From contig DYJD01000002.1 of assembly GCA_020723325.1 (NCBI GenBank), forward strand, positions 159,629 to 223,628: a stretch of 64,000 nt of DNA, in the 5' to 3' direction. The stretch comes from Desulfosudis oleivorans (GTDB lineage: Bacteria > Desulfobacterota > Desulfobacteria > Desulfobacterales > SURF-7). Made by a program: the position numbers and the translations under genes. The notes below the pieces were generated by a model. The model searched no databases. It was not told the origin of the DNA and saw only the letters and a program-made list of their open reading frames with translations. Shown here one piece after another: positions 1-64,000 of the stretch (the first letter of the stretch is position 1; the number at the start of each line of letters is the position of its first letter).

Positions 1-992
1 TTTTTGATGTCGGCAAAACGCGCCAGATCCGAGGCCGGCACTTGCAGGAAGCGGTGCTTCATGGGCGGCGGCAGGGGCATGAAACCGGCTTCCTTGCTTT
101 CCAGATAAGGCTTGACCGCAGCGCGCAGCAGATTGCGTTTCCAAATCAGTTCCTCCTTGCTGTCGGCGGCAAAGGTGATGTTGATGTGCTGAAACCCCTT
201 GGCCCAGAGGGGCTTGGGAGTCATCCAGGCCGTGATGTCCTCCGCTATTTGCGCACCGGTGATGCGATAGAGAATGTCCGGCACGGTTTCCGGTTTGTCC
301 GCCACAAAAATGAGAATATCCTCGTATTTGTAGCGCGGATACAGCTTGATGGCCAATTTGGTGACAATGCCGGTGGTGCCGGCCCAGCCCAGAAACAGGC
401 CGGCCAGATCCGGCAGCGGCGCCCGGGCGAACCAGGCCGGCGACACTGCGCAGGACCCCAGGCTGGCGATTTCGCCGCTGGGCAGCACCACTTCCAGGCC
501 GTTGAGCATGTCCGAGTGGAAACCGGCGGCGTGGGACAGGTGGCCGGAGCCGTGGATCAGCACGTTGCCGGCAAGGGTGGCCATGGGCGGCGCATCCGGC
601 ATGGAATGCTTCAATCCGGGGTGATGCTTTTTCAGGTGGGCCTGCAGCATGCCCTGGGAGGCGCCGGCTTCCACCAGGGCGTAGCGGCTGATTTCATTCA
701 CTTCCAGGATCCGGTTCATGCGTTTCATGTCCAGGATGATTCCGCCTTTGAGGGCGCGGGTCAATCCGGAGAGCACCAGTCCGGCGCCCATGGGCACCAG
801 GGGGATTTTTTCCATATTGGCCAGCCGGACAATCGCCGCCACCTGGGCGGTGTTTTCCGGCAGCACCACAAAATCCGGCTTGCGCGGCGGCATGGTGCCG
901 GGGTCCATGGCATAGAGATAGCGTTCTTCCGGCTGGTCTGATACATAGTCCGGCCCGACGATTTTAGCCAGTTTGGCTTTGATGGATTCCAT
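1..992 (-). CDS. FAD-binding oxidoreductase (GlcD / D-lactate dehydrogenase-like); 3' end runs off the window
   Basis: Absent from the ORF track because it has no stop in the window. Manual minus-strand translation from ATG 992-990 (GGAGGAA RBS at 1004-998) gives MESIKAKLAKIVGPDYVSDQPEERYLYAMDPG..VVLPENTAQVAAIVRLANMEKIPLVPMGAGLVLSG, an FAD_binding_4/PCMH-type N-terminus. The frame stays open to position 1. The + strand ORF 42..941 is its antisense shadow. Confidence 0.8.
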   Translation of the reverse strand, partial: MESIKAKLAKIVGPDYVSDQPEERYLYAMDPGTMPPRKPDFVVLPENTAQVAAIVRLANMEKIPLVPMGAGLVLSGLTRALKGGIILDMKRMNRILEVNEISRYALVEAGASQGMLQAHLKKHHPGLKHSMPDAPPMATLAGNVLIHGSGHLSHAAGFHSDMLNGLEVVLPSGEIASLGSCAVSPAWFARAPLPDLAGLFLGWAGTTGIVTKLAIKLYPRYKYEDILIFVADKPETVPDILYRITGAQIAEDITAWMTPKPLWAKGFQHINITFAADSKEELIWKRNLLRAAVKPYLESKEAGFMPLPPPMKHRFLQVPASDLARFADIK

Positions 993-1004
993 GTGCCTTC
1001 CTCC

Positions 1005-2027
1005 TTATTTCCGTTCCAGGGCCTGCTGGCACAGATCACTCACCAGAATGGGGAAAAGCCCTTTTTCCGCCACGGCCTCTCCCAGGGTGAACATGCAAAA
1101 CGGGCAGTTGAAGACCGCGTATACAGCCCCGGCCGCCCGCATGTCTTCAATATTGCGCCGCTGCAGGTCATCGGCCAGATCATCCTTCTGATGCCCGCGC
1201 AAAACGCCGCCGCAACAAAGGGCGTTCTCCCGGTCATATTCCCGCACCGCCCGCTCCACACCGATCTTGCGAAAAATCTCATCCAGGAGCAGGTCGGTGT
1301 GGGGCGCCAAACGGTTGGAGCATGGCCGCTGGTAGGCCACTTTGGCGCCAAGGGGTTTGATGTTGTCTTTGAGTTCGTCCAGGCGGCGGTTCAAATATTC
1401 GAACAAATGCACCGGGCGGAACGGCACCGCCATATTGAAAGCCGCCGCCAATTGGGTGTAGGCGCCGTAGCATTCGTCATGGAAGCAGACCATTTCCTTA
1501 AGGCCGCTTTCCGCCAGAAAAAAGGTGTGCAGGCGCTCAATGCTCTGGGGGACGCGCTCCCGAATCAGCGAGTTTTTGCCGAAATGCAGCCACATGATGT
1601 TGCAAAAAATATCATTGCCGGAAACCGTGGCAGCACCCTCGAACAATTTGCCCCGGATGGAGCCGGCCAGCATGGGAAAGGCGCACAGGTTGACAAGGGG
1701 CGCACTGACTTTGGCAGGCTGCAGATTGCCCTTGGGCTGCATCATGACGATCTGCTGCCGGGTGATGGGCGCCGGGGCCGGCAAAAAGTCTTTCTTTTCC
1801 TGGAGTTCGACAATCTGATAGAAAGGATGGTTGCCGTTGGGGCAGTATTCCTCGCAGGCATAGCAGGTGACGCAATCGGCCAATACCCGGGTGTCCGCCT
1901 GTTCCAGGATGCGGTTTTTCTCTTCCCTGGCCGTCTTCAGATCAAAATGCATGTACTGACAGCGCGTCAGGCAGTCCACGCTTGAGCAGTTCTCGCAGAT
2001 ATGCGGGTCATATTGTAATGGATACAT
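1005..2027 (-). CDS. (Fe-S)-binding protein with 4Fe-4S and CCG cysteine-rich domains (GlcF/HdrD-like partner of the FAD oxidase)
   Basis: ORF 1005..2084. Likely start is MYPLQYD at 2027 (GGAGCC upstream). Motifs: CENCSSVDCLTRC and CVTCYACEEYCP (ferredoxin-type), plus CCGG and NCPFC (CCG domains). Its stop lies 12 nt upstream of the downstream FAD oxidase start. Confidence 0.8.
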   Translation of the reverse strand: MYPLQYDPHICENCSSVDCLTRCQYMHFDLKTAREEKNRILEQADTRVLADCVTCYACEEYCPNGNHPFYQIVELQEKKDFLPAPAPITRQQIVMMQPKGNLQPAKVSAPLVNLCAFPMLAGSIRGKLFEGAATVSGNDIFCNIMWLHFGKNSLIRERVPQSIERLHTFFLAESGLKEMVCFHDECYGAYTQLAAAFNMAVPFRPVHLFEYLNRRLDELKDNIKPLGAKVAYQRPCSNRLAPHTDLLLDEIFRKIGVERAVREYDRENALCCGGVLRGHQKDDLADDLQRRNIEDMRAAGAVYAVFNCPFCMFTLGEAVAEKGLFPILVSDLCQQALERK

Positions 2028-2101
2028 GTTCCCAAGGCTCCTTTCTATTCGCCCGTGCGATGCAAGGCGGCACAATTGTATCATCCAAGCGGGTTCAGCT
2101 C

Positions 2102-2443
2102 CTAATGGGCCACATTCACAGTATAAAGTGGTTTCAGGAAGTTTATATTGCGTTTCATCCTGGTCGCAAAATCATCAAATTCCAACGACGATGTGACCTT
2201 TGGAATCAGGACGATCTCCGCCATGACTGTGATGATCCAGGTAACAACCGGCCCCCAGAAACAGACAGCTCGTTCACGACCGATAAAAATGGAAAAGACT
2301 TGAATCAAGCAATAAAAGGGAAACGCAACCACAAGCCCCATCATGATGCGAAACCGATTTTTCATGCAGACTCCAATTGCTGGTATGGTGAAATTCCATG
2401 CCTCTGTTTCAGACAGATTCATTATTTTAGATGAATTTGTCAA
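2102..2443 (-). CDS. hypothetical small membrane protein
   Basis: 113-aa ORF in an AT-rich pocket. It has two or three hydrophobic helices (MMGLVVAFPFYCLIQVFSIFI, VVTWIITVMAEIVLIP) and no recognisable family motif. Confidence 0.4.
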   Translation of the reverse strand: MTNSSKIMNLSETEAWNFTIPAIGVCMKNRFRIMMGLVVAFPFYCLIQVFSIFIGRERAVCFWGPVVTWIITVMAEIVLIPKVTSSLEFDDFATRMKRNINFLKPLYTVNVAH

Positions 2444-2565
2444 TATTTTATTCCTCTTTTTTGATTATTTCACATATGCGTTGAAATATGATAATCAGCT
2501 TTTGGAATTTCATGAAAATCAATTTAATTTGCATTGAAATAAAATCGATTTCAAAGGGGGCATTC

Positions 2566-4740
2566 ATGGTATCAAAAAGCAATCCGCACGCAACCGGAAC
2601 AAAAGCGCAATGGGTAACGAGCGTACGCTCGATTTTTCCCTCCATGGAGTCGTTGGCTGATTTTGAAAAAGATAATCCCGGAATGCTCGAGCTTTTCCTT
2701 CCGTTGCTCAAAAAGCGCGGGATCATTGCGAGCAACACCAAAGCGGACCTGGAAACAGTCCTTCAACCCCTTTCCGTGCCCAAGAACGGAAACGACGATC
2801 CCGGCGCGCACAGCTTTGAAGATTTCCTCCAAAACAACATCGGGCTTTCCCTCCATGAGCTGGCCAGCCGCCTCAATCAGTTGATCGAGCAATTCCAATT
2901 GCAGCCGCTTTTCAACCATAAGAAAATCGGGACCGCCATGTTTTCGCGACTCAAATCCATGCCGGCGGATACGACCGTGAAACGAAATTATCTGCGCATC
3001 CTTGCCTTTTATATGGGCTGGCACCAAGGGGAGCCGGGTTTGAAATTTCATTATGAAAAACTGCTGGATTTATGCGCATCCGGACCTGTTGAAAAAGGCT
3101 CCCATGGGATAAGGATCGGTTTCAGCATCGATGTCATCGATATCAATGCTTTTAATCTGCTCCGCAAAACGCTCAAAACCTGCCTGGACCGAACCCCCTC
3201 CCTGGGCAAGCTCAAGATCATTACCTTGCATCTGGAGTCCATGTTCGCTGTCTATATCGATATTCCCAACGCCCTCACCAGTGACCGCATTTCCGATGTA
3301 AGCCCTTACCGGGCAGGCATCCGGGATGCGGTTGCCCTTGCCCATCAGCTCCTGATCAAATGGCAGCTCTCCCCCAGAAAGCACTTTACCCAGCCCAACC
3401 TGACCATCGGCATCATGGCCGGTAAATTTTCAGAACTTACCCATTTGCGCCAATTATTAAGTTCCAAACATCAAACCGACTATCCGCAAATCAAGCTCAC
3501 CAAGTTCACCAAAAAATGCTTGAATGAAAACAATGTGCGTGCCACCCTCAGCAGAATCCCGGACATCATTCAGATTCCCAATGAACTTCCCATCTATATC
3601 TGGACCGTGGAAGGGGTCTGGAGCTGGATCTACCTCCAATTCCCCCATGACCTGATACAAAAGCCCGAGGATGAAGCCCTGGAATCCATTTGTCTCCCCA
3701 ATCAATACCGCCCTGCCAAAGTCAACAGCACCTTTAAAACCGCTGTCCAACGTTTTTACCAAAACACCCAAAATGCCTTGCTGGGTATGGAGCTCGCCAA
3801 AGCGTTTTATTACCGTAAAGATTATGCCGAAGCCCTGGAGGTGCTCAATACCATTTTGCGGGAGGACCCCCAGCAGTTGAACGCCTTGACATTGAAAATG
3901 ACCATTCTGTTCACCCTGGCGGCTTCCGCCGATGATCCGGAAAGATCGGAGTTGCAGTTCGAAAGAGCCGAAGATATTGCCATGCGCATCCTGCAGATGG
4001 AATTCTGCCATGAAGAAGATGCTTTTACGGAAATCGGTATGGGCCGTCTGGGCAGGGCTGTGGTTTTCCTGCGCCGCTGCCGGCATGTCGCCCTGGAAAG
4101 CACCCAGGGGCGGAAGATCGTTACGGAAGAGCAGAAGCAGTTGCTGATCGGCTTGATCCGCCGGGCGGAAAAAGCATTCATTAGAGGCACCAATTCCGCC
4201 AATACCGGCCATCGCTCCCTGTACTATCTTCTGCTCACGCGGCTCCTGCTGGAACTCCTGCGCTCGGAAAAATACCGGTTCACTTCGGCAGGCATTCAAC
4301 TTGAGGACCCCTTGCTTTTTCAAACAACGGCTCTGCGCCTGTTCCAGGACTTCGGCTGGCTGCCGGACCCTGTTCCCGGAAACGGTTTCAGCAGCATTGA
4401 AAAACCGTTGATGGACGCCATTCATTCCTTTGGCGATTCAGTGCAGTTGCAGTCCTATAAAGCCAATACCTTTATCGTTTTTTCCTTTTTACTGCATGAC
4501 TTTGAACTCAACCTACAACCGACGCCGGAAAATCAAGCGCGCATAACTGCCTGGCTTGCGCAAGCGGCAACCTGGGCCGAAAAAAACAAGCTGGATGGGC
4601 TCTACATTTACACGGATACGCGACGTTGGTACGGCGAGTTGCTTACCTACGATGAATTCAAGCAGCATTTGAATATGCTTATGAATATTGTTCGCGACCA
4701 AAAAAATCAAAAACTACTATTGGCCGGCCTGTTCAACTGA
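2566..4740 (+). CDS. large hypothetical protein with C-terminal TPR-like/helical repeat region
   Basis: ORF 2488..4740. Preferred start is ATG 2566 after AAAGGGGG. It contains a TPR-like stretch (AKAFYYRKDYAEALEVLNTILREDPQQLNALTLKM). I recognise no catalytic motif. Confidence 0.6.
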   Translation: MVSKSNPHATGTKAQWVTSVRSIFPSMESLADFEKDNPGMLELFLPLLKKRGIIASNTKADLETVLQPLSVPKNGNDDPGAHSFEDFLQNNIGLSLHELASRLNQLIEQFQLQPLFNHKKIGTAMFSRLKSMPADTTVKRNYLRILAFYMGWHQGEPGLKFHYEKLLDLCASGPVEKGSHGIRIGFSIDVIDINAFNLLRKTLKTCLDRTPSLGKLKIITLHLESMFAVYIDIPNALTSDRISDVSPYRAGIRDAVALAHQLLIKWQLSPRKHFTQPNLTIGIMAGKFSELTHLRQLLSSKHQTDYPQIKLTKFTKKCLNENNVRATLSRIPDIIQIPNELPIYIWTVEGVWSWIYLQFPHDLIQKPEDEALESICLPNQYRPAKVNSTFKTAVQRFYQNTQNALLGMELAKAFYYRKDYAEALEVLNTILREDPQQLNALTLKMTILFTLAASADDPERSELQFERAEDIAMRILQMEFCHEEDAFTEIGMGRLGRAVVFLRRCRHVALESTQGRKIVTEEQKQLLIGLIRRAEKAFIRGTNSANTGHRSLYYLLLTRLLLELLRSEKYRFTSAGIQLEDPLLFQTTALRLFQDFGWLPDPVPGNGFSSIEKPLMDAIHSFGDSVQLQSYKANTFIVFSFLLHDFELNLQPTPENQARITAWLAQAATWAEKNKLDGLYIYTDTRRWYGELLTYDEFKQHLNMLMNIVRDQKNQKLLLAGLFN

Positions 4741-4768
4741 CCTTTTTCGATACCGATTAAGAAAGGTC
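4739..4768. terminator. putative bidirectional hairpin between convergent genes
   Basis: GACCTTT (4739-4745) pairs with AAAGGTC (4762-4768) and is followed by TTTATT. It sits between the stop at 4740 (+) and the stop at 4773 (-). Confidence 0.45.
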
Positions 4769-4772
4769 TTTA

Positions 4773-6926
4773 TTAAACGCGATTACCCAGGGGTGACTTA
4801 AGGGTCTCCTGAATCTTGGCGGCAAACTCCCCGACCTTGATGGGTTTTAACAGAAAATCCCGGATGCCGAATTCAAGGGCCTTTTCCCTGGTGATGCTTT
4901 CACTGTTGCCGGTGCACAACAGGATGGGCACATCCGGCCGCACTTGCAGCAATTTTTGCGCCAGGTCGACACCGCTCATTTGGGGCATGGTCATGTCGGT
5001 GATGACCAAATCAAATCCCTCCGGGTCCGAGCAAAAGATGTTGAGGGCCTGATCCGGATTGGTGATTGTAACCGCCTGGTAGCCCAACCGGCTAAGCATG
5101 GCTTCACCGAATTCCGCCAACATTTCTTCGTCGTCCACGAACAGAATCCGCTGGTTTTTTCCCAACAGCAAGGGCTGGGGGGCCAGTTTTTGTGTTTCCA
5201 CGGGCGGTTCCATTACGGGAAGAAAAATGGAAAAGCAGGTCCCTTGACCGGGTCTGCTCTCAACCGTGATCAGACCGTTATAACTTTGGACAAGGCCGTG
5301 AACCACGGATAATCCCAAACCGGTTCCCACACCTTTTTGCTTGGTGGAAAAATACGGCTCAAAAATACGCTCCAGCACTTCCGGCGGCATGCCCGCACCG
5401 GAATCGGCGATGGTGAGTTTGGCCCATGACCCGTTGGTCAGCTCGGGCACAGGGGCTGTTTGCCCAGGGGGAATATCCAGTCCTTCAAGAAGGATTTCGA
5501 TGAGGCCGCCGTCGGACCCCATGGCCTGGTGGGCGTTGGTGAGCAGATTCATCAGGATCTGATGGATGTGTACCGGATCCGCCAGCACCCATAGAGGCAC
5601 GGGCGTCATATCCCGCCGGATTTCCACATGGCCGGGTAAAGATCCTTTCAACAATTCCATGATTTCAGCGATGACGACCTGAAGGCAGACCGGTTGATGT
5701 TCCGCCCTGATCTCACGACTGACCAGGAGGATATGACGGATCAGCTCCTTGGCCCGCAAGCAGGCGGCAACGATGCTGTTCAGGCTTTGCTTTTCGGCTT
5801 TATCGGCGGCCATGTCCAGGCTCAGCAACTCCGCATGGCCCATGATGGCCGACAGGATATTGTTGAAGTCATGGGCGATGCCGCCGGCCATGGTGCCGAT
5901 GGCTTCCATGCGCTGGGACTGGCGCAATTTCATTTCCATCTGTTTTTGCCCGGTCAGGTCTATCAAAACCGCCACTCCGCCGATCATCCGGCCCTGATCA
6001 TTAATAATGCCCGCGGCTGAAAAGGAAACCGGTTTTTTCTGGCTTTTTTTATCTATAAGACAGATTTCGGCGTTGATGATTTTTTCGCCTTTTTGAATAC
6101 GCGTGATGAAATCCCGGGCCATGTGTTTATCGGATTCAGGCAGCAAATAGTTTGCAGCCACCTCCCCCAGGCTTTTTCCCAGAAAATCGATTTCCGTTTT
6201 TCCGACCCAGTCAAGAAAGACAGGGTTGATATAATGGAATTGCACCTTTTCATCGAATAACAAAATGCCGCTGGGAAGGCTGGCCAGGCTGCTCTGCAAA
6301 AAGGCCTTGGCAGCAGCAGTTGCTTCTTCCGCCCGGCGCCGTTCTTGAATATCATGTTGCGCTTTTTTCAAGGCGCGCTGATTGATGGAGAAAAAACTGT
6401 AAGAGGTCAAGCCGACAATCAGCATGGCAGTCAAATTATCCGCCCAATAATCCATGACTGCCACCCTGGATAATCCCAGCCTGTATCCATATAAAAACAT
6501 GAAACCGGTCAGAATTGCCGCATTGGCTGTAAAATAAACGATGAGGGCCCGCTTGCCGGTGGTCACCAAGGGAGTCACGCTCAGCACGGCAAAGATAAAA
6601 ACAATGGTGTCCAGTCTGATTAAAGGATCGCTGTGATCAAAAAAAATGACCAGCCAGGCTGCAATCGTACCGATGATGAGGATCAAGTTGCCTGAAATGG
6701 CGAAATGTCCTTTGACCAGCAGCCACAAGGCAAAGACGATGACCAGGGTCGCAATGATAGTCGGCGCCAGAACACCCGGCGCCGTGGTTTCCGTATAAAT
6801 AATCGTGTAGCCGATGGCCATGGGCAGGATGATCAGCATCGCCAGCCCGAGAAGGAGCACGACCCGTGCTTTCTGCTGCAGGATGAAATCCGCTTGATCA
6901 TATTTTTTGAGAAGGCGGTTCAGCAT
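4773..6926 (-). CDS. hybrid sensor histidine kinase/response regulator (multi-TM N-terminus, PAS, HisKA, HATPase_c, REC)
   Basis: 717 aa. About six N-terminal TM helices. H-box [21 protein letters not shown]. ATPase G-boxes DSGAGMPPEV and GVGTGLGLSVVHG. C-terminal receiver ILFVDDEE..DLVITDMTMPQMSG..LCTG. Confidence 0.9.
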   Translation of the reverse strand: MLNRLLKKYDQADFILQQKARVVLLLGLAMLIILPMAIGYTIIYTETTAPGVLAPTIIATLVIVFALWLLVKGHFAISGNLILIIGTIAAWLVIFFDHSDPLIRLDTIVFIFAVLSVTPLVTTGKRALIVYFTANAAILTGFMFLYGYRLGLSRVAVMDYWADNLTAMLIVGLTSYSFFSINQRALKKAQHDIQERRRAEEATAAAKAFLQSSLASLPSGILLFDEKVQFHYINPVFLDWVGKTEIDFLGKSLGEVAANYLLPESDKHMARDFITRIQKGEKIINAEICLIDKKSQKKPVSFSAAGIINDQGRMIGGVAVLIDLTGQKQMEMKLRQSQRMEAIGTMAGGIAHDFNNILSAIMGHAELLSLDMAADKAEKQSLNSIVAACLRAKELIRHILLVSREIRAEHQPVCLQVVIAEIMELLKGSLPGHVEIRRDMTPVPLWVLADPVHIHQILMNLLTNAHQAMGSDGGLIEILLEGLDIPPGQTAPVPELTNGSWAKLTIADSGAGMPPEVLERIFEPYFSTKQKGVGTGLGLSVVHGLVQSYNGLITVESRPGQGTCFSIFLPVMEPPVETQKLAPQPLLLGKNQRILFVDDEEMLAEFGEAMLSRLGYQAVTITNPDQALNIFCSDPEGFDLVITDMTMPQMSGVDLAQKLLQVRPDVPILLCTGNSESITREKALEFGIRDFLLKPIKVGEFAAKIQETLKSPLGNRV

Positions 6927-7051
6927 ATCTTAATATCTTAGAATTTTTTAATATATCCAATATTTTTCAGAATTTGTAAAGCATTTTTAGACAAATGACT
7001 TCAGACGGTGAGCAAGAGTGGGATAAAACGTATCGTAACAACTCAAGTAGA

Positions 7052-7079
7052 CAGAATCCAGGAGTCAGAATTCAGAATA
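7052..7079 (+). repeat. heptamer tandem array (CAGAATC CAGGAGT CAGAATT CAGAATA)
   Basis: Four phase-exact 7-mers read directly. A degenerate REP copy (AGGAGCGGCTTCCAGCAGAGATGC) follows at 7132-7155. Confidence 0.7.
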
Positions 7080-7194
7080 GCATGGGAATAAGCCTCGGGC
7101 AATTTACCGATTTTCGGTCAACCTCCATAGCAGGAGCGGCTTCCAGCAGAGATGCAGTAGGGCATAGCTCACAACTTTTCTTGTACTTGGATGT

Positions 7195-8007
7195 TTATGC
7201 ATTTGCTTCCGGCTCCTGAGTAGTCACGGTATATTTGCGTCCGCAAGCCATGATATGCGATGCCCCACCTCCTTCCAGGATGGCGCGCCGGGCACCAGGT
7301 ACATCCGTAATTTTCGTTGCCCCCACTGCATGAACTCCTCGCCTGAAAACCGGGTCCGGCAACCAGCCGGCCGACGGCCCCACCACACCGATGAAACACG
7401 CGGCTTTTGCAATCTCAATGACCTGATCAAAATCCGCAACGGCGGCGGATGAGCCTGTAATGATCAGTACTTCCGCATCCGCAAGATCTGCCAAATTTCT
7501 GCTGATAATGTGACCATTAGTTTGAATGCCGGCGGATAAGGCGGGATTGTCGTCAACAACTACCAGGGAAGGAGTCTTTCTCAGAAAAAAGGAAATAAAA
7601 GGTCCGATACTTCCCACCATCCCGACCTTTACAGGCATATCCAAAAAGGGCAAAATCTGTAAAAACTCCCTATCGGCAAAGCAGTAATGATTCGATTCAT
7701 GGTCCATGATGACCTGTGAAAGGGCATTGACGGCGGCGATTCCCACACTTTTTTCAAGGGGATGCGGGGAAAGCATCAATTCCGTTAATTCCAGGATATG
7801 TTTTTGCACCAAAGTCCCGGCTTTGGCGTAATGGGTGCAGGAGGCGCTTGCGGATCTGGACGTAAAGCAAACTCCCATGGTTTCATTGTCCAGTTCTACA
7901 AATGTATAGCCCAAGGATATGGCCGCCATGCGAATCCCCGGCAGATGTTCCAGTGCGGCCGAGCGCTTTTGCACTTCCTCTACAATTTCTTCACTCAAGG
8001 TGGGCAT
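7195..8007 (-). CDS. DUF364/DUF4213-type Rossmann-like protein (putative metal/cofactor chelation family)
   Basis: 270 aa. N-terminal GYTFVELDNETMGVCFT and central VGMVGSIGPF..VVVDDNP..AEVLIITGSS match my recollection of the DUF4213+DUF364 architecture. Confidence 0.65.
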   Translation of the reverse strand: MPTLSEEIVEEVQKRSAALEHLPGIRMAAISLGYTFVELDNETMGVCFTSRSASASCTHYAKAGTLVQKHILELTELMLSPHPLEKSVGIAAVNALSQVIMDHESNHYCFADREFLQILPFLDMPVKVGMVGSIGPFISFFLRKTPSLVVVDDNPALSAGIQTNGHIISRNLADLADAEVLIITGSSAAVADFDQVIEIAKAACFIGVVGPSAGWLPDPVFRRGVHAVGATKITDVPGARRAILEGGGASHIMACGRKYTVTTQEPEANA

Positions 8008-8052
8008 TTCGATCTCCCGGAGTTGCCGGTCTACAACTACCCATAGGAATAA

Positions 8053-9486
8053 CTATAGGCTTTTTCCAAACTCGCTTGCAAAAGCTTGCAGGGCTGAATA
8101 ATTGCCGGTGGCTATAAAAAGGGACAAGTCCTTCCCATCCACATCGCCATCGCCGTCCTGGTCTGCTGAAAAAGCCGTGTCTGGAAATTCAAATGCGCCG
8201 ATGTCCACAGCACCGTCCACCGGCCTTGACTCAGCGGAACCGGTGATTTCCAGACAACGCAGCGGGGGATGCATGCCTGGAGGGAATAAGGGCGCCGGGA
8301 AAGGATAGGCCGGCAGATCTGGCGGCGAAGCTGTGCCTGCATCCAGCAGCGGGCTGTTGCTTGCCGGACGCAGGTCCAGTGCCGCCGCATTCATGAAGCC
8401 CGGGTTCGCGCCGACGATGGTTCCGGTCCATTGGGCCGGCACATTCAAACTGCCGGCCTGGACCCAGTTGTGGCTGCCGGCAATGAGTTCGCCGGCGGAA
8501 GTCCATTTTGCATCCACTTTACGCAGAATGTTCACTATGCCGCCCGGACGAAAAAAAACATTATTGCTCATGCGAATGCTTTCAATGCCGTCAAATAACC
8601 GGAATACCGCCGAACTGGAGCAGATGAAAGTATTGTTCACAAAGCGATACCGGCCGTAGGTTTCACCGGTCCCGTCGCCGCCCACACGGACCACGGCAAA
8701 ATCCCGGGTTTTGACAAACACGTTGCCCACAATATCCGAATCCTCCCTGGCAAGATTGGGATTGCCGCCGTCCCCTTCATCCGGCCCTATGGCTTCAAGC
8801 TCGTGATAGTACGCCCCCTCGATCCAATTATAATATATCTCGTTACGTTCCGCCCTGGTTTTCACATTGTTCCCGCCGATACCATCGTGCACATAACAAT
8901 GCTGCATGCGAAAAACACTGCCCGGATAATGCACTTCATCCGTGGCCATATAGATTTGATGCCTTTGGGTGCCCTGTCCACAATTATATACTTCCACGTA
9001 TTCCATTAGTAACGACCCGGAGCCCTGATCCGCACCCAGGATTCCTTGGGCCGGGCAGTCATGCACCACGATATCGCGCAAGGTGAGATCATCCGCCTGA
9101 TGAAAAATTCCCCGGGACAGGCCCCCTGTGATTTCAAAGCCCTCCATCACATAATGGTCTCCACCGGGTCCGGAGTAGGGCCAATCCGTCATAAAATGCA
9201 CGGTATTGGTTCCGCCGGAAATCACCGGGCGCTTGCCGTTCCGTCGGATGCCCCGTATGGTGATTTTCTGTTCAGGGGTGCCCGGCCGGGTAAAGACCAC
9301 ATCCCCCGGATAAACAGCAGCGCCTTCCACCTCCACAATATCCCCGGGCAATAGCAGGCCGGCCACAGCCTGGAGATTCGGATAAATCTTACCTGGCCCG
9401 ACCGAATAAACAGCGGCGTGAGTCGTCCCTGTCGATAAGCAAATCAACAAAGACCAGATAGTCAAAAACCATAAACAAGCAACCAT
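8053..9486 (-). CDS. secreted right-handed parallel beta-helix protein with C-terminal dockerin/EF-hand-like Ca-binding segment
   Basis: ORF 8053..9606. Start chosen at MVACLWFLTIWSLLICLSTGTTHA (signal peptide, ATG 9486); 9537 is an alternative. It carries beta-helix style repeats and a C-terminal DQDGDGDVDGKDLSLFI. Confidence 0.7.
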   Translation of the reverse strand: MVACLWFLTIWSLLICLSTGTTHAAVYSVGPGKIYPNLQAVAGLLLPGDIVEVEGAAVYPGDVVFTRPGTPEQKITIRGIRRNGKRPVISGGTNTVHFMTDWPYSGPGGDHYVMEGFEITGGLSRGIFHQADDLTLRDIVVHDCPAQGILGADQGSGSLLMEYVEVYNCGQGTQRHQIYMATDEVHYPGSVFRMQHCYVHDGIGGNNVKTRAERNEIYYNWIEGAYYHELEAIGPDEGDGGNPNLAREDSDIVGNVFVKTRDFAVVRVGGDGTGETYGRYRFVNNTFICSSSAVFRLFDGIESIRMSNNVFFRPGGIVNILRKVDAKWTSAGELIAGSHNWVQAGSLNVPAQWTGTIVGANPGFMNAAALDLRPASNSPLLDAGTASPPDLPAYPFPAPLFPPGMHPPLRCLEITGSAESRPVDGAVDIGAFEFPDTAFSADQDGDGDVDGKDLSLFIATGNYSALQAFASEFGKSL

Positions 9487-9911
9487 TTCCCTGCCGGCTT
9501 TTAAATATTTTTGTTGGATAAAGATCATTTTTCGCATCCTGTTTTGGTTAAGGCAGTCAAAGCAAATCAAGCCCGTCAAAATCGATAGCAATTGCCATGC
9601 CAGCAAAAAGCATGCGCCTTAGAAGGATTTGTTCCACAGCTATCATCTTTTCAACCTTGAACGGTTACAGGGCGTTCATTTCCATCCCCAAAATTGCACA
9701 CACCCGCCTTAACGGTTGTTTGATCATCCCAAAGCGCCGGGAAGAATCTCATATTCCGTGATATTGGAATTACCGGCTTGAATCCGCCGTGATTGACATT
9801 TCCATTCGATTCTTTTAAAAGGCTCTAATGTGAAACAACCGTTATTTATGGACAAGGTAATCCTTTTTCCGGGGAGCGGCGGCCATCGAAATCATACCTT
9901 CTTTCAAACAA

Positions 9912-10745
9912 ATGCAGGCCAGGTCGGAAGGCCTGCGCCGACAAGGCAAGACCATTGTTTTTGTGCCCACCATGGGTTTTCTGCATGCCGGGCATGCCGC
10001 GCTGTTGCAGGAAGGCCGGGCCTTGGGGGATGATCTGGTGCTGAGCATATTCGTGAATCCCACCCAGTTCGGACCGACCGAAGATTTTGAAGCCTATCCG
10101 CGGGACATGGAACGGGATCTTGCCTTGGCCGCCCAGGCCGGCGTGGATGCGGTTTTTACACCCGATCGATCCGAGCTGTACGGAAATGATTATGAGACTT
10201 ATGTGCAACTGGAAAAGCTGCCCCAGCATTTATGCGGCCTTTCCCGGCCCACCCATTTCCGGGGGGTGGCCACGGTGGTCACCAAGCTGTTCCATATCGT
10301 CAAGCCCCATATCGCTGTTTTCGGGCAAAAGGACTATCAACAACTGGCCGTCATCCGCCGCATGGTTCGCGACCTGAATTTTGATATCGAGATCCGGGGG
10401 CTGGCCACGGTGCGGGAAGCGGACGGGCTGGCCATGAGCTCCCGGAACACCTATCTTTCACCTGCCCAGCGCCAAAGGGCCGTCTGCCTCTATCAGGCAT
10501 TGACCAATGCCGCTGAAATGGTTAAGAACGGAGAAAGATCCGCGGCAACGGTCATGGCAGCGGCCCGCAATCTGATTTCAGCCCAGGCGGAAGCCCGTAT
10601 CGATTACATTTCCATTTGCCATCCGGATTCCCTGGAAGAAATGGAAAACATCGCGGGCCCCGCACTCATGGCCCTGGCGGTTTTTTTCGGAAAAACCCGT
10701 TTGATCGACAATATGATATTGAAACCGGAAAAGGGTGCCGGCTGA
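9912..10745 (+). CDS. panC: pantoate--beta-alanine ligase
   Basis: [19 protein letters not shown] (HIGH-type motif), VNPTQFGP and GLAMSSRN. The true start may lie upstream at a near-cognate codon (see findings). Confidence 0.9.
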
Positions 10746-10786
10746 TCATTCAGTTCCTCACCCGACCAAGACCCAAAGGAGAGTTT

Positions 10787-11956
10787 ATGAACAAAGACAG
10801 TTATCTATTTACTTCAGAATCGGTCACCGAAGGCCATCCGGACAAGGTTGCCGATGCCATTTCAGACTCGATCCTGGACGCCATCATGGCCAAGGACAAG
10901 AAATGCCGCGTGGCCTGCGAAACCCTGGTCACTACCGGCATCGCCTTTATCGCCGGTGAAATATCAACGGAATGTTACGTGGATATGCCCCAGATCGTGC
11001 GGGACACCATTAAGGAAATCGGCTATCACTCCTCCCAGATGGGCTTTGACTGGCGCACCTGCTCGGTGATCACCAGTATCGACCATCAATCCGAAGACAT
11101 TGCCCAGGGGGTTGACCCCAGTCAAGGCCTTTTCAAGGAGCAAGGCGCCGGCGATCAGGGTTTGATGTTCGGTTATGCCACGGACGAAACCCCGGAATTG
11201 ATGCCCATGCCCATCATGTACGCCCATAAGCTCACCAAGCGCCTGGCCAAGGTACGCAAAAACGGGGCCCTTGATTTTCTACGGCCGGACGGCAAATCCC
11301 AGGTCACCATTCAGTATGAAGGTGACGAACCCAAACGGGTGGACACGGTGGTGGTCTCCACCCAGCATAAACCGGACATTACCTATGAAGATCTCAAGGA
11401 AGCCGTCATCGAGGAAGTCATCAAAAAAGTCATCCCGTTGGAAATGACCGACGGCGACACCCGCTATTTCATCAATCCCACCGGCCGCTTCGTCATCGGC
11501 GGCCCCATGGGCGACTGCGGTCTGACCGGCAGGAAGATCATCGTGGACACTTACGGCGGACAGGGCCGCCACGGCGGCGGGTGTTTTTCCGGCAAGGACC
11601 CTTCCAAGGTGGATCGTAGTGCCGCATACATGGGCCGTTATATCGCCAAGAACATCGTGGCAGCCGGCCTGGCCAGAAAATGCGAAATCCAGGTGGCCTA
11701 TGCCATCGGCGTGGCCCAGCCGGTTTCCATCCTGGTGAACACCATGGGCACGGAGAAAATCCCGCGGAATAAAATCGCCCAGATCGTGGGCGAGGTCTTT
11801 GACCTGCGGCCGGCGGCCATTATTGAAAAGCTAGATCTGCTGCGGCCCATCTATCGTAAAACCGCGGCTTACGGTCATTTCGGCCGTTCGGAGCCGGAAT
11901 TCACCTGGGAAAAAACCGATATGGTGGATATTCTTAAGGGGAAGGCCGGATTGTAA
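10787..11956 (+). CDS. metK: S-adenosylmethionine synthetase
   Basis: ATG 10787 after AAAGGAGAG. Motifs: [32 protein letters not shown] and [19 protein letters not shown]. Confidence 0.95.
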
Positions 11957-11963
11957 AGATATA

Positions 11964-11986
11964 GGCTGAAGACTGAAAGGCTGAAG
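11964..11986 (+). repeat. GCTGAAG-type heptamer array immediately after the metK stop
   Basis: GGCTGAA GACTGAA AGGCTGAAG, beginning 8 nt after the TAA stop. Confidence 0.7.
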
Positions 11987-12000
11987 TAAAATGGATTGGA

Positions 12001-12044
12001 GGGGCGATGAAACCGGTTTGGGTTTCTCGCCCCTTTGAATTTTT
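12001..12044 (+). terminator. putative rho-independent terminator of panC-metK
   Basis: GGGGCGA (12001-12007) pairs with TCGCCCC (12027-12033), with an inner AAACC/GGTTT pairing, and is followed by TTTGAATTTTT. Confidence 0.55.
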
Positions 12045-12159
12045 AATCATTCAGAACAAATAGTTTTTTGCGCCCCATTAAAGACCTTTGAAAACATGTC
12101 TGCGGGTTGGTCCTCATGGACGGATTTCCATTCGAGATAGCCGCCATTCTTATTGGCGA

Positions 12160-12207
12160 TATCCGTTCCCGATACCGACCCCGAAAAAAGCTACATACAA
12201 TCCCCCT
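12160..12207 (+). repeat. solo right arm of the hexamer-arm element (GATACCGACCCCGAAAAAAGCTACATACAATCCCC)
   Basis: It matches the right termini of the elements at 34031-34083 and 62317-62380 (..GACCCCGAAAAACCACATGCGATTGCC). Confidence 0.6.
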
Positions 12208-12221
12208 GAGTTGAATTCCAG

Positions 12222-12271
12222 TTGACAAAAGACCTAAGAGAATTTATCATATCAATAAATCTAGATATGAT
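12222..12271 (+). promoter_or_regulatory. sigma70-like promoter plus 8-10-8 palindromic operator upstream of sahR
   Basis: TTGACA (12222-12227), 17-nt spacer, TATCAT (12245-12250). The inverted repeat ATCATATC (12246-12253) / GATATGAT (12264-12271) overlaps the -10 and ends 3 nt before the ATG. Confidence 0.5.
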
Positions 12272-12274
12272 GAT

Positions 12275-13192
12275 ATGAAAACCATTACGTATTTAAAAGC
12301 ACTTTCCGACGAAACCCGCCTGCGGCTGGTGAATGTTCTAAGATTTCATGAGCTGAGCGTCAATGAAATGGTCAAGCTCATGGAAATGGGGCAGTCCCGC
12401 ATCTCCCGCCATCTTCAGATCTTGCTCGCAGCCGGGTTTCTACGCTGCCGCAGGGACGGGGCCTGGGCTTTTTATGGTGTGGATCCGGAGGGCGAGGCTT
12501 CCCAACTTACAACGGCCCTTGGGTTCCTGTTGAAAGACGAGCCCATGCTGCTGTCGGATTGCAGGCGGGCCGAGCGCCTGGTGGAAGACCGGCGCCTGAA
12601 GACCATTCAGTTTTTTGACACCATTGCACCGGGCTGGGACCTGCTCAAACAGGAGATCATGGGCGGCATGGATCTGAACCGGGCCATCCTGGAAGTACTT
12701 CCGGCCCGGGCCATCCTGGTGGATCTCGGCTGCGGCACCGGCGACTTTCTATGGGCAGCCGCCAAAAAGGCGCGCAAGGTCATCGGCGTGGACAGTTCCG
12801 CAAAGATGTTGGACCTGGCCCGGCGGCGCTTTCAAGGCGATAAAGGCAACACCGAATTGCGCCTGGGGGAATTGGAACACCTGCCCCTGGGGGACGGTGA
12901 GGCGGATTGCGCGGTTATTTCCATGGTGCTGCACCACGTTTCAGACCCGGTTACAGCCGTCCGGGAAATCCGGCGCATCCTTGGACCCGGCGGCCGATTG
13001 ATCATCGCCGAGCTGGACAAACACCAAAGTGAGGAAATGCGCCGGAAATACGGCGACCGCTGGCTAGGTTTCAGCCCCAAGGAAATGGAACGCTACTTAC
13101 ACGCCGGCCGTTTCAGACTGGAAAGCATGCAGGCCTTTGCCCTGCAAAAAGAGCTTGTGCTGAATTTATATCAAGCAATCAAAACCAAATGA
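12275..13192 (+). CDS. sahR: ArsR-family HTH fused to a SAM-methyltransferase-like sensor domain (SahR-type regulator of the methyl cycle)
   Basis: N-terminus [40 protein letters not shown] (ArsR wHTH). C-terminus [11 protein letters not shown] and GGRLIIAE (class I MTase fold). It sits between metK and ahcY, as described for SahR in Deltaproteobacteria. Confidence 0.75.
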
Positions 13193-13208
13193 ATTAAAGG
13201 AGAATACC

Positions 13209-14648
13209 ATGGCAACATCCCGTGAAACCTTTCAAGAACTTGATTTGTCCCTGCCCCATAAAGTGGCTGATATTTCCCTGGCGGATTTCGGCAACAAGGA
13301 AATGCAGTTGGCGGAAAATGAAATGCCCGGGCTGATGTCCGTGCGTAGCAAATATGGTCCGCAAAAGCCCCTCAAAGGCCTCAAGATCATGGGCAGTCTG
13401 CACATGACCATCCAGACCGCCATGCTCATCGAAACCCTGCGGGAATTGGGCGCCGATATCCGCTGGGCCACCTGCAACATCTTCTCCACCCAGGACCATG
13501 CCGCCGCCGCCATTGCCCATAACAAGTCCGCGGCGGTGTTCGCCTGGAAAGGCGAGACCCTGCCGGAATTCTGGTGGTGCACGGAGCAGGCCCTGCTCTG
13601 GCCCGACGGCAGTGGCCCGGACCTGATCGTGGATGACGGCGGCGACGCCACCTTGTTTGTGCATCAGGGGGTGGCGGTTGAAAATGATCCATCCCTGTTG
13701 AAGCAGGAGTATAAAAATCCGGATATGCGCTGCCTGATGGACCGGCTGGCGGCCTCGTATAAACGTGACCCCAAGTGCTGGACCAAGATTGCCGCCAAGA
13801 TCCGCGGCGTTTCCGAGGAAACCACCACCGGCGTTCACCGCCTGTATCACCTGGCCAAGGAAGGCAAGCTGCTGTTCCCGGCCATCAATGTGAACGATTC
13901 GGTCACCAAATCAAAATTCGACAATCTCTACGGCTGCCGGGAATCTTTGGCCGACGGCATCAAACGGGCGACAGACATCATGATCGCCGGCAAAGTGGCC
14001 GTGGTCTGCGGTTACGGCGATGTGGGCAAGGGCTGCGCCCAATCCATGCGCGGGTTCGGCGCCCGGGTGATCATCACCGAGGTGGACCCCATCTGCGCTC
14101 TGCAGGCCGCCATGGAAGGTTACGAGGTCTTGACCATGGACGCGGCGGCTGCTGTGGGCGACATTTTCATCACCGCCACCGGCTGCATCGACGTGATCAC
14201 CGGAGCCCATATGGAACGGATGAAAAACGAGGCCATCATCTGCAACATCGGCCATTTTGACAACGAGATCCAGATGAATTATCTCCAGGCTAATCCGGCC
14301 TGCCAGAAAATCAACATCAAACCCCAGGTGGACAAATGGATCCTGCCCTCGGGAAAAGCCCTGGTGGTCCTAGCCGAAGGCCGGCTGGTGAACCTGGGCT
14401 GCGCCACCGGCCATCCCAGCTTTGTCATGAGCAACAGCTTCACCAATCAGTGCCTGGCCCAGATGGAACTGGCGGCCAAGCAGTTGGAGAAAAAGGTCTA
14501 CACCCTGCCCAAATCCCTGGACGAGGAAGTAGCCCGACTGCACCTGGAAAGACTGGGCGCGCACCTGACCAGGCTGACCCGGTCCCAGGCGGATTACTTG
14601 GGCGTGTCGGTGGACGGACCTTTTAAGCCAGATCATTATCGCTACTAG
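13209..14648 (+). CDS. ahcY: adenosylhomocysteinase
   Basis: 479 aa. Motifs: [39 protein letters not shown] (NAD site) and HFDNEI. Confidence 0.95.
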
Positions 14649-14662
14649 CGTAATCGCCATAC

Positions 14663-14709
14663 GATGCAATATGGGATCGGGGTTACGGGATACTAGATGC
14701 AAGATACGT
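14663..14709 (+). repeat. GAT-phased heptamer array after the ahcY stop
   Basis: GAT triplets at 14675, 14689, 14696 and 14703 are spaced in multiples of 7 (GATCGGG GTTACGG GATACTA GATGCAA GATACGT). Confidence 0.6.
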
Positions 14710-14913
14710 GTACAGACCGGATTGCACCTGGACCACCGATCCCTTGTTCATGATGGTCGGGGCTGAATACTGCTTCGATTACAACTACTATCTGGGAGCA
14801 TCCCAGAAAATGACAAGCATCAAGGAGGCCGTGGTCTGGCCGGCGAAATATTCATCGTGAGGAGATCGTGATTGATAACACGACTAATTATTCAAATTAA
14901 ATGATTATTTATT

Positions 14914-15276
14914 GTGGAAACATTGAACAAAACCATCAAAAGCTTCGTAAAAAAAAGAATTAATTGGAAATGGATCCGTTGCCTGACATTAGTAGCATCA
15001 TTTTTTAGTATAGGATTAATGGTTTTTTTTGTGAATGCTATCAACAAAGTTAATACCGCAGAAGTTTATCTCGTTAATAATTTTAATATTGATGCAGTAC
15101 AGCAATATATAGATTGCAGAATAGTGTACTCACAGCTAAAAGTAAAGGCACTCATTTTCGGTATTATTTCTGGAGGTATTGGATTTTCAATGTTAATTCT
15201 TACTTTAGCAAAATGGAATAATCATTCATATACTACTAGCAAATCTGGGTTGGATCAAAAAAAAACAGAGGAATAA
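14914..15276 (+). CDS. hypothetical two-TM membrane protein (AT-rich insert)
   Basis: GTG-initiated 120-aa ORF in a markedly AT-rich stretch. It has two hydrophobic helices and no family motif. Its 3' end overlaps the decayed nuclease gene. Confidence 0.35.
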   Translation: METLNKTIKSFVKKRINWKWIRCLTLVASFFSIGLMVFFVNAINKVNTAEVYLVNNFNIDAVQQYIDCRIVYSQLKVKALIFGIISGGIGFSMLILTLAKWNNHSYTTSKSGLDQKKTEE

Positions 15277-15823
15277 AACTCGCAGCGTCCGGTGGTCGGC
15301 TGGTCGTGCCAGCACTAAGTGGTGAGTTGACCTTTGCCTCCATCGGGACGAGCGCGAGATGGCTGCTCCATGCCGAGGCGTCGAACTGCGTGTTGCCTTC
15401 TCTCGTCGAGAGTGACGGTGGCGGTGAGACGCTTGTCCAGAAATCGAGCCGGACGGCACCGTCCGGGATCTCCGCGATCAAGGCCTCGTTCACTGCCCTC
15501 TTCAAGCCATTCTCAAGCACCCGACGGAACCACCCATGTGGACCGCGACGTTCCATCGTCCTCAACGAACTCCATGTTGCGGCGTCCTCAGAGTTGGCCG
15601 ATGCCAGGCGAGGCACGTTCCCGTATAGGTTTTGAAACGATCCGATTCCGCCTTCCTGATAAGGTCGGGGTGGTGTCGATCCTCTTCGAGGACGATCATG
15701 CGATCCCCGTACTTGAGGAAGACCGGGACCGCTCCCGGCTTCAAGATCCCGACACCGTCGTCAAGCAGGATCCTCTCGCCGTCCCACTGGAACCGCGGTT
15801 TCTCCAAAGGTGAGAGACGTCAT
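15236..15823 (-). pseudogene. frameshifted PD-(D/E)XK nuclease-like gene remnant
   Basis: Three consecutive minus-strand frames join to one reading: MTSLTFG|EKPRFQWDGERILLDDG..DRFKTYTGT|..ANSEDAATWSSLRTMERRG..TQFDASAWSSHLALVPMEAKVNSP. SEDAxTW and D..EAK resemble restriction-endonuclease-like families. At least two frameshifts are needed, near 15805 and 15600. Confidence 0.45.
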
Positions 15824-15899
15824 GCCGTGCGCCTCTTGAAAGACGGCAACGATAAGTGCGCTGTACTGCAAATAGGTCTCGCAAATCAGAACAGCCTCA

Positions 15900-16187
15900 T
15901 TAGGCGAAAGCGCGGACCTGACGCTTGATTTTGTCAGCACCTCGCATTGCCTGCCAAAGATCATACTGCGCCTGCTGCATGATCCAGCTTTCAGCACTGC
16001 CACCGAACGCCGCTGACAATCGTATTGCCATTTCTGGCGATATTCCTCGGCGGCCATTTAACAACTCAGACAACGACGAGCGTGATACGCCTAAGCCTTT
16101 GGCCGCCTCGGTGACCGACAACCCTAAAGGTTCTATACAAAATTCCCGAACGGCTTCTCCGGGGTGTGGTGGATTATGCATAACCAT
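15900..16187 (-). CDS. higA: HigA-family antitoxin (XRE-type HTH)
   Basis: [55 protein letters not shown] is the classic HigA/VapI HTH. It lies 11 nt downstream of higB. Confidence 0.85.
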
Positions 16188-16198
16188 AATGTTGCTCC

Positions 16199-16477
16199 TT
16201 AATGGTAATCCAAATAATCTACGTCTATGGCATGGCCGTTATCAAACCGGAATATAACCCGCCAGTTGCCGGATACAGACACGCTCCAAAAGCCTTTTAA
16301 TGAACCTTTCAACGGATGCAGTTCAAGACCGGGAAGGTTCATATCCTCGATGGCGGCACAGGCATCAAGCCTTGCCAATATCAAACGAAGCCTGGCGGCA
16401 TGTTCCGGCTTAACGCCTTGCTTGCTTCCCGTCTCATAAAGTTTCTTCAGCCCCTTGTGCTTGAAGTTTTTAATCAT
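16199..16477 (-). CDS. higB: HigB-type toxin (RelE/ParE superfamily, killer protein)
   Basis: 92 aa: [43 protein letters not shown]. The order is toxin first, antitoxin second. Confidence 0.85.
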
Positions 16478-16482
16478 AACCT

Positions 16483-16511
16483 ATTGTAGCCAGTAGCGCG
16501 ACACATGTCAA
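16483..16511 (-). promoter_or_regulatory. sigma70-like promoter of higBA (near-leaderless)
   Basis: On the minus strand: TTGACA (16511-16506), 17-nt spacer, TACAAT (16488-16483), with only 5 nt between the -10 and the ATG at 16477. The 11-bp direct repeat ATGTCAATCTG occurs at 16505-16515 and 16551-16561. Confidence 0.5.
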
Positions 16512-16588
16512 TCTGTTTTTTAATAAGTCCGTTGAAATCAGATGTCAATCTGAGACGGATCTGAGTCCTAAGGGAGCTTGAAAATTTT

Positions 16589-16738
16589 AATTTACCGTTT
16601 TAGTCAATGTCGTGCTCGTGCTCGTGCTCAGCGAAGCGGTACTCGTAATCGAACGGCAAATTTGAATAACACATAAGGAGCCGATTACGAGTACGAGTAC
16701 GAGCACGAGCACGAGCACGAGCACAAAAACGGTAAATT
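16589..16738. repeat. 150-bp hairpin element with (GAGCAC)n/(GAGTAC)n hexamer arms
   Basis: Left arm AATTTACCGTTTT..GTCGTGCTCGTGCTCGTGCTC..GTACTCGTAATCG. Right arm CGATTACGAGTACGAGTACGAGCACGAGCACGAGCACGAGCACAAAAACGGTAAATT. The termini are exact reverse complements. Confidence 0.8.
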
Positions 16739-16783
16739 GGATTTTCCCACATCCCTAGGGACAATGACACGAAAAAGCCTAAC

Positions 16784-16915
16784 ATCCATATCCCGTATCT
16801 ATCCTTTCTTATTTCGCCCCCGATCCCGTTAGCTTTCCCGTATCTTCAGTATCTTCTCTCGACCCCGATACCGATAGCGACCCCGACCCCGATGGTCTCC
16901 CCGCAACCCGCATCC
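16784..16915 (-). repeat. composite heptamer/hexamer element, C-rich orientation (copy 1)
   Basis: ATC-phased heptamers flank GACCCCGATACCGATAGCGACCCCGACCCCGA (16861-16892). The architecture matches 19392-19535 and is the reverse of 18481-18600. Confidence 0.75.
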
Positions 16916-17021
16916 CCTTCCTAATCCGGATTGACTTCCCCCCATAAGCACTTATTTTCAAGTAAATGTTCCATGACGATTGCTGCTGGAATGCTGGTCG
17001 GTTACAAAAGGAGGTGTGATC

Positions 17022-18482
17022 ATGGAAGCGCTGATTAAATTTGAAGAAGTTCAAAAACAAAAAAGCCAGAACGAGCAACTTGAATATCTGGATCGTATAT
17101 TTGCCGCGCAACAAGCCGCCTTTGCCAAAAACCCCATGCCCGGCGCTGATGAACGCATCCGGCTGCTTACTTCTCTGAAACAGGCCCTGCTGAATCATCG
17201 TGAGGCCATCATCGAGGCCATTGACCAGGATTTCGGCGGCCGATCCCGGGATGAAACCTTGCTGGCCGAGATCCTGCCCAGTGTGGAGGGTATCCGCTAT
17301 GCTGTCAAAAATGTCAAAAAATGGATGAAGCCGGCCCGGCGTAAGACCGGCTTAATTTTCCAACCTGCCAAGGTCGGCGTGATTTACCAGCCCCTGGGCG
17401 TGGTGGGCATTATTGTGCCCTGGAATTATCCGGTTTACCTGGCGCTGGGACCTTTGACCTATGCCCTGGCGGCCGGCAACCGCGCCATGATCAAAATGAG
17501 CGAGTTTACCCCTCGCACTGCGGCTGTGATGAAAAAACTGCTGTACAATGCTTTTGAAGAGGAGCAGGTGGCTGTTGTAACCGGCGAAGCCGAAGTGGGG
17601 GCCGCTTTTTCCCAGAAGCCCTGGGATCACCTGCTGTTCACCGGCTCCACCACCGTGGGAAGGCATGTCATGCGGGCCGCGGCGGACAACCTCACCCCCG
17701 TGACCTTGGAACTGGGTGGCAAATCACCGGCCATCATCGGCCCGGATATCCCCTTGAAGGATGCGGCCGAGCGCATCGCCTTCGGCAAGGCTCTCAATGC
17801 GGGCCAGACCTGTGTGGCTCCGGATTATGTCCTGTGCCCCCGCAGCCGCTTGGATGCTTTTGTGGAGGAGTTCAGGGCCGCCTTTAGTCGGATGCATCCG
17901 CAGGTCAAAAACAGCCCCCATTACACCGCCGTGGTGAACCAGCGCCAGCATGAACGTCTGCTGGCCTTGCTCAAGGACGCGGAAACCAAAGGCGCCCGCA
18001 TCGTCAAGCTCGACCCGCCCGCCGAAGATTTCAACATCAACCGCAAAATGCCCATCCATTTACTGATGGGCGTGAACGAATCCATGCGGGTCATGCAGGA
18101 GGAGATCTTCGGCCCGTTGTTGCCCATAATCCCCTACGACACCCTTAAGGATGCCGTGACTTACGTGAATGAGCATCCCCGGCCCCTGGCCCTGTATTAT
18201 TTTGATTACAACCGCGAAAACACGGATTATGTTCTTTCCCGGACCGTTTCCGGCGGCGCGATAGTCAACGACACCCTGGCCCACGTGGCCCAGGACGACT
18301 TGCCCTTTGGCGGCGTCGGACCCTCCGGCATGGGCCAATACCACGGCCATGAAGGCTTCCTGACCTTTTCAAAAGCCAAGGGCGTGATGTACCAGCGGGC
18401 CTTCAACACCACCCGTTTCATCTATCCGCCCTATGGCCGGTTGATCCATCGGTTGATTTATTGGTTGTTTTTAAGAAATTGA
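17022..18482 (+). CDS. NAD(P)-dependent aldehyde dehydrogenase (coniferyl-aldehyde-DH-like subfamily)
   Basis: ATG 17022 after AAAGGAGG. Motifs: LELGGKSP (catalytic Glu), NAGQTCVAPDY (catalytic Cys), EEIFGPLLP and FGGVGPSGMGQYHG. Confidence 0.9.
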   Translation: MEALIKFEEVQKQKSQNEQLEYLDRIFAAQQAAFAKNPMPGADERIRLLTSLKQALLNHREAIIEAIDQDFGGRSRDETLLAEILPSVEGIRYAVKNVKKWMKPARRKTGLIFQPAKVGVIYQPLGVVGIIVPWNYPVYLALGPLTYALAAGNRAMIKMSEFTPRTAAVMKKLLYNAFEEEQVAVVTGEAEVGAAFSQKPWDHLLFTGSTTVGRHVMRAAADNLTPVTLELGGKSPAIIGPDIPLKDAAERIAFGKALNAGQTCVAPDYVLCPRSRLDAFVEEFRAAFSRMHPQVKNSPHYTAVVNQRQHERLLALLKDAETKGARIVKLDPPAEDFNINRKMPIHLLMGVNESMRVMQEEIFGPLLPIIPYDTLKDAVTYVNEHPRPLALYYFDYNRENTDYVLSRTVSGGAIVNDTLAHVAQDDLPFGGVGPSGMGQYHGHEGFLTFSKAKGVMYQRAFNTTRFIYPPYGRLIHRLIYWLFLRN

Positions 18483-18600
18483 TGCGGGATACGAGATCCG
18501 TGATGCGAGATGCGCGGGATTCATCGGGGTCGGGGTCGCTATCGGTATCGGGGTCGAATGCGGGATGCGAGTTACGGGATACGAGATCTGGGATAGTAAA
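18481..18600 (+). repeat. composite heptamer/hexamer element, G-rich orientation (copy 2)
   Basis: GATGCGG GATACGA GATCCGT GATGCGA GATGCGC (18481-18515), then TCGGGGTCGGGGTCGCTATCGGTATCGGGGTCG (18524-18556), then AATGCGG GATGCGA GTTACGG GATACGA GATCTGG GATAG (18557-18596). The first heptamer contains the aldehyde dehydrogenase TGA stop. Confidence 0.8.
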
Positions 18601-18610
18601 CTCAAATCGC

Positions 18611-19375
18611 ATGGAGAAAACATGTCAGACCGATATGGAATCTAAAAAAGAATTTCACCAAACAGATTATATTTTTCGCCCCATTGGTTTCATCCGCTCC
18701 TGCTTCAAGGAGAAATTCGGCATTCCGCGCCAGCCCGGACTGCTTGAGGCCGCCACTGGCCAGCTTGTCCTGTTGCCGCCATATAACAGCAAGGAGGCCG
18801 TGCGCGCCCTGGAGGAGTTCTCCCATGTCTGGATCGTGTTCGTGTTTCACGCCCTGGCGCCGCCCAAACAAAAGACCACTGTGCGCCCCCCGCGCCTGGG
18901 GGGCAACCGCCGCCTGGGTGTGTTCGCCACCCGTTCCGGCTTCCGGCCCAACCCCATCGGTCTTTCCGTGGTGAAATTGGAGCGGATTTCCCATGGCAAT
19001 GCAGGCTGCACCCTGCATTTGAAAGGCCTCGATCTGTTGGACGGCACACCGGTGCTGGATGTCAAACCCTATCTGCCCTATACCGACTGCTTAACCACCG
19101 CCGCCGGTGGTTTTGCCCAGGAGGCACCGTGCGACCGGAACCCATTGCCGGTGGAATTCGATTCGCCTGCTCTCGAATACTGCCTGGCCAGGGAAGCCGC
19201 CGATCTCCCCGGCCTGCGGGCCTTCATCACCGCCATGCTCACCAGCGACCCCCGGCCGGCTTATTACAAAAAAACCTCCCGCCGGAAACGATTCGGTGTC
19301 AAGGTTTTTGATCTGGAAGTCAAATGGGAGGTTGCGGATGAGCAGATACGAGTTACGGAGGTTTATAGAGTATAA
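18611..19375 (+). CDS. trmO: tRNA (t6A37-N6)-methyltransferase TrmO (YaeB family)
   Basis: IGFIRSCFKEKFGIPRQPG, RPPRLGGN..GVFATRSGFRPNPIG and LLDGTPVLDVKPYLPYTD. The N-terminal part of ORF 18461 is repeat-derived, so the start is taken at ATG 18611. Confidence 0.85.
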   Translation: MEKTCQTDMESKKEFHQTDYIFRPIGFIRSCFKEKFGIPRQPGLLEAATGQLVLLPPYNSKEAVRALEEFSHVWIVFVFHALAPPKQKTTVRPPRLGGNRRLGVFATRSGFRPNPIGLSVVKLERISHGNAGCTLHLKGLDLLDGTPVLDVKPYLPYTDCLTTAAGGFAQEAPCDRNPLPVEFDSPALEYCLAREAADLPGLRAFITAMLTSDPRPAYYKKTSRRKRFGVKVFDLEVKWEVADEQIRVTEVYRV

Positions 19376-19391
19376 GGCAATGAATTCCTTG

Positions 19392-19535
19392 TTTCCCGCA
19401 TCTCGTCTCTCGTATCCCGAATCCTTTATCTCATTTCTACCGCCGACCCCGATACCGATAGCGACCCCGACCCCGACAAACTCGCCCGTATCTCGCATCA
19501 CGAATCTCGTATCCAGTAACCCATATCCCGCATCC
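19392..19535 (-). repeat. composite heptamer/hexamer element, C-rich orientation (copy 3)
   Basis: Its reverse complement aligns along its length with 18481-18600, including CGACCCCGATACCGATAGCGACCCCGACCCCGA at 19446-19478. Confidence 0.8.
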
Positions 19536-19546
19536 TGAAAAAAAGC

Positions 19547-19575
19547 TTGCATTCATAGACGACCGGTCGTATATT
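19547..19575 (+). promoter_or_regulatory. sigma70-like promoter with embedded 12-bp perfect palindrome (probable TetR operator)
   Basis: TTGCAT (19547-19552), 17-nt spacer, TATATT (19570-19575). ACGACCGGTCGT (19559-19570) is a perfect palindrome. The ATG at 19583 lies 7 nt after the -10. Confidence 0.55.
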
Positions 19576-19582
19576 TAACCCC

Positions 19583-20170
19583 ATGTCACGACCGCGACGC
19601 AGCGAGCATTTACGGGAAGACCTTTTGGAACGGGGCATTGAACTGCTCTCGGAATCCGGCTATCACGGCACGGGCCTGCAGCAGATCCTGGGCGCGGTGA
19701 ACATTCCCAAGGGCTCTTTTTACAATTATTTCCAAAGCAAGGAACAGTTTGTGGCCGAGGTCATCACGCGCTACAATCAAAAGATCGAGGAGCAGTTGGA
19801 CCGCTACTTGATCCAAACCAAGGATGATCCCGTAACCGCCATCCGCAATATCCACGCCTACATGATCAAACTTTTGGAAAAGGACCCCAAAGGGTGCTTG
19901 ATCGGCAATCTTTCCGCGGAAATCGGCAATGCCAGCAACGAATGCCGGATCGCCATGCAGCACGGCATGCAGGCCTGGAAACGGCGGTTTGAAAAATTAA
20001 TGCAAGCGGCCCAGTCCAAGCGCCTGCTGCGCCGGGATGTCCCAGCCGCGACCCTGGCCGATATCCTCTGGAACACCTGGCAGGGCGGCTTGCTGCGCAT
20101 GAAAATCGAAGGCAATACCATGCATTTGAAGCAAACACTAGAAGTTTTGTTGGATGTGCTTTTCCGGTAA
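19583..20170 (+). CDS. TetR/AcrR-family transcriptional regulator
   Basis: N-terminal HTH GYHGTGLQQILGAVNIPKGSFYNYFQSKEQF. 195 aa, the typical length. Confidence 0.85.
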   Translation: MSRPRRSEHLREDLLERGIELLSESGYHGTGLQQILGAVNIPKGSFYNYFQSKEQFVAEVITRYNQKIEEQLDRYLIQTKDDPVTAIRNIHAYMIKLLEKDPKGCLIGNLSAEIGNASNECRIAMQHGMQAWKRRFEKLMQAAQSKRLLRRDVPAATLADILWNTWQGGLLRMKIEGNTMHLKQTLEVLLDVLFR

Positions 20171-20191
20171 AAATTTTTTGAAGGAGAGAGT

Positions 20192-21319
20192 ATGCAATCA
20201 AAAGCGTTTCAACCGGCGATTGTCGGCGGCATCCAGATGCGAAACAGAATCGTACGTTCCGCCACCCATGAGGGCACGGCAGTGAAGGGTGCCGTGAGTC
20301 CCGCCATCTTGAAAATGCATCAGGACCTGGCCCAGGGCCAAGTGGGCCTGATCATCACAGGCTATATGTGGTTTTCGGAAAGCGATCATCCCACGGGCAG
20401 AACCGTGGCCCTGAACAGTGATGCGGCCCTGCCGGGGCTGCGGCAACTGGCGGACAACGCCCATAAGCACGGCGCCAAAATCATGGCCCAGATTTCCCAC
20501 CAGAGCAGCCAACTGTTCCATGCGCCCAAGGGAACGGTTTTCGGTCCATCGGATGTACCTGACCCCATGACCGGCATTATACCGACACCCCTCAGCCAGG
20601 AACAGATCCATACGATGGTCAAGGAATTCGCCGCCGCCGCCGGTCGCGCCAAGGCGGCCGGCTTTGACGGGGTTGAGATCCATGGGGCCCACGGCTATTT
20701 CCTCAGCAAGTTCTTGAGCCCGGTCTACAATCGGCGTACGGATGAATACGGCGGCGGCACTTTGCAACGGGCGCGAATCGTCCTTGAAATTCTGCAGGAA
20801 ACCAAAAAGGTCTGCGGCCGGGAGTTTCCCGTCTGGATCAAATTGAACTGTTCGGATTTTGACCGGAACGAAAACGGCCTGGATGAGGCCGATTTCATGA
20901 TCATTGCCAAGGAAATCGCCCGCCACGGCATCGACGCCATTGAAGTCAGCGGCGGCACTATGGCCGGTCGCCATACACCCTGCCGGTCCAAGAAGCATGA
21001 AGCCTATCACCTGGAAGCGGCCCGCAATCTGGCCGGAGAAATCAAGGTCCCGATTGTTCTGGTCGGCGGAATCCGGAATCCGGCCACCATTGAAAAAATT
21101 CTTTCCGAAACCGAAATCGCCGCCGTTGCCATGGCGCGGCCCCTGATCCGCGAGCCAGGCCTGGTCAAGCGCTGGATGGACGGCGACCGAAAAGAAGCCG
21201 CCTGCATTGCCTGCAACGGCTGCTTCAATCCGGAAGGCACTGTCTGCTTTCATGAGCTGACCGGCGAAAAAAAGGAGCGCCAAAAAGAAATCATGCAACT
21301 GATGAACCCCAAAAATTGA
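20192..21319 (+). CDS. NADH:flavin oxidoreductase (Old Yellow Enzyme family)
   Basis: RNRIVRSATHEG, GFDGVEIHGAHGYFLSKFLSP..NRRTDEYGG and VGGIRNP. The C-terminal CIACNGC motif resembles the 2,4-dienoyl-CoA reductase group. Confidence 0.85.
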   Translation: MQSKAFQPAIVGGIQMRNRIVRSATHEGTAVKGAVSPAILKMHQDLAQGQVGLIITGYMWFSESDHPTGRTVALNSDAALPGLRQLADNAHKHGAKIMAQISHQSSQLFHAPKGTVFGPSDVPDPMTGIIPTPLSQEQIHTMVKEFAAAAGRAKAAGFDGVEIHGAHGYFLSKFLSPVYNRRTDEYGGGTLQRARIVLEILQETKKVCGREFPVWIKLNCSDFDRNENGLDEADFMIIAKEIARHGIDAIEVSGGTMAGRHTPCRSKKHEAYHLEAARNLAGEIKVPIVLVGGIRNPATIEKILSETEIAAVAMARPLIREPGLVKRWMDGDRKEAACIACNGCFNPEGTVCFHELTGEKKERQKEIMQLMNPKN

Positions 21320-21328
21320 TCACCCTGT

Positions 21329-21413
21329 GGGGTCAAACCTTGATTATTGCATTAACTGCAACCTGCTTGATGTCAACACGAAAAAATAAAATCAAAAATC
21401 AAGGTTTGACCCC
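21329..21413. repeat. 17-bp perfect inverted repeat with 51-nt AT-rich spacer
   Basis: GGGGTCAAACCTTGATT (21329-21345) and AATCAAGGTTTGACCCC (21397-21413), lying between the flavoreductase stop and the OmpA-family gene start. Confidence 0.8.
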
Positions 21414-21433
21414 AATACCAAAGGAGATTTACT

Positions 21434-22288
21434 ATGAAATCCTGCCGTCCCTTCGTACTGCTGAGTGCCGCTGTTCTTCTAATAATAGCCTCCATCCTCC
21501 CGGTTAGCGCCGCCACACCGGCCAAGGAGCCGGATGCCGCGGGCTGTTCCGATCACCCGCTCTTCACGCGCATGCTGAACATGCGCCTGGTGCAATGCAA
21601 GATCCTCCCATTCGACAGCTTCAAATTCAAAACCGGCAAGGGCACAGACACCCCGGTGGAAGGAAAGCGCTTTGATATCAAATACCAGATCCTGCCGGGC
21701 AATGAATATCCGGGTCCGCTGGCCATTATCCGTAACCATCAGCAGGCCGTCACCGCCATCGGTGGCACGGTTTTATTTGAAGATCAGCGCTACACCTGGT
21801 TGAAGGTGGCCAAAGACGGAAAGGAAATCTGGGCCCAGGTGGATACAGCCTGGAACAAAGGGTACCTGCTGACCATTATAGAAAAACAGGCCATGGCCCA
21901 GGAAGTGGTGGCCAGCGCCGAGCTATTCCAAACCGGGCTGAACACCAGCGGCCATGTGGAAGTGCCGGGCATCTTCTTTGACACGGGCAAGTCCGTGTTG
22001 AAACCCGAGTCGGAAGCGGCTGTGGGTGAAATCGCCAAGCTGCTGAAAGCCGATCCAAGCCTGAAAGTATATGTGGTGGGGCATACTGACAATGTCGCCG
22101 CCCTGGATTTGAACCTGAAGCTGTCCCAGGCCCGGGCCGAAGCCGTGGTCCAGGCCCTGATGAGCAAGCATGGGATTGCCCCGGGCCGTCTGACCGGTCA
22201 GGGCGTGGGCCCCCTGGCCCCGGTGGCCAGCAACTCCGACGAAGCCGGCCGCGCCAAAAACCGCCGGGTGGAGTTGGTCAAACAATAA
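21434..22288 (+). CDS. OmpA-family periplasmic/outer-membrane protein
   Basis: Signal peptide MKSCRPFVLLSAAVLLIIASILPVSAA. C-terminal OmpA_C domain FDTGKSVLKPES..VVGHTDNV..NLKLSQARAEAV..NRRVELV. Confidence 0.85.
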   Translation: MKSCRPFVLLSAAVLLIIASILPVSAATPAKEPDAAGCSDHPLFTRMLNMRLVQCKILPFDSFKFKTGKGTDTPVEGKRFDIKYQILPGNEYPGPLAIIRNHQQAVTAIGGTVLFEDQRYTWLKVAKDGKEIWAQVDTAWNKGYLLTIIEKQAMAQEVVASAELFQTGLNTSGHVEVPGIFFDTGKSVLKPESEAAVGEIAKLLKADPSLKVYVVGHTDNVAALDLNLKLSQARAEAVVQALMSKHGIAPGRLTGQGVGPLAPVASNSDEAGRAKNRRVELVKQ

Positions 22289-22294
22289 AACACC

Positions 22295-23173
22295 CTATAG
22301 AATTTGCTTGTCCCTTGCATAGGAGCAAATGATTTCCACCGTCTCGCCCGGCCGCTCCATGGGGACAAAATGGCCGGTGTTTTCAAGGGCCGCAAATACT
22401 GCCGCAGGGGCATCCTTGTGGAAGCGCGCTACCGCCCTGGGCAGAAACGTATCGGATTCAGCTCCGTAAACCACCAGTGTCGGCTGCCGCAATTGGGGAA
22501 CAAATCGCCAGACATCATGGGGGCAAGTGGCAAAGCATTTGGATTCCCAGGCCGGCGCGCAGGTCAGTTGAATGGTTCCGTTGCCGTTTGTTTCGGTTCC
22601 GTCTGCAATATAGGCTTCCAGAAATCCGTCCTGCCAGGCGCGGAACATTCCTTTGCCCTTATAGGCCTTGAGAATGGTTTCCCTATCCGGCCAAACGCGT
22701 TTGCGTTTGGCGGCCCTGGCGGCGATGGGCACATGTTTTGCGAGGCCCACCATTTTCAGGAGACGCCACATCCCCATCCAGGACGGCGGCAGAAAGGTCG
22801 GATCAATCAGGATCAGCGCCCGGATCAAATCCGGCCGTTTGATGGCCAGCAGCAGGTTGACCACTCCGCCGCGGGAATGCCCCATGGCGATCACCGGCCG
22901 GTTGAGATGCTCCAGAAAACGCTCCAGATCCGCCACAAAGATATTCCAATCCTTGAGCTTTCGCGGATCCGCCAGCGCCCTGGTCTGGCCGTGCCCCCGG
23001 TCATCCATGCCGATGACATGAAAATGCCGCCGCAGTTTTTCCGCAAAAGGCGAATACAGACCGGCGCACAGCCCGGTTGCATGGGATATATGCAGCAAGG
23101 GCCCGTTCCCGCCCCAGTCGATATAATGAAAATCGCCTTTTGATCCTTTGAACCAATGATCTTTTCGTTGCAT
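22295..23173 (-). CDS. alpha/beta-fold hydrolase
   Basis: Start at ATG 23173 (GAGGTGG RBS). HISHATG oxyanion region, nucleophile elbow GHSRGG and C-terminal GHFVPMERP. Confidence 0.8.
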   Translation of the reverse strand: MQRKDHWFKGSKGDFHYIDWGGNGPLLHISHATGLCAGLYSPFAEKLRRHFHVIGMDDRGHGQTRALADPRKLKDWNIFVADLERFLEHLNRPVIAMGHSRGGVVNLLLAIKRPDLIRALILIDPTFLPPSWMGMWRLLKMVGLAKHVPIAARAAKRKRVWPDRETILKAYKGKGMFRAWQDGFLEAYIADGTETNGNGTIQLTCAPAWESKCFATCPHDVWRFVPQLRQPTLVVYGAESDTFLPRAVARFHKDAPAAVFAALENTGHFVPMERPGETVEIICSYARDKQIL

Positions 23174-23311
23174 TGAGCCACCTCGCGCGCTGAAACCATA
23201 GAGCATGCCGTCGGGATGTGTGTCAAGAAATTATACGGCGGGTTTGGGGCTGGAATTTGTCGGGCAATTTCCAGCCTGGGCGGTGCCCGCAGCCGGATAG
23301 CTTCACATGGA

Positions 23312-23340
23312 TTGACAGCTCTAAAATCATTCGGTATACT
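23312..23340 (+). promoter_or_regulatory. strong sigma70-like promoter for the binding-protein/kinase operon
   Basis: TTGACA (23312-23317), 17-nt spacer, TATACT (23335-23340). Confidence 0.55.
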
Positions 23341-23446
23341 TGCAGCATAAAATCATTTTCAGTCAACTATTTTCCCATCTTTTTTCTAATCGTTCCGACT
23401 GCGGCAATTATTCAAGCTGCTGCTGCCAATTTTTTATTGGAGGTGG

Positions 23447-24541
23447 ATGATGCGCCCCACAAGCCCATGGATTGTTTTTCTTCTTTTGTGCGCCGTGACA
23501 GGTTGCGGCAAAGACGAAAATATCGATCCTAAAAAGCTGACGCCGGTCACCCTGCGGATCCATGCCTGGAACGGTTACGTGTTGGAATACCAGGAGGAAT
23601 TTAAAAACCATGCAAAAACCGCCCTGGGAATGGAGCTTACCATTGTTTACACCTCCACTGCCGGCTATGATTCCAATGTTGAAAACATCAAGGGCGGGGC
23701 CAATGCCCACCTGGTTTCACCGGCCAACGACCTTCTGGCCCCGCTGGTGCGTGAAGGTTTGCTGCAGCCGCTGGATTCGGCGCGGCTTTCCAATTACAAG
23801 CAGATCAATCCAGTGGTGCTGGAAACCAGATGCAATGAGGTGAACGGCAAAGTCTATGCCGCGCCCTTCAATTTCGGTCCCTATGCCATTGCCTATAACA
23901 AGGATAAACTGCCGGCGCCCACCTCCTACAAGATTTTATGGGACAGCAAGTATGCCAAACGGGTTGCCATTCCCGGTGAATATGACACCATCAACATATA
24001 CATGGCGGCCCTCATGCTGGGATTGCCCAAAAGCGATCTGTTTCACCTGAATGAAGAGCAGCTTGTGGCGGTGGAAGCCTTGCTGCGGGAACTCTGCCAA
24101 AAACAAGTGGGCGACTTCTGGCGGGACAATCTGGACCCGGAAAGCCGCGACCGGGTGGATGTGGGCATGGACTGGGGCATCGGCGTGAATCAGATCAACC
24201 AGCGCTTCCAAGGCAATTGGGGCTTTGCCATTCCTGATGAAGGCGCCACGGGCTGGATCGACACCTGGGCCATCACCCGCAATGCCGTTGACCCCAAGGT
24301 GCTGGAAGCCGCCTATGCCTGGATCGATTTCATGATCAGCCCCGAACGTCAGGCCCAGATGGCCAGGATCACCTCCTATGGACCGATCAATCCCTATGCC
24401 GGCAGATACCTGTCGGCCGAGGAAAAGAAGCTGTATTATCTGAATTATCCCAATTTTATGAAAAACCTGATTTTATGGCAGCCCCTGGAAGCGGATGTTC
24501 TGAAACGCTACCAGGAAACATGGAAACGCGCCAGGCAATGA
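23447..24541 (+). CDS. periplasmic solute-binding lipoprotein (PotD/extracellular solute-binding family 1-like)
   Basis: Lipobox LLCAVTGC. The length and the WNGY..Y..F and GWIDTWAI motifs are PotD/PotF-like. Its stop overlaps the kinase start (ATGA). Confidence 0.75.
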   Translation: MMRPTSPWIVFLLLCAVTGCGKDENIDPKKLTPVTLRIHAWNGYVLEYQEEFKNHAKTALGMELTIVYTSTAGYDSNVENIKGGANAHLVSPANDLLAPLVREGLLQPLDSARLSNYKQINPVVLETRCNEVNGKVYAAPFNFGPYAIAYNKDKLPAPTSYKILWDSKYAKRVAIPGEYDTINIYMAALMLGLPKSDLFHLNEEQLVAVEALLRELCQKQVGDFWRDNLDPESRDRVDVGMDWGIGVNQINQRFQGNWGFAIPDEGATGWIDTWAITRNAVDPKVLEAAYAWIDFMISPERQAQMARITSYGPINPYAGRYLSAEEKKLYYLNYPNFMKNLILWQPLEADVLKRYQETWKRARQ

Positions 24542-26799
24542 ACTTAAAACCCGCAAGCATTTACGGCCGGATCCTTTCCCTGTCTGTGGGCTCCGTGCTC
24601 TTGGCGGCACTGGTCTTTGCCATTTTGTTCATTTTCATCACCTGGCAGGCCCTGCGGACCCACATCCATACCAAAATCGAACATAGCCTGGGCAAGCTGG
24701 GACACATTCTTTCCGTGCCGTTGATCAACCAGGATTATGTTCAGATTGTCAATATCATCGATGAGGAGTCCAAAGGCGGCGATATCCGTTTTATCTGGCT
24801 GACCGGCCAAGATGGCCGGGTGATGGTCTGCAATGATGAAAAGCAGTTGCTGGCGCCCATCGCCCCCTTTTACCGGAAAATGGACGGCTTTCGCCAAAAG
24901 GGGATGACCGACGGCTGGTCCCTGGCCGCCATTCCCAATTACGGCATCATGAATTCAATTCTCGCCCTGGTGGCACCCTGGAGCCTGCTGATTCTCATTG
25001 TTGTTGTGGCCGCAAGCACCTACTTGTTTATCCGCCTGATCAAGAACATAACCGTGCCGCTTTCCCATGCCATTCAAGCTTCCGCCGGCATGGCGGGCGG
25101 CAATTTTTTACTGGAATTGACCGATTCCGGCATCCTGGAAATCGACACCCTGAACCGTTCCCTGGTGGATACCGGCCGCAAACTGGATGAGCTCACCCTG
25201 CGCCTGCGCACCGAACGGGACGAACTGGAACACAACCGCGAAGAAATCCGGAACTTGTCCGAATTCAGGGAAAGTATTATCGATAATGCCACTGTCTGGC
25301 TGAATGTTTTGGATCAGGATGCCCGGGTGCTTGTTTGGAACAAAGCCGCGGAAGACATCAGCGGTTACAGCCGGGAAGAAGTCATAGGCAATGATGACAT
25401 CTGGCAATTGCTGTATCCGGATGCCGAATACCGGAACCAAATTTTTTCAAAGGCAGCCGACATTATCCACAAAGGTATGGTGGTTGAGGACCTGGTCACG
25501 GTCATCCGCACCAAGACCGGCGTCAGCCGAACCATATCCTGGTATTCCAAAAATCTGAAATCCGCCGCCGGCGTTACCATGGGCTCGATTGCCCTGGGCA
25601 TCGACATCACTGAAAAGAAGCGCGTGGAAGAATCCCTGCGCCAGGCCCAAAAAATGGAGACCGTGGGGGCTCTGGCCGGGGGCATTGCCCACGATTTCAA
25701 CAACGTGCTCATGGGAATTGTGGGCGCCATTTCCCTGGTGGAATTTGAATTGGACCGCAAAGAAGGAATATCCAAGGAAGCTGTTCACAGATATTTGACC
25801 ACCATGCGCAACGCGGCCGAGCGGGCCAGCGATGTGGTCAGGCATTTGCTGGCCATTTCCAGAAAGCAGGAGCTGGAACTCACGGTGGTGGATTTGAACC
25901 TGGCAGTGCGCAATATCAGCAAAATATGCAGGAGCAGCTTTGACAAAAGCATCAAGATCAAGGCCGGCGACAATTCCAGGCCTGCCGCGGCCCTGGCCGA
26001 TCTCACCCAGATCGAACAAGTACTGTTGAACCTCTGCATCAACGCGGCCCATGCCATGACCATCATGCGGCCGGAGGGGCAAAAATGGGGCGGCCTGCTC
26101 ACCATTGCCGTTGAAGCCGCGGATGATTCCCAGGCCGGCCCGGCAACCGGCACTTCCATGGAAAAGTATTGGAAATTGTCCGTGAGCGACACGGGCGTGG
26201 GCATGGCAATGGACATCCTTCAAAACATTTTCGACCCGTTCTTTACCACCAAGGAAAAGGGGGTGGGCACGGGCCTCGGCCTTTCCATGACTTACAGCAT
26301 CGTACAAGCCCATAACGGCTTCATCCGGGTATATTCAGAGCCCGGACAGGGCAGTGTCTTCAACCTCTTCCTGCCCATGGCCGAGGAGGATGCGGCAGGC
26401 GAGGCCAAGGTCGGCGTTCATGAAATCGCCATGGGCAGCGGCCTCATCCTGTTTGTGGATGATGAAAACATCAACCGGGAACTGGCCAGGGTCATGCTGG
26501 AAGGTTGCGGGTATGAGGTCGTGCTGGCGGAAGACGGTGAACACGCGGTAAAACTTTATGCAGAGCTGTCCGGTAAAATCCGGGCCGTGATTCTGGACAT
26601 TGTCATGCCCAAAATGTCCGGCGATGAAGCCTGCGCCCGCATCCTGGCCATGGATCCCCAGGCCAGGATCATCATTTCATCCGGATTTTGCGAAGACACC
26701 CGGGTGAAAAGAGCCCTCGCCAGCGGCGCCAAGCTGTTTGTGCCCAAACCCTATTCCTTGAAAGGGCTTTCATCTGCGGTAAAATCGGCGCTGGAATGA
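24538..26799 (+). CDS. hybrid sensor histidine kinase (2 TM + periplasmic domain, HAMP, PAS, HisKA, HATPase_c, REC)
   Basis: H-box [19 protein letters not shown]-boxes DTGVGMAMD and GVGTGLGLS, and receiver ILFVDDENI..VILDIVMPKMSG. It is translationally coupled to the binding protein. Confidence 0.9.
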   Translation: MNLKPASIYGRILSLSVGSVLLAALVFAILFIFITWQALRTHIHTKIEHSLGKLGHILSVPLINQDYVQIVNIIDEESKGGDIRFIWLTGQDGRVMVCNDEKQLLAPIAPFYRKMDGFRQKGMTDGWSLAAIPNYGIMNSILALVAPWSLLILIVVVAASTYLFIRLIKNITVPLSHAIQASAGMAGGNFLLELTDSGILEIDTLNRSLVDTGRKLDELTLRLRTERDELEHNREEIRNLSEFRESIIDNATVWLNVLDQDARVLVWNKAAEDISGYSREEVIGNDDIWQLLYPDAEYRNQIFSKAADIIHKGMVVEDLVTVIRTKTGVSRTISWYSKNLKSAAGVTMGSIALGIDITEKKRVEESLRQAQKMETVGALAGGIAHDFNNVLMGIVGAISLVEFELDRKEGISKEAVHRYLTTMRNAAERASDVVRHLLAISRKQELELTVVDLNLAVRNISKICRSSFDKSIKIKAGDNSRPAAALADLTQIEQVLLNLCINAAHAMTIMRPEGQKWGGLLTIAVEAADDSQAGPATGTSMEKYWKLSVSDTGVGMAMDILQNIFDPFFTTKEKGVGTGLGLSMTYSIVQAHNGFIRVYSEPGQGSVFNLFLPMAEEDAAGEAKVGVHEIAMGSGLILFVDDENINRELARVMLEGCGYEVVLAEDGEHAVKLYAELSGKIRAVILDIVMPKMSGDEACARILAMDPQARIIISSGFCEDTRVKRALASGAKLFVPKPYSLKGLSSAVKSALE

Positions 26800-26824
26800 T
26801 ACGGCCGTATAACCGGATCCAATT

Positions 26825-27424
26825 TTAAGGCCTGCTTTGATACTCAGCCTTCAGCTCGGATTTGGTAAAAAGGGCTTCCACCTCATAGCCACGCGCCAGG
26901 ATGTTTTCCCGGCCGCCCTCTTCCCGGTCCACCAGGACAATGGTCTTCAGGATGGTCAGACCGGCTTCCTCGGCCCGGTCAATGGCCTGGATGGCTGACC
27001 CGCCGGTGGTGATGACATCGTCCAGTATCACCACCCGGTCCCCGGCTTTGACATCGCCTTCGATCCATTTCATGGTGCCATGGGATTTGGCCTGTTTGCG
27101 GATCACAAAGGCGATCATTTCCCTGCCATGCAATCCGGCCACAAAGGCCACGGCATCGGCAATGGGATCAGAACCCAGGGTCAACCCGCCGATGCCCTTG
27201 ATGTTCAAATCCTCGACCATTGCAAAAATGATTTCACCCATGAGCACCTTGCCGTGGGACAGCAGGGTGGTCATCTTGCAATCCACATAATACTGACTGA
27301 CGGCACCCGACACCAGCTTGAATTTGGGTGTCTCACTGTACTGAAAGGATTTTTCCGTCAGAAGTCTGCGCAGTTTGTCTTTTTTTTGCAGCAAATCCGA
27401 ATTCATCATTGTGTTTTTTTCCAT
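26825..27424 (-). CDS. pyrE: orotate phosphoribosyltransferase
   Basis: FKLVSGAVSQYYVDC and the PRPP-binding motif VVILDDVITTGGSAI. The start could be ATG 27409 instead. Confidence 0.9.
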   Translation of the reverse strand: MEKNTMMNSDLLQKKDKLRRLLTEKSFQYSETPKFKLVSGAVSQYYVDCKMTTLLSHGKVLMGEIIFAMVEDLNIKGIGGLTLGSDPIADAVAFVAGLHGREMIAFVIRKQAKSHGTMKWIEGDVKAGDRVVILDDVITTGGSAIQAIDRAEEAGLTILKTIVLVDREEGGRENILARGYEVEALFTKSELKAEYQSRP

Positions 27425-27547
27425 GCCGGCTGTGGACTATTGATATTCGATGAATATCCTTGTAAAAAATGGTTTAATTGAAATTCACTGGCTTCCTAAA
27501 TCAATATGGCGCTATATTGTCAAGAAGCATTTCAGCAAGGAGAGGGC

Positions 27548-28654
27548 ATGGCCGCCATGGGTCGCAGAAAATTCTTACAAAGGTTGATCAAGGGCTTGGC
27601 AGCCTGGCCCCTGATGAATCTTTTATCCACATCCATGGGCAGAGCCGAGGAACAGGTCCTGGAAAATGATTTGTTTTATCGGCCGTTGAACGGGGCTGTC
27701 CTGCGGGAGATCGCCGGCCGCAAGCTGCATCATGACGGCAATCGTTTCATCAATCCGGTGGGGTTGTCCCAAAACGGACGCTTCATAGATCTCATGCGTT
27801 GGAAATTTTTCAGCCTCAACGCCTTCAGCTCCTATCTTGGGGATCAGCCGGTTCTGCCCATCACCATTGATTGGGCGGCATTAAAAAATCCATCCGGACT
27901 TTCCATCACCTTCCTGAAACACGCCGGCCTGCTTATCCAGGATCAGGACCGGACCTTGCTGGTGGATCCCATTGTGGACAACATTTTCTGGTTTATCAAG
28001 GATTACAACCCACCGGCCTTTGGGGTGAGCAACCTGCCCAAACCGGATCATATCCTCATCACCCACGGGCATTACGACCACCTGGATCTTCCCACCCTGA
28101 GCGCCTTTTCCAAAGACACCCATGTGATCAGCCCCCTGGGCTATGAAAGCGAATTCGAATCCCTTGCCATGCACCGGCGCACCCAATTGGACTGGTTCGA
28201 CACCTATGCGGAGAAGGGCCGGGACATTATCCTGCTGCCGTGCAATCACTGGACCATGCGCAGCCCCCTGGAAGGGCCGAATACTTCCTTATGGGGCTCC
28301 TATCTGATCCGCACCCGTGAAGGTTACAGCATTTATGTTTCCGGCGACACCGCCTATTTTGACGGATTTGAGCAAATCGGCGCGAATTACAACATTGACC
28401 TGGCCGTCATCAATCTGGGCGCCTACGAGCCCCGCTGGTTCATGGGTCAGAGCCACATCAACCCAAGGGAAACCGTCCGGGCCTTTCAGGAGCTTAAGGC
28501 CAAGAAGCTGATGATCGTCCACTGGGGGGCCTTCCAGCTCGGTGATGAGCCGGTGCATTTCCCGCCCTTGCATATCCGCGAGGAGCTGGGCAAGGCCGGT
28601 TTGCTGGACCGACTGGTGGAATTACGCAGCGGGGAGACTTATATTCCAGTGTAA
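27548..28654 (+). CDS. Tat-exported MBL-fold metallo-hydrolase (NAPE-PLD/beta-lactamase-fold family)
   Basis: ATG 27548 after AAGGAGAGG. Twin-arginine MGRRKFLQRL. HILITHGHYDHLD is the HxHxDH zinc motif. Confidence 0.8.
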   Translation: MAAMGRRKFLQRLIKGLAAWPLMNLLSTSMGRAEEQVLENDLFYRPLNGAVLREIAGRKLHHDGNRFINPVGLSQNGRFIDLMRWKFFSLNAFSSYLGDQPVLPITIDWAALKNPSGLSITFLKHAGLLIQDQDRTLLVDPIVDNIFWFIKDYNPPAFGVSNLPKPDHILITHGHYDHLDLPTLSAFSKDTHVISPLGYESEFESLAMHRRTQLDWFDTYAEKGRDIILLPCNHWTMRSPLEGPNTSLWGSYLIRTREGYSIYVSGDTAYFDGFEQIGANYNIDLAVINLGAYEPRWFMGQSHINPRETVRAFQELKAKKLMIVHWGAFQLGDEPVHFPPLHIREELGKAGLLDRLVELRSGETYIPV

Positions 28655-28657
28655 GAG

Positions 28658-29647
28658 TCATTCTCCCAAAACCGACACGACCTTGTCGGCCAGGGTCTCC
28701 GCCAGGCTTTCCACCGCATTGCGCACGGCCTCCCGGCGATTCGGGTGGCCCTTGCGCACCGCCTCCCTTACTTCACCCACTTGTTGATTGGTTGTGCGCT
28801 CAAGAAAACGGATGGTCACCGTGGCCCGGATAAAACGGACTTCCGGGTTCTGCAGGTTCACGTCTTCCAAATGCATGTCGCCCTGGAGCATGAGCCGGCC
28901 GTCCTTTTGGTTCAGGACTAGACTATAGCCGTTTTCCGTCAAACGCCGGCCCACGGCGCTGATCACCGTATCGCTCCCCTCGCCGTCAATGGCCATAAAT
29001 ATCGTCAAACGGCGACGCAATTCCCGAAGGTTTCCTGCCAGCAGGAGGAATTCGTCGGTATCATTCACCGCCGTGACCGGTTGGATCACATGCAGATGGC
29101 TGCGTATTGCTTCACGCTTCAGCCAAAGGGCCATAAGTCCATTCAGGGTCTGCAGCCTGCGAAAATCATTGGGGGACTCCCCCAGCACGTTTTTCAGGCC
29201 GGTCATGGCTGTGGCAATGCTATCAATTTCTTTTTCCCAGGCACGCCTGGCCGCGGCTTTATCCAGCACTGCCAGAGCGTAATAGCCCCCGGAAGCCTCA
29301 TCCTTTTTGCGGAAGCCCATGCGGGCATCGGCCAGGCCCAGGGGGGCAACGGTTTCCACGGCTTTTTCCACCTGCCTTTTAAGGCTTTCCGGATCTTTCT
29401 CCGGGATAATGGCTTGAACCTTGGCCAGGGTTTCCGCGGATACCTTGGGCTGAAAAAGGGCTTTCAGGGCCGCCATGGCCGCCCGGCGGGCCTCGGCTTC
29501 GCTTTGGCCGAACCCCTTGGCCGTTAAATTACTATCAGCCGGGAAATCCTGGGCCTCGGTCAGGGGCGGCGGCGCCTGGACCGGAGCAGCGCACGCGGCT
29601 ATCAGCAACAGGATCATCATTGCCGGAAAATATTTTGTCATTTCCAT
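28658..29647 (-). CDS. lipoprotein with LPP20-like N-terminal region
   Basis: Lipobox LLIAAC. GFGQSEAEARRAAMAALKALF resembles LPP20/FlgP-type lipoproteins. It is co-oriented with the two upstream lipoprotein genes. Confidence 0.55.
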   Translation of the reverse strand: MEMTKYFPAMMILLLIAACAAPVQAPPPLTEAQDFPADSNLTAKGFGQSEAEARRAAMAALKALFQPKVSAETLAKVQAIIPEKDPESLKRQVEKAVETVAPLGLADARMGFRKKDEASGGYYALAVLDKAAARRAWEKEIDSIATAMTGLKNVLGESPNDFRRLQTLNGLMALWLKREAIRSHLHVIQPVTAVNDTDEFLLLAGNLRELRRRLTIFMAIDGEGSDTVISAVGRRLTENGYSLVLNQKDGRLMLQGDMHLEDVNLQNPEVRFIRATVTIRFLERTTNQQVGEVREAVRKGHPNRREAVRNAVESLAETLADKVVSVLGE

Positions 29648-29689
29648 GAAGGGTTCCTCCCAAGGCTGAGGTGGCTAAAAATATAGTAT

Positions 29690-31015
29690 CTATGGTGCTG
29701 CTTTTTTTCCGTCATACACGATAAAACGCGTTTCGCCGGCAGCCACCTTTACGGTTTGCAAGGGAATATCGTCCCGGCAGGCGGTCACTTCCACCTGGTA
29801 GGTCCCGGCCGGCACATACATACGGGTCATGTAGATCTCGCCGGGCAGACTGCGCCAGGAGCGCGTATCGGCCTGCTCCACCAGCATATTTATCAAATTG
29901 AAAAGCGTGATCAAGAGATCCCGGTTGCCCCGGTTTTTGCCGGCATTGGCGATCTGATGGATGGCCACTTGTTTGGCCACGGCCCGGGCCATGGTTTTGG
30001 CAATAATCCGGCCCTTGCGGTCATCCAGGTCCTTGACCGCGATGCGATTGATGTCTTCTGCCAGAAAGCCCTCGGACGCAATGTGTTCGCCCTCCTCGGA
30101 AATCAGCGCAACAATCGTCTTGCGGCACGCCGGCGGGATGATTTCCATTCTGGGAAAGGCAATGGTCAGTGGGCCGTATCCCAGGGTGGGAAGGAAGATG
30201 CGATCCTCGGTCTTTTCCGGAGCCTCGCCGTTCAAATGAATGAACACGATGCGGCCCAGGGCCTGGGTATCTTCATGGCGCAAGGGCGGCTGCCCCCCGG
30301 CCTGCTCGGCGATTTCCGCCACCTCATCCAGGCGATCCACTTTGGCGGCCAGGCGCAGCAGATCTTCCACCAGAAAAGGCGGCATGGGCGTGTCGTAGGC
30401 TTTATGATAATCATTATAAATGCGATGGGCCTTGGCATAATCTATATACGCGTCGTCCAGGGCATTGTCCACCTCGTGGAGCATGCCGCTCAGATAGCGG
30501 GCAAAGGCATCTTCCTTGTAGACGTTCTCCTGGTCGTATTTTGAATTGTAAAGGTTCAGCAGGCTGTCCAGCCGGCGGCATTCCACCAGGGCCTCGTCGG
30601 TCTGGCCGGCTTTCAGATAGGAAAGGGCCGCGAACAGGTTGATCAGCACCCGTTCAAAATCCTCACCGGCATAGGGTAGTAAATAGTCATTGGTTACCAG
30701 GGCCAGGGTGTTGGCGGTCAGGCTTTCCGTCCACAGTTTTTCCGCCAGTTGCTCGGCGGCCTGGAATTTCTGTTGGGCCGCGGCATTTTCGCCGCACCGG
30801 AAATTGGCCATGGCACTGTCCAGCAGATACAAAAGCTCGGCGTTGGAACCATAGTCGGCCCGGTTTTCCTCCACCAGCTCCAAGGCCGCGCGGCACTCCC
30901 CGGCCGCCAGATGGTCAGCCAACCGGTAATGATATTCACGGGTCGGACCGCAGCCGCAGGCCCACAGCAACATCACAAAGCCCACCAGCAGCGGCCATAT
31001 TGGAAATCGTCCCAT
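29690..31015 (-). CDS. TPR-like lipoprotein (COG3014-like, uncharacterised)
   Basis: Start taken at MGRFPIWPLLVGFVMLLWACGC (ATG 31015). It has a helical repeat N-half and a beta-rich C-half. My recollection is that such proteins neighbour LpoB-like genes. Confidence 0.55.
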   Translation of the reverse strand: MGRFPIWPLLVGFVMLLWACGCGPTREYHYRLADHLAAGECRAALELVEENRADYGSNAELLYLLDSAMANFRCGENAAAQQKFQAAEQLAEKLWTESLTANTLALVTNDYLLPYAGEDFERVLINLFAALSYLKAGQTDEALVECRRLDSLLNLYNSKYDQENVYKEDAFARYLSGMLHEVDNALDDAYIDYAKAHRIYNDYHKAYDTPMPPFLVEDLLRLAAKVDRLDEVAEIAEQAGGQPPLRHEDTQALGRIVFIHLNGEAPEKTEDRIFLPTLGYGPLTIAFPRMEIIPPACRKTIVALISEEGEHIASEGFLAEDINRIAVKDLDDRKGRIIAKTMARAVAKQVAIHQIANAGKNRGNRDLLITLFNLINMLVEQADTRSWRSLPGEIYMTRMYVPAGTYQVEVTACRDDIPLQTVKVAAGETRFIVYDGKKAAP

Positions 31016-31056
31016 GGGATCAGGGTTTCCCGGTGATCGGTTGCAGCAGAGGTCGG

Positions 31057-31668
31057 CTACATACCGACGCTGCTTCTTTCGACCAGTTTTTTGATCTTCT
31101 TTTCCCCGATCCATACTTTTTTATGACTCTTGATATCGATCAATTCCAGATTGACCTGATAAAAGCGCACTTGTCTGTCTTCCAATCGATCCGTGATGGT
31201 GTTGATGGAGCCTTGCAGCATGAAATCAGCGCCGAGCTCCTGGCCCTCCTCCTTGGCAGTGGCTTCCGAGGAATGGGCCGCCTGATCCTTTCGTTCTTCG
31301 CGGACTTCCTGACGCTCCGCCTGATCCGCCACGAATTCCACCTGACCGGAATTAATCAGGGAACGCTCCAGGTCCTTGACAAAGGTGCGCGTATTGATAT
31401 GTTCGTCGCTGCGGTTGCGGACAGTGCCCACGATCACCGTGGGGGCCTTGCCCTGGTGACTGTTTTTATAGGTATCCAGCCAGGGGCGGCTCAAGACATC
31501 CGCGATCATTTCCTCAGATACCATGCGGGAATCACTGTCATTCCAACCGCCGCTGACATCCACGGTTTCCCCCACCTCAATGCGTTGAACCCGCGGAGTT
31601 TCACAGGCCACCAGCAGCACCCCTGCAATCCATATGCAACCGATCAATTCAATTATCTTTTTCATCAT
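31057..31668 (-). CDS. lpoB: penicillin-binding protein activator LpoB-like lipoprotein
   Basis: Lipobox VLLVAC. VIVGTVRNRSDEHINTRTFVKDLERSLINSG and ADFMLQGSINTI..Y.VNLELIDI match the LpoB/YcfM fold signature. Confidence 0.7.
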   Translation of the reverse strand: MMKKIIELIGCIWIAGVLLVACETPRVQRIEVGETVDVSGGWNDSDSRMVSEEMIADVLSRPWLDTYKNSHQGKAPTVIVGTVRNRSDEHINTRTFVKDLERSLINSGQVEFVADQAERQEVREERKDQAAHSSEATAKEEGQELGADFMLQGSINTITDRLEDRQVRFYQVNLELIDIKSHKKVWIGEKKIKKLVERSSVGM

Positions 31669-31744
31669 GATGATATGCTCCTTGTAAGTTTGGCTTTATT
31701 CGTGGCTATACTTGGCATGTTTTCAAGGAAAAGACAACTGCCAG

Positions 31745-31833
31745 AAGCGGGCAGCCATTCGCCAGCAGGACGGGTCCGGGCGTCCCGCCGGTGGGTAGGG
31801 GCGGTTCACGAACCGCCCCTACGGCAAGGCCAT
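31745..31833 (+). repeat. partial copy of the composite element core with 28-bp palindrome
   Basis: GTAGGGGCGGTTCACGAACCGCCCCTAC (31795-31822) plus GGCAAGGCCAT. The upstream ~50 nt align with 33876-33920 of the full copy. Confidence 0.7.
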
Positions 31834-33144
31834 CATCTGTTTCCACAACCGTAAAAAACCCGCGGCAGAGGCTTTTTCCAGAAAGTCTTCACTGCATCCA
31901 AGATGGATGGTCGTTACGTTTTTGTAGGTGGTAATGGTGTATATCGTACATCCACCGGGAAATGTGGGGGCCAGAAAAGAATAGTCCATGGCTTTGGTAT
32001 GGCCGAAATCACCAGCCTCCGCGAATACGATGCCGATATTGGTCATGGCATGGCAGTTTTTCAGGAAAGCAGTCAGTTTCTTTTTAAGCCACACAGACAG
32101 GGGATTGAAAAGAAAATTGGGCATCATTTTCAGTTGCATCAGGATAAGAAAAGCATCCAGTCCGATAAAAGTTTTTACACCATCGATTTTTCGTTTTGTG
32201 CAAGCAAGTGCTGTTGCCGGCGTCTGTAAATTTTCACGGGCTTCTTCATGAAGTAATACAACGCTGAAATTTCCAAAGGTCCCCGGCGGCTCCCCCCACC
32301 AGCGACGCAAATTCGCCGTATAGCCAAAGCCCAGCCATTCCGGGTTGTCGCCGCGAGCTTGATTCCATTTCCGCATGGCCAGGCCGAGTGACGACATAAA
32401 GATGTCATTCACCGTAACCCCTCGGTCCTTGGCAAAGGCCTTCAACTTCAACATGGATTGCGCATCCACCTGGATGCTCTCAAAGTAAAGGGGGCCCGGG
32501 GGGCTGATTCCTGCACTGGTGTTGTTATCCCCCATGAGATGTAAGCGTGTGTGATGGCGCAGGTTGAAGTTGACTATTCGGCAGATGTTGATCATGCCGG
32601 CTTTGAGGATCAGCCATAAGTGGCGGGCATGGAAGTTTCTCGCGATTTGCCACCAACTTCTGCCTGGATCGAGTGCTTCAGAAGGCTTCCAGTCCTGATT
32701 GTAATATAATCTCTGATAAATTTCAGCGAACTTGACGCAGATCCTTTTCAGGCCTTCACCATCAACAACCAGGTGATGGACCTGAATCACGAAAAAATGT
32801 TTCATGGGGCCATCGATTGAAATAATGCGGATCATGGAAAAAGCGGTGGCATCGATGGGATTCAAAAAGACTTGTTTTAGCTGTTCGTGAGCCGCTTCAT
32901 CGGTTTGAGAATTGATCCGGGTGATTAAATCTTCGACATTTTCTTTTTCAAGAAACTGCCATTTCCCGGACAGCCAATTAACAATGGGTTTGCTGTTCAG
33001 GATCGGAATGATTTTAATCAGGTATTCCAGGGTCTTTATGATAAGATCATCTTTCAACGGCTCTTCAAGGGTTGCCAATCCCCAGATGCAGAACAGATCT
33101 TCATCTCTGGTCAAATTCCATACGACCTGATCCATACCCGTCAT
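31819..33144 (-). CDS. condensation-domain/WS-DGAT-like acyltransferase (HHxxxDG)
   Basis: VIQVHHLVVDGEGL is the catalytic HHxxxDG motif. About 440 aa and lower GC than the surroundings. The last codons (..MALP-stop) lie inside the repeat. Start taken at ATG 33144 (TTG 33168 is possible). Confidence 0.7.
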   Translation of the reverse strand: MTGMDQVVWNLTRDEDLFCIWGLATLEEPLKDDLIIKTLEYLIKIIPILNSKPIVNWLSGKWQFLEKENVEDLITRINSQTDEAAHEQLKQVFLNPIDATAFSMIRIISIDGPMKHFFVIQVHHLVVDGEGLKRICVKFAEIYQRLYYNQDWKPSEALDPGRSWWQIARNFHARHLWLILKAGMINICRIVNFNLRHHTRLHLMGDNNTSAGISPPGPLYFESIQVDAQSMLKLKAFAKDRGVTVNDIFMSSLGLAMRKWNQARGDNPEWLGFGYTANLRRWWGEPPGTFGNFSVVLLHEEARENLQTPATALACTKRKIDGVKTFIGLDAFLILMQLKMMPNFLFNPLSVWLKKKLTAFLKNCHAMTNIGIVFAEAGDFGHTKAMDYSFLAPTFPGGCTIYTITTYKNVTTIHLGCSEDFLEKASAAGFLRLWKQMMALP

Positions 33145-33164
33145 TCTTGTAGTGTTTTGCTTGT

Positions 33165-33536
33165 TCAAGAGTATTTTCGATGTAGCACCAAACCGATTAA
33201 GCCACCAACAATTGCAGCTACCGCCTGATATACAGGTAAAAATAAAAATACAAGTCCACTTTGAGCGTCTGTATGGATGAAAAAGGCATCCAATAGAAGT
33301 AATACTGAAAAACCTGTGACCACGCTGGCAGTGATCAATAAAACCAAATTTTTCTTAAAATTCCCGCGATGTATGTTGTTAAAAAATAACAATATTCCAT
33401 ACGGCAAACACGCCCATCCGAAAAATTCAGGGATTCCTATCCACCAATCTGCAGACGAAGGGTCGCCAGCATGAAGCATTATCAAAGCTGTGAACAAGAC
33501 GGAAAATACCAAGATAATATTCGTGCACTTTATCAT
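33165..33536 (-). CDS. hypothetical 4-TM membrane protein
   Basis: MIKCTNIILVFSVLFTALIM.. with four hydrophobic helices. Its stop lies about 20 nt upstream of the acyltransferase start, on the same strand. Confidence 0.5.
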   Translation of the reverse strand: MIKCTNIILVFSVLFTALIMLHAGDPSSADWWIGIPEFFGWACLPYGILLFFNNIHRGNFKKNLVLLITASVVTGFSVLLLLDAFFIHTDAQSGLVFLFLPVYQAVAAIVGGLIGLVLHRKYS

Positions 33537-33770
33537 CGTGCTTGTATGCCCAACGAAAAGTTTGGGTGAGGCCAAATGCGAATAACCGTGAACTTCAAAA
33601 AGATATATAATTTTAAATATCTAATCCCGTAAGGTCAAAATACTATTTACCCCATTTGCACCGCCGAATCAACCGGTTGTGATGAAAACAACAGGGGAAT
33701 CGCATGTAAACTTGGCGCGGAATGTGCCTCCAATAATTACCAACATTTTATCCAGCGAATACCATTGTCC

Positions 33771-34083
33771 GCCAAGACAAAGCGATTCGTGGGTGCTTGG
33801 GTTTTGTCTCTGCCATCCAACCTCTCGGGGTCGGGGTCGGTATCGGAATCGGTATCGAGTTTTTTCTTTTCCCCCAAAGGCAATTCGCCAACGGGACGGA
33901 ACGGTGTGCCCTGCCGATATGTAGGGGCGGTTCGCGAACCGCCCTTACGGCAAGGCCATTGTGTTGGGTCTTGGGGTCAGCAGTGAAAACGGCCCTGGTT
34001 TTTCAGAGTCAGGGGAGCTCAAATATTTTTTCGATCCCGATGCCGATAGCGACCCCGACCCCGAAAAACCACATGCGATTGCC
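33771..34083 (+). repeat. 313-bp composite hairpin element, full copy A
   Basis: Left arm TCGGGGTCGGGGTCGGTATCGGAATCGGTATCGA (33826-33857). Core with palindrome GTAGGGGCGGTTCGCGAACCGCCCTTAC (33921-33948). Right arm TCGATCCCGATGCCGATAGCGACCCCGACCCCGA (34031-34064). Terminus ACATGCGATTGCC. It aligns end-to-end with the reverse complement of 50951-51266. Confidence 0.85.
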
Positions 34084-34242
34084 CCAATGAAAACAAAACG
34101 AAAACCATCCGTTTCGAATATTTTGCTGCGATAATAGCACTGCGACTTCCAACCGCGATCCGGCCGAAACGATGACCAAGGCCAAACAGCATTTAGGCAG
34201 CCGAATACGAGCACGAAAAACGGATACTTAAATTTCTTCATA

Positions 34243-34509
34243 CTATGGTGCCGCTTTGCGCCTCCGCACGATTCCGCGCAGGAATTCCATCACAAAAGCG
34301 CAAACCAGCATTGCCACGGTTGCCGTGAAATTCCAGAGCCAGTCGTACATATGATAACCGGGGTTGTGAATGAGTTCGGCATATAAAAAAGTGTGGCTGA
34401 AATACCAGTAGGAAAAATTGGAAAGGCCGAAAAACAAGCCGGCATATACCAGGGCAAATAAAAAAGAAAAACCAGCGACTGAAAAAACGGAAACCCGGTT
34501 TGAAGACAT
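34243..34509 (-). CDS. hypothetical 3-TM membrane protein
   Basis: ATG 34509 after GGAAGGAGAG. MSSNRVSVFSVAGFSFLFALVYAGLFFGL.. with no family motif. Confidence 0.45.
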   Translation of the reverse strand: MSSNRVSVFSVAGFSFLFALVYAGLFFGLSNFSYWYFSHTFLYAELIHNPGYHMYDWLWNFTATVAMLVCAFVMEFLRGIVRRRKAAP

Positions 34510-34720
34510 GGTGCTCTCCTTCCAGATAGCAGTGGCAAAAAAAATAATGGTATTGTTGACCATTTCATAATATTAAATAGTATACATGTCAACTTTGATA
34601 TTATCGTCCCCTCCTTCAATACGGTCCAAGAATATTGCAATCATTTAATATTAAAATAAATTAATCATATAATCGCCCAATCGTCATTTTTTTCTTGACA
34701 ATTTACAGGGGGCTGTTCTA

Positions 34721-34748
34721 TTGACAAAGTTAATAGTTATACTATTTA
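34721..34748 (+). promoter_or_regulatory. candidate sigma70-like promoter of the Rieske/Mo-enzyme operon
   Basis: TTGACA (34721-34726), 16-nt spacer, TATTTA (34743-34748), in an AT-rich 220-nt spacer. A second TTGACA lies at 34695-34700. Confidence 0.35.
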
Positions 34749-34782
34749 CTTTTTACACCGGCCTTTGCCAAAGGTGAAATGA

Positions 34783-35388
34783 ATGAAAAGTAAGGCAACC
34801 TGTAATTCAGCGGATTTTGAATCCCAGGATCTGATCCGGTCGGCGGTTCGATCCAATGCGGAGCTGGAACCTTCTGCCAGACGGGAGTTTCTGCATAAAT
34901 GCATCACCGTCGGTGGCTGGGGGGCCATGCTCCTGTGCACCGGGGCAGGCATGTATGAAACCGTTAAATTCTTTTTTCCGTCCGTGGTGTTTCAACCCCC
35001 CAGCCAGTTTAAAATCGGCTCCCCGGCCGACTTCACCAAGCCAGGTTCGCAGGACGCTTTCGGCGTGATCGCGGTGGATGACCGCTTCAAAACCGATCAC
35101 CGCTTTTTCATCATCCGGGAACCGGCCCGCATCTATGCCCTGTATGCCCGCTGCACCCACCTGGGCTGCACTATCAACTGGTTTCCCGGCATCCAAACCT
35201 TCAAATGCCCGTGCCACGGTAGCGAATTTCACTCCAATGGACGACAATTCGCCGGACCGGCTCCGCGGCCCCTGGACCGTTTAAGGATCAACCTGGATGC
35301 CCAAGGCAGCCTGGTGGTGGACACCCGCACGGTTTTTTCCGCCGCGGAATTTGAGGAAAAACAAATCTACATCAAGGTGACGACCTAG
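34783..35388 (+). CDS. Tat-dependent Rieske [2Fe-2S] subunit of a cytochrome bc/b6f-type complex
   Basis: Twin-arginine SARREFLHK followed by a TM helix. Rieske boxes CTHLGCTINW and CPCHGSEFHSNG. Confidence 0.9.
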   Translation: MKSKATCNSADFESQDLIRSAVRSNAELEPSARREFLHKCITVGGWGAMLLCTGAGMYETVKFFFPSVVFQPPSQFKIGSPADFTKPGSQDAFGVIAVDDRFKTDHRFFIIREPARIYALYARCTHLGCTINWFPGIQTFKCPCHGSEFHSNGRQFAGPAPRPLDRLRINLDAQGSLVVDTRTVFSAAEFEEKQIYIKVTT

Positions 35389-35685
35389 ATGCTGGCCCCA
35401 TCGGATCATAGTCAAAGGACCCGTTTGCGAAAAAGGCGCATTGCCCGGGTGACAGCAAGCTGCACTGGCTGTGCCGGCAGTCCCATTTGCCGGATTTTCT
35501 GCAGCCGGGCGGCTCTGACACTGGTGGATGACCCGGAAAATCATCCCTTTAAACGTATCCGGGTGGATTCATCCCGTTGTAACGGCTGCGGGAACTGTGC
35601 GGCCCGCGGACCGGGCAACACCCATCTAAGCGGATGTCCCTGGAATGCCATCCGCCTTGTTGCCATTGCGGAATTGAAAAATTAA
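35389..35685 (+). CDS. small 2x[4Fe-4S] ferredoxin-domain protein
   Basis: Its ATG abuts the Rieske TAG stop. It has CTGCAGSPICRIFC and CNGCGNC..(13)..CP cysteine patterns and a very basic N-terminus (RTRLRKRRIAR). Confidence 0.65.
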   Translation: MLAPSDHSQRTRLRKRRIARVTASCTGCAGSPICRIFCSRAALTLVDDPENHPFKRIRVDSSRCNGCGNCAARGPGNTHLSGCPWNAIRLVAIAELKN

Positions 35686-35704
35686 ACCAAATCAGGAGGG
35701 GGAA

Positions 35705-38638
35705 ATGGACCATTTTGCAGTGAACCGGCGGGACTTCCTGCGGATCAGCGGGGCCTCGGCCCTGATGCTTTCCTTGAACTCACTGGGTTTCCTCGGCGGG
35801 AACGCCCAGGCGGCTGAAAAAATATTGAATGAATGGGATTACGGGCGCTGGGAGGATCTGCACCGCAAGGAATGGACCTGGGACAAGGTCACCTTCGGCA
35901 CCCACCTGGTGGATTGCTATCCCGGCAATTGTTTGTGGCGGGTTTATTCCAAGGACGGAGTCGTCTTTCGCGAAGAACAGGCCGCCAAATACCCGGTGGT
36001 GGACCCCACCGGCCCGGATTTCAATCCCCGCGGCTGTCAGAAGGGCGCTTCCTACAGCCTGATGATGTACAATCCGGACCGCCTCAAATACCCCATGAAA
36101 CGGGTGGGCGAGCGCGGCTCCGGCAAATGGAAAAAAATCAGTTGGGACGAGGCCCTGGGTGAAATCGCCGAAGGCATTCTGGATGCCATGGAAAAGGAAG
36201 GGCCGGAATCCATCATCAATGAAAACGGGCCCGGCAACGGCGGTTATCTGCATATCATCGCCGTGCATCGCCTGGCCAAACTGCTGGGCGCTGTTTCCCT
36301 GGACACCAACACCACCATCGGTGATTTCAACCGCGGTGTTTATGAGACCATGGGCAAATTCCAATTCATGGATTCCGCCGACGGCTGGTTCTTCGGCAAA
36401 CTATTGCTCATCTGGCACATGAATCCGGTATACACCAGAATCCCGTGCTACCATTTCATTGCCGAAGCGCGTTACAACGGCGCCGAAGTCGTCACCATCG
36501 CGCCGGACTACTCCCCCAGCGCCATGCATGCCGATGAATGGGTGCCGGTGAACACCGGCGGCGACGCGGCCCTGGGGCTGGCCGTCTGCCAGGTGCTTAT
36601 TGAAAAAAATTGGCTGGATACGGCCTTTGTCAAGGAGCAGACCGATCTGCCTTTGTTGGTGCGCACGGACAATCAGCGATTCCTGCGGGCCGCGGACATG
36701 GAGGCGGACGGAAGAGACGATCAGTTTTACTACTGGGATACTGCCGGAAATAAACCGGTAAAGGCGCCCCTGGACACCTTGAAATTGCCCTGTGATCCGG
36801 CCCTTACCGGAACCCATGCGGTGACCCTGAAAAGCGGGGCCCAGATCAAGGTGCAGCCGAGCTTCAACGAGCTGAAAGAGTCACTGAACCGCGACTACCC
36901 GCCGGAAAAGGCCGCCAAGTTATGCGGCACCCATCCGGACACCATCCGGCGCTTGGCCCAGAAATGCGCCGAGGCCAAAGGCCATGTCCAGGTCATGGTG
37001 GGCTGGAATTCCCCCAAATACTACCATGGTGATCTCATCGAGCGCAGCATGTGCCTGGTGCTGGCCCTCACCGGCAGTTTCGGCAAAAAAGGCAGCGGCA
37101 TCCGCGGCTGGAACGAATCCCTTTTTGAAGGCGCCCTGCTCCAGATCATGAAACCCACCATCGGCAAAATGGCCACCATTCAACACCTGCCCAAGGACAA
37201 AAAAATCATGGCGGAGTTCAAGCGCAAGGACCCCACCCTCACCGATGAAATGCTTTCCATTCATCTGGAGCGGGAGCGCGATCGGCAGGAATTGAATTGG
37301 ACCGTGCCGAATTTTCTCTGGTATTTTCATTCCGATTACAAAATCGCCTGGGACCGTAGGGAATGGCATTGCCCCACCATGAAACGGGAATTCCCCCAAT
37401 ACATGCAGGAAGCCATCGACAAAGGCTGGTGGGACGGCTTTGTCAAACCGGCCAAGGATCAGAAACCCCTGGTCTATTTTTACATGGGCACCAATCCGGC
37501 CCGGAAAAACCGCGGCTGGAACAAAAACGTGCTGACCTCCCTGTGGCCCAAATTCAACCTCATCTTCGGCTTTGAGACCCGCTGGAGCACCACCCTCTTG
37601 TATTCGGACTATGCCCTGCCCGGCGCCGGCTTTTATGAAAAACTGGACACCCGCTTCCCCACCCCCCATGTGCCCTGGCTGACCTTAACGGATCAGGCGG
37701 TCAAACCCGTCGGCGAGTCCAAGCCCGAATGGGACATCGCCCGCCTGCTGGCGGAAAAAATCGAGGCGGCGGCCAAAAAGCGCGGGAAAACCGAATTCAA
37801 GCTGCGGGACGGCCGGGAAATCAGCCTGAAAAATTTCGGCCGGGTCCAGGCCATGGAAGCTGACAATTTTGAAGCCATCATGGAGGATGCCCTGGAATCC
37901 AGCGTCCTTTTGGGCAACCTGCCCAAGGGTACGGACCTGAACTTCATGCGCAAGGAAGGCATTGTCCGTTTTGTGGGGGTTTCGCCCTTTGACGCGGTGA
38001 GCATGAACCTGGCCACGGACATCAAGCCGGAAGAACCCATCGTGCCCCTCACCTGGCACACCGGCAAGAAGATTCCCTACCCCACTTACAACCGCCGGAT
38101 TCAATTTTACATCGACCATCCCTGGTTTGTGGAAGCCAAGGAGCAGTTGCCGGTTCACAAGCCCAATCCCAACATCGGCGGAAAATATCCCCTGACCATG
38201 ACCAGCGGGCACCAGCGCTGGAGCATTCATTCCATCTGGGTCACGGGCCAGCAACTGCTGCGCACCCACCAGGGCCGGCCTTTCATGTTCATGAATCCCG
38301 AGGACGCGGAAAAACGCGGGATCAAGAACGATGACTATGTCCATGTGTATAACGATTTCGATGATTTCTACATTCATGTGAAGCTGACCGCCTCAGCCAA
38401 ACCCGGCAAGGAGGCCCAGCCCGGCCAGGTGATTGTTTACCATGCCTGGGAACCCTTCATGTTCAAGAAATGGAAAAGCTACGACGCCGCCATTCCCGGC
38501 ATGATCAAATGGCTGGACCTGGCCGGCGGATACGGGCACCTTAATTATTGGCGCTGGAACTGGTGCCTGCAGCCGGTGGACCGCGCCATTGCAGTGGAGG
38601 TTGAAAAAATAAAGGAGAAAAACCATGAGCAACAATGA
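35705..38638 (+). CDS. Tat-exported bis-MGD molybdopterin oxidoreductase alpha subunit, type II DMSO-reductase family (ethylbenzene dehydrogenase/Nar-like)
   Basis: Tat signal NRRDFLRISGASALMLSL..AQA. FS0 motif H67-x3-C71-x4-C76-x34-C111 (THLVDCYPGNC..NPRGCQKGASYS). Candidate Mo-ligand Asp in TTIGDFNRG. 977 aa. WEDLHRKEWTWDKV, REEQAAKYP and QTDLPLLVR recall EbdA-type proteins. Confidence 0.9.
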   Translation: MDHFAVNRRDFLRISGASALMLSLNSLGFLGGNAQAAEKILNEWDYGRWEDLHRKEWTWDKVTFGTHLVDCYPGNCLWRVYSKDGVVFREEQAAKYPVVDPTGPDFNPRGCQKGASYSLMMYNPDRLKYPMKRVGERGSGKWKKISWDEALGEIAEGILDAMEKEGPESIINENGPGNGGYLHIIAVHRLAKLLGAVSLDTNTTIGDFNRGVYETMGKFQFMDSADGWFFGKLLLIWHMNPVYTRIPCYHFIAEARYNGAEVVTIAPDYSPSAMHADEWVPVNTGGDAALGLAVCQVLIEKNWLDTAFVKEQTDLPLLVRTDNQRFLRAADMEADGRDDQFYYWDTAGNKPVKAPLDTLKLPCDPALTGTHAVTLKSGAQIKVQPSFNELKESLNRDYPPEKAAKLCGTHPDTIRRLAQKCAEAKGHVQVMVGWNSPKYYHGDLIERSMCLVLALTGSFGKKGSGIRGWNESLFEGALLQIMKPTIGKMATIQHLPKDKKIMAEFKRKDPTLTDEMLSIHLERERDRQELNWTVPNFLWYFHSDYKIAWDRREWHCPTMKREFPQYMQEAIDKGWWDGFVKPAKDQKPLVYFYMGTNPARKNRGWNKNVLTSLWPKFNLIFGFETRWSTTLLYSDYALPGAGFYEKLDTRFPTPHVPWLTLTDQAVKPVGESKPEWDIARLLAEKIEAAAKKRGKTEFKLRDGREISLKNFGRVQAMEADNFEAIMEDALESSVLLGNLPKGTDLNFMRKEGIVRFVGVSPFDAVSMNLATDIKPEEPIVPLTWHTGKKIPYPTYNRRIQFYIDHPWFVEAKEQLPVHKPNPNIGGKYPLTMTSGHQRWSIHSIWVTGQQLLRTHQGRPFMFMNPEDAEKRGIKNDDYVHVYNDFDDFYIHVKLTASAKPGKEAQPGQVIVYHAWEPFMFKKWKSYDAAIPGMIKWLDLAGGYGHLNYWRWNWCLQPVDRAIAVEVEKIKEKNHEQQ

Positions 38639-39302
38639 TCAAAGCCAGCAAATAACCGCATCCAAGCTGTCGGCCTCCCGCAAGGAGCTGCTGGACCTTG
38701 GCGCCGCGGCCTGGACCAGACTGAAAAGCTTGCGGGTCGAAACCACCGCCACCCCCCTGGCCAACCAGCCATCGCCATACATCAAGGCCACCTTTGATGA
38801 AAAAGTCATCGGCGCTGTCAAGGAATTACAGGTAAAAGCTGTCCATAACGGCCAGGACATTTTCTTTTATTTTGAATGGGGCAGTGAAAATCCGAATTAC
38901 ACCATCGGCGATGTGGGCACTTTTCCCGACGGTGTGGCTCTGTTGCTGCCGTTTAAAGGGCCGGATCAGACCCCCATCAAGGAGATGGGGTCAAAGGATT
39001 TTGCCACCAACAGTTGGTATTGGCGCCCGGATTTTGAGGAAAAGCCCAAGAACCAGATCGCCCACGGCCTTTCCACCAGCCTGTACACCCAGGAGACCTC
39101 CCTGGTTTCCGTTTCCAAATGGGAAAAAGGAACCTGGCGGGTGGTGCTGGCGCGGCCTTTAACGGTCAAGGAAGAAGCCGTTAATCTCACCCCCGGCACG
39201 GAAACCGCCATCGGATTTGCGGTCTGGGAAGGCGGCAACGGCGAGCGGGGCGGCGTGAAAGCCTTTAGCAAGGAATGGCGCAAACTGATGCTGGAGGCCT
39301 GA
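38625..39302 (+). CDS. heme b-binding gamma subunit (EB_dh / EbdC-SerC-DdhC family)
   Basis: 225 aa. LQVKAVHNGQDIFFYFEW, DGVALLLPF and AIGFAVWEG.NGERGG.KA are typical of the ethylbenzene-dehydrogenase gamma fold. It overlaps the alpha stop by 14 nt. Confidence 0.8.
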   Translation: MSNNDQSQQITASKLSASRKELLDLGAAAWTRLKSLRVETTATPLANQPSPYIKATFDEKVIGAVKELQVKAVHNGQDIFFYFEWGSENPNYTIGDVGTFPDGVALLLPFKGPDQTPIKEMGSKDFATNSWYWRPDFEEKPKNQIAHGLSTSLYTQETSLVSVSKWEKGTWRVVLARPLTVKEEAVNLTPGTETAIGFAVWEGGNGERGGVKAFSKEWRKLMLEA

Positions 39303-39336
39303 TTCCGATTTGCATTCATATCAAAGGAGAGGACAT

Positions 39337-40470
39337 ATGCCGGTTGATCAAAAACAGTTGACGGATCGCGAGAAAGAATTGGCCAATGAATTGCAGGCTG
39401 TAAAAGACAGGTTGCGGACCTGTAAAAAGCAGGTGGCCATGGTCATGGATCTGAATAAATGCATCGGCTGCCAGCTCTGCTCCATGGCCTGCAAAACCCT
39501 CTGGACCCAGATCGAGGGCCGGGAGTACATGTGGTGGAACAAGGTGAACACCCAGCCGGGCAAGGGTTCCCCCAAGGACTGGGAAAGGATGGGCGGGGGT
39601 TACAAGGTGCTCTTCGGCGGCAAGGTGCGTGATCCGGTGCGCGGCCAACTGCCCACCCGCACGGATTTCGGGGACAACTGGAAATTCAATTTCGAAGAAG
39701 TCTTTGCTTCCAAGGCCGGGGGCAAGCATCTCGTGGCCAGCAACCCGGACGGCTCCGCGCCCAACTGGGCCATGAACTGGGACGAGGACCAGGGCGGCGG
39801 CAAATATCCCAATGCCTTTTATTTTTATCTGCCGCGGATCTGCAACCACTGCTCCTACCCGGCCTGTGTGGACGCCTGCCCGCGCAATGCCCTGTACAAA
39901 AGGGATTCCGACGGCGCGGTGGTGGTGGACCAGGAGCGCTGCAAGGGCTACCGCTTCTGTCTGGAAGCCTGTCCCTATAAGGTCATCTACTTCAACTTCA
40001 TCAAAAAAACCAGCATGAAATGTATTTTCTGCTACCCCCGGTTGGAAGAAAAAGTGGCCAATGCCTGTGCGCGCCAATGCACCGGCCGGGTGCGTTTTGT
40101 GGGGTTTTTGGATGACAAGGCCGGCATCATTCACAAACTCGTCAATGTCTGGAAAGTGGCCCTGCCCCTTCATCCGGAATACGGCACCGAACCCAACGTC
40201 TATTATGTTCCGCCCCTTTCGCCGCCCGCCCTGGATGAGCAAGGCCGCATCGATCCTCAAAAAGAACGCATTCCCATGGCCTACCTGCGTTTCCTGTTCG
40301 GTCCGGAAGTGGAGGGCGCCTTGCGCACCCTCAAGCAGGAACTGGAAAAAGTGCGCAAGGGCGGCAAATCCGAATTGATGGAAATCTTGATCGCCCGGGA
40401 ATGGAAGGCCATGTTCGGGCCGTTTGCCGCCGATCCGGCCCAATTGCAGCGCGCCCCCAGCAAAGGATGA
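39337..40470 (+). CDS. four-cluster Fe-S beta subunit (NarH/EbdB-like)
   Basis: ATG 39337 after AAAGGAGAGG. Motifs: CIGCQLCSMACK, CNHCSYPACVDACP, CKGYRFCLEACPYKV and CIFCYPRLE..CARQC. Confidence 0.9.
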   Translation: MPVDQKQLTDREKELANELQAVKDRLRTCKKQVAMVMDLNKCIGCQLCSMACKTLWTQIEGREYMWWNKVNTQPGKGSPKDWERMGGGYKVLFGGKVRDPVRGQLPTRTDFGDNWKFNFEEVFASKAGGKHLVASNPDGSAPNWAMNWDEDQGGGKYPNAFYFYLPRICNHCSYPACVDACPRNALYKRDSDGAVVVDQERCKGYRFCLEACPYKVIYFNFIKKTSMKCIFCYPRLEEKVANACARQCTGRVRFVGFLDDKAGIIHKLVNVWKVALPLHPEYGTEPNVYYVPPLSPPALDEQGRIDPQKERIPMAYLRFLFGPEVEGALRTLKQELEKVRKGGKSELMEILIAREWKAMFGPFAADPAQLQRAPSKG

Positions 40471-40474
40471 GTCC

Positions 40475-41182
40475 ATGGAAGCCATTATCAGTGAACAATT
40501 GCAGAACCATTTTGAAATCGCCACGGCCAACCGCAGCCGCATGTATGCCGTCATCGCCGAGATCTTCCGGTATCCGGCTGCGGATTTCCGCAAGCAGGCC
40601 CGCAACGGCGACCTGGAACAAGCTCTGCGCCGCCTCACCGACAACCTGCCCTATCCTTTTGAATGGAGCGAGACGGAAAAAAAGAACCTGCGCGCCGTTG
40701 CCCGGGTCCCGGATGAGGACCTGGAGGTGGAATTCATCCGCCTGTTCGAAGCCGGTCCTGGTCAGCCGCCCCTGCCCTTGCTGGAAGGACTGTTCCGGGA
40801 AGACCGCCAGGCGATTTTCAAGGAACTCATCCTGTTCTACAACCATTTCGGCCTGAGCTATGCCGAGGGCAGCATGGAAGACCGGCCCGACCATCTTTGC
40901 TACCAGGTGGAATTCCTGCATTTCCTGGTTTTCAAGGAACTCAAGGCCTTGCAGGCCGGCCGTGACCAAGGCCCCTATCTGCGAGCCCAAAAGGATTTTC
41001 TGGAACGCCATCCCCTGCCCTGGCTGGACCTGCTGCTGGCCAAAGTCAGTCAGATGGAACAAAAACTCCCGCCACCGGAAGAAGCCTGCCTGGAAGTGTT
41101 CCACTTCTATGCAGCCCTGCTTTCACTAACACACCGGTTTTTACATGCGGAAGGACGGTATCTTGGGGGATGCGGGATATGA
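40475..41182 (+). CDS. TorD/NarJ-family redox-enzyme maturation chaperone (delta subunit)
   Basis: Motifs RSRMYAVIAEIFRYP, EVEFIRLFE.GPG and PDHLCYQVEFLHFL are DmsD/NarJ-like. The start lies 4 nt after the beta stop. Its last codons and stop fall inside a heptamer array. Confidence 0.75.
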   Translation: MEAIISEQLQNHFEIATANRSRMYAVIAEIFRYPAADFRKQARNGDLEQALRRLTDNLPYPFEWSETEKKNLRAVARVPDEDLEVEFIRLFEAGPGQPPLPLLEGLFREDRQAIFKELILFYNHFGLSYAEGSMEDRPDHLCYQVEFLHFLVFKELKALQAGRDQGPYLRAQKDFLERHPLPWLDLLLAKVSQMEQKLPPPEEACLEVFHFYAALLSLTHRFLHAEGRYLGGCGI

Positions 41183-41210
41183 GATATACGATATGGGATG
41201 TGGGATAAGG
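41169..41210 (+). repeat. six phase-exact GAT-heptamers forming the delta/cytochrome b intercistronic spacer
   Basis: GATGCGG GATATGA GATATAC GATATGG GATGTGG GATAAGG, with GAT at 41169 and every 7 nt thereafter. The TGA stop of the chaperone gene is at 41180-41182. GATAAGGAAAAG sits just upstream of the ATG at 41222. Confidence 0.85.
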
Positions 41211-41221
41211 AAAAGACCTGA

Positions 41222-41968
41222 ATGAAACTAACCGACACCCAAATCTGGCGGTCCATATTCCGCCACCGTTTCAAAGATACGGAGCGCAACCGTTCCCTGA
41301 CGATTTCCTCCAATGTCTTTTTGCACCTGCATCCGGTGACCATTCCGGCAAAAGCGGCCCGGGTGCGCTTCACCTTCTGCCTGGGGGGGCTTACCTTTCT
41401 CATGTTCATAGTGGAGACGGTCACCGGCGTTTTGTTGATGTTTTACTACCGCCCCCTCCCGGAATACGCCTATGTGGACATAAAACTCATGGAGCACACC
41501 GTGCGCTTCGGACTTTTGCTGCGCAACATGCATCGCTGGGCGGCCCATGCCATGGTGATGCTGGTGATGCTGCACATGTTGCGGGTATTTTTGACCGGTT
41601 CCTATAAACCCCCGCGGGAGTTCAACTGGGTGGTGGGCGTGCTCCTGCTGGTGACCACCTTTCTGCTCAGCTTCACGGGCTACCTGCTCCCCTGGGACCA
41701 GCTCGCCTTCTGGGCCATCACCGTAGGATCAAAAATGGCGGCGGCCACGCCGTTTTTCGGGGTGGAGGGACCTTTTCATGAATGGCTGGGAATTCACAGT
41801 CAAAACGACATGAAATTTCTGCTGCTGGGTGACAGCGAAGTGGGCGGCAATGCCTTGCTGCGCTTCTATGTGTTGCATTGCGTGCTGCTGCCCCTGGGCT
41901 GCGCCTTGCTGATGCTGGTGCATTTCTGGCGCGTGCGCAAGGACGGGGGCATATCGCGGCCGTTGTGA
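41222..41968 (+). CDS. cytochrome b (b6-like, N-terminal four-helix subunit)
   Basis: [57 protein letters not shown] and [28 protein letters not shown]. The four heme-ligating His residues have the expected spacing. Confidence 0.9.
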
Positions 41969-41985
41969 GATAATTGCTTAAAACT

Positions 41986-42013
41986 CAGGAGTCAGGAGTC
42001 AGAAGATAGGAGA
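41986..42013 (+). repeat. CAGGAGT-type heptamer array supplying the Shine-Dalgarno of the subunit IV gene
   Basis: CAGGAGT CAGGAGT CAGAAGA TAGGAGA. The last unit (AGGAGA) ends 6 nt before the TTG start at 42020. Confidence 0.85.
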
Positions 42014-42019
42014 CCACTG

Positions 42020-42751
42020 TTGAACGAGCTGAAAACCATCGATGAACTCGAAAAAGACAAGACGGGCGAACAGGAGCTTTTCGCCTTTCCGGAGCTGGTG
42101 TTCAAGGAATTTCTAGCCATCCTGGCGGCCATGATCGTCCTGGGCCTATGGTCACTACTGATGGATGCACCATTAAAGGAAGTCGCCGATCCCAACTGGA
42201 CGGAAAACCCGGCCAAGGCCCCCTGGTATTTTGTCGGTCTCCAGGAAGTTTTGGTGTATTTCGATCCCTGGATCGCCGGTGTCTGTCTGCCCCTCTTGAT
42301 CATCCTGGGCCTTGCGGCTTTGCCCTACATGGATCCCAATCCCCAAGGGGTCGGCAAGTATGGGTTCCGGGGACGCCGTCTGGCCATATCCGTTTTTCTG
42401 AGCGGCTATATCTTCTGGTTTGCCCTGATTCTCATCGGCCAGTTCCTGCGCGGCCCGAGCTGGCATTTTTACTGGCCCTGGGAAGACTGGTCGATTGTGA
42501 AGGCGGCGGAGCCGGCCTTGACCAACCTGCCCAACCCCCTGGGCCTCGCGCTGATTGCCGGGTATTTGGGTTTGGGGATAGCGGTTACAGCCCGGACGGC
42601 ACGCCGGCGGCGGCTGGGGCGATCCGCTCAAATCAAATTCATTTGCGCCTGGATATTGATCCTGCTCATGTTCGGGGTCATGGGCAAAATGGCTTTGCGG
42701 ATTTTTTTGCATATTAAGTATATTGTATCAACCCCTTATTTTTCGATTTGA
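42020..42751 (+). CDS. cytochrome b C-terminal / b6f subunit IV-like protein (extended)
   Basis: TTG start. PNWTENPAKAPWYFVGLQEVLVYF is the PEWY-region equivalent. It has extra C-terminal TM helices. Confidence 0.8.
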   Translation: MNELKTIDELEKDKTGEQELFAFPELVFKEFLAILAAMIVLGLWSLLMDAPLKEVADPNWTENPAKAPWYFVGLQEVLVYFDPWIAGVCLPLLIILGLAALPYMDPNPQGVGKYGFRGRRLAISVFLSGYIFWFALILIGQFLRGPSWHFYWPWEDWSIVKAAEPALTNLPNPLGLALIAGYLGLGIAVTARTARRRRLGRSAQIKFICAWILILLMFGVMGKMALRIFLHIKYIVSTPYFSI

Positions 42752-42757
42752 CACGCC

Positions 42758-45004
42758 ATGGCCTTGATCCGCTCCAAATTTTCCCAACGCATGGTCTTCC
42801 TATCCTTTGCCGGTCTGTTGCTGCTCCTGACCCTGGCCGCCATTAAATCCGAAGACACCCCGGGCTGGAAAGCAATCCAGGAAACCTATCAGCGGCATTA
42901 TCAAACCAAAATTTTGGAACAGGCCCGGGCCGCCGAGGCTGCCGGGAATTCCGCTGATCTGGCCAAGTGGCAACTGCTTTTGCGCGAAAACCAAGCCGGC
43001 CGGACCGGCGAAATCCGCCAGATTTTTCTGCCGGATGCAGGGGTGCGCGACCTTTGCGGCACCTGCCATTTGGCCATGGAAAATCCGCTTTTCAAAGACT
43101 CCCCGAATCCTTTGCGGGCCCACCCCCCTGACCTGCTGAAGCACCATCCCCTGAATCGCTTTGGATGCAGCCTCTGCCATCACGGCCAGGGGACCGCCCT
43201 TTCCGCTGATAAAGCCCATGGCTTTGAAAAAAACTGGCCCAAGCCCCGGGTGCCGCTGAAATTTGTCCAGGGTCTGTGCTTCGGCTGCCATGCCAGCGCC
43301 TTTGGACTCAGCGGCGCGGAAAAAGCGGCTGAAGGCGAGGGCCTTTTTGTGGACCATGGCTGCTACGGCTGCCATTCAACCCCGGCCACGGACAAACTGC
43401 CAGCCATGGCCACCCCCCTTGACAATATCGGCGCCAAGGTTCAAACCCCGGCCTGGCTGTTCCATTGGATTCAAGATCCGGCTTCCATCCGGCCGCGGAC
43501 ACGCATGCCGGCTTTTCAATTGGAACCCGCCGCGGCCCGGCACATCACGGCCTTTCTGGTCACTCAGCAACAATCCGCCACTGCAGCGTCAACCGGAAAC
43601 CCCGGTCAAGGGAAAAAGTCACAAGGTCAATCCCTGTTTACGGAAAAAGGCTGTATCGCCTGCCACGCGGTTGCGCCGGAACAGGCCGCCCTTACCGACC
43701 GGGTGCCCAATCTTGCGGATGCGGGTTTGAAGCTGAGCCCCCAATGGACCGCTGCCTGGCTGGCCAAGCCTGCCGGGCTCATCCCCCGCACCTCCATGCC
43801 GCGCGTGCCCCTTTCAGACGAGGAGATCGCTCACCTGGGTGCTTATCTGGTCAGCCTACAGGCCCGGTCCGTGGCGGATAAACTGAGCAACACAGGAACC
43901 GACGACCCGGCCGGCGGCGATGCGGCCGAAGGGAAAAAATTGATTCAGGTTTTCGGCTGCTATGGCTGTCATCCCATTGAAGCCCTTGCCGATCCGCCCA
44001 AGGTCGGCCTGGAAGTGGCCGCCGTGGCCCGCAAACGACTGGAAGAGCTGCCCTTCGGCCACAATACCAGCGTGCCCCGTACCAAATGGGATTGGCTGCT
44101 GGCCAAGATCAAGCAACCGGATCTTTTCAAGACCGAAGACATGCCCCTGCGGATGCCTAATTATTTGCGCCCATTGGTGTTCAATGAAGCCCAGGCCGAG
44201 GCCTTGACGGTTTTTTATCTGAATCAAGGTGCCAATCTGCCTGAAAACTACCATCACAAACCCCGGCAAGAAACCGCGGTCAATATGCAAGGCAGCTTTT
44301 TGACGACCCATTACAACTGCCTGGGCTGCCATCAACTTGCCGAAGAGCAAAAACCCCGGATCGCCGAACATCTGGCCTTGAAATCCATGATTCCGCCCCG
44401 TCTTATCGGCGAAGGCCAGCGGGTCCAGCCCCAGTGGTTCTTCCAATTCCTGAGCCGTCCCGGGGAAATGCGGCCCTGGCTGAAAATGCGCATGCCGGAA
44501 TTCGCCTTTACCTATGCTGAAAAAACCGCATTGATCGACTATTTTATCTGGCAGTCCGCTGCTCCGGGAAAGGACCGGCCCGAGGCCCCTTACGTACTGC
44601 TGCCGGTGCAGAGCGATTTTGAGGCGGAAAGCCTGCAAATGGGCGAATATCGCCTGGTCACGGATAAATGCATGCAGTGTCATCCGGTCAACCAGGAGGC
44701 CGCTTTGCCCCAGGATGTGAAGGTGGAGGACTTGTCCATCAACCTCATGCTGGCCAAATCCCGGTTGCGGTTTGAATGGATCAAGAACTTCCTGCGGAAT
44801 CCGGATCAATATTCCGGCAAGGACACCAAAATGCCCTTTGTTTACTACACCCCGGACAAGGTGCCGCGCATTCCCGACCCGGAGATGTGGATCGAATACA
44901 CCGCCCGCTTCCTGATGTTCATGGACCGGACACCTGAAATCAAACAAGCCAAACAGGTGGAAGCGCTTCGCCCGGGCAGCGAAGTGGATTGGACGAGTTA
45001 TTGA
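42758..45004 (+). CDS. membrane-anchored octaheme c-type cytochrome
   Basis: N-terminal TM helix MVFLSFAGLLLLLTLAAI. Eight CxxCH motifs: CGTCH, CSLCH, CFGCH, CYGCH, CIACH, CYGCH, CLGCH and CMQCH. Confidence 0.85.
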   Translation: MALIRSKFSQRMVFLSFAGLLLLLTLAAIKSEDTPGWKAIQETYQRHYQTKILEQARAAEAAGNSADLAKWQLLLRENQAGRTGEIRQIFLPDAGVRDLCGTCHLAMENPLFKDSPNPLRAHPPDLLKHHPLNRFGCSLCHHGQGTALSADKAHGFEKNWPKPRVPLKFVQGLCFGCHASAFGLSGAEKAAEGEGLFVDHGCYGCHSTPATDKLPAMATPLDNIGAKVQTPAWLFHWIQDPASIRPRTRMPAFQLEPAAARHITAFLVTQQQSATAASTGNPGQGKKSQGQSLFTEKGCIACHAVAPEQAALTDRVPNLADAGLKLSPQWTAAWLAKPAGLIPRTSMPRVPLSDEEIAHLGAYLVSLQARSVADKLSNTGTDDPAGGDAAEGKKLIQVFGCYGCHPIEALADPPKVGLEVAAVARKRLEELPFGHNTSVPRTKWDWLLAKIKQPDLFKTEDMPLRMPNYLRPLVFNEAQAEALTVFYLNQGANLPENYHHKPRQETAVNMQGSFLTTHYNCLGCHQLAEEQKPRIAEHLALKSMIPPRLIGEGQRVQPQWFFQFLSRPGEMRPWLKMRMPEFAFTYAEKTALIDYFIWQSAAPGKDRPEAPYVLLPVQSDFEAESLQMGEYRLVTDKCMQCHPVNQEAALPQDVKVEDLSINLMLAKSRLRFEWIKNFLRNPDQYSGKDTKMPFVYYTPDKVPRIPDPEMWIEYTARFLMFMDRTPEIKQAKQVEALRPGSEVDWTSY

Positions 45005-45012
45005 TGTTGTTT

Positions 45013-45058
45013 TATTGGTCCTATTAGTCTTATTGGTCCTATTGGTTCAAACCAATAG
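45013..45058 (+). repeat. nonamer array (TATTGGTCC x4 variants) ending in a hairpin
   Basis: TATTGGTCC TATTAGTCT TATTGGTCC TATTGGTTC (45013-45048). TATTGG (45040-45045) pairs with CCAATA (45052-45057). Confidence 0.8.
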
Positions 45059-45082
45059 AACCATTTTTCCCGAGGTCTAACA

Positions 45083-47662
45083 ATGTGGAAACCCAAATGG
45101 ACACTATTATCGGCCTTCCTGGCCCTGGCCCTGGTTCTATCGGGCACCGCCTGCCGGCAATTGCTGCTGCAGCACATCAAGCCTTTGGAAATTCTCGGAT
45201 TCAAAACCGTTCTGATGGCGGATACGGTCTGGTCCAAGGCCGACAGCCCCCACCAGGTCCTGGAGAATGTTTTTATTTTACCGGAAGTGACCCTCTGCAT
45301 TGAACCCGGCGCGGAAGTTTTGCTGGCCCCCGGCGTGCAGATCAAAAGCCAGGGCCGGATCATCGCCGTTGGCACGGAAGCCGCGCCCATCCGCATCGGG
45401 CCTTTGCAGGACGCCCCCTGGGACCGCATTGAATGCTTCGGCGGCTGGTTTCTGGAAGACGGCAGCCTGCCGGTCAATGAATTCCGGCACTGCCGGATCC
45501 AGGGCGGCCGGGGCATCACCATCCGGTCGGCGGCGGTGCACATGCAGGACTGTATCATGCATGACAACCTCTCCACGGCCCTGCGGATCGAATTCGGCGC
45601 CGGCAAAGTCGTTTCCAACCGGATTCACGACAACAGTACCCGGCAGGAAACCGCTTCCGGCAACGGCGCCGGCATCATGGTCTATACGGACAAATCCGTC
45701 CTGATCGAGGACAACCAGATTTACGGGAACCAGTCCTGGGGCGGCAGGGACGGCGGCGGCGGCATTTACGCCTTTGCCTATGATACCGGTCAAATCGCGG
45801 TGAAGGGCAACCGCGTTGAAAAGAACCGCAGCGACCGGCACGGCGGCGGCCTGGTGGTCTATGCCTGCCGGGTGGAAGACAATGAAATCGCGGACAATCA
45901 AGCGGCCGATAACGGCGGCGGCATTTACGCCATCCGCTCCGTCCTGAAAAACAACCGCATTCGGCAAAACCGCGCCGCTTGCGGCGGCGGCATTTTTGCC
46001 GACAACGCCCGCATCCAGGGCAATGCCGTTACCTGCAACCAGGCGGCTCCGGAAAAAGGCAGCGGCCTGTTCTATTTCGGCGAGGGCCGCATTGAAGCCA
46101 ATTCCTTTGTCCGCAATGCTCCGGCAACGGGTGCGGGCGGTGAAACCATCATCGTTTCCGGCAATCCCACCCTGGCACGCAACAACATCATCGCCGAAAG
46201 CGGTTATGCCCTGCGGGTCCACACCCACCAGCTTGCCGTTGATCTGAATGCCCAAGGCAATTATTGGGGCAGTATTGAGCCGGCCGTCATCGACAGTCTG
46301 ATCTATGATTGGCTCAAGGACTCCAGCGTGGGCCTTACGGATCGGCAAGCCCCGGCGCCGGCTTGGATTTCCGGCACCCCCCCGCCCCCCCAGGATGCAG
46401 CCGCCACCGTCACCCGCCTTCTTCCGGAACCCCAGGCCGGCAGTCTGTCCGGCGCGGTTCTTTCCAGCCAAGTGATCGGGTCTTCAACGGCAGCCATAGT
46501 AAACATCAACGGCAATCTGCTCATCGCCGAAGGCGCCGACCTTAAAATTCTGCCGGGCACCACCATCAACCTTTCACCGGGGGCCACTATTCGAACCCGC
46601 GGCCGCCTGTTGGCTGAGGGTGAACCCTCCCGACCCATCCGCTTTACCACAAGCGCTGAGAGTCCCTGGGGGCAATTGTTGTTTGAAAAAAAAAGCCTTG
46701 CCGGCCTAGCGAAGGCGGCGGAGGAGGAGCAAGAGGAGTCGCCGGCAGACCAAAGCGGCGTCCTGCGGCATTGCCTTGTTGAGAAAGGCCTGGGCATCGT
46801 CATGGAGGAAACCGGGCCGCGCATTGAAAACTGCCGGATCCAGAACAATCTTGGTAGCGGCATCACCATCCGCAATGCCGGCGTCACCATCGCCGGGAAT
46901 ACCATCGTGAAAAATCAAAGCCCGGGCAACGGCGGCGGCATTTATGCCTACGGCAGCCGGCCCATCCATATCCGGAACAATGCCATTGCCGACAATCGGG
47001 CTGCGGAGGACGGCGGCGGGGTGTTTGCCTATGGCTATCGTTCCAATACGGCCGTCAATTTAGCGGGTAATCTCATCGAGAACAACCACTGCGGCAATGA
47101 CGGCGGCGGCCTCTGGGCTTCCCGGGCCGGGGTTCTTTCAAACCGCATCCAGCACAATCAAGCCCGGGGCAACGGCGGCGGGGTGTTTGCCACATTCGCC
47201 CTTGTGGAAAAAAATGAGATCGATTACAACCAGGCAGAACAGGGCGGCGGGGTGTTTGCCGAGGCCAACAGCTCGTTGACCGGCAATCGCATCAGCGGAA
47301 ACAACATCAAGGGAAAATACGGCGGGGCCGTATATTTGAATTTTTGGGGGGTCAGCATCAAAAATGAAACTTTTTCCCACAACCAGGTGTCGGCCAATCA
47401 TTCCCAAGACCAAACCGGTGTGGGCGGCATTTATTTGAACGGGGTCATGATTTTTGATTATAACGATATATATGACAATAGCGGCTTTCAATTGCAGAAC
47501 GGCAATCCCGCGGGACAACCGGCCCTGGAGGCCGTGCAGTGTTATTGGGGGGACCAGGGGCAAGCGGATAAAGACGCGCTGATTTTCGATGGCAAGGATG
47601 ACCCCGCCCTGGCCATGGTGCGCTATCAACCTTGCCGGACACAGCCCTTGGAAACCGACTGA
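45083..47662 (+). CDS. exported right-handed parallel beta-helix repeat protein (NosD/CASH-like), two helix domains
   Basis: Signal/lipoprotein-like N-terminus LLSAFLALALVLSGTAC. It contains many N.GGGIYA / GGG(V/I)FA turns and an acidic linker AAEEEQEESPADQSG. Confidence 0.8.
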   Translation: MWKPKWTLLSAFLALALVLSGTACRQLLLQHIKPLEILGFKTVLMADTVWSKADSPHQVLENVFILPEVTLCIEPGAEVLLAPGVQIKSQGRIIAVGTEAAPIRIGPLQDAPWDRIECFGGWFLEDGSLPVNEFRHCRIQGGRGITIRSAAVHMQDCIMHDNLSTALRIEFGAGKVVSNRIHDNSTRQETASGNGAGIMVYTDKSVLIEDNQIYGNQSWGGRDGGGGIYAFAYDTGQIAVKGNRVEKNRSDRHGGGLVVYACRVEDNEIADNQAADNGGGIYAIRSVLKNNRIRQNRAACGGGIFADNARIQGNAVTCNQAAPEKGSGLFYFGEGRIEANSFVRNAPATGAGGETIIVSGNPTLARNNIIAESGYALRVHTHQLAVDLNAQGNYWGSIEPAVIDSLIYDWLKDSSVGLTDRQAPAPAWISGTPPPPQDAAATVTRLLPEPQAGSLSGAVLSSQVIGSSTAAIVNINGNLLIAEGADLKILPGTTINLSPGATIRTRGRLLAEGEPSRPIRFTTSAESPWGQLLFEKKSLAGLAKAAEEEQEESPADQSGVLRHCLVEKGLGIVMEETGPRIENCRIQNNLGSGITIRNAGVTIAGNTIVKNQSPGNGGGIYAYGSRPIHIRNNAIADNRAAEDGGGVFAYGYRSNTAVNLAGNLIENNHCGNDGGGLWASRAGVLSNRIQHNQARGNGGGVFATFALVEKNEIDYNQAEQGGGVFAEANSSLTGNRISGNNIKGKYGGAVYLNFWGVSIKNETFSHNQVSANHSQDQTGVGGIYLNGVMIFDYNDIYDNSGFQLQNGNPAGQPALEAVQCYWGDQGQADKDALIFDGKDDPALAMVRYQPCRTQPLETD

Positions 47663-47734
47663 CAAAACATGGGCCCAGGTTGAAGATAGGAAAAAGAACG
47701 TCCTGGGCAAGTTTATAACGACGCGAGTGCGGAT

Positions 47735-48763
47735 ATGTTAAAGACCATTAAAACCGAAGAGGCTGTGGGCCACATCCTGGCCCACGATATCACTGAGATC
47801 AGGCCCGGGGAATTCAAGGGCCGCGCTTTTCAAAAAGGACATCGCATTTGTGAAGAGGACCTTTGCCATTTGCAGCGGCTGGGCAAACGGCATATTTATG
47901 TCATTGACCGGACCGACGACTACCTGCATGAAGACGACGCCGTGAAGCTCATGGCCCAGGCCTTTTGCGGCCATGGCGTGGGCTGGCACGGGGAGCCGGT
48001 GGAGGGCAAACTGAAACTGTGCGCCCTGGCAGACGGTCTGCTTACAGTGGACATCAGGGCCTTGACCTGCGTCAACCTTTTGGGGGAAGTCATGTGCGCC
48101 AGCCGGCACAATCATACGGTGGTCCAAAAGGGGGCCGTGGTGGCCGCCACCCGGGCCATCCCCCTCCTGGTTCAAAAAGAAATCGTGGAAAAAGCCGTGG
48201 CCGCCGCCCATGATTGTCCTGAAGGAATTCTCAGTGTCAAGCCTTTGCGCAAAGCCCGGGTGGGCATCTTGATCACCGGCAGTGAAATTGCCGCAGGTCT
48301 CATCGAGGATCGTTTTGAAGGCATCCTGCGCCAAAAATTGAAGCGCCTGGGTTCCCAGGTCTTGCGGGTGGAAATCGCCACGGACGACGCGGCCCTCATT
48401 TGCAAAAAACTCTTGTCCTATTTGGAGGACGGCCTGGATTTGATTCTGACCACGGGCGGCATGTCCGTGGATCCGGACGACGTCACCCGCACGGCGGTTC
48501 AGCAGGCTGGGGGCCGTGATGTCCTGTACGGCGCGCCCATCCTGCCCGGTGCCATGTTCATGCTGGCCCACATCGGCCCTGTGCCTGTGCTGGGCGTGCC
48601 GGCCTGCGGCATCTACCATCAAACCACCATCCTGGATCTCCTGCTGCCGCGGATTCTGGCCGGGGATACCATTACCAGGGCGGATCTGGCGGTAATGGGC
48701 CACGGCGGGCTGTGCCTGGACTGCCCGGAGTGTCGTTATCCGGTTTGCCCCTTCGGCAAATAG
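47735..48763 (+). CDS. MoeA-like molybdopterin-binding (MoCF_biosynth domain) protein with C-terminal Cys cluster
   Basis: VGILITGSEI..LILTTGGMSVDPDDVT is the MoaB/MogA/MoeA-type MPT-binding fold. C-terminal CLDCPECRYPVCPFGK. Confidence 0.65.
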   Translation: MLKTIKTEEAVGHILAHDITEIRPGEFKGRAFQKGHRICEEDLCHLQRLGKRHIYVIDRTDDYLHEDDAVKLMAQAFCGHGVGWHGEPVEGKLKLCALADGLLTVDIRALTCVNLLGEVMCASRHNHTVVQKGAVVAATRAIPLLVQKEIVEKAVAAAHDCPEGILSVKPLRKARVGILITGSEIAAGLIEDRFEGILRQKLKRLGSQVLRVEIATDDAALICKKLLSYLEDGLDLILTTGGMSVDPDDVTRTAVQQAGGRDVLYGAPILPGAMFMLAHIGPVPVLGVPACGIYHQTTILDLLLPRILAGDTITRADLAVMGHGGLCLDCPECRYPVCPFGK

Positions 48764-48823
48764 CCCGGCTATTCTGTTTGACGAAAACCCTTGTTTCTGG
48801 AATAACAGGAACTGAATTGGCCT

Positions 48824-48893
48824 TAATCATCGCTACGGCCGCATCGCGGCTGGAAGCCGCTCCCACAACCGGGGGGGATCAAGGCCACCAAAT
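48824..48893 (+). repeat. REP-like module (CGGCCGCATCGCGGCTGGAAGCCGCTCCCAC)
   Basis: The core at 48836-48866 is identical to 50883-50908 and to the reverse complement of 51291-51316. The flanks align with the reverse complement of 51266-51340. Confidence 0.8.
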
Positions 48894-48906
48894 CATACTG
48901 CTTGCC

Positions 48907-49614
48907 ATGAAGAAATCGAAATTGCTCAAAATGAAAGAACTGGCGGAGGTCACCGGCGTGAGCGGCGGCACCATCCGCTATTATATTCAGCAGGGGGTGT
49001 TGCCCCAGCCGGTGAAAACCCACAAAAACATGGCCTATTACGATGAAGGCTATATCCGGCGCATCCGCATGATCAAGGAGCTGCAAAAAAGCCGTTTTCT
49101 GCCCCTGGATATCATCCGGACCATGCTGGCGGATATGGATTTTTCAAGGGAAGGGGATTACAAAGCCCTGGTGCGGGAAATCGATAAACCTCTTCTGGAA
49201 AACGGTCACGGTCATGGAGCGGCGACGGCCATGAGCCCGGCGGAGCTCTCGGCCCATACCGGCCTTAGCCCGGAAGAAATTACTAGCCTGGTGCGGCTGG
49301 ATATGATTCTGCCCGATGCCGAAGGCCGTTTTGACCCGGAAAGCATCCGCCTCACTGAAATCGTGGCGGAACTGCGTAAGGTGGGTCTGAGTCAGGATCT
49401 CGACTTTCAGGTGGAGCACCTGCGCATCCACATGGATTTGATTGAATTCCTGGCCCGCAAGGAATTGGATCTGTTCAGTAAACGCATAGCCGGCAAAGGC
49501 CTGGATCGCCATTCGGCCTCCAAGCTTGCCAAAGACGCCATCAGCGTGATCAACAAACTGTTGCCCATTCTGCATTTGCGCATGATCCAAAAAATATTCG
49601 AGGAAGCGGAATGA
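48907..49614 (+). CDS. MerR-family transcriptional regulator
   Basis: ATG 48907. MKELAEVTGVSGGTIRYYIQQGVLPQP..YYDEGYIRRIRMIKELQ is the MerR HTH. Its stop overlaps the moeA start (ATGA). Confidence 0.8.
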   Translation: MKKSKLLKMKELAEVTGVSGGTIRYYIQQGVLPQPVKTHKNMAYYDEGYIRRIRMIKELQKSRFLPLDIIRTMLADMDFSREGDYKALVREIDKPLLENGHGHGAATAMSPAELSAHTGLSPEEITSLVRLDMILPDAEGRFDPESIRLTEIVAELRKVGLSQDLDFQVEHLRIHMDLIEFLARKELDLFSKRIAGKGLDRHSASKLAKDAISVINKLLPILHLRMIQKIFEEAE

Positions 49615-50855
49615 AAAAATACGACATCGGCTTTCAGCAGGCCCTGCATTTGGCCTTGGAGCATATGCCCGAACCCCGCCGGGAAACCATGCCTATTCTG
49701 GCAGCCTGCGGCCGCATTTGCGCCGGGCCGGTGCAGGCCCTGGTGGACTCTCCGTCCGTGGATGCTTCCATCAAGGACGGCTACGCGGTGGTATCCGCCG
49801 ATCTGGCCCAGGCCGCGGCGACAAGACCGGTGCGCTTGGAACTGATCGGCCATGTGGCTGCCGGCGAAACAGCCGTTCAAAGTGTCCGAAGCGGAACCGC
49901 CCTGCGCATCCTAAGCGGCGCGCCTATTCCTTCAGGAGCGGATGCCGTGCTGGCCGAAGAGTTTGCCGATATCCAAGACGGCGGCGTGCTGGCCTCTGCC
50001 GATGCCGCCCATGGCCGCAACATCCTGCCCCAGGGCGCGGATGTGGCGGTTGGGGAATTGCTGGCGGAAACCGGCATGGAGCTCACGCCGCCCCTCATCG
50101 GACTTCTGACCGCCGGCGGCATTGCCGAGCTTACGGTATTTGCCCGGCCCAGAGTCGGGCTGTTGGCCACGGGCAGTGAAGTGCTCTTGCCCGGCCGCCC
50201 CCTGGGAAAGGGCCAATTGTTTGCCAGCAATGTGGCTCTTCAGGAAAGCTGGTTGCGCGCCATGCGCCTTGAAAGCAGCCTGTTGCACGCTGTTGATGAT
50301 TTTGCGACCATTCAGACGGCGGTGGCGGAACTGTTGACCCACAATGATGTGGTCATCACTTCCGGCGGGGCCTGGAAAGGCGACCGGGACATGATCGTCA
50401 AGGTCCTGGCCGCCCTGGGGGCCGACCAAATTTTTCACCGTGTGCGCATGGGCCCCGGCAAGGCCGTGGGTTTGGCCATGGTGGCCGGCAAGCCGGTATT
50501 CTGCCTGCCCGGCGGCCCCACTTCCAATGAAATGGCCTTTCTCATGATCGCCCTGCCGGCTGTTTTAAAAATGGCCGGCCATGGCCGTTTCCCTTACCTG
50601 CGTCTTTCGGCCGAACTGGAAACCGGCATCAGCGGCCAGAGCGACTGGACCCAATTTGTCCAATGCCGGATCATTCACAAGGACGGAAAAATTTTCCTCA
50701 GACCGGAAAAACTCAAAAGCCGCCTGGCAGCCATGTTCCGCACCCAGGCCCTGGTGGAAATCCCCGAAGGCGTCACCACCTTGCCCGCCGGCCGGACCGT
50801 GCCCTATTGGTGTCTGGACCACGGGGTCTTTTCCGTTCCCTTTAACGGTTCCTAA
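49611..50855 (+). CDS. moeA: molybdopterin molybdenumtransferase
   Basis: SPSVDASIKDGYAV, RILSGAPIPSGADAV, VGLLATGSEV, VITSGGAW.GDRD and FCLPGGPTS. Confidence 0.9.
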   Translation: MKKYDIGFQQALHLALEHMPEPRRETMPILAACGRICAGPVQALVDSPSVDASIKDGYAVVSADLAQAAATRPVRLELIGHVAAGETAVQSVRSGTALRILSGAPIPSGADAVLAEEFADIQDGGVLASADAAHGRNILPQGADVAVGELLAETGMELTPPLIGLLTAGGIAELTVFARPRVGLLATGSEVLLPGRPLGKGQLFASNVALQESWLRAMRLESSLLHAVDDFATIQTAVAELLTHNDVVITSGGAWKGDRDMIVKVLAALGADQIFHRVRMGPGKAVGLAMVAGKPVFCLPGGPTSNEMAFLMIALPAVLKMAGHGRFPYLRLSAELETGISGQSDWTQFVQCRIIHKDGKIFLRPEKLKSRLAAMFRTQALVEIPEGVTTLPAGRTVPYWCLDHGVFSVPFNGS

Positions 50856-50877
50856 ACAGGGGCCTTAACCTTCATTT

Positions 50878-51320
50878 CAGCAGCATCGCGGCTGGAAGCC
50901 GCTCCCACTGCGGCGGGAATACCCAAGGCGTAAACGTGATCTCCATGCATGGCAATCGCATGTAGTTTTTTTCGGGGTCGGGGTCGGTATCAGGATCGGT
51001 ATCGAAAAATAATTTGATGGCCCCCGCTCCTGAAAAACCAGCTCGTTTTCCCTGCTGACCCCAAGACCCAACACCATGGACTTTCCGTTGGGGCGGTTCG
51101 CGAACCGCCCCTGCACATCGGCAGGGCGCCCCATCCCGTCCCGTTGGCGAATTGCCTTTGGGGAGTAAAAAAAAACTCGATACCGATTCCGATGCCGACC
51201 CCGACCCCGAGAGGTTGGATGGCAGAGACAAAACCCAAGCATTCACGAATCGCTTTGTGGCCTTGGTCATCATTTCGGTCATCCTCCACGGTGGGAGCGG
51301 CTTCCAGCCGCGATGCGGCC
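50878..51320 (-). repeat. nested palindromic element: REP inverted arms enclosing composite element copy B (50951-51266)
   Basis: Outer arms GCATCGCGGCTGGAAGCCGCTCCCAC (50883-50908) and its reverse complement (51291-51316). The inner 316-bp copy is the reverse complement of 33771-34083 and carries the palindrome GGGGCGGTTCGCGAACCGCCCC (51090-51111). Confidence 0.85.
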
Positions 51321-51441
51321 GAAACTATGATCAAGTTCCGTTTTGTCTTGGCGGGCAATAGTATTGGCTGGGTGAAATGTTGGCAATTAATGTCTGCACA
51401 TTCCACGCCAAGTTTACATGCGATTCCCCTGAATTTCTCTG

Positions 51442-51840
51442 TCACAGGGATTGCAGAATTTTTTGAACCAAATTTCCGTCCGCGGAAGCGCCGAAATGGG
51501 CCATGATGGGCCGCATGGCCTGCATCTTATTTTTAAATTGTGAAAAATCAATATGCTGCTCGATCCAGGCGCGGATCTCGGGTTCGCCGGCCATATGCGG
51601 CAGATAGCTCTCAATAATGCGGATATAATCCGAGTCAGCGGCCCCGCCGGAATGCTCCAGGGCTTCCTTTTCGGATTTGATCAGTTTTTTTAATACCTTG
51701 ATCACCTCATCATCCGCCAGCTCCTTGCGCTCCAAGCGACCCAATTCCCCCAAAATCACCCGAATGGTTTCACGCCGGGTCTCATCTTTGGCCTTGATGG
51801 CTGCGGTCAAATCCTTTTTGATGGTCTCTTGCAGTGTCAT
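51442..51840 (-). CDS. GatB/YqeY-domain protein
   Basis: MTLQETIKKDLTAAIKAKDETRRETIRVILGEL is the typical YqeY N-terminus. 132 aa. Confidence 0.8.
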   Translation of the reverse strand: MTLQETIKKDLTAAIKAKDETRRETIRVILGELGRLERKELADDEVIKVLKKLIKSEKEALEHSGGAADSDYIRIIESYLPHMAGEPEIRAWIEQHIDFSQFKNKMQAMRPIMAHFGASADGNLVQKILQSL

Positions 51841-51954
51841 GGTCCCTCCCTAAAAATAGATAACATATTTAATTTCTTGACCCAATCAGCTAAAAAGCGT
51901 ATTCTGCCATAAAATGTCGCATGCATCCTTCTGAAAAACAACCAACAGCAAAAT

Positions 51955-54771
51955 ATGTCCTTTTTTACTATACTAAAGGCCCGTTACTTTTTTCTGTTGC
52001 CCCTCTTGTCTTTTCTGCTGGCCTGGGCCGGCCGGCCTTGCGCCTTTGAGGCCATTGAAATAAATCGCGATTTTCAAAAAACAGCCATCAACCGACAGTT
52101 GTCCTATTGGATTGACCCCACCAATTCGCTGGATATCAGCACTATATCCTCCCCAGCCTTCAACCATCGTTTTACACCGGTCGATCAAAAAACCAGCTTT
52201 GGATATTCCCGGGCAACCTTCTGGTTTCAATTTACGACAAATAATTCGACTGTTGAGAACCAGCTCTGGTATTTGGAACACCAATATCCGGTTATTGACG
52301 AAATCGACTTTTTCCAACCAGCCCCAGGCGGCTTTGAGGTTTTTCACAGCGGTGATCAGCGCCGGTTTTCGCAACGTCCCATCCAATATCGCACAACGGT
52401 TTTCCCCGTCAATAACCCCCCCGGACGCCAGACGTATTTTATCCGCATGAAATCAGGCGGCACCATGGCCATTCCGTTAACCGCCTGGCCGGCCGCGGCC
52501 TTTGAGCGCCACAAGAATTTCGACACGGCCTTCCAGTGGATCTACTATGGTATCATGCTGGCAACGATTTTTTACAACCTATTTATCTTTCTTTCCGTGC
52601 GGGAGGCAAGCTATCTTTATTTAATCTGGTTTATCATCTGCTCCTCCTTTTTTACCATGGCCCACAACGGTCTGGCCTATCAGCAATTCTGGCCGGACTC
52701 ACCGTATTGGGCCAATGTCTGTCATCCTTTTTTTGGTTTCGGTACCATTATCGGCCAGATATTTTTTGCGCGCGCATTCTTGGCGACCCGCCAAAATGCG
52801 CCGGTCTTCCACCGCTTGTTTCAACTCCTGGTTATGATCGGAAGCCTTCTGATCTTCACGCCTTTTGTGCTGGAGTATCGCTTTGCCACGCAATTTTCCG
52901 TCATCTATGCCGCCTTATGTTCCATATCCATGATCGTCGGCGGTGTTACCTTGCTGTTTAAGGGTTTGCGGCAGGCCCGCTTTTTCATTTCCGCCTGGTC
53001 AGCTTATTTTTGCGGAACCATCCTAATTGCTTTGAAAGCGTATGGGCTCTTACCCAATAATATCTTCACCGATTCCGGCATCCAACTTGGAATCGGATTA
53101 CTGGTTATCATTCTGTCCTTTGGTTTGGCGGATAGGATCAACACCATTCGGAAAGAGCGGGAAAAAGCCCTTGACAGTGTCCGGGTATCGGAAAGCCGCT
53201 ACCGCTTGCTGGCTGAGAACGTCCAGGACGTGATTTGGACAATGAATCTGCAAACCATGGGGATTGACTATATCTCGCCTTCGGTTACCCGTTTCCGCGG
53301 ATTCACGCCCCAGGAAGCCATGCAATTGAGTCTGGATGAAACCTTGACGCCGGAATCCAAGGCGATTGCGCTGGAAGTAATTGCAAAAGAAATCAACGCA
53401 GATCCTTCCGGCCAGGCAGATGGCAATCGTTCGCATACATTGGAATTGGAATATTATCATAAAAACGGTTCAACCTTATGGGCTGAGGTGACTACCAGTT
53501 TTTTGCGGGATCAAAACGGCTGTCTGACAGGCCTGGTGGGGGTTTCCCGGGATATTTCCGCCCGCAAAAAAGCGGAACATGAAAGAGCCCGGCTGGAATC
53601 CCAACTGCGCCAGGCCAGCAAGATGGAGGCCATCGGCACTTTGGCCGGCGGTATCGCCCATGATTTTAATAATATTTTATCCGCAATCATGGGTTATGTG
53701 GAAATTTGCCTGTATGAATCCGACCGGAAAAGCAAAACCGCCTTTCGGCTCCAGCGCGTGTTGTCGGCTTGCGAACGGGCCAAAGACCTTGTGCGCCAGA
53801 TTTTGACCTTCAGCCGCCAGGATGAACAAACCAGAAAGCCGGTTCATTTGAATTTGATCCTACGGGAAGTCCTAAAACTGATCAAAGCATCCTTGCCCGC
53901 CACCATCACCATCCGCAAGAAAATTGCCGGCGAACGTTTCATCGTCATGGCTGATCCCACCCATCTCCATCAAGTCATCATGAACTTATGCACCAATGCC
54001 GCCGATGCCATGGCAAAAAACGGCGGGATTTTGAGCATAGCCCTTGATTCAGTGGAAATCGACACTGAAACCGCTGCCCGGTATATGAAAGCCAACGCCG
54101 GGTTTTATGCCCGTCTGTCGATAAGCGATACCGGGCACGGTATTAAGCCGGATATAATAGAACGAATTTTTGAACCCTTTTTCACAACAAAAGAGCCGGG
54201 CAGAGGTACGGGTATGGGCCTGGCGATGGTACACGGCATCGTGACCAATCTGGGGGGAGTCATTTATGCCTATAGTGAACCGGACAAGGGTTCCACTTTT
54301 CACGTGCTTCTGCCGAAAATCATGGAGCCGCCGCCCCTTGAAAATTCCATGGAGATCTTGTTTGAAAAAGGGAGTGAACGCATCCTGTATGTTGACGATG
54401 AAAAATTCATTATCGACATGGCCGAAGAAATGCTCGGCAGCCTGGGATACCGCGTCACCATCACCCAAAGCAGCCTGGAAGCCCTTTCGATCTTTCGGCA
54501 AAACATGAATGGCTTCGACTTGATCATCACCGATCAAACCATGCCGGATCTCACCGGCATAAACTTGGCAAAGGCGATTGTTGCCGAGCGTCCGGATATT
54601 CCCATTATTTTATGCACCGGCTTCACGGATTTGATTGAACTTGAAAAAGTACAATCCATGGGTATCCGTTGCTATATTATGAAGCCCTACAGCAAAGCGG
54701 ATATTTCCAAGACCATCCGCCAGGTCTTGGATCATCGCCGCCTGGGAAACCCTGGGCACTTGGAATCCTGA
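51955..54771 (+). CDS. 7TMR-DISM-type hybrid sensor histidine kinase (extracellular DISMED2, 7 TM, PAS, HisKA, HATPase_c, REC)
   Basis: Signal sequence plus an extracellular beta-rich domain of about 170 aa, then seven TM helices, a PAS domain, H-box [41 protein letters not shown], and receiver [23 protein letters not shown]. Confidence 0.9.
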
Positions 54772-54865
54772 CTTTATTAACAAACTATGGGGAGAAGAAA
54801 TGATAAAAATTAAAGCTTGTTCAAATTTTATAATCTAATAGGCTCGCTGAGAAAGGATATTGGCT

Positions 54866-55612
54866 ATGGCGCACACCATTCTATTGATATTGAATTGTCT
54901 ATTACTACTAACCGCCTGTTCCGGGCCGGGAGTCCTTCCGCAAAATCCCGGCAAAGGCCTGATTCCTTCCCAGGCCTTGATCGACATGCGCGGAAAAAAA
55001 ATCACGACGTTTATTGTGTTTGCGGCTGCCAAGGAATTTAAACAGCTCATCCCAGGAGAGACACTTGAAATTGTGACCGATCCATTTGCGGGCCTGGAAT
55101 CCGACCTGCAGGCCTGGTGCCGGATGGCCGGGCACAAATTCATTTCAGCGAAGAACGATGGCGTGTTCCAGCGGATTTATCTTCAAAAATCCGACAACCG
55201 ACCCAGGGCCAAACGTATGGCCTGGATCATATCCAATCCAGGCCTGGGCGAGCTATTGTCGCCCCTGGGTTTTGCATTGGCGGCGGCCTTGAGTGATTAT
55301 GAGGTCTGCCTCTTTTTCCAGGGGCCGGGTGTAAGAGTGCTGCAAAAAGGCTTTGAGGAAAAGCTGCCCGGCATCAATTACTTTTTCAGCGGGCTGGCCA
55401 GGGCGCAATTATCGGACATGGGTCATATCCCTCCGCAACAAAAACTGCAACAGTTGCGGGAACTCGGTGCAACCATCTACATTTGCGGGCCGTCCATGGA
55501 GGCTTTTGGCGTAGGGAAAAATGAATTGATCTTTGATGATATCATCATTGCGGAATATTTTACATTTATGGAAACGCTGGACCGTTCGGATATACAGTTT
55601 TACGTTCAATAA
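54866..55612 (+). CDS. lipoprotein fusing a Cys-less TusA/SirA-like domain to a DsrE/DsrF-like domain
   Basis: ATG 54866 (GAAAGGA RBS). Lipobox LLLLTACSG. LIDMRGKKITTFIV..GETLEIVTD..DLQAWCRMAGHKF is a TusA fold with the CPxP cysteine replaced. The C-terminal half (VCLFFQGPGV, IYICGPSM) is DsrE-like. Confidence 0.65.
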   Translation: MAHTILLILNCLLLLTACSGPGVLPQNPGKGLIPSQALIDMRGKKITTFIVFAAAKEFKQLIPGETLEIVTDPFAGLESDLQAWCRMAGHKFISAKNDGVFQRIYLQKSDNRPRAKRMAWIISNPGLGELLSPLGFALAAALSDYEVCLFFQGPGVRVLQKGFEEKLPGINYFFSGLARAQLSDMGHIPPQQKLQQLRELGATIYICGPSMEAFGVGKNELIFDDIIIAEYFTFMETLDRSDIQFYVQ

Positions 55613-55680
55613 AGTTTATATACTACAAACCAAGGCCTGACCATCAACCCAAATTACCGGAGCGCAGCGCCCCCTCCTCC

Positions 55681-55708
55681 CTTCGGTCTTCAGCCTTCAG
55701 CCTTCAGT
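55681..55708 (-). repeat. GCTGAAG-type heptamer array immediately after the FecR-domain gene stop
   Basis: The plus strand reads CTTCGGT CTTCAGC CTTCAGC CTTCAGT, which is ACTGAAG GCTGAAG GCTGAAG ACCGAAG on the coding (minus) strand. It lies 7 nt downstream of the stop. Confidence 0.8.
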
Positions 55709-55714
55709 CTTTTT

Positions 55715-56557
55715 TTATTCTTTCCCCACCGCCTCCACCTGGCTTTTAATCTTCTCATCCCGCAGTTTGTTCCAGCGCACCCAGTCGTTGTCATCTTCCT
55801 GATGAGAAAAATTAAAGGGCTTGCTTGGCGTTCCATCCGGCCGGATGTTGATCTGCTGCATGGATTTTAGGATCTGGTGCCATTCTTCGACCGACACGGG
55901 ACGAGGGCCGGGAATGGGACGAGGGCCGGAAATTGCTTGGGGGCCAGAACCCGGCTCAGCGCCCGCAGCCGGCTTGGCGTCCTTTAATTTCCGGAAGGCA
56001 TTGGTGGTTTCCTCGGCCTGGGCTTTGCTTTGCACCACAACTTCACCCAAATAGACCTTTACCACCGCCGAATTGTCCTGGTTGACATTCATGCGGTATA
56101 CCGTGCCGCGCACGCCGGCCACGGCGGTCTTGGTGCTGAGGGAAAAATGCCCGCGGTTGGAGAACAGGCGCGACACCTTGGCCCAGGCTTTTCCCAGAAT
56201 GACCCGCACCCGGATATCGCGCTTGCGGTCGGCCTTGTCCAGACTCACAGCTTCCAATTCAAAGGAGGTCTCTTCATCAAAGCGGATAAAACTGCTGTCC
56301 GGCAAGCGGATCTCAATACGCGCGCCTTTACCGGTGCGGATGCGCTCCCCTTGCTCCAGGGTGTCCCCCTGGGCCAGGTTGCGCAGGGTCTTACCCTCCT
56401 TTGATACGAGGGTCACCGGTCCGGATAGAAACGTAATCTCCGCCTTGCCGCCGGCCATCTTGACCACGGCGGTCTGATTGACCGCATTAATATTATACGG
56501 AATCAGGCTGAATACAATCACCCAGAATGCCGCGATCCATCCGTTTTTGCGATTCAT
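55715..56557 (-). CDS. FecR-domain periplasmic protein
   Basis: N-terminal TM/signal sequence. The FecR domain reads GKAEITFLSGPV..L.QGDTLEQGERIRTGKGARIEIRLPDSSFIRFDEETSFEL. Confidence 0.75.
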   Translation of the reverse strand: MNRKNGWIAAFWVIVFSLIPYNINAVNQTAVVKMAGGKAEITFLSGPVTLVSKEGKTLRNLAQGDTLEQGERIRTGKGARIEIRLPDSSFIRFDEETSFELEAVSLDKADRKRDIRVRVILGKAWAKVSRLFSNRGHFSLSTKTAVAGVRGTVYRMNVNQDNSAVVKVYLGEVVVQSKAQAEETTNAFRKLKDAKPAAGAEPGSGPQAISGPRPIPGPRPVSVEEWHQILKSMQQINIRPDGTPSKPFNFSHQEDDNDWVRWNKLRDEKIKSQVEAVGKE

Positions 56558-56575
56558 TCATTTCCTCCTTGGAAA

Positions 56576-57421
56576 TCAATCCATGGCGATCATTACTTTG
56601 CATTTTTTCAGAAAGGCCAGGTTTTCGGAAGTGCTGCGCAATTTGGCTGCGTCGGCATTGCTGATGACGATATCCGCCTTGCCGCTGCCTTCGGCCCGCA
56701 GGCCCTTGACCAATAACGGGTTATTGGCCACCCGGGTGTTTTCCATGGCGCCTTTCACATCCTTGGAATAACCCACCATGCCCTGTTGGACCGCGTTTTC
56801 CCGGCTGACATAGGTGGCGCCGTAGACTTCCTGACCGCCTTCATCCAGGATGCGCGGTGACATGGCCGGTTTGGCGTTCAATCCGCGGGCATCCACCACC
56901 AGCCCAGTATATGTGCCGGCCGACGCTGTTTCACCTGCGGGTATGGGGGGCGGCTCGGTTTTAATGGGTTCCACCTGTTTGATGTCCGTGGGCAACACTA
57001 GTTGGGAAAAGCCGCCGCCCATGTTCATTTCCATATAAACTTCTACTGTGCCGTCCTCCATGTATTGCGTCTTGGTGACCTGGGCGCCCCGGATCATGCC
57101 CTCCACCTGGGAATGGATGGTATCGTTGGTGAGCATGAAATTTTCCACGGTGGTACTGGATTGGATCTGAACACCCTTGACGATTTCCAGGAGATTTCGA
57201 AAAGCCACCACCCGGGCCGCGGTGATGGCCATGGGCCGGGCCTGGGGTTTGCCGTAGGACCATTCCGGCGGCGCGCCGATACCCACGGTGCGAATTATGC
57301 CGCTGCTCCAGTTGATGCTGCCGTTGTCCCTGTTCTCCACCAACTGGTCTTCTTCCGCGCAAATGCCGAGACCGGCGACTCCCAGCCACAAGGCAACGGC
57401 GATGATAACGAGACGTTTCAT
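56576..57421 (-). CDS. LPP20/FlgP-like exported protein
   Basis: Signal peptide MKRLVIIAVALWLGVAGLGICA. GIGAPP..ARPMAITAARVVAFRNLLEIVKGVQIQSSTTVENF is LPP20-like. Confidence 0.6.
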   Translation of the reverse strand: MKRLVIIAVALWLGVAGLGICAEEDQLVENRDNGSINWSSGIIRTVGIGAPPEWSYGKPQARPMAITAARVVAFRNLLEIVKGVQIQSSTTVENFMLTNDTIHSQVEGMIRGAQVTKTQYMEDGTVEVYMEMNMGGGFSQLVLPTDIKQVEPIKTEPPPIPAGETASAGTYTGLVVDARGLNAKPAMSPRILDEGGQEVYGATYVSRENAVQQGMVGYSKDVKGAMENTRVANNPLLVKGLRAEGSGKADIVISNADAAKLRSTSENLAFLKKCKVMIAMD

Positions 57422-57457
57422 ATCCTTCCCCTCCTTTGGTATATGCCCATGATTCGA

Positions 57458-58147
57458 TCAAACCGAGGCATTGAATTTGCGTTTTAATTTTTGCAGATCC
57501 AGAATTTGAATATGGTTGCCCGTCATCTGGATGATTTGCTTTTCCTTTAAAGTGCGCAGTTCCTTGTTAATGGACTCCCGGGTGGCGCCCACCATATCCC
57601 CCAGTTCCTTTTGGGTCAGGGGCAGATCGATATGGATGCCGTCCTCTGCTTTGCGGCCGTGGGAAATGGCCAGTTCCACCAGTTTTTTAGCCAGCCGGAT
57701 GGAGATGTTCAGGAAACAGGTGTCTTCCAGCATCTCGTCCGTGGAGCGCAAGCGCTTGGACAGCAGCGACAGGATGGCCTTGATGGCATTGATGTTGGAT
57801 TGCAGAAAGTGCAAAAAGTCCGTTCTGCGCAGCACCAACACTTCCGAGGCGTCTATTGCAATGGCGTCCGCCGACCGCGGCTCGCCGTCCAGCAGCGACA
57901 TTTCGCCGAAAAACTCCCCTTCCGGCAGGATGGTAACGATGATTTCATCCCCGATGCGGGATGGCAATACAATTTTAATGGTCCCGCGCCGGACAATATA
58001 CAGCGCCGTGCCCTCATCCCCTTTATGAAACAGGGTCTGGCCGGGTTTGAGGGACATGAGCCGTGTGGAGGCGCTGAGGGTGGTCAGGTCCGATTCCTCT
58101 AAATCAGCAAATATGGGTATTTGTTTGATGAGTTCAATGTTGCTCAC
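57458..58147 (-). CDS. Crp/Fnr-family cyclic-nucleotide-binding transcriptional regulator
   Basis: cNMP domain LFHKGDEGTALYIVRRGTIKI..GEFFGEMSLLDGEPRSADA. C-terminal HTH TQKELGDMVGATRESINKELRTLKEKQII. Confidence 0.9.
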   Translation of the reverse strand: MSNIELIKQIPIFADLEESDLTTLSASTRLMSLKPGQTLFHKGDEGTALYIVRRGTIKIVLPSRIGDEIIVTILPEGEFFGEMSLLDGEPRSADAIAIDASEVLVLRRTDFLHFLQSNINAIKAILSLLSKRLRSTDEMLEDTCFLNISIRLAKKLVELAISHGRKAEDGIHIDLPLTQKELGDMVGATRESINKELRTLKEKQIIQMTGNHIQILDLQKLKRKFNASV

Positions 58148-58220
58148 GGTCTTTAACCTCCGTTACGAATTTTAAGGCAGATCTCCCGCAAGTCTTCTTT
58201 AGCCTCTTTTTATAAAACCA

Positions 58221-59840
58221 TCAACTACGGAGCGCAACGATTTGAACCCCATAATAATAATATCTTAAAATTTCTCGATAATTCGACCCAAGTCCGGCCA
58301 TGTGTTTGGCCCCCCACTGGCTCATGCCCACCCCATGTCCGTATCCGCGACCCCTTAAAAGTATTCCTTTGCGATAGGGAATCATCTGAAACAAGGTGCT
58401 TTTCAATTTGGTTTCGCCCATGGTCATCCGGAATTGGCTGCCGGTAAACGGCCTCACGCCTTTATCCGAGACCACCAGAACCTTCATGTTTCGCCCTGAG
58501 CGCGACTTTCCCTGGGTCTTGAGCTGCGCCACTTGTCCTATTCGCAGCCCGCATTGGCGCAGGCGCCGGGCGACCTCATCATAGGACAGGAAATATTCCC
58601 AATCACCATTCAAAGCCGTAGCGCTGTACTGATCCGGAATGCCGCGCAGATAGGGGATCCGGGCGTTCCAGACATCGCCCGGATCTTCGGTGTGTCCGCC
58701 GCTGTTGGAATGATAATAGGCCGCGATCAAGCGGCCTTCATGGGTTATGACCTGGCCGCGGGTCTGATCCACGGCCTTACTGGTGCGCCGGTTCTCCATG
58801 GCCAGCCCGCCATAAACCTGGGAAGCCGTATCCGCCTCCAGATCGTAGGTTTTCTCGAAATTTCTTTCGCGCATATACAGGGCATAGGTCCGCGCCGCCA
58901 CAGCCTGGGCCATGAGGGCCTCCATGGGCCAATCCGCCGGCATTTCCGCCGGCATGACCCCGTAAAGATATTGTTCGGTGGAAATATGGTTGACGGCTGT
59001 CAGGCCGTTGTTTTCCACGGCGATCACAAAGGCCCCCCGAAAGGCGCGGCCGTTTACTTCCAAAACACTATTCGTTGATTCCAACCGAAAAGCGGCAGCA
59101 TTCATGATTTTTCCATTCACCGTCACCTGGCGGGCTTTAATGGAAAACAAAAGCGGTCCGCCACCCACATGAATCCGCTGCCGGTTTTCCTCCTGGGTGA
59201 CCGTGATGGTTTGCGCTGAACGGATTTTTATTTGATTCAAATTCCTGTGGGTCAGCACACGCAGAATGGCATCCGCCGTGGACATAGTCAAGGGTGTTTC
59301 CGGCACCGGCGCTGCAGGGGGCGGTACAACGGCAATGGCTTCTTGAGCCGGCGCGGCCATCAGCGGCGCGGCAATGTCGGCCCAGGCTGCCGCGGATTTA
59401 TAGCGGATGCTCTGGGGATAGGCCTGCATGTAACGTTTGAAAATTCCATGGGCTTTGGAATAGTCCTTTTGGTCAAAATAAATCACGCCGCTGCTTAAAA
59501 GCGCGTCCGCCGCGGCCGCGCTTTGGGGAAAATCCGCAAGCACGTTCTCATAATAAGTCAGGGCGATCTCTTTCTGATCCAGATAGGCTTCATAGGTCTG
59601 GCCGATGATGAGCAAGGCCCGGGCCTTGACTTCGGAATCCCGCTCATGTTCCACAATATCCTGTAGCCGGCCCAGGGCCTCCATGTACCAGCACTTGTTC
59701 AGCAGGGCCTCCGCCCGCCCCAGGGCCTCTGAATCATTGCCGGCCAGGGCAATCTCCGTACCCGCGCTGACGAACAACAGCCAAAGCGCTGCCTGAAAAC
59801 AAAGCGCCCGGACTGTTGTTGATGAATTAGGGCCGATCAT
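58221..59840 (-). CDS. SpoIID/LytB-domain protein with N-terminal TPR region
   Basis: Start ATG 59840 (TTG 59855 is possible), with a signal peptide. The N-half has TPR-like repeats. The SpoIID core reads LMAQAVAARTYAL and YHSNSGGHTEDPGDVW. Confidence 0.8.
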   Translation of the reverse strand: MIGPNSSTTVRALCFQAALWLLFVSAGTEIALAGNDSEALGRAEALLNKCWYMEALGRLQDIVEHERDSEVKARALLIIGQTYEAYLDQKEIALTYYENVLADFPQSAAAADALLSSGVIYFDQKDYSKAHGIFKRYMQAYPQSIRYKSAAAWADIAAPLMAAPAQEAIAVVPPPAAPVPETPLTMSTADAILRVLTHRNLNQIKIRSAQTITVTQEENRQRIHVGGGPLLFSIKARQVTVNGKIMNAAAFRLESTNSVLEVNGRAFRGAFVIAVENNGLTAVNHISTEQYLYGVMPAEMPADWPMEALMAQAVAARTYALYMRERNFEKTYDLEADTASQVYGGLAMENRRTSKAVDQTRGQVITHEGRLIAAYYHSNSGGHTEDPGDVWNARIPYLRGIPDQYSATALNGDWEYFLSYDEVARRLRQCGLRIGQVAQLKTQGKSRSGRNMKVLVVSDKGVRPFTGSQFRMTMGETKLKSTLFQMIPYRKGILLRGRGYGHGVGMSQWGAKHMAGLGSNYREILRYYYYGVQIVALRS

Positions 59841-59861
59841 GTGGACTCGCTTCAATCCCCA

Positions 59862-62147
59862 TCATTTGCTGCTCATGGTAAAGGCGCCGTTCCAATCCGG
59901 CGGCGGGGGATTCTGTTGATATTCTTCCACCCGCTTCAGCATGGTTTTACTGGGACCGTCGTCCGGTGTCATATCCAGGGCCTGTTTGAAATGATCAGCG
60001 GCGTTAGACCAGTCCCGTGAACGGTAGGCTGCCAGCCCTTTTGCATATTGGGCCACGGTCTCCAGTTTTTCCGCACTCACCGCCTCCTGAAGTCCGAGGG
60101 GTTCAAAAATGGTTATGGCCGTCAACTTGCCCACCACATTGATACTGTCGATTTCCCGGCAGACAATGTTGCTGTCCAGCCGGCTGCGCGTGGATTCGCC
60201 GATCAGGAGATAAACCCCGTAAACCTTGTTGACGCCTTCCAGGCGGGCCGCGGTATTGACCGTATCCCCCATCATGGTATAGCTCATCCGGCTCTTGGAG
60301 CCCATGTTGCCCACTACCGCCGGTCCGGTGTTCAAGCCCACGCGCATGCGCAGTTCCGGCCAGCCTCTTTCCTGCCAGCGCTCCCGCAGCGTAATCAAGC
60401 GGGTTTGCATTTCCAGGGAGGCGCTGACCGCTGTCTGGGCATTGTTCGGCAGAACATTGGGCGCACCGAAAAAAGCGATGATGGCATCGCCCTCGAATTT
60501 GTCCACCAGGCCCTCATGCTTTAAAATGATATCGGTCATTTCCGTTAAAAACTCATTCAGCAACTCCACCAGGGCCGGCGGCGACATTTTTTCCGATATG
60601 GTGGTGAATCCCTGGACATCCGAAAAAAAGGCGGTGATGTCGCGCTGCTCGCCACCCAATACAACCTTATCCGGCGAGTCGATGAGCTGCTTCACCACCG
60701 TGGGGGCCAGGTATTTGGAAAAGGTGTTCTGGATAAATCTTTTTTTGGCGGTCTCGCCGAAATATTGGTAGGCGGTTATGCTGATGTATATCAAGACAAT
60801 TGTGAGAATGGGATAGACGACACTGAGGACATAACCGAAGTTGACGAACAGCTTTTGACAGAAATATAGATATCCTCCCATCAATAGAATACTGGAAATT
60901 GCGCCAGGAATCATTCCCACCCGAGACAAGATCAGGCCTAGAGCCAAGCCGCAAAACAGAATAATGAAAAGATCAATTAATCGGAAATAGTCCGCAGGAT
61001 CCAGAAAATCTTCCCGCAAAATACTGTCGATCACATTGGCATGGATACAGGGGCCGGGAAAAACAGGAGAAAAGGGCGTGGCTACCAAGTCAAAGGTGCC
61101 GATGGCGGTGGCGCCCACGATGACAATTCTATCTTTCAATTCATCCGCAGGCACTTTATCGTTGAGGATATCGGTTACGGAAAATTGAGGGAACAGGCGG
61201 TCCTCCCCCCTGTAGTTGATCATCATGCGCCCTTTTTCATCAGTGGGTATGCAAATCCGATCACCGATACAAGTGAACAATGTTCGACCGTCGTCGCCGA
61301 TTTCTAGATAAAGCGGCTTGTCAAAATAAGCGGACAGCGCCTTTAGGGATAAAGGGGCATACAATTGGCCGTTGTATGCAAGAACCGTCTCCAGCCAGCG
61401 GACGAGGCCATCCTCGTCTGGACGGAAATTAAAATAGCCGGTGTGCCCGGCTGCGTCCGATAGCATTGCAAGCACCGGTTCCGGAAAAATTTCCACAATA
61501 TATTTAAGGTTCGGCTCAATATTGGGATTGGCCAAATGGGTGTAGGCATACTTGGAAAAACGGATATCCTCCTGTTTTTGTTTTTTCTCAGATTCATTAA
61601 GGTAAGCAAGTTTATTTACATCTTCACCCACGTGAAAAAACCAGCCGAGTACGACTTTGGCCTTGGCTTGCTTGATGGCAGTTGCTAGCAGGCGATCATT
61701 GTCTGCCTCTGACTTTAATTTTTCCAGAAACGGGTGGAACTGATCTTTGCAATGGGCCAGGCCTGCACATTTTTTTTGAATCTGCTCAATGGCCTGAACA
61801 ACCCGCTGATCCTCCGGTTCATGAAACCCGATATCAAAGGCGATCACCTTTGCCCCGGCTGCGGACAGCTTGTCCACAAGTGCGGCAATCTTGGAACGCG
61901 GCCAAGCCCAGCGGCCTTCTTTATCGATGCTTTTTTCATCAATGACCGCCATCACTACTTCCGGGCCTGGGATGATATCTCCCCTGATTAAAAAACGCGA
62001 ATCAATGGTCTTCAAATCCATGATCCGGAAAAAATTAAAAGAATCAACACGTAAAGATAAGATATAAATGATCGCGATTACCGAGCTGATGACTCCGGCG
62101 ATCAAAACAACCGTATTGCGAACAAAAAATTTGGGCAAAAGAGCCAT
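59862..62147 (-). CDS. CHASE2-sensor class III adenylate/guanylate cyclase with C-terminal TPR-like tail
   Basis: Start taken at MALLPKFFVRNTVVLIAGVISS (ATG 62147; 62177 is possible), because the upstream part of ORF 59862..62252 is repeat-derived (DTDSDPDTDPE). A periplasmic CHASE2 domain is followed by 3 TM helices. Cyclase motifs: FFSDVQGFT, KFEGDAIIAFFGAP and GDTVNTAARLEG. Confidence 0.9.
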   Translation of the reverse strand: MALLPKFFVRNTVVLIAGVISSVIAIIYILSLRVDSFNFFRIMDLKTIDSRFLIRGDIIPGPEVVMAVIDEKSIDKEGRWAWPRSKIAALVDKLSAAGAKVIAFDIGFHEPEDQRVVQAIEQIQKKCAGLAHCKDQFHPFLEKLKSEADNDRLLATAIKQAKAKVVLGWFFHVGEDVNKLAYLNESEKKQKQEDIRFSKYAYTHLANPNIEPNLKYIVEIFPEPVLAMLSDAAGHTGYFNFRPDEDGLVRWLETVLAYNGQLYAPLSLKALSAYFDKPLYLEIGDDGRTLFTCIGDRICIPTDEKGRMMINYRGEDRLFPQFSVTDILNDKVPADELKDRIVIVGATAIGTFDLVATPFSPVFPGPCIHANVIDSILREDFLDPADYFRLIDLFIILFCGLALGLILSRVGMIPGAISSILLMGGYLYFCQKLFVNFGYVLSVVYPILTIVLIYISITAYQYFGETAKKRFIQNTFSKYLAPTVVKQLIDSPDKVVLGGEQRDITAFFSDVQGFTTISEKMSPPALVELLNEFLTEMTDIILKHEGLVDKFEGDAIIAFFGAPNVLPNNAQTAVSASLEMQTRLITLRERWQERGWPELRMRVGLNTGPAVVGNMGSKSRMSYTMMGDTVNTAARLEGVNKVYGVYLLIGESTRSRLDSNIVCREIDSINVVGKLTAITIFEPLGLQEAVSAEKLETVAQYAKGLAAYRSRDWSNAADHFKQALDMTPDDGPSKTMLKRVEEYQQNPPPPDWNGAFTMSSK

Positions 62148-62180
62148 ATGTTCCTTATCTTCGGACGATGATGTCATCAA

Positions 62181-62380
62181 GGGAATTGCATGCGTTTTTT
62201 CGGGGTCGGTATCGGGGTCGGAATCGGTATCGAATTCAATCCCCTTTTTCAATACACCAAGAAGGCAAGTGGTTCATGACAGCAAGCGCCTTGACTTGTC
62301 TAAACGATTACCATTTCGACCCCGATACCGATAGCGACCCCGACCCCGACCCCGACCCCGAAAACCAAATGCGATTGCCC
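62181..62380. repeat. 200-bp hexamer-arm hairpin element with a (GACCCC)4 run
   Basis: Left arm GGGAATTGCATGCGTTTTTTCGGGGTCGGTATCGGGGTCGGAATCGGTATCGA. Right arm TCGACCCCGATACCGATAGCGACCCCGACCCCGACCCCGACCCCGAAAACCAAATGCGATTGCCC. The core differs from copies A and B. Confidence 0.85.
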
Positions 62381-62536
62381 TGGGAATGTCGTATGATCCA
62401 GTTGACCTGACTATTTTTTATAGTGTAAGATAGGTATTAAGTCAACCGTTCCATTGCTGCTTTTCAGTGTCAAAACAGGATGGTATTCAAAAACAGGCAA
62501 CCCATTTTTTCAATGATATTCTGGAATCAATAAAAT

Positions 62537-62938
62537 ATGAATGTCATGTATGCCAGCATCGCCGCCGGCTTTTTGCTGGGTTCCGGCGGCTATATTCTTT
62601 TTCATTTCTGGTTGCGTCCGATTCTCAAGTACCGCTCCATCAAACACCGGGTGGTCAAGGACATTACCGCCTATCTGAATTCCATCCATGCGGAGGTGGA
62701 AGGGGTTTTTCTCAGCAACACGGCCATTGAAAAAGTCACCTCCATGCGCCGGCATGCCACGGCCCTAACGGATTGTTACCAGGGCGCCCTGCCGGAATGG
62801 TATCGATTGTTGCTGAACAGCCGCGGTGAATCCCCGGTGGACGCGGCCAAGCATCTCCTGGGGCTGTCCAACACCCGGGATTATGAACACGCCAAAAACC
62901 GCATCAGCAAAATCAAACACACCCTGAAAATCGGCTGA
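62537..62938 (+). CDS. hypothetical N-terminally anchored protein
   Basis: 133 aa. One TM helix (ASIAAGFLLGSGGYILFHFWL) followed by a helical soluble part, with no family motif. Confidence 0.45.
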   Translation: MNVMYASIAAGFLLGSGGYILFHFWLRPILKYRSIKHRVVKDITAYLNSIHAEVEGVFLSNTAIEKVTSMRRHATALTDCYQGALPEWYRLLLNSRGESPVDAAKHLLGLSNTRDYEHAKNRISKIKHTLKIG

Positions 62939-62942
62939 TAAA

Positions 62943-64000
62943 TCAAGCCAGTTCCATTGCCGCCTCCCGCATCAGGCGGCCGATGGCCATCTTGCGGGGG
63001 CAGTGCCGCTCGGCCGCGGCATAATCCATACCGGGAATCCTGGCGCGCATTTCCACCGGGATGGCGCGGAACAATTCCCTGGCCCGCTCTTGATCGCCGT
63101 AGCTCCGGGCATACATCAGATAGCGCATGACATCCGCAACAGGTACGCAGCCGCCCAGCGGACCTTCGCAAAGCTGCGCACAGCCCGCGCAATAATCCGC
63201 CGCGGTTTCCGCCGCATATTGCTCCAGCAGGCGCCGCTCCACGGCGGCCAGACTGGTCTTGTCCAGGGCCGCGGCGATGTTGGCCATCAGAATGGTGAGG
63301 TTGGGCATCTGGGAGCAAATGCTGGCAATATTGGGGTTTTCCCAAACCGCTTTCAGCTTGGCCTGCTTATCGCTGAAGCCGCGCTGAAGGAAACGGCCGG
63401 CCAGTTGAAGCTCCGTTTCAGTGGTCGTGCCCACAGCGCCGCCCCCCTGGGTTTTCATGGCCGTCAAACCGATTCCGGCCGCCACGCAGGCATCCACGGC
63501 CTTTTTCATGGCATCGGTATGCATCAGCCGGAAGTTATAGGTCATCATGATACCGTCGATCCAGCCCAGCTTTGCCGCCGCCGCCAGACAGCTTTCCATG
63601 TTGCGGTGGGTGCTGAAACCGAACAGCCGGATTTTGCCCTTGGCCTTGGCCGCCTCGGCCCATTTGCGGGTATTTTCATTCAAATCATCGCTACTGCTGA
63701 TGCCGTGGACAAAATAAAGATCGATATAGGTGGTATTCAGACGTTCCAAGGACTGATCCAACAGCCGGCTCAGGCCCTCAGGACCTTTTTCATCTGATTT
63801 GGTCACCAGAAAAACCTTGGAACGGTCATCCGGATATTTTTTAAAATGCTGGCCCATGCCCTGCTCGCTGGCGCCGCCGCCGTAGCAATCGGCCGTGTCC
63901 CAATAGGTCACCCCCCAGCGCAGGGCTTGCTTTAATATAAGCTGGTTGGAAGGAATATCGAACATGCCCCCCAGGGAAAGGATCGAAACCTTTCTGCCGC
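62943..64000 (-). CDS. aldo/keto reductase with C-terminal Fe-S cysteine motif; 5' end runs off the window
   Basis: WGVTYWDTADCYGGGASEQGMG, LVTKS and a C-terminal CAGCAQLCEGPLGGC. The frame stays open upstream of M63965 (..GRKVSILSLGG-MFDIP), so the true start lies beyond 64000. Confidence 0.85.
   Translation of the reverse strand, partial: GRKVSILSLGGMFDIPSNQLILKQALRWGVTYWDTADCYGGGASEQGMGQHFKKYPDDRSKVFLVTKSDEKGPEGLSRLLDQSLERLNTTYIDLYFVHGISSSDDLNENTRKWAEAAKAKGKIRLFGFSTHRNMESCLAAAAKLGWIDGIMMTYNFRLMHTDAMKKAVDACVAAGIGLTAMKTQGGGAVGTTTETELQLAGRFLQRGFSDKQAKLKAVWENPNIASICSQMPNLTILMANIAAALDKTSLAAVERRLLEQYAAETAADYCAGCAQLCEGPLGGCVPVADVMRYLMYARSYGDQERARELFRAIPVEMRARIPGMDYAAAERHCPRKMAIGRLMREAAMELA

Follow-up and report, generated by a model that had tools for sequence, protein, structure and literature searches.

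A CHASE2 adenylate cyclase operon with a Crp-type regulator and cell envelope proteins in a Desulfobacterales-type genome

Described CHASE2 systems and the present operon

The cyaD1 locus of S. meliloti carries the genes clr (Crp-like), cyaD1 (CHASE2 adenylate cyclase), smc02177 (FecR-domain periplasmic protein), smc02178 (periplasmic, function unknown), and spdA. CyaD1 is constitutively active when devoid of its CHASE2 domain. The signal is a host-derived protein and needs NsrA, an outer membrane protein encoded elsewhere; smc02177 and smc02178 are Clr-activated targets which are dispensable for signal perception. In Campylobacterota, a CHASE2 cyclase shares a cluster with a cAMP phosphodiesterase, a FecR-domain protein of the outer membrane, and a TPR-containing protein, and one pathway has been proposed for the members of this cluster (PMC9239204). 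The Burkholderia 'BiofilmReg' operon codes for a response regulator, a LysM+FecR protein, a CHASE2 histidine kinase, and a DUF4136 lipoprotein.

The stretch analysed here (64,000 nucleotides; "the window") carries five minus-strand ORFs which form one co-oriented, tightly spaced operon in a Desulfobacterales-type genome (Table 1). In 5' to 3' order, they code for a CHASE2 cyclase, a TPR+SpoIID/LytB protein, a Crp regulator, an LPP20/FlgP-like protein, and a FecR-domain protein. From the cyclase towards the FecR-domain gene, the gaps are 6, 73, 36, and 18 nt. ORF calls and domain searches thus agree with the initial annotation, which had described these five genes, their strand, and gaps of 6-73 nt.

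As in the cyaD1 locus, a CHASE2 cyclase is found beside its own Crp-family receptor, a secreted FecR-domain protein, and another periplasmic protein, a likeness drawn from the published locus description. The "private CRP", initially considered unusual, therefore has a precedent, as the same layout of CHASE2 cyclase, Crp, and FecR-domain gene exists in S. meliloti. The cyaD1 locus is devoid of a SpoIID/LytB enzyme, an LPP20-like protein, and a CpoB-like TPR domain, all three of which are present here, but has the metallophosphoesterase SpdA, which the operon lacks; gene order and strands also differ. The Campylobacterota cluster (PMC9239204) likewise groups a CHASE2 cyclase with FecR-domain and TPR-containing proteins, but it has a phosphodiesterase and no Crp, whereas Crp is part of the operon here. 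In addition, the TPR protein here bears a SpoIID/LytB catalytic domain, and the LPP20-like gene is extra.

The 'BiofilmReg' operon and the PA4035/PA4036-type pairs of P. aeruginosa also combine a CHASE2 sensor with a secreted FecR-domain protein. The FecR protein of the 'BiofilmReg' type carries a peptidoglycan-binding module, and a small lipoprotein is also paired with the sensor. There, a LysM domain fused to FecR provides the peptidoglycan link and the output is a two-component kinase plus regulator; here, the link would be a separate lytic transglycosylase-type protein and the output cAMP plus Crp. CyaB-Vfr of P. aeruginosa is similar in that a membrane-anchored class IIIb cyclase feeds a Crp-family regulator. 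The membrane domain of CyaB is MASE2, not CHASE2, and the gene for Vfr, a global regulator, lies elsewhere, whereas Crp is encoded within the operon here. The operon is a variant of a cluster type known from rhizobia and Campylobacterota and does not represent a novel type of system. Specific additions are the SpoIID-type enzyme with its CpoB-like TPR domain and the LPP20/FlgP-like protein; the interpretation is otherwise known and hence only partly new.

Encoded proteins, predicted promoter, and recurrence of the cluster

Table 1. Features of the operon and its 5' region (window positions)
Feature	Position	Strand	Basis
Secreted FecR-domain protein, LipL45/Lsa33 type	55715..56557	-	PF04773 1.5e-16
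Exported LPP20/FlgP-like two-domain protein	56576..57421	-	Pfam, homologue names, Foldseek
Crp/Fnr cyclic-nucleotide-binding transcription factor	57458..58147	-	GTG start, GGAGG ribosome-binding site
Exported TPR + SpoIID/LytB protein	58221..59855	-	HMM models, PDB matches, orthologue alignment
CHASE2 receptor adenylate cyclase	59862..62147	-	Pfam, structure match, catalytic residues, hydropathy
160-bp inverted-repeat (MITE/REP-like) element	62201..62360	.	RNA fold, comparison with relatives
Sigma-70-type promoter of operon (predicted)	62401..62446	-	Conservation in upstream alignment
133-aa divergent membrane protein, function unknown	62537..62938	+	ORF; neighbour comparison

The cyclase (Pfam CHASE2 1.3e-58; Guanylate_cyc 1.3e-23) may start at 62147 or, with an upstream TTG, at 62252 (public call, 796 aa); the length of its orthologues (747-757 aa) fits the former better. 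According to hydropathy, TM1 (residues 12-30) is followed by the periplasmic CHASE2 domain (~31-389; model pLDDT 88) and three TM helices (~390-458). The C-terminal part consists of a class III (IIIb-type) domain, one TPR-like motif, and the conserved tail PPPxDWNGAFTMxSK. Among solved structures, P. aeruginosa CyaB (3r5g, 7e-38) is the closest. In an alignment of 20 orthologues, the metal-binding D510 and D554, the substrate-binding K550 and T624, and N631/R635 do not vary, so that the catalytic motifs are intact as initially reported. A Lys-Thr substrate pair is the signature of adenylate-cyclase class IIIb.

Crp (cNMP_binding 9e-26; HTH_Crp_2 3e-19) has homologues with 62-87% identity across Desulfobacterales, and its best matches among solved structures are GlxR, M. 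tuberculosis CRP, and S. meliloti Clr (~1e-29). The phosphate-binding cassette holds G81-E82 and R91-S92, and Asp occupies the position matching S128 of E. coli CRP. Cyclase and Crp retain the residues required for cAMP synthesis and binding, and Crp is presumed to be the cAMP receptor of the operon.

The SpoIID/LytB protein (SpoIID 4e-30; TIGR02669 SpoIID/LytB 1.5e-77; plus TPR) has a signal peptide assigned by eye. Its N-terminal TPR domain is CpoB/YbgF-like (YbgF/CpoB models 8e-11 and 8e-10; CpoB 6g5s 4e-7), and its C-terminal domain is of the lytic-transglycosylase type (PDB SpoIID 4rwr 8e-31, with the Glu aligned). The candidate catalytic Glu, E304 in AEMP, is invariant in 14 orthologues, and the previously noticed motif YHSNSGGHTE was confirmed. 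The catalytic domain, the conserved Glu, and the motifs YHSxSGG(H/R)TE and GHG(V)GMSQ are shared with the SpoIID lytic transglycosylases of the engulfment DMP machinery (B. subtilis, C. difficile) and with a chlamydial septal homologue, which places the family at work in a non-sporulating diderm (PMC6635528). Unlike these, the protein has the N-terminal CpoB-like TPR domain, and it scores 191.7 against the sporulation equivalog TIGR02870, under the cut-off of 234.75. Within the window, the gene has neither SpoIIM nor SpoIIP, of the engulfment DMP machinery, as a neighbour. The inclusion of SpoIID had been suspected to be unusual, and indeed our literature search found no paper connecting SpoIID with a CHASE2-cyclase cluster.

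The LPP20-like protein has a hydrophobic segment at its N-terminus (hydropathy), an N-terminal LPP20/FlgP-like domain, a Pro-rich linker, and a conserved C-terminal domain without known function. Although the Pfam LPP20 match (7e-5, 23.6 bits) is under the gathering cut-off (25.9), the assignment was retained because homologue names and fold matches support it: several of the 2931 homologues are named 'LPP20 family lipoprotein' by NCBI, and the AlphaFold model (pLDDT 66) matches Tp0624 (5jir, 2.5e-9) and chain A of 9hmf (6e-4), the C. jejuni flagellar periplasmic scaffold, in Foldseek. The FecR-domain protein is devoid of an anti-sigma N-terminal domain and has a Pro-rich linker, a short C-terminal domain, and one hydrophobic segment, which is N-terminal (hydropathy). 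LipL45 and Lsa33 models match in part, and a sequence search of solved structures returned no relative.

The predicted promoter consists of a -35 box TTGACT (62445-62440), a spacer of 17 nt, and a -10 box TATAAA (62422-62417). Downstream of the latter, a conserved GGTCAAC (62407-62401) repeats GTTGAC of the -35 region in inverted orientation. When regions upstream of the cyclase were aligned, GTTGACTT, TCTTACA.TATAAAA, and GGTCAA proved to be invariant across seven loci, the cyclases of which are ~54-65% identical. This region probably serves as the single promoter of the operon.

Random adjacency is excluded by the gene-neighbourhood check which the initial annotation had proposed, as partner genes adjoin the cyclase in many other genomes. 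A clade of Desulfobacterales shares the cluster cyclase–SpoIID–LPP20–FecR, in many cases extended by a TPR+SLH gene (Cyc-SpoIID-LPP-(TPR+SLH)-FecR in L001, L002, L018, L026, and L039; without a detected FecR gene in L048), and partial forms occur in 12 further GTDB loci. The exact five-gene order with Crp is found in at least four other assemblies (L068, L081, L082, L089). A rearranged Crp-containing form in two further lineages (L083/L084 and L087/L088) has a second FecR gene and a CHASE2-only protein and, in L083, also a TPR+Amidase_3 gene. In the species-representative scan, Crp was present in one of ten SpoIID-bearing GTDB loci. SpoIID or FecR is often missing, insertions occur (TPR+SLH, CHASE2-only paralogue, DUF4384, amidase), and of the 52 related cyclase loci with sufficient flanking sequence, 33 are not followed by any partner gene. 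The claim of a self-contained module thus holds in so far as four genes are co-conserved, and all five in a subset, but the composition is not fixed.

Proposed signalling unit and alternative readings

We consider it about an even chance that the operon specifies a signalling unit built around a receptor-type adenylate cyclase and coupled to the cell envelope. The periplasmic CHASE2 domain, located between TM1 and the three-helix bundle, would control the cytoplasmic class IIIb cyclase domain. Since S. meliloti CyaD1 without its CHASE2 domain gives constitutive cAMP, this domain probably acts as an inhibitor, the effect of which a periplasmic cue would lift. The secreted FecR-domain protein would be the best candidate for a direct contact of CHASE2 in the periplasm, as FecR-CHASE2 pairing recurs across phyla: in Nitrospinota (adjoining a CHASE2 cyclase in L065 and L074), S. 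meliloti, Campylobacterota, and Burkholderia (CHASE2 histidine kinase, LysM domain). As judged from their domains, the TPR+SpoIID-type lytic transglycosylase and the LPP20/FlgP-like protein may put the unit at the peptidoglycan/outer-membrane interface, with the TPR+SLH protein of relatives as a further putative envelope component. Together with the SLH, amidase, and PBP1A neighbours in relatives, the two proteins point to peptidoglycan. Information would thus flow from the envelope inwards, and the operon-encoded Crp would read cAMP and alter the transcription of its targets, plausibly envelope genes.

The initial annotation went further, proposing a closed circuit with its own transcriptional output and FecR, LPP20, and SpoIID as inputs to CHASE2. 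A search in and upstream of the operon found no Crp-type operator which would close this loop, and the roles of smc02177 and smc02178 in S. meliloti argue, by analogy, against such inputs. It is possible, though we regard it as rather unlikely, that the SpoIID-type, LPP20-like, and FecR-domain proteins are regulated products for envelope maintenance and not sensors, the cyclase sensing another cue, for example via an outer membrane protein encoded elsewhere, like NsrA. Besides these S. meliloti precedents, two loci are consistent with this. L092 retains Mla / SpoIID-LPP / MetK but not the cyclase, and the envelope genes are therefore able to work independently of it; in L090, a Crp homologue immediately precedes LpoB-like and LPP20 lipoprotein genes, with no cyclase nearby. 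The L090 arrangement, in which Crp adjoins lipoprotein genes even outside the cluster, is also in line with the signalling unit. However, the envelope genes would be transcribed from the cyclase's promoter, their short gaps leave scant space for a separate Crp-dependent one, and no Crp box was found. Moreover, the conserved promoter is identical in L001 and L002, which lack Crp, and FecR-CHASE2 pairing also occurs with kinase outputs without Crp.

We consider it improbable that a conserved region Mla ... MetK-PanC merely keeps the genes adjacent, without functional coupling of cyclase and Crp to the envelope genes. The fact that the housekeeping flanks Mla, MetK, and PanC are conserved together with the cluster indicates that synteny inherited within one order accounts for part of the signal, and any single member is frequently lost. 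Where PBP1A adjoins the cyclase in another clade, the genes are separated by 107-556 nt, which also fits this reading. Yet the intergenic gaps of the cluster are short, both here and in relatives, and the window keeps the cluster although both flanks differ, Mla, MetK, and PanC being absent. Co-orientation, tight spacing, one conserved promoter, and FecR-CHASE2 adjacency in unrelated phyla also speak against mere synteny, as does the SpoIID-seeded search, in which 78 of 80 loci of generic SpoIID/LytB proteins had no partner gene.

It is very improbable that the product of the cyclase is cGMP or some other compound, or that the Crp ligand is not cAMP, leaving no cAMP circuit: S. meliloti Clr is reported to respond to both cAMP and cGMP, many members of the Crp/Fnr family do not serve as cAMP receptors, and S128 is replaced by Asp, but the K550/T624 pair, the closeness to the adenylate cyclase CyaB, and the retained G-E and R-S residues, which hold the cyclic phosphate, argue against it.

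The 5' region and the divergent neighbour

The gene for the 133-aa membrane protein, which had no match in a Pfam search, adjoins the cyclase in L068, L081, and L082 and is on the far side of the Mla genes in L001 and L002. In relatives, it ends an MlaE-MlaF-MlaD-like operon, which is absent here. We treat it as a conserved neighbour rather than an established member of the module.

The MITE/REP-like element, with (GGGGTC)n-rich arms, separates the promoter from the start codon of the cyclase gene. In the 5' UTR, it would fold into a long hairpin (-105 kcal/mol by RNA folding, z = -4.35). It was not found in L068 or the other aligned upstream regions, and its terminal repeats recur in the window at ~33815-34075 and ~50962-51220.

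Genes of the cluster and their predicted products

Five ORFs with operon-like spacing (intergenic gaps of 6, 73, 36, and 18 nt) occupy the minus strand from position 55715 to 62147. ORF calling, Pfam/NCBIfam domains, and hydropathy agree with the description and coordinates of these genes in the initial annotation, which proved to be correct. For the cyclase, the start codon at 62147 is preferable to the TTG at 62252, where the public 796-aa gene call begins, because the orthologues, of 747-757 aa, start at the Met that corresponds to it.

Coordinates of the cluster genes, neighbouring genes, and upstream and repeat elements
Feature	Position	Strand	Length	Evidence or content
CHASE2 cyclase	59862-62147	-	761 aa (796 aa from upstream TTG)	CHASE2 1.3e-58, class III cyclase domain 1.3e-23 (Pfam/NCBIfam)
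Cyclase C-terminal tail	59862-59910	-		PPPxDWNGAFTMxSK
TPR+SpoIID protein	58221-59855	-	544 aa	N-terminal TPR, also YbgF/CpoB models (8e-11, 8e-10); SpoIID/LytB TIGR02669 1.5e-77
Crp/Fnr protein	57458-58147	-	229 aa	cNMP_binding 9e-26, HTH_Crp_2 3e-19
LPP20-like protein	56576-57421	-	281 aa	LPP20 match of 23.6 bits, sub-threshold (gathering score 25.9)
FecR-domain protein	55715-56557	-	280 aa	FecR 1.5e-16; partial similarity to leptospiral LipL45 and Lsa33
Promoter element	62446-62401	-		-35 TTGACT, 17-nt spacer, -10 TATAAA (62445-62417)
Inverted-repeat element upstream of cyclase	62201-62360		160 bp	between promoter and cyclase start codon
Second repeat copy	about 33815-34075
Third repeat copy	50962-51220
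GGGGTCGGGGTC matches	16879, 18526, 19463
TusA+DsrE fusion protein	54860-55612	+		N-terminal signal-like segment
7TMR-DISM hybrid histidine kinase	51955-54771	+	938 aa	7TMR-DISMED2, 7TM, PAS, HisKA, HATPase, REC
Conserved membrane protein	62537-62938	+	133 aa	no Pfam match

For the cyclase domain, the best alignment is to CyaB, an adenylate cyclase of P. aeruginosa (3r5g, 7e-38). The catalytic motifs are intact, as had been claimed from the sequence: the metal-binding residues D510 (FFSDVQGFT) and D554 (KFEGDA), aligned to those of CyaB, the substrate residues K550 and T624, and the transition-state residues N631 and R635 (GDTVNTAARLE) are invariant in 20 orthologues, their roles being those we take from established knowledge of class III cyclases. 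Adenine is specified in such enzymes by a Lys together with an Asp or, in class IIIb, a Thr, and the Lys-Thr pair is the signature of class IIIb adenylate cyclases. T624 is positioned seven residues ahead of the transition-state Asn, matching YTIIGREVN in CyaB; D628 was rejected as the substrate Asp because the specificity position is T624, of the class IIIb type. Judged by its catalytic residues, the CHASE2 protein is a class III (IIIb) adenylate cyclase with predicted synthesis of cAMP. A cAMP phosphodiesterase domain was not found by domain search in the five genes or their immediate neighbours.

The CHASE2 domain is assigned with 199 bits (PF05226, gathering cut-off 26.3), and hydropathy places TM1 at residues 12-30, CHASE2 on the outside (periplasmic domain of residues about 31-389), and TM2-4 at about 390-458, the layout expected for a receptor. 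Its structural model is confident (pLDDT 88), and a structure search of the PDB with this model revealed no solved relative. The extreme C-terminus of the cyclase, which comes after a single TPR-like motif, is nearly invariant in 60 orthologues and exceeds much of the protein in conservation; it may be a docking or regulatory tail.

In the Crp/Fnr protein, a cNMP-binding domain (PF00027, 90 bits) is followed by an HTH domain (PF13545, 69 bits). The alignments of the protein to GlxR, M. tuberculosis CRP, and S. meliloti Clr (about 1e-29) span the full length, Clr being no closer (1e-28 via PDB entry 7pza) than the actinobacterial Crp proteins. The phosphate-binding cassette is kept: with numbers counted from the alignment to solved Crp structures, G81-E82 and R91-S92 in FGEMSLLDGEPRSA correspond to G71, E72, R82, and S83 of E. 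coli CRP. When the adenine-contacting C-helix is aligned by eye (LRSTDEM vs. QVTSEKV), the Thr is kept and the Ser is replaced by Asp (T127 and S128 in E. coli). cAMP-responsive Crp proteins elsewhere also vary at these contact positions. With its intact cassette, the protein is a predicted cyclic-nucleotide receptor. No TGTGA-N6-TCACA-like site with up to two mismatches occurs within the cluster, this consensus being of the E. coli type and possibly not that of this Crp; the whole window has 8 such sites as compared to 18 expected by chance, that is, fewer. The intergenic regions of nine loci contain scattered 8-of-10 matches to the Crp box, which are near chance (about five vs. roughly two expected).

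The SpoIID/LytB models are matched well above their cut-offs (TIGR02669, 261 vs. 83.3 bits; PF08486, 105 vs. 23 bits), and the domain aligns with solved SpoIID structures (B. anthracis 4rwr, 8e-31). E304 (AEMP) is aligned to the Glu of SEMN in 4rwr and is invariant in 14 orthologues; it presumably is the catalytic residue. The score for the sporulation equivalog TIGR02870 is below its cut-off (191.7 vs. 234.75 bits), which makes the protein a SpoIID-fold enzyme rather than a sporulation protein. The latter assignment was rejected also because the partners SpoIIM and SpoIIP are not encoded in the cluster and the host lineage is a non-sporulating diderm. The TPR arm matches the cell-division coordinator CpoB (6g5s, 4e-7).

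The LPP20-like and FecR-domain proteins have a single N-terminal hydrophobic segment each, according to hydropathy. Many close homologues of the former carry a precomputed PF02169 match and bear the NCBI name "LPP20 family lipoprotein", with the window protein itself scoring just below the gathering threshold of this family. In its N-terminus (LGICAEE), the hydrophobic segment is followed by a Cys whose -1 and -2 neighbours are atypical for a lipobox and which the family alignment does not show among its conserved columns. The AlphaFold model is moderate (pLDDT 66); Foldseek matched it to T. pallidum Tp0624 (2.5e-9) and to chain A of 9hmf, a C. jejuni flagellar periplasmic scaffold (6e-4, TM 0.61 on the target). 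We take this chain to be FlgP-like, the PDB entry naming only the scaffold. The model is consistent with an LPP20/FlgP-like N-terminal domain and a second conserved domain behind it.

The FecR domain (PF04773, 61 vs. 24 bits) starts directly after a signal-peptide-like N-terminus; an N-terminal cytoplasmic anti-sigma domain with a TM helix is not present, and the PDB sequences gave no meaningful match to the protein. An anti-sigma FecR of the FecIRA type was rejected, as this domain is missing and the scanned neighbouring genes encode neither an ECF sigma factor nor a TonB-dependent receptor. Its sequence places the protein in the LipL45 type of secreted, stand-alone FecR-domain proteins.

Conservation of the cluster and its promoter region

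A survey seeded with the cyclase (one genome per species; tblastn, ORF clustering, and family HMMs) yielded 80 loci, mostly from Desulfobacterales, with Nitrospinota and SAR324 represented at about 40% identity. Same-strand genes were counted in the 52 loci having at least 5 kb of downstream sequence. The three exported envelope proteins recur with the cyclase (SpoIID in 10 loci, LPP20-like in 14, FecR in 13), all three being downstream in seven loci and at least one partner gene in 19; gaps within these clusters are short. A TPR+SLH gene, not found in the window, is downstream in 9 of the 52, and Crp in a single one (L068). The cultured relative Desulfatibacillum alkenivorans DSM 16219 (L054) has the arrangement Cyc–LPP20–TPR+SLH. 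Cyclases accompanied by SpoIID group together in neighbour-joining trees, computed without bootstrap, and a separate cyclase clade of the same trees has a class A PBP just upstream instead. The gene of this PBP (transglycosylase and transpeptidase) shares the strand of the cyclase gene and directly precedes it at a distance of 107-556 nt in the loci L003, L004, L006, L008, L011, L022, L023, and L027. Four loci (L004, L019, L025, and L073) encode, after the cyclase, another CHASE2 protein, a PP2C phosphatase, and an FHA protein.

Look-ups seeded with Crp showed that this family is highly conserved (62-87% identity). Three of the loci retrieved (L081, L082, L089) have exactly the order Cyc–TPR/SpoIID–Crp–LPP20–FecR, so that co-conservation of the five genes is borne out as a module in a sublineage; their adjacency is real and non-random. 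FecR, LPP20-like, and TPR+SpoIID genes all accompany the cyclase in the window and in L001, L002, L018, L026, L039, L068, L081, L082, and L089. The loci L083/L084 and L087/L088 are arranged as Cyc–FecR–CHASE2-only protein–TPR/SpoIID–Crp–DUF4384 and more. Here, what follows the cyclase (3499-5707 in L083/L084, 4846-7020 in L087/L088) is a second gene for a FecR-domain protein and one for a CHASE2-only protein of 480 aa, which is devoid of an output domain and possibly a hetero-oligomer partner or a decoy for the receptor; the DUF4384 protein takes the place of the LPP20-like gene after Crp. The L083 cluster continues with a GNA1162/NosD beta-helix protein, a TPR+Amidase_3 protein, an LPP20-like gene, and TPR+SLH.

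Crp members with 63-65% identity are encoded elsewhere, in L085 without envelope genes nearby and in L090 (2388-6678) upstream of LpoB-like and LPP20 genes. In the latter, the 65%-identical homologue directly precedes the gene for the LpoB-like lipoprotein, after which come genes for a 457-aa protein, an LPP20 protein of 408 aa, and a trypsin-like protease; no cyclase is encoded within the roughly 12 kb of contig retrieved. From this layout, a general association of the Crp family with genes for envelope lipoproteins may be suspected. The 408-aa protein of L090 and the DUF4384 protein of L087 were rejected as orthologues of the LPP20-like protein, as they have no detectable sequence similarity to it. 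In the tree (neighbour-joining, no bootstrap), Crp-bearing clusters fall into two clades, and the Crp-less loci L001 and L002 nest beside L082, a placement that fits ancestral presence of Crp and its repeated loss.

A metagenome scan seeded with SpoIID served as a negative control rather than an orthologue survey, most of its matches being SpoIID/LytB proteins of the generic kind from other phyla, without TPR and at 30-45% identity. The LPP20, FecR, and Crp families are absent nearby in 78 of these 80 loci. At one locus (L094), a cyclase domain is weakly matched about 5 kb away, and another (L092) is a cyclase-less version in which Mla is followed by TPR-SpoIID–LPP20 and then MetK.

The cluster has one promoter region, and it is conserved. 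In front of the cyclase gene, the near-invariant element GTTGACTT-N8-TCTTACA(A/C)TATAAAA-N8-9-GGTCAA is common to seven loci whose proteins share only about 55-65% identity. The -35 box and the likely transcription start are flanked by a 6-bp inverted repeat (GTTGAC ... GTCAAC, 34 nt apart). As the element is equally conserved at loci without Crp, it was rejected as a Crp operator; it is not a Crp-specific site and gives no sign of autoregulation.

Related CHASE2 loci and a proposed mechanism

CHASE2 is a widespread bacterial sensor domain that is an orphan with respect to its signal and has no solved structure. Published work has paired it with FecR-domain and TPR proteins and, in rhizobia, with a dedicated Crp, leaving the sensed cue unnamed. 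The S. meliloti locus, compared by gene content, resembles the window cluster in that the CHASE2 cyclase gene cyaD1 adjoins a Crp-like regulator (clr) and a FecR-domain gene (smc02177), together with periplasmic smc02178 and spdA. CyaD1 without CHASE2 produces cAMP constitutively, and the outer-membrane protein NsrA is needed for signal perception. In Campylobacterota, every adenylate cyclase found carries CHASE2, and a cluster combines such a cyclase with a FecR-domain and a TPR protein, as in the window; it differs in having a cAMP phosphodiesterase (PMC9239204). In Burkholderia, a CHASE2 histidine kinase is encoded beside a LysM+FecR protein and a small lipoprotein. The FecR–CHASE2 link, the TPR partner, and the dedicated Crp are thus all precedented, and we consider the Desulfobacterales cluster a variant of a known cluster type, not a new kind of system.

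The initial annotation had proposed a closed envelope-sensing cAMP circuit, singling out SpoIID and the private CRP as unusual. This is supported in part: the adjacency of the genes stands, but the dedicated Crp has its counterpart in S. meliloti. Inclusion of SpoIID does appear to be unreported, as our literature search found no report linking it to CHASE2 or cyclases. A chlamydial SpoIID homologue shows this family of enzymes at work at the septum of a diderm that does not sporulate (PMC6635528).

In the mechanism that we propose, CHASE2 would keep the cyclase off until a periplasmic cue arrives, with the secreted FecR-domain protein as its putative direct partner. The SpoIID-type enzyme, the LPP20/FlgP-like protein and, in relatives, TPR+SLH would tie the unit to the interface of peptidoglycan and outer membrane, and cAMP would act through the in-operon Crp on transcriptional targets. 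We assign this mechanism as a whole a probability of about one half. Its main rival, which we regard as possible and clearly less probable, holds that the envelope proteins are regulated cargo rather than sensors; the S. meliloti data point this way, as smc02177 and smc02178 are Clr targets and are dispensable for signal perception. Neighbourhood without functional coupling is rather improbable. Many cluster-bearing loci are also flanked by a divergent MlaE-MlaF-MlaD-like operon on the upstream side and by MetK and PanC on the downstream side, so that part of the conservation is regional synteny. A messenger other than cAMP is highly improbable given the class IIIb pair K550/T624.

A bolder reading, possible though improbable and open to testing, is that the CHASE2/FecR unit monitors peptidoglycan, the cue being a product or state made by the co-encoded SpoIID-type enzyme and relayed by FecR. 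Candidate cues would be anhydro-muropeptide ends, denuded glycan, or tethering of outer membrane and wall via the LPP20/FlgP-like and TPR+SLH proteins. A peptidoglycan theme is recognizable in relatives (SLH, TPR+Amidase_3, and PBP1A just upstream in the other cyclase clade) and elsewhere (the CpoB-like TPR domain in the SpoIID protein, LysM fused to FecR in Burkholderia). A confidently modelled orphan domain without solved relative, set amid peptidoglycan genes, makes such a cue amenable to testing; if true, it would be the first signal class for CHASE2. What the Desulfobacterales version adds is an enzyme whose substrate is defined, namely a peptidoglycan lytic transglycosylase of the SpoIID type carried on a CpoB-like TPR arm, along with wall- and outer-membrane-associated proteins, which turns "envelope status" into a concrete hypothesis of a peptidoglycan-derived cue. 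The value of the analysis is this sharpened hypothesis and a catalogue of natural variants rather than a new mechanism. It also documents a cAMP–Crp unit in relatives of anaerobic sulfate reducers, where cAMP signalling is, to our knowledge, little studied.

Neighbouring genes and a repeat element

Downstream of the cluster, the genes for the TusA+DsrE fusion and the 7TMR-DISM kinase are convergent; neither was found again beside the cluster in relatives. On the other side, the 133-aa membrane protein corresponds to the final gene of the divergent MlaE-MlaF-MlaD-like operon that adjoins the cyclase in L001 and L002. In the window and in L068, L081, and L082, the three Mla genes are missing, leaving only the gene for this membrane protein.

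The 160-bp inverted-repeat element between promoter and cyclase start codon is present only in the window and is predicted to form a hairpin of high stability. As Rfam gave no match over positions 55000-64000 at E <= 1, a known riboswitch or leader was rejected. The element belongs to a family of short inverted repeats (MITE/REP-like) with other copies in the window; the copy in the cyclase 5' UTR is absent from the closest relative. Terminal repeats are roughly 34 nt long with GGGGTC/GGTATC hexamers, and the cores vary between copies. GGGGTCGGGGTC occurs 10 times in all, compared to 0.67 expected. The G-runs of the element could form a G-quadruplex. In the public gene call of 796 aa, one repeat arm is translated as "DTDSDPDTDPE".
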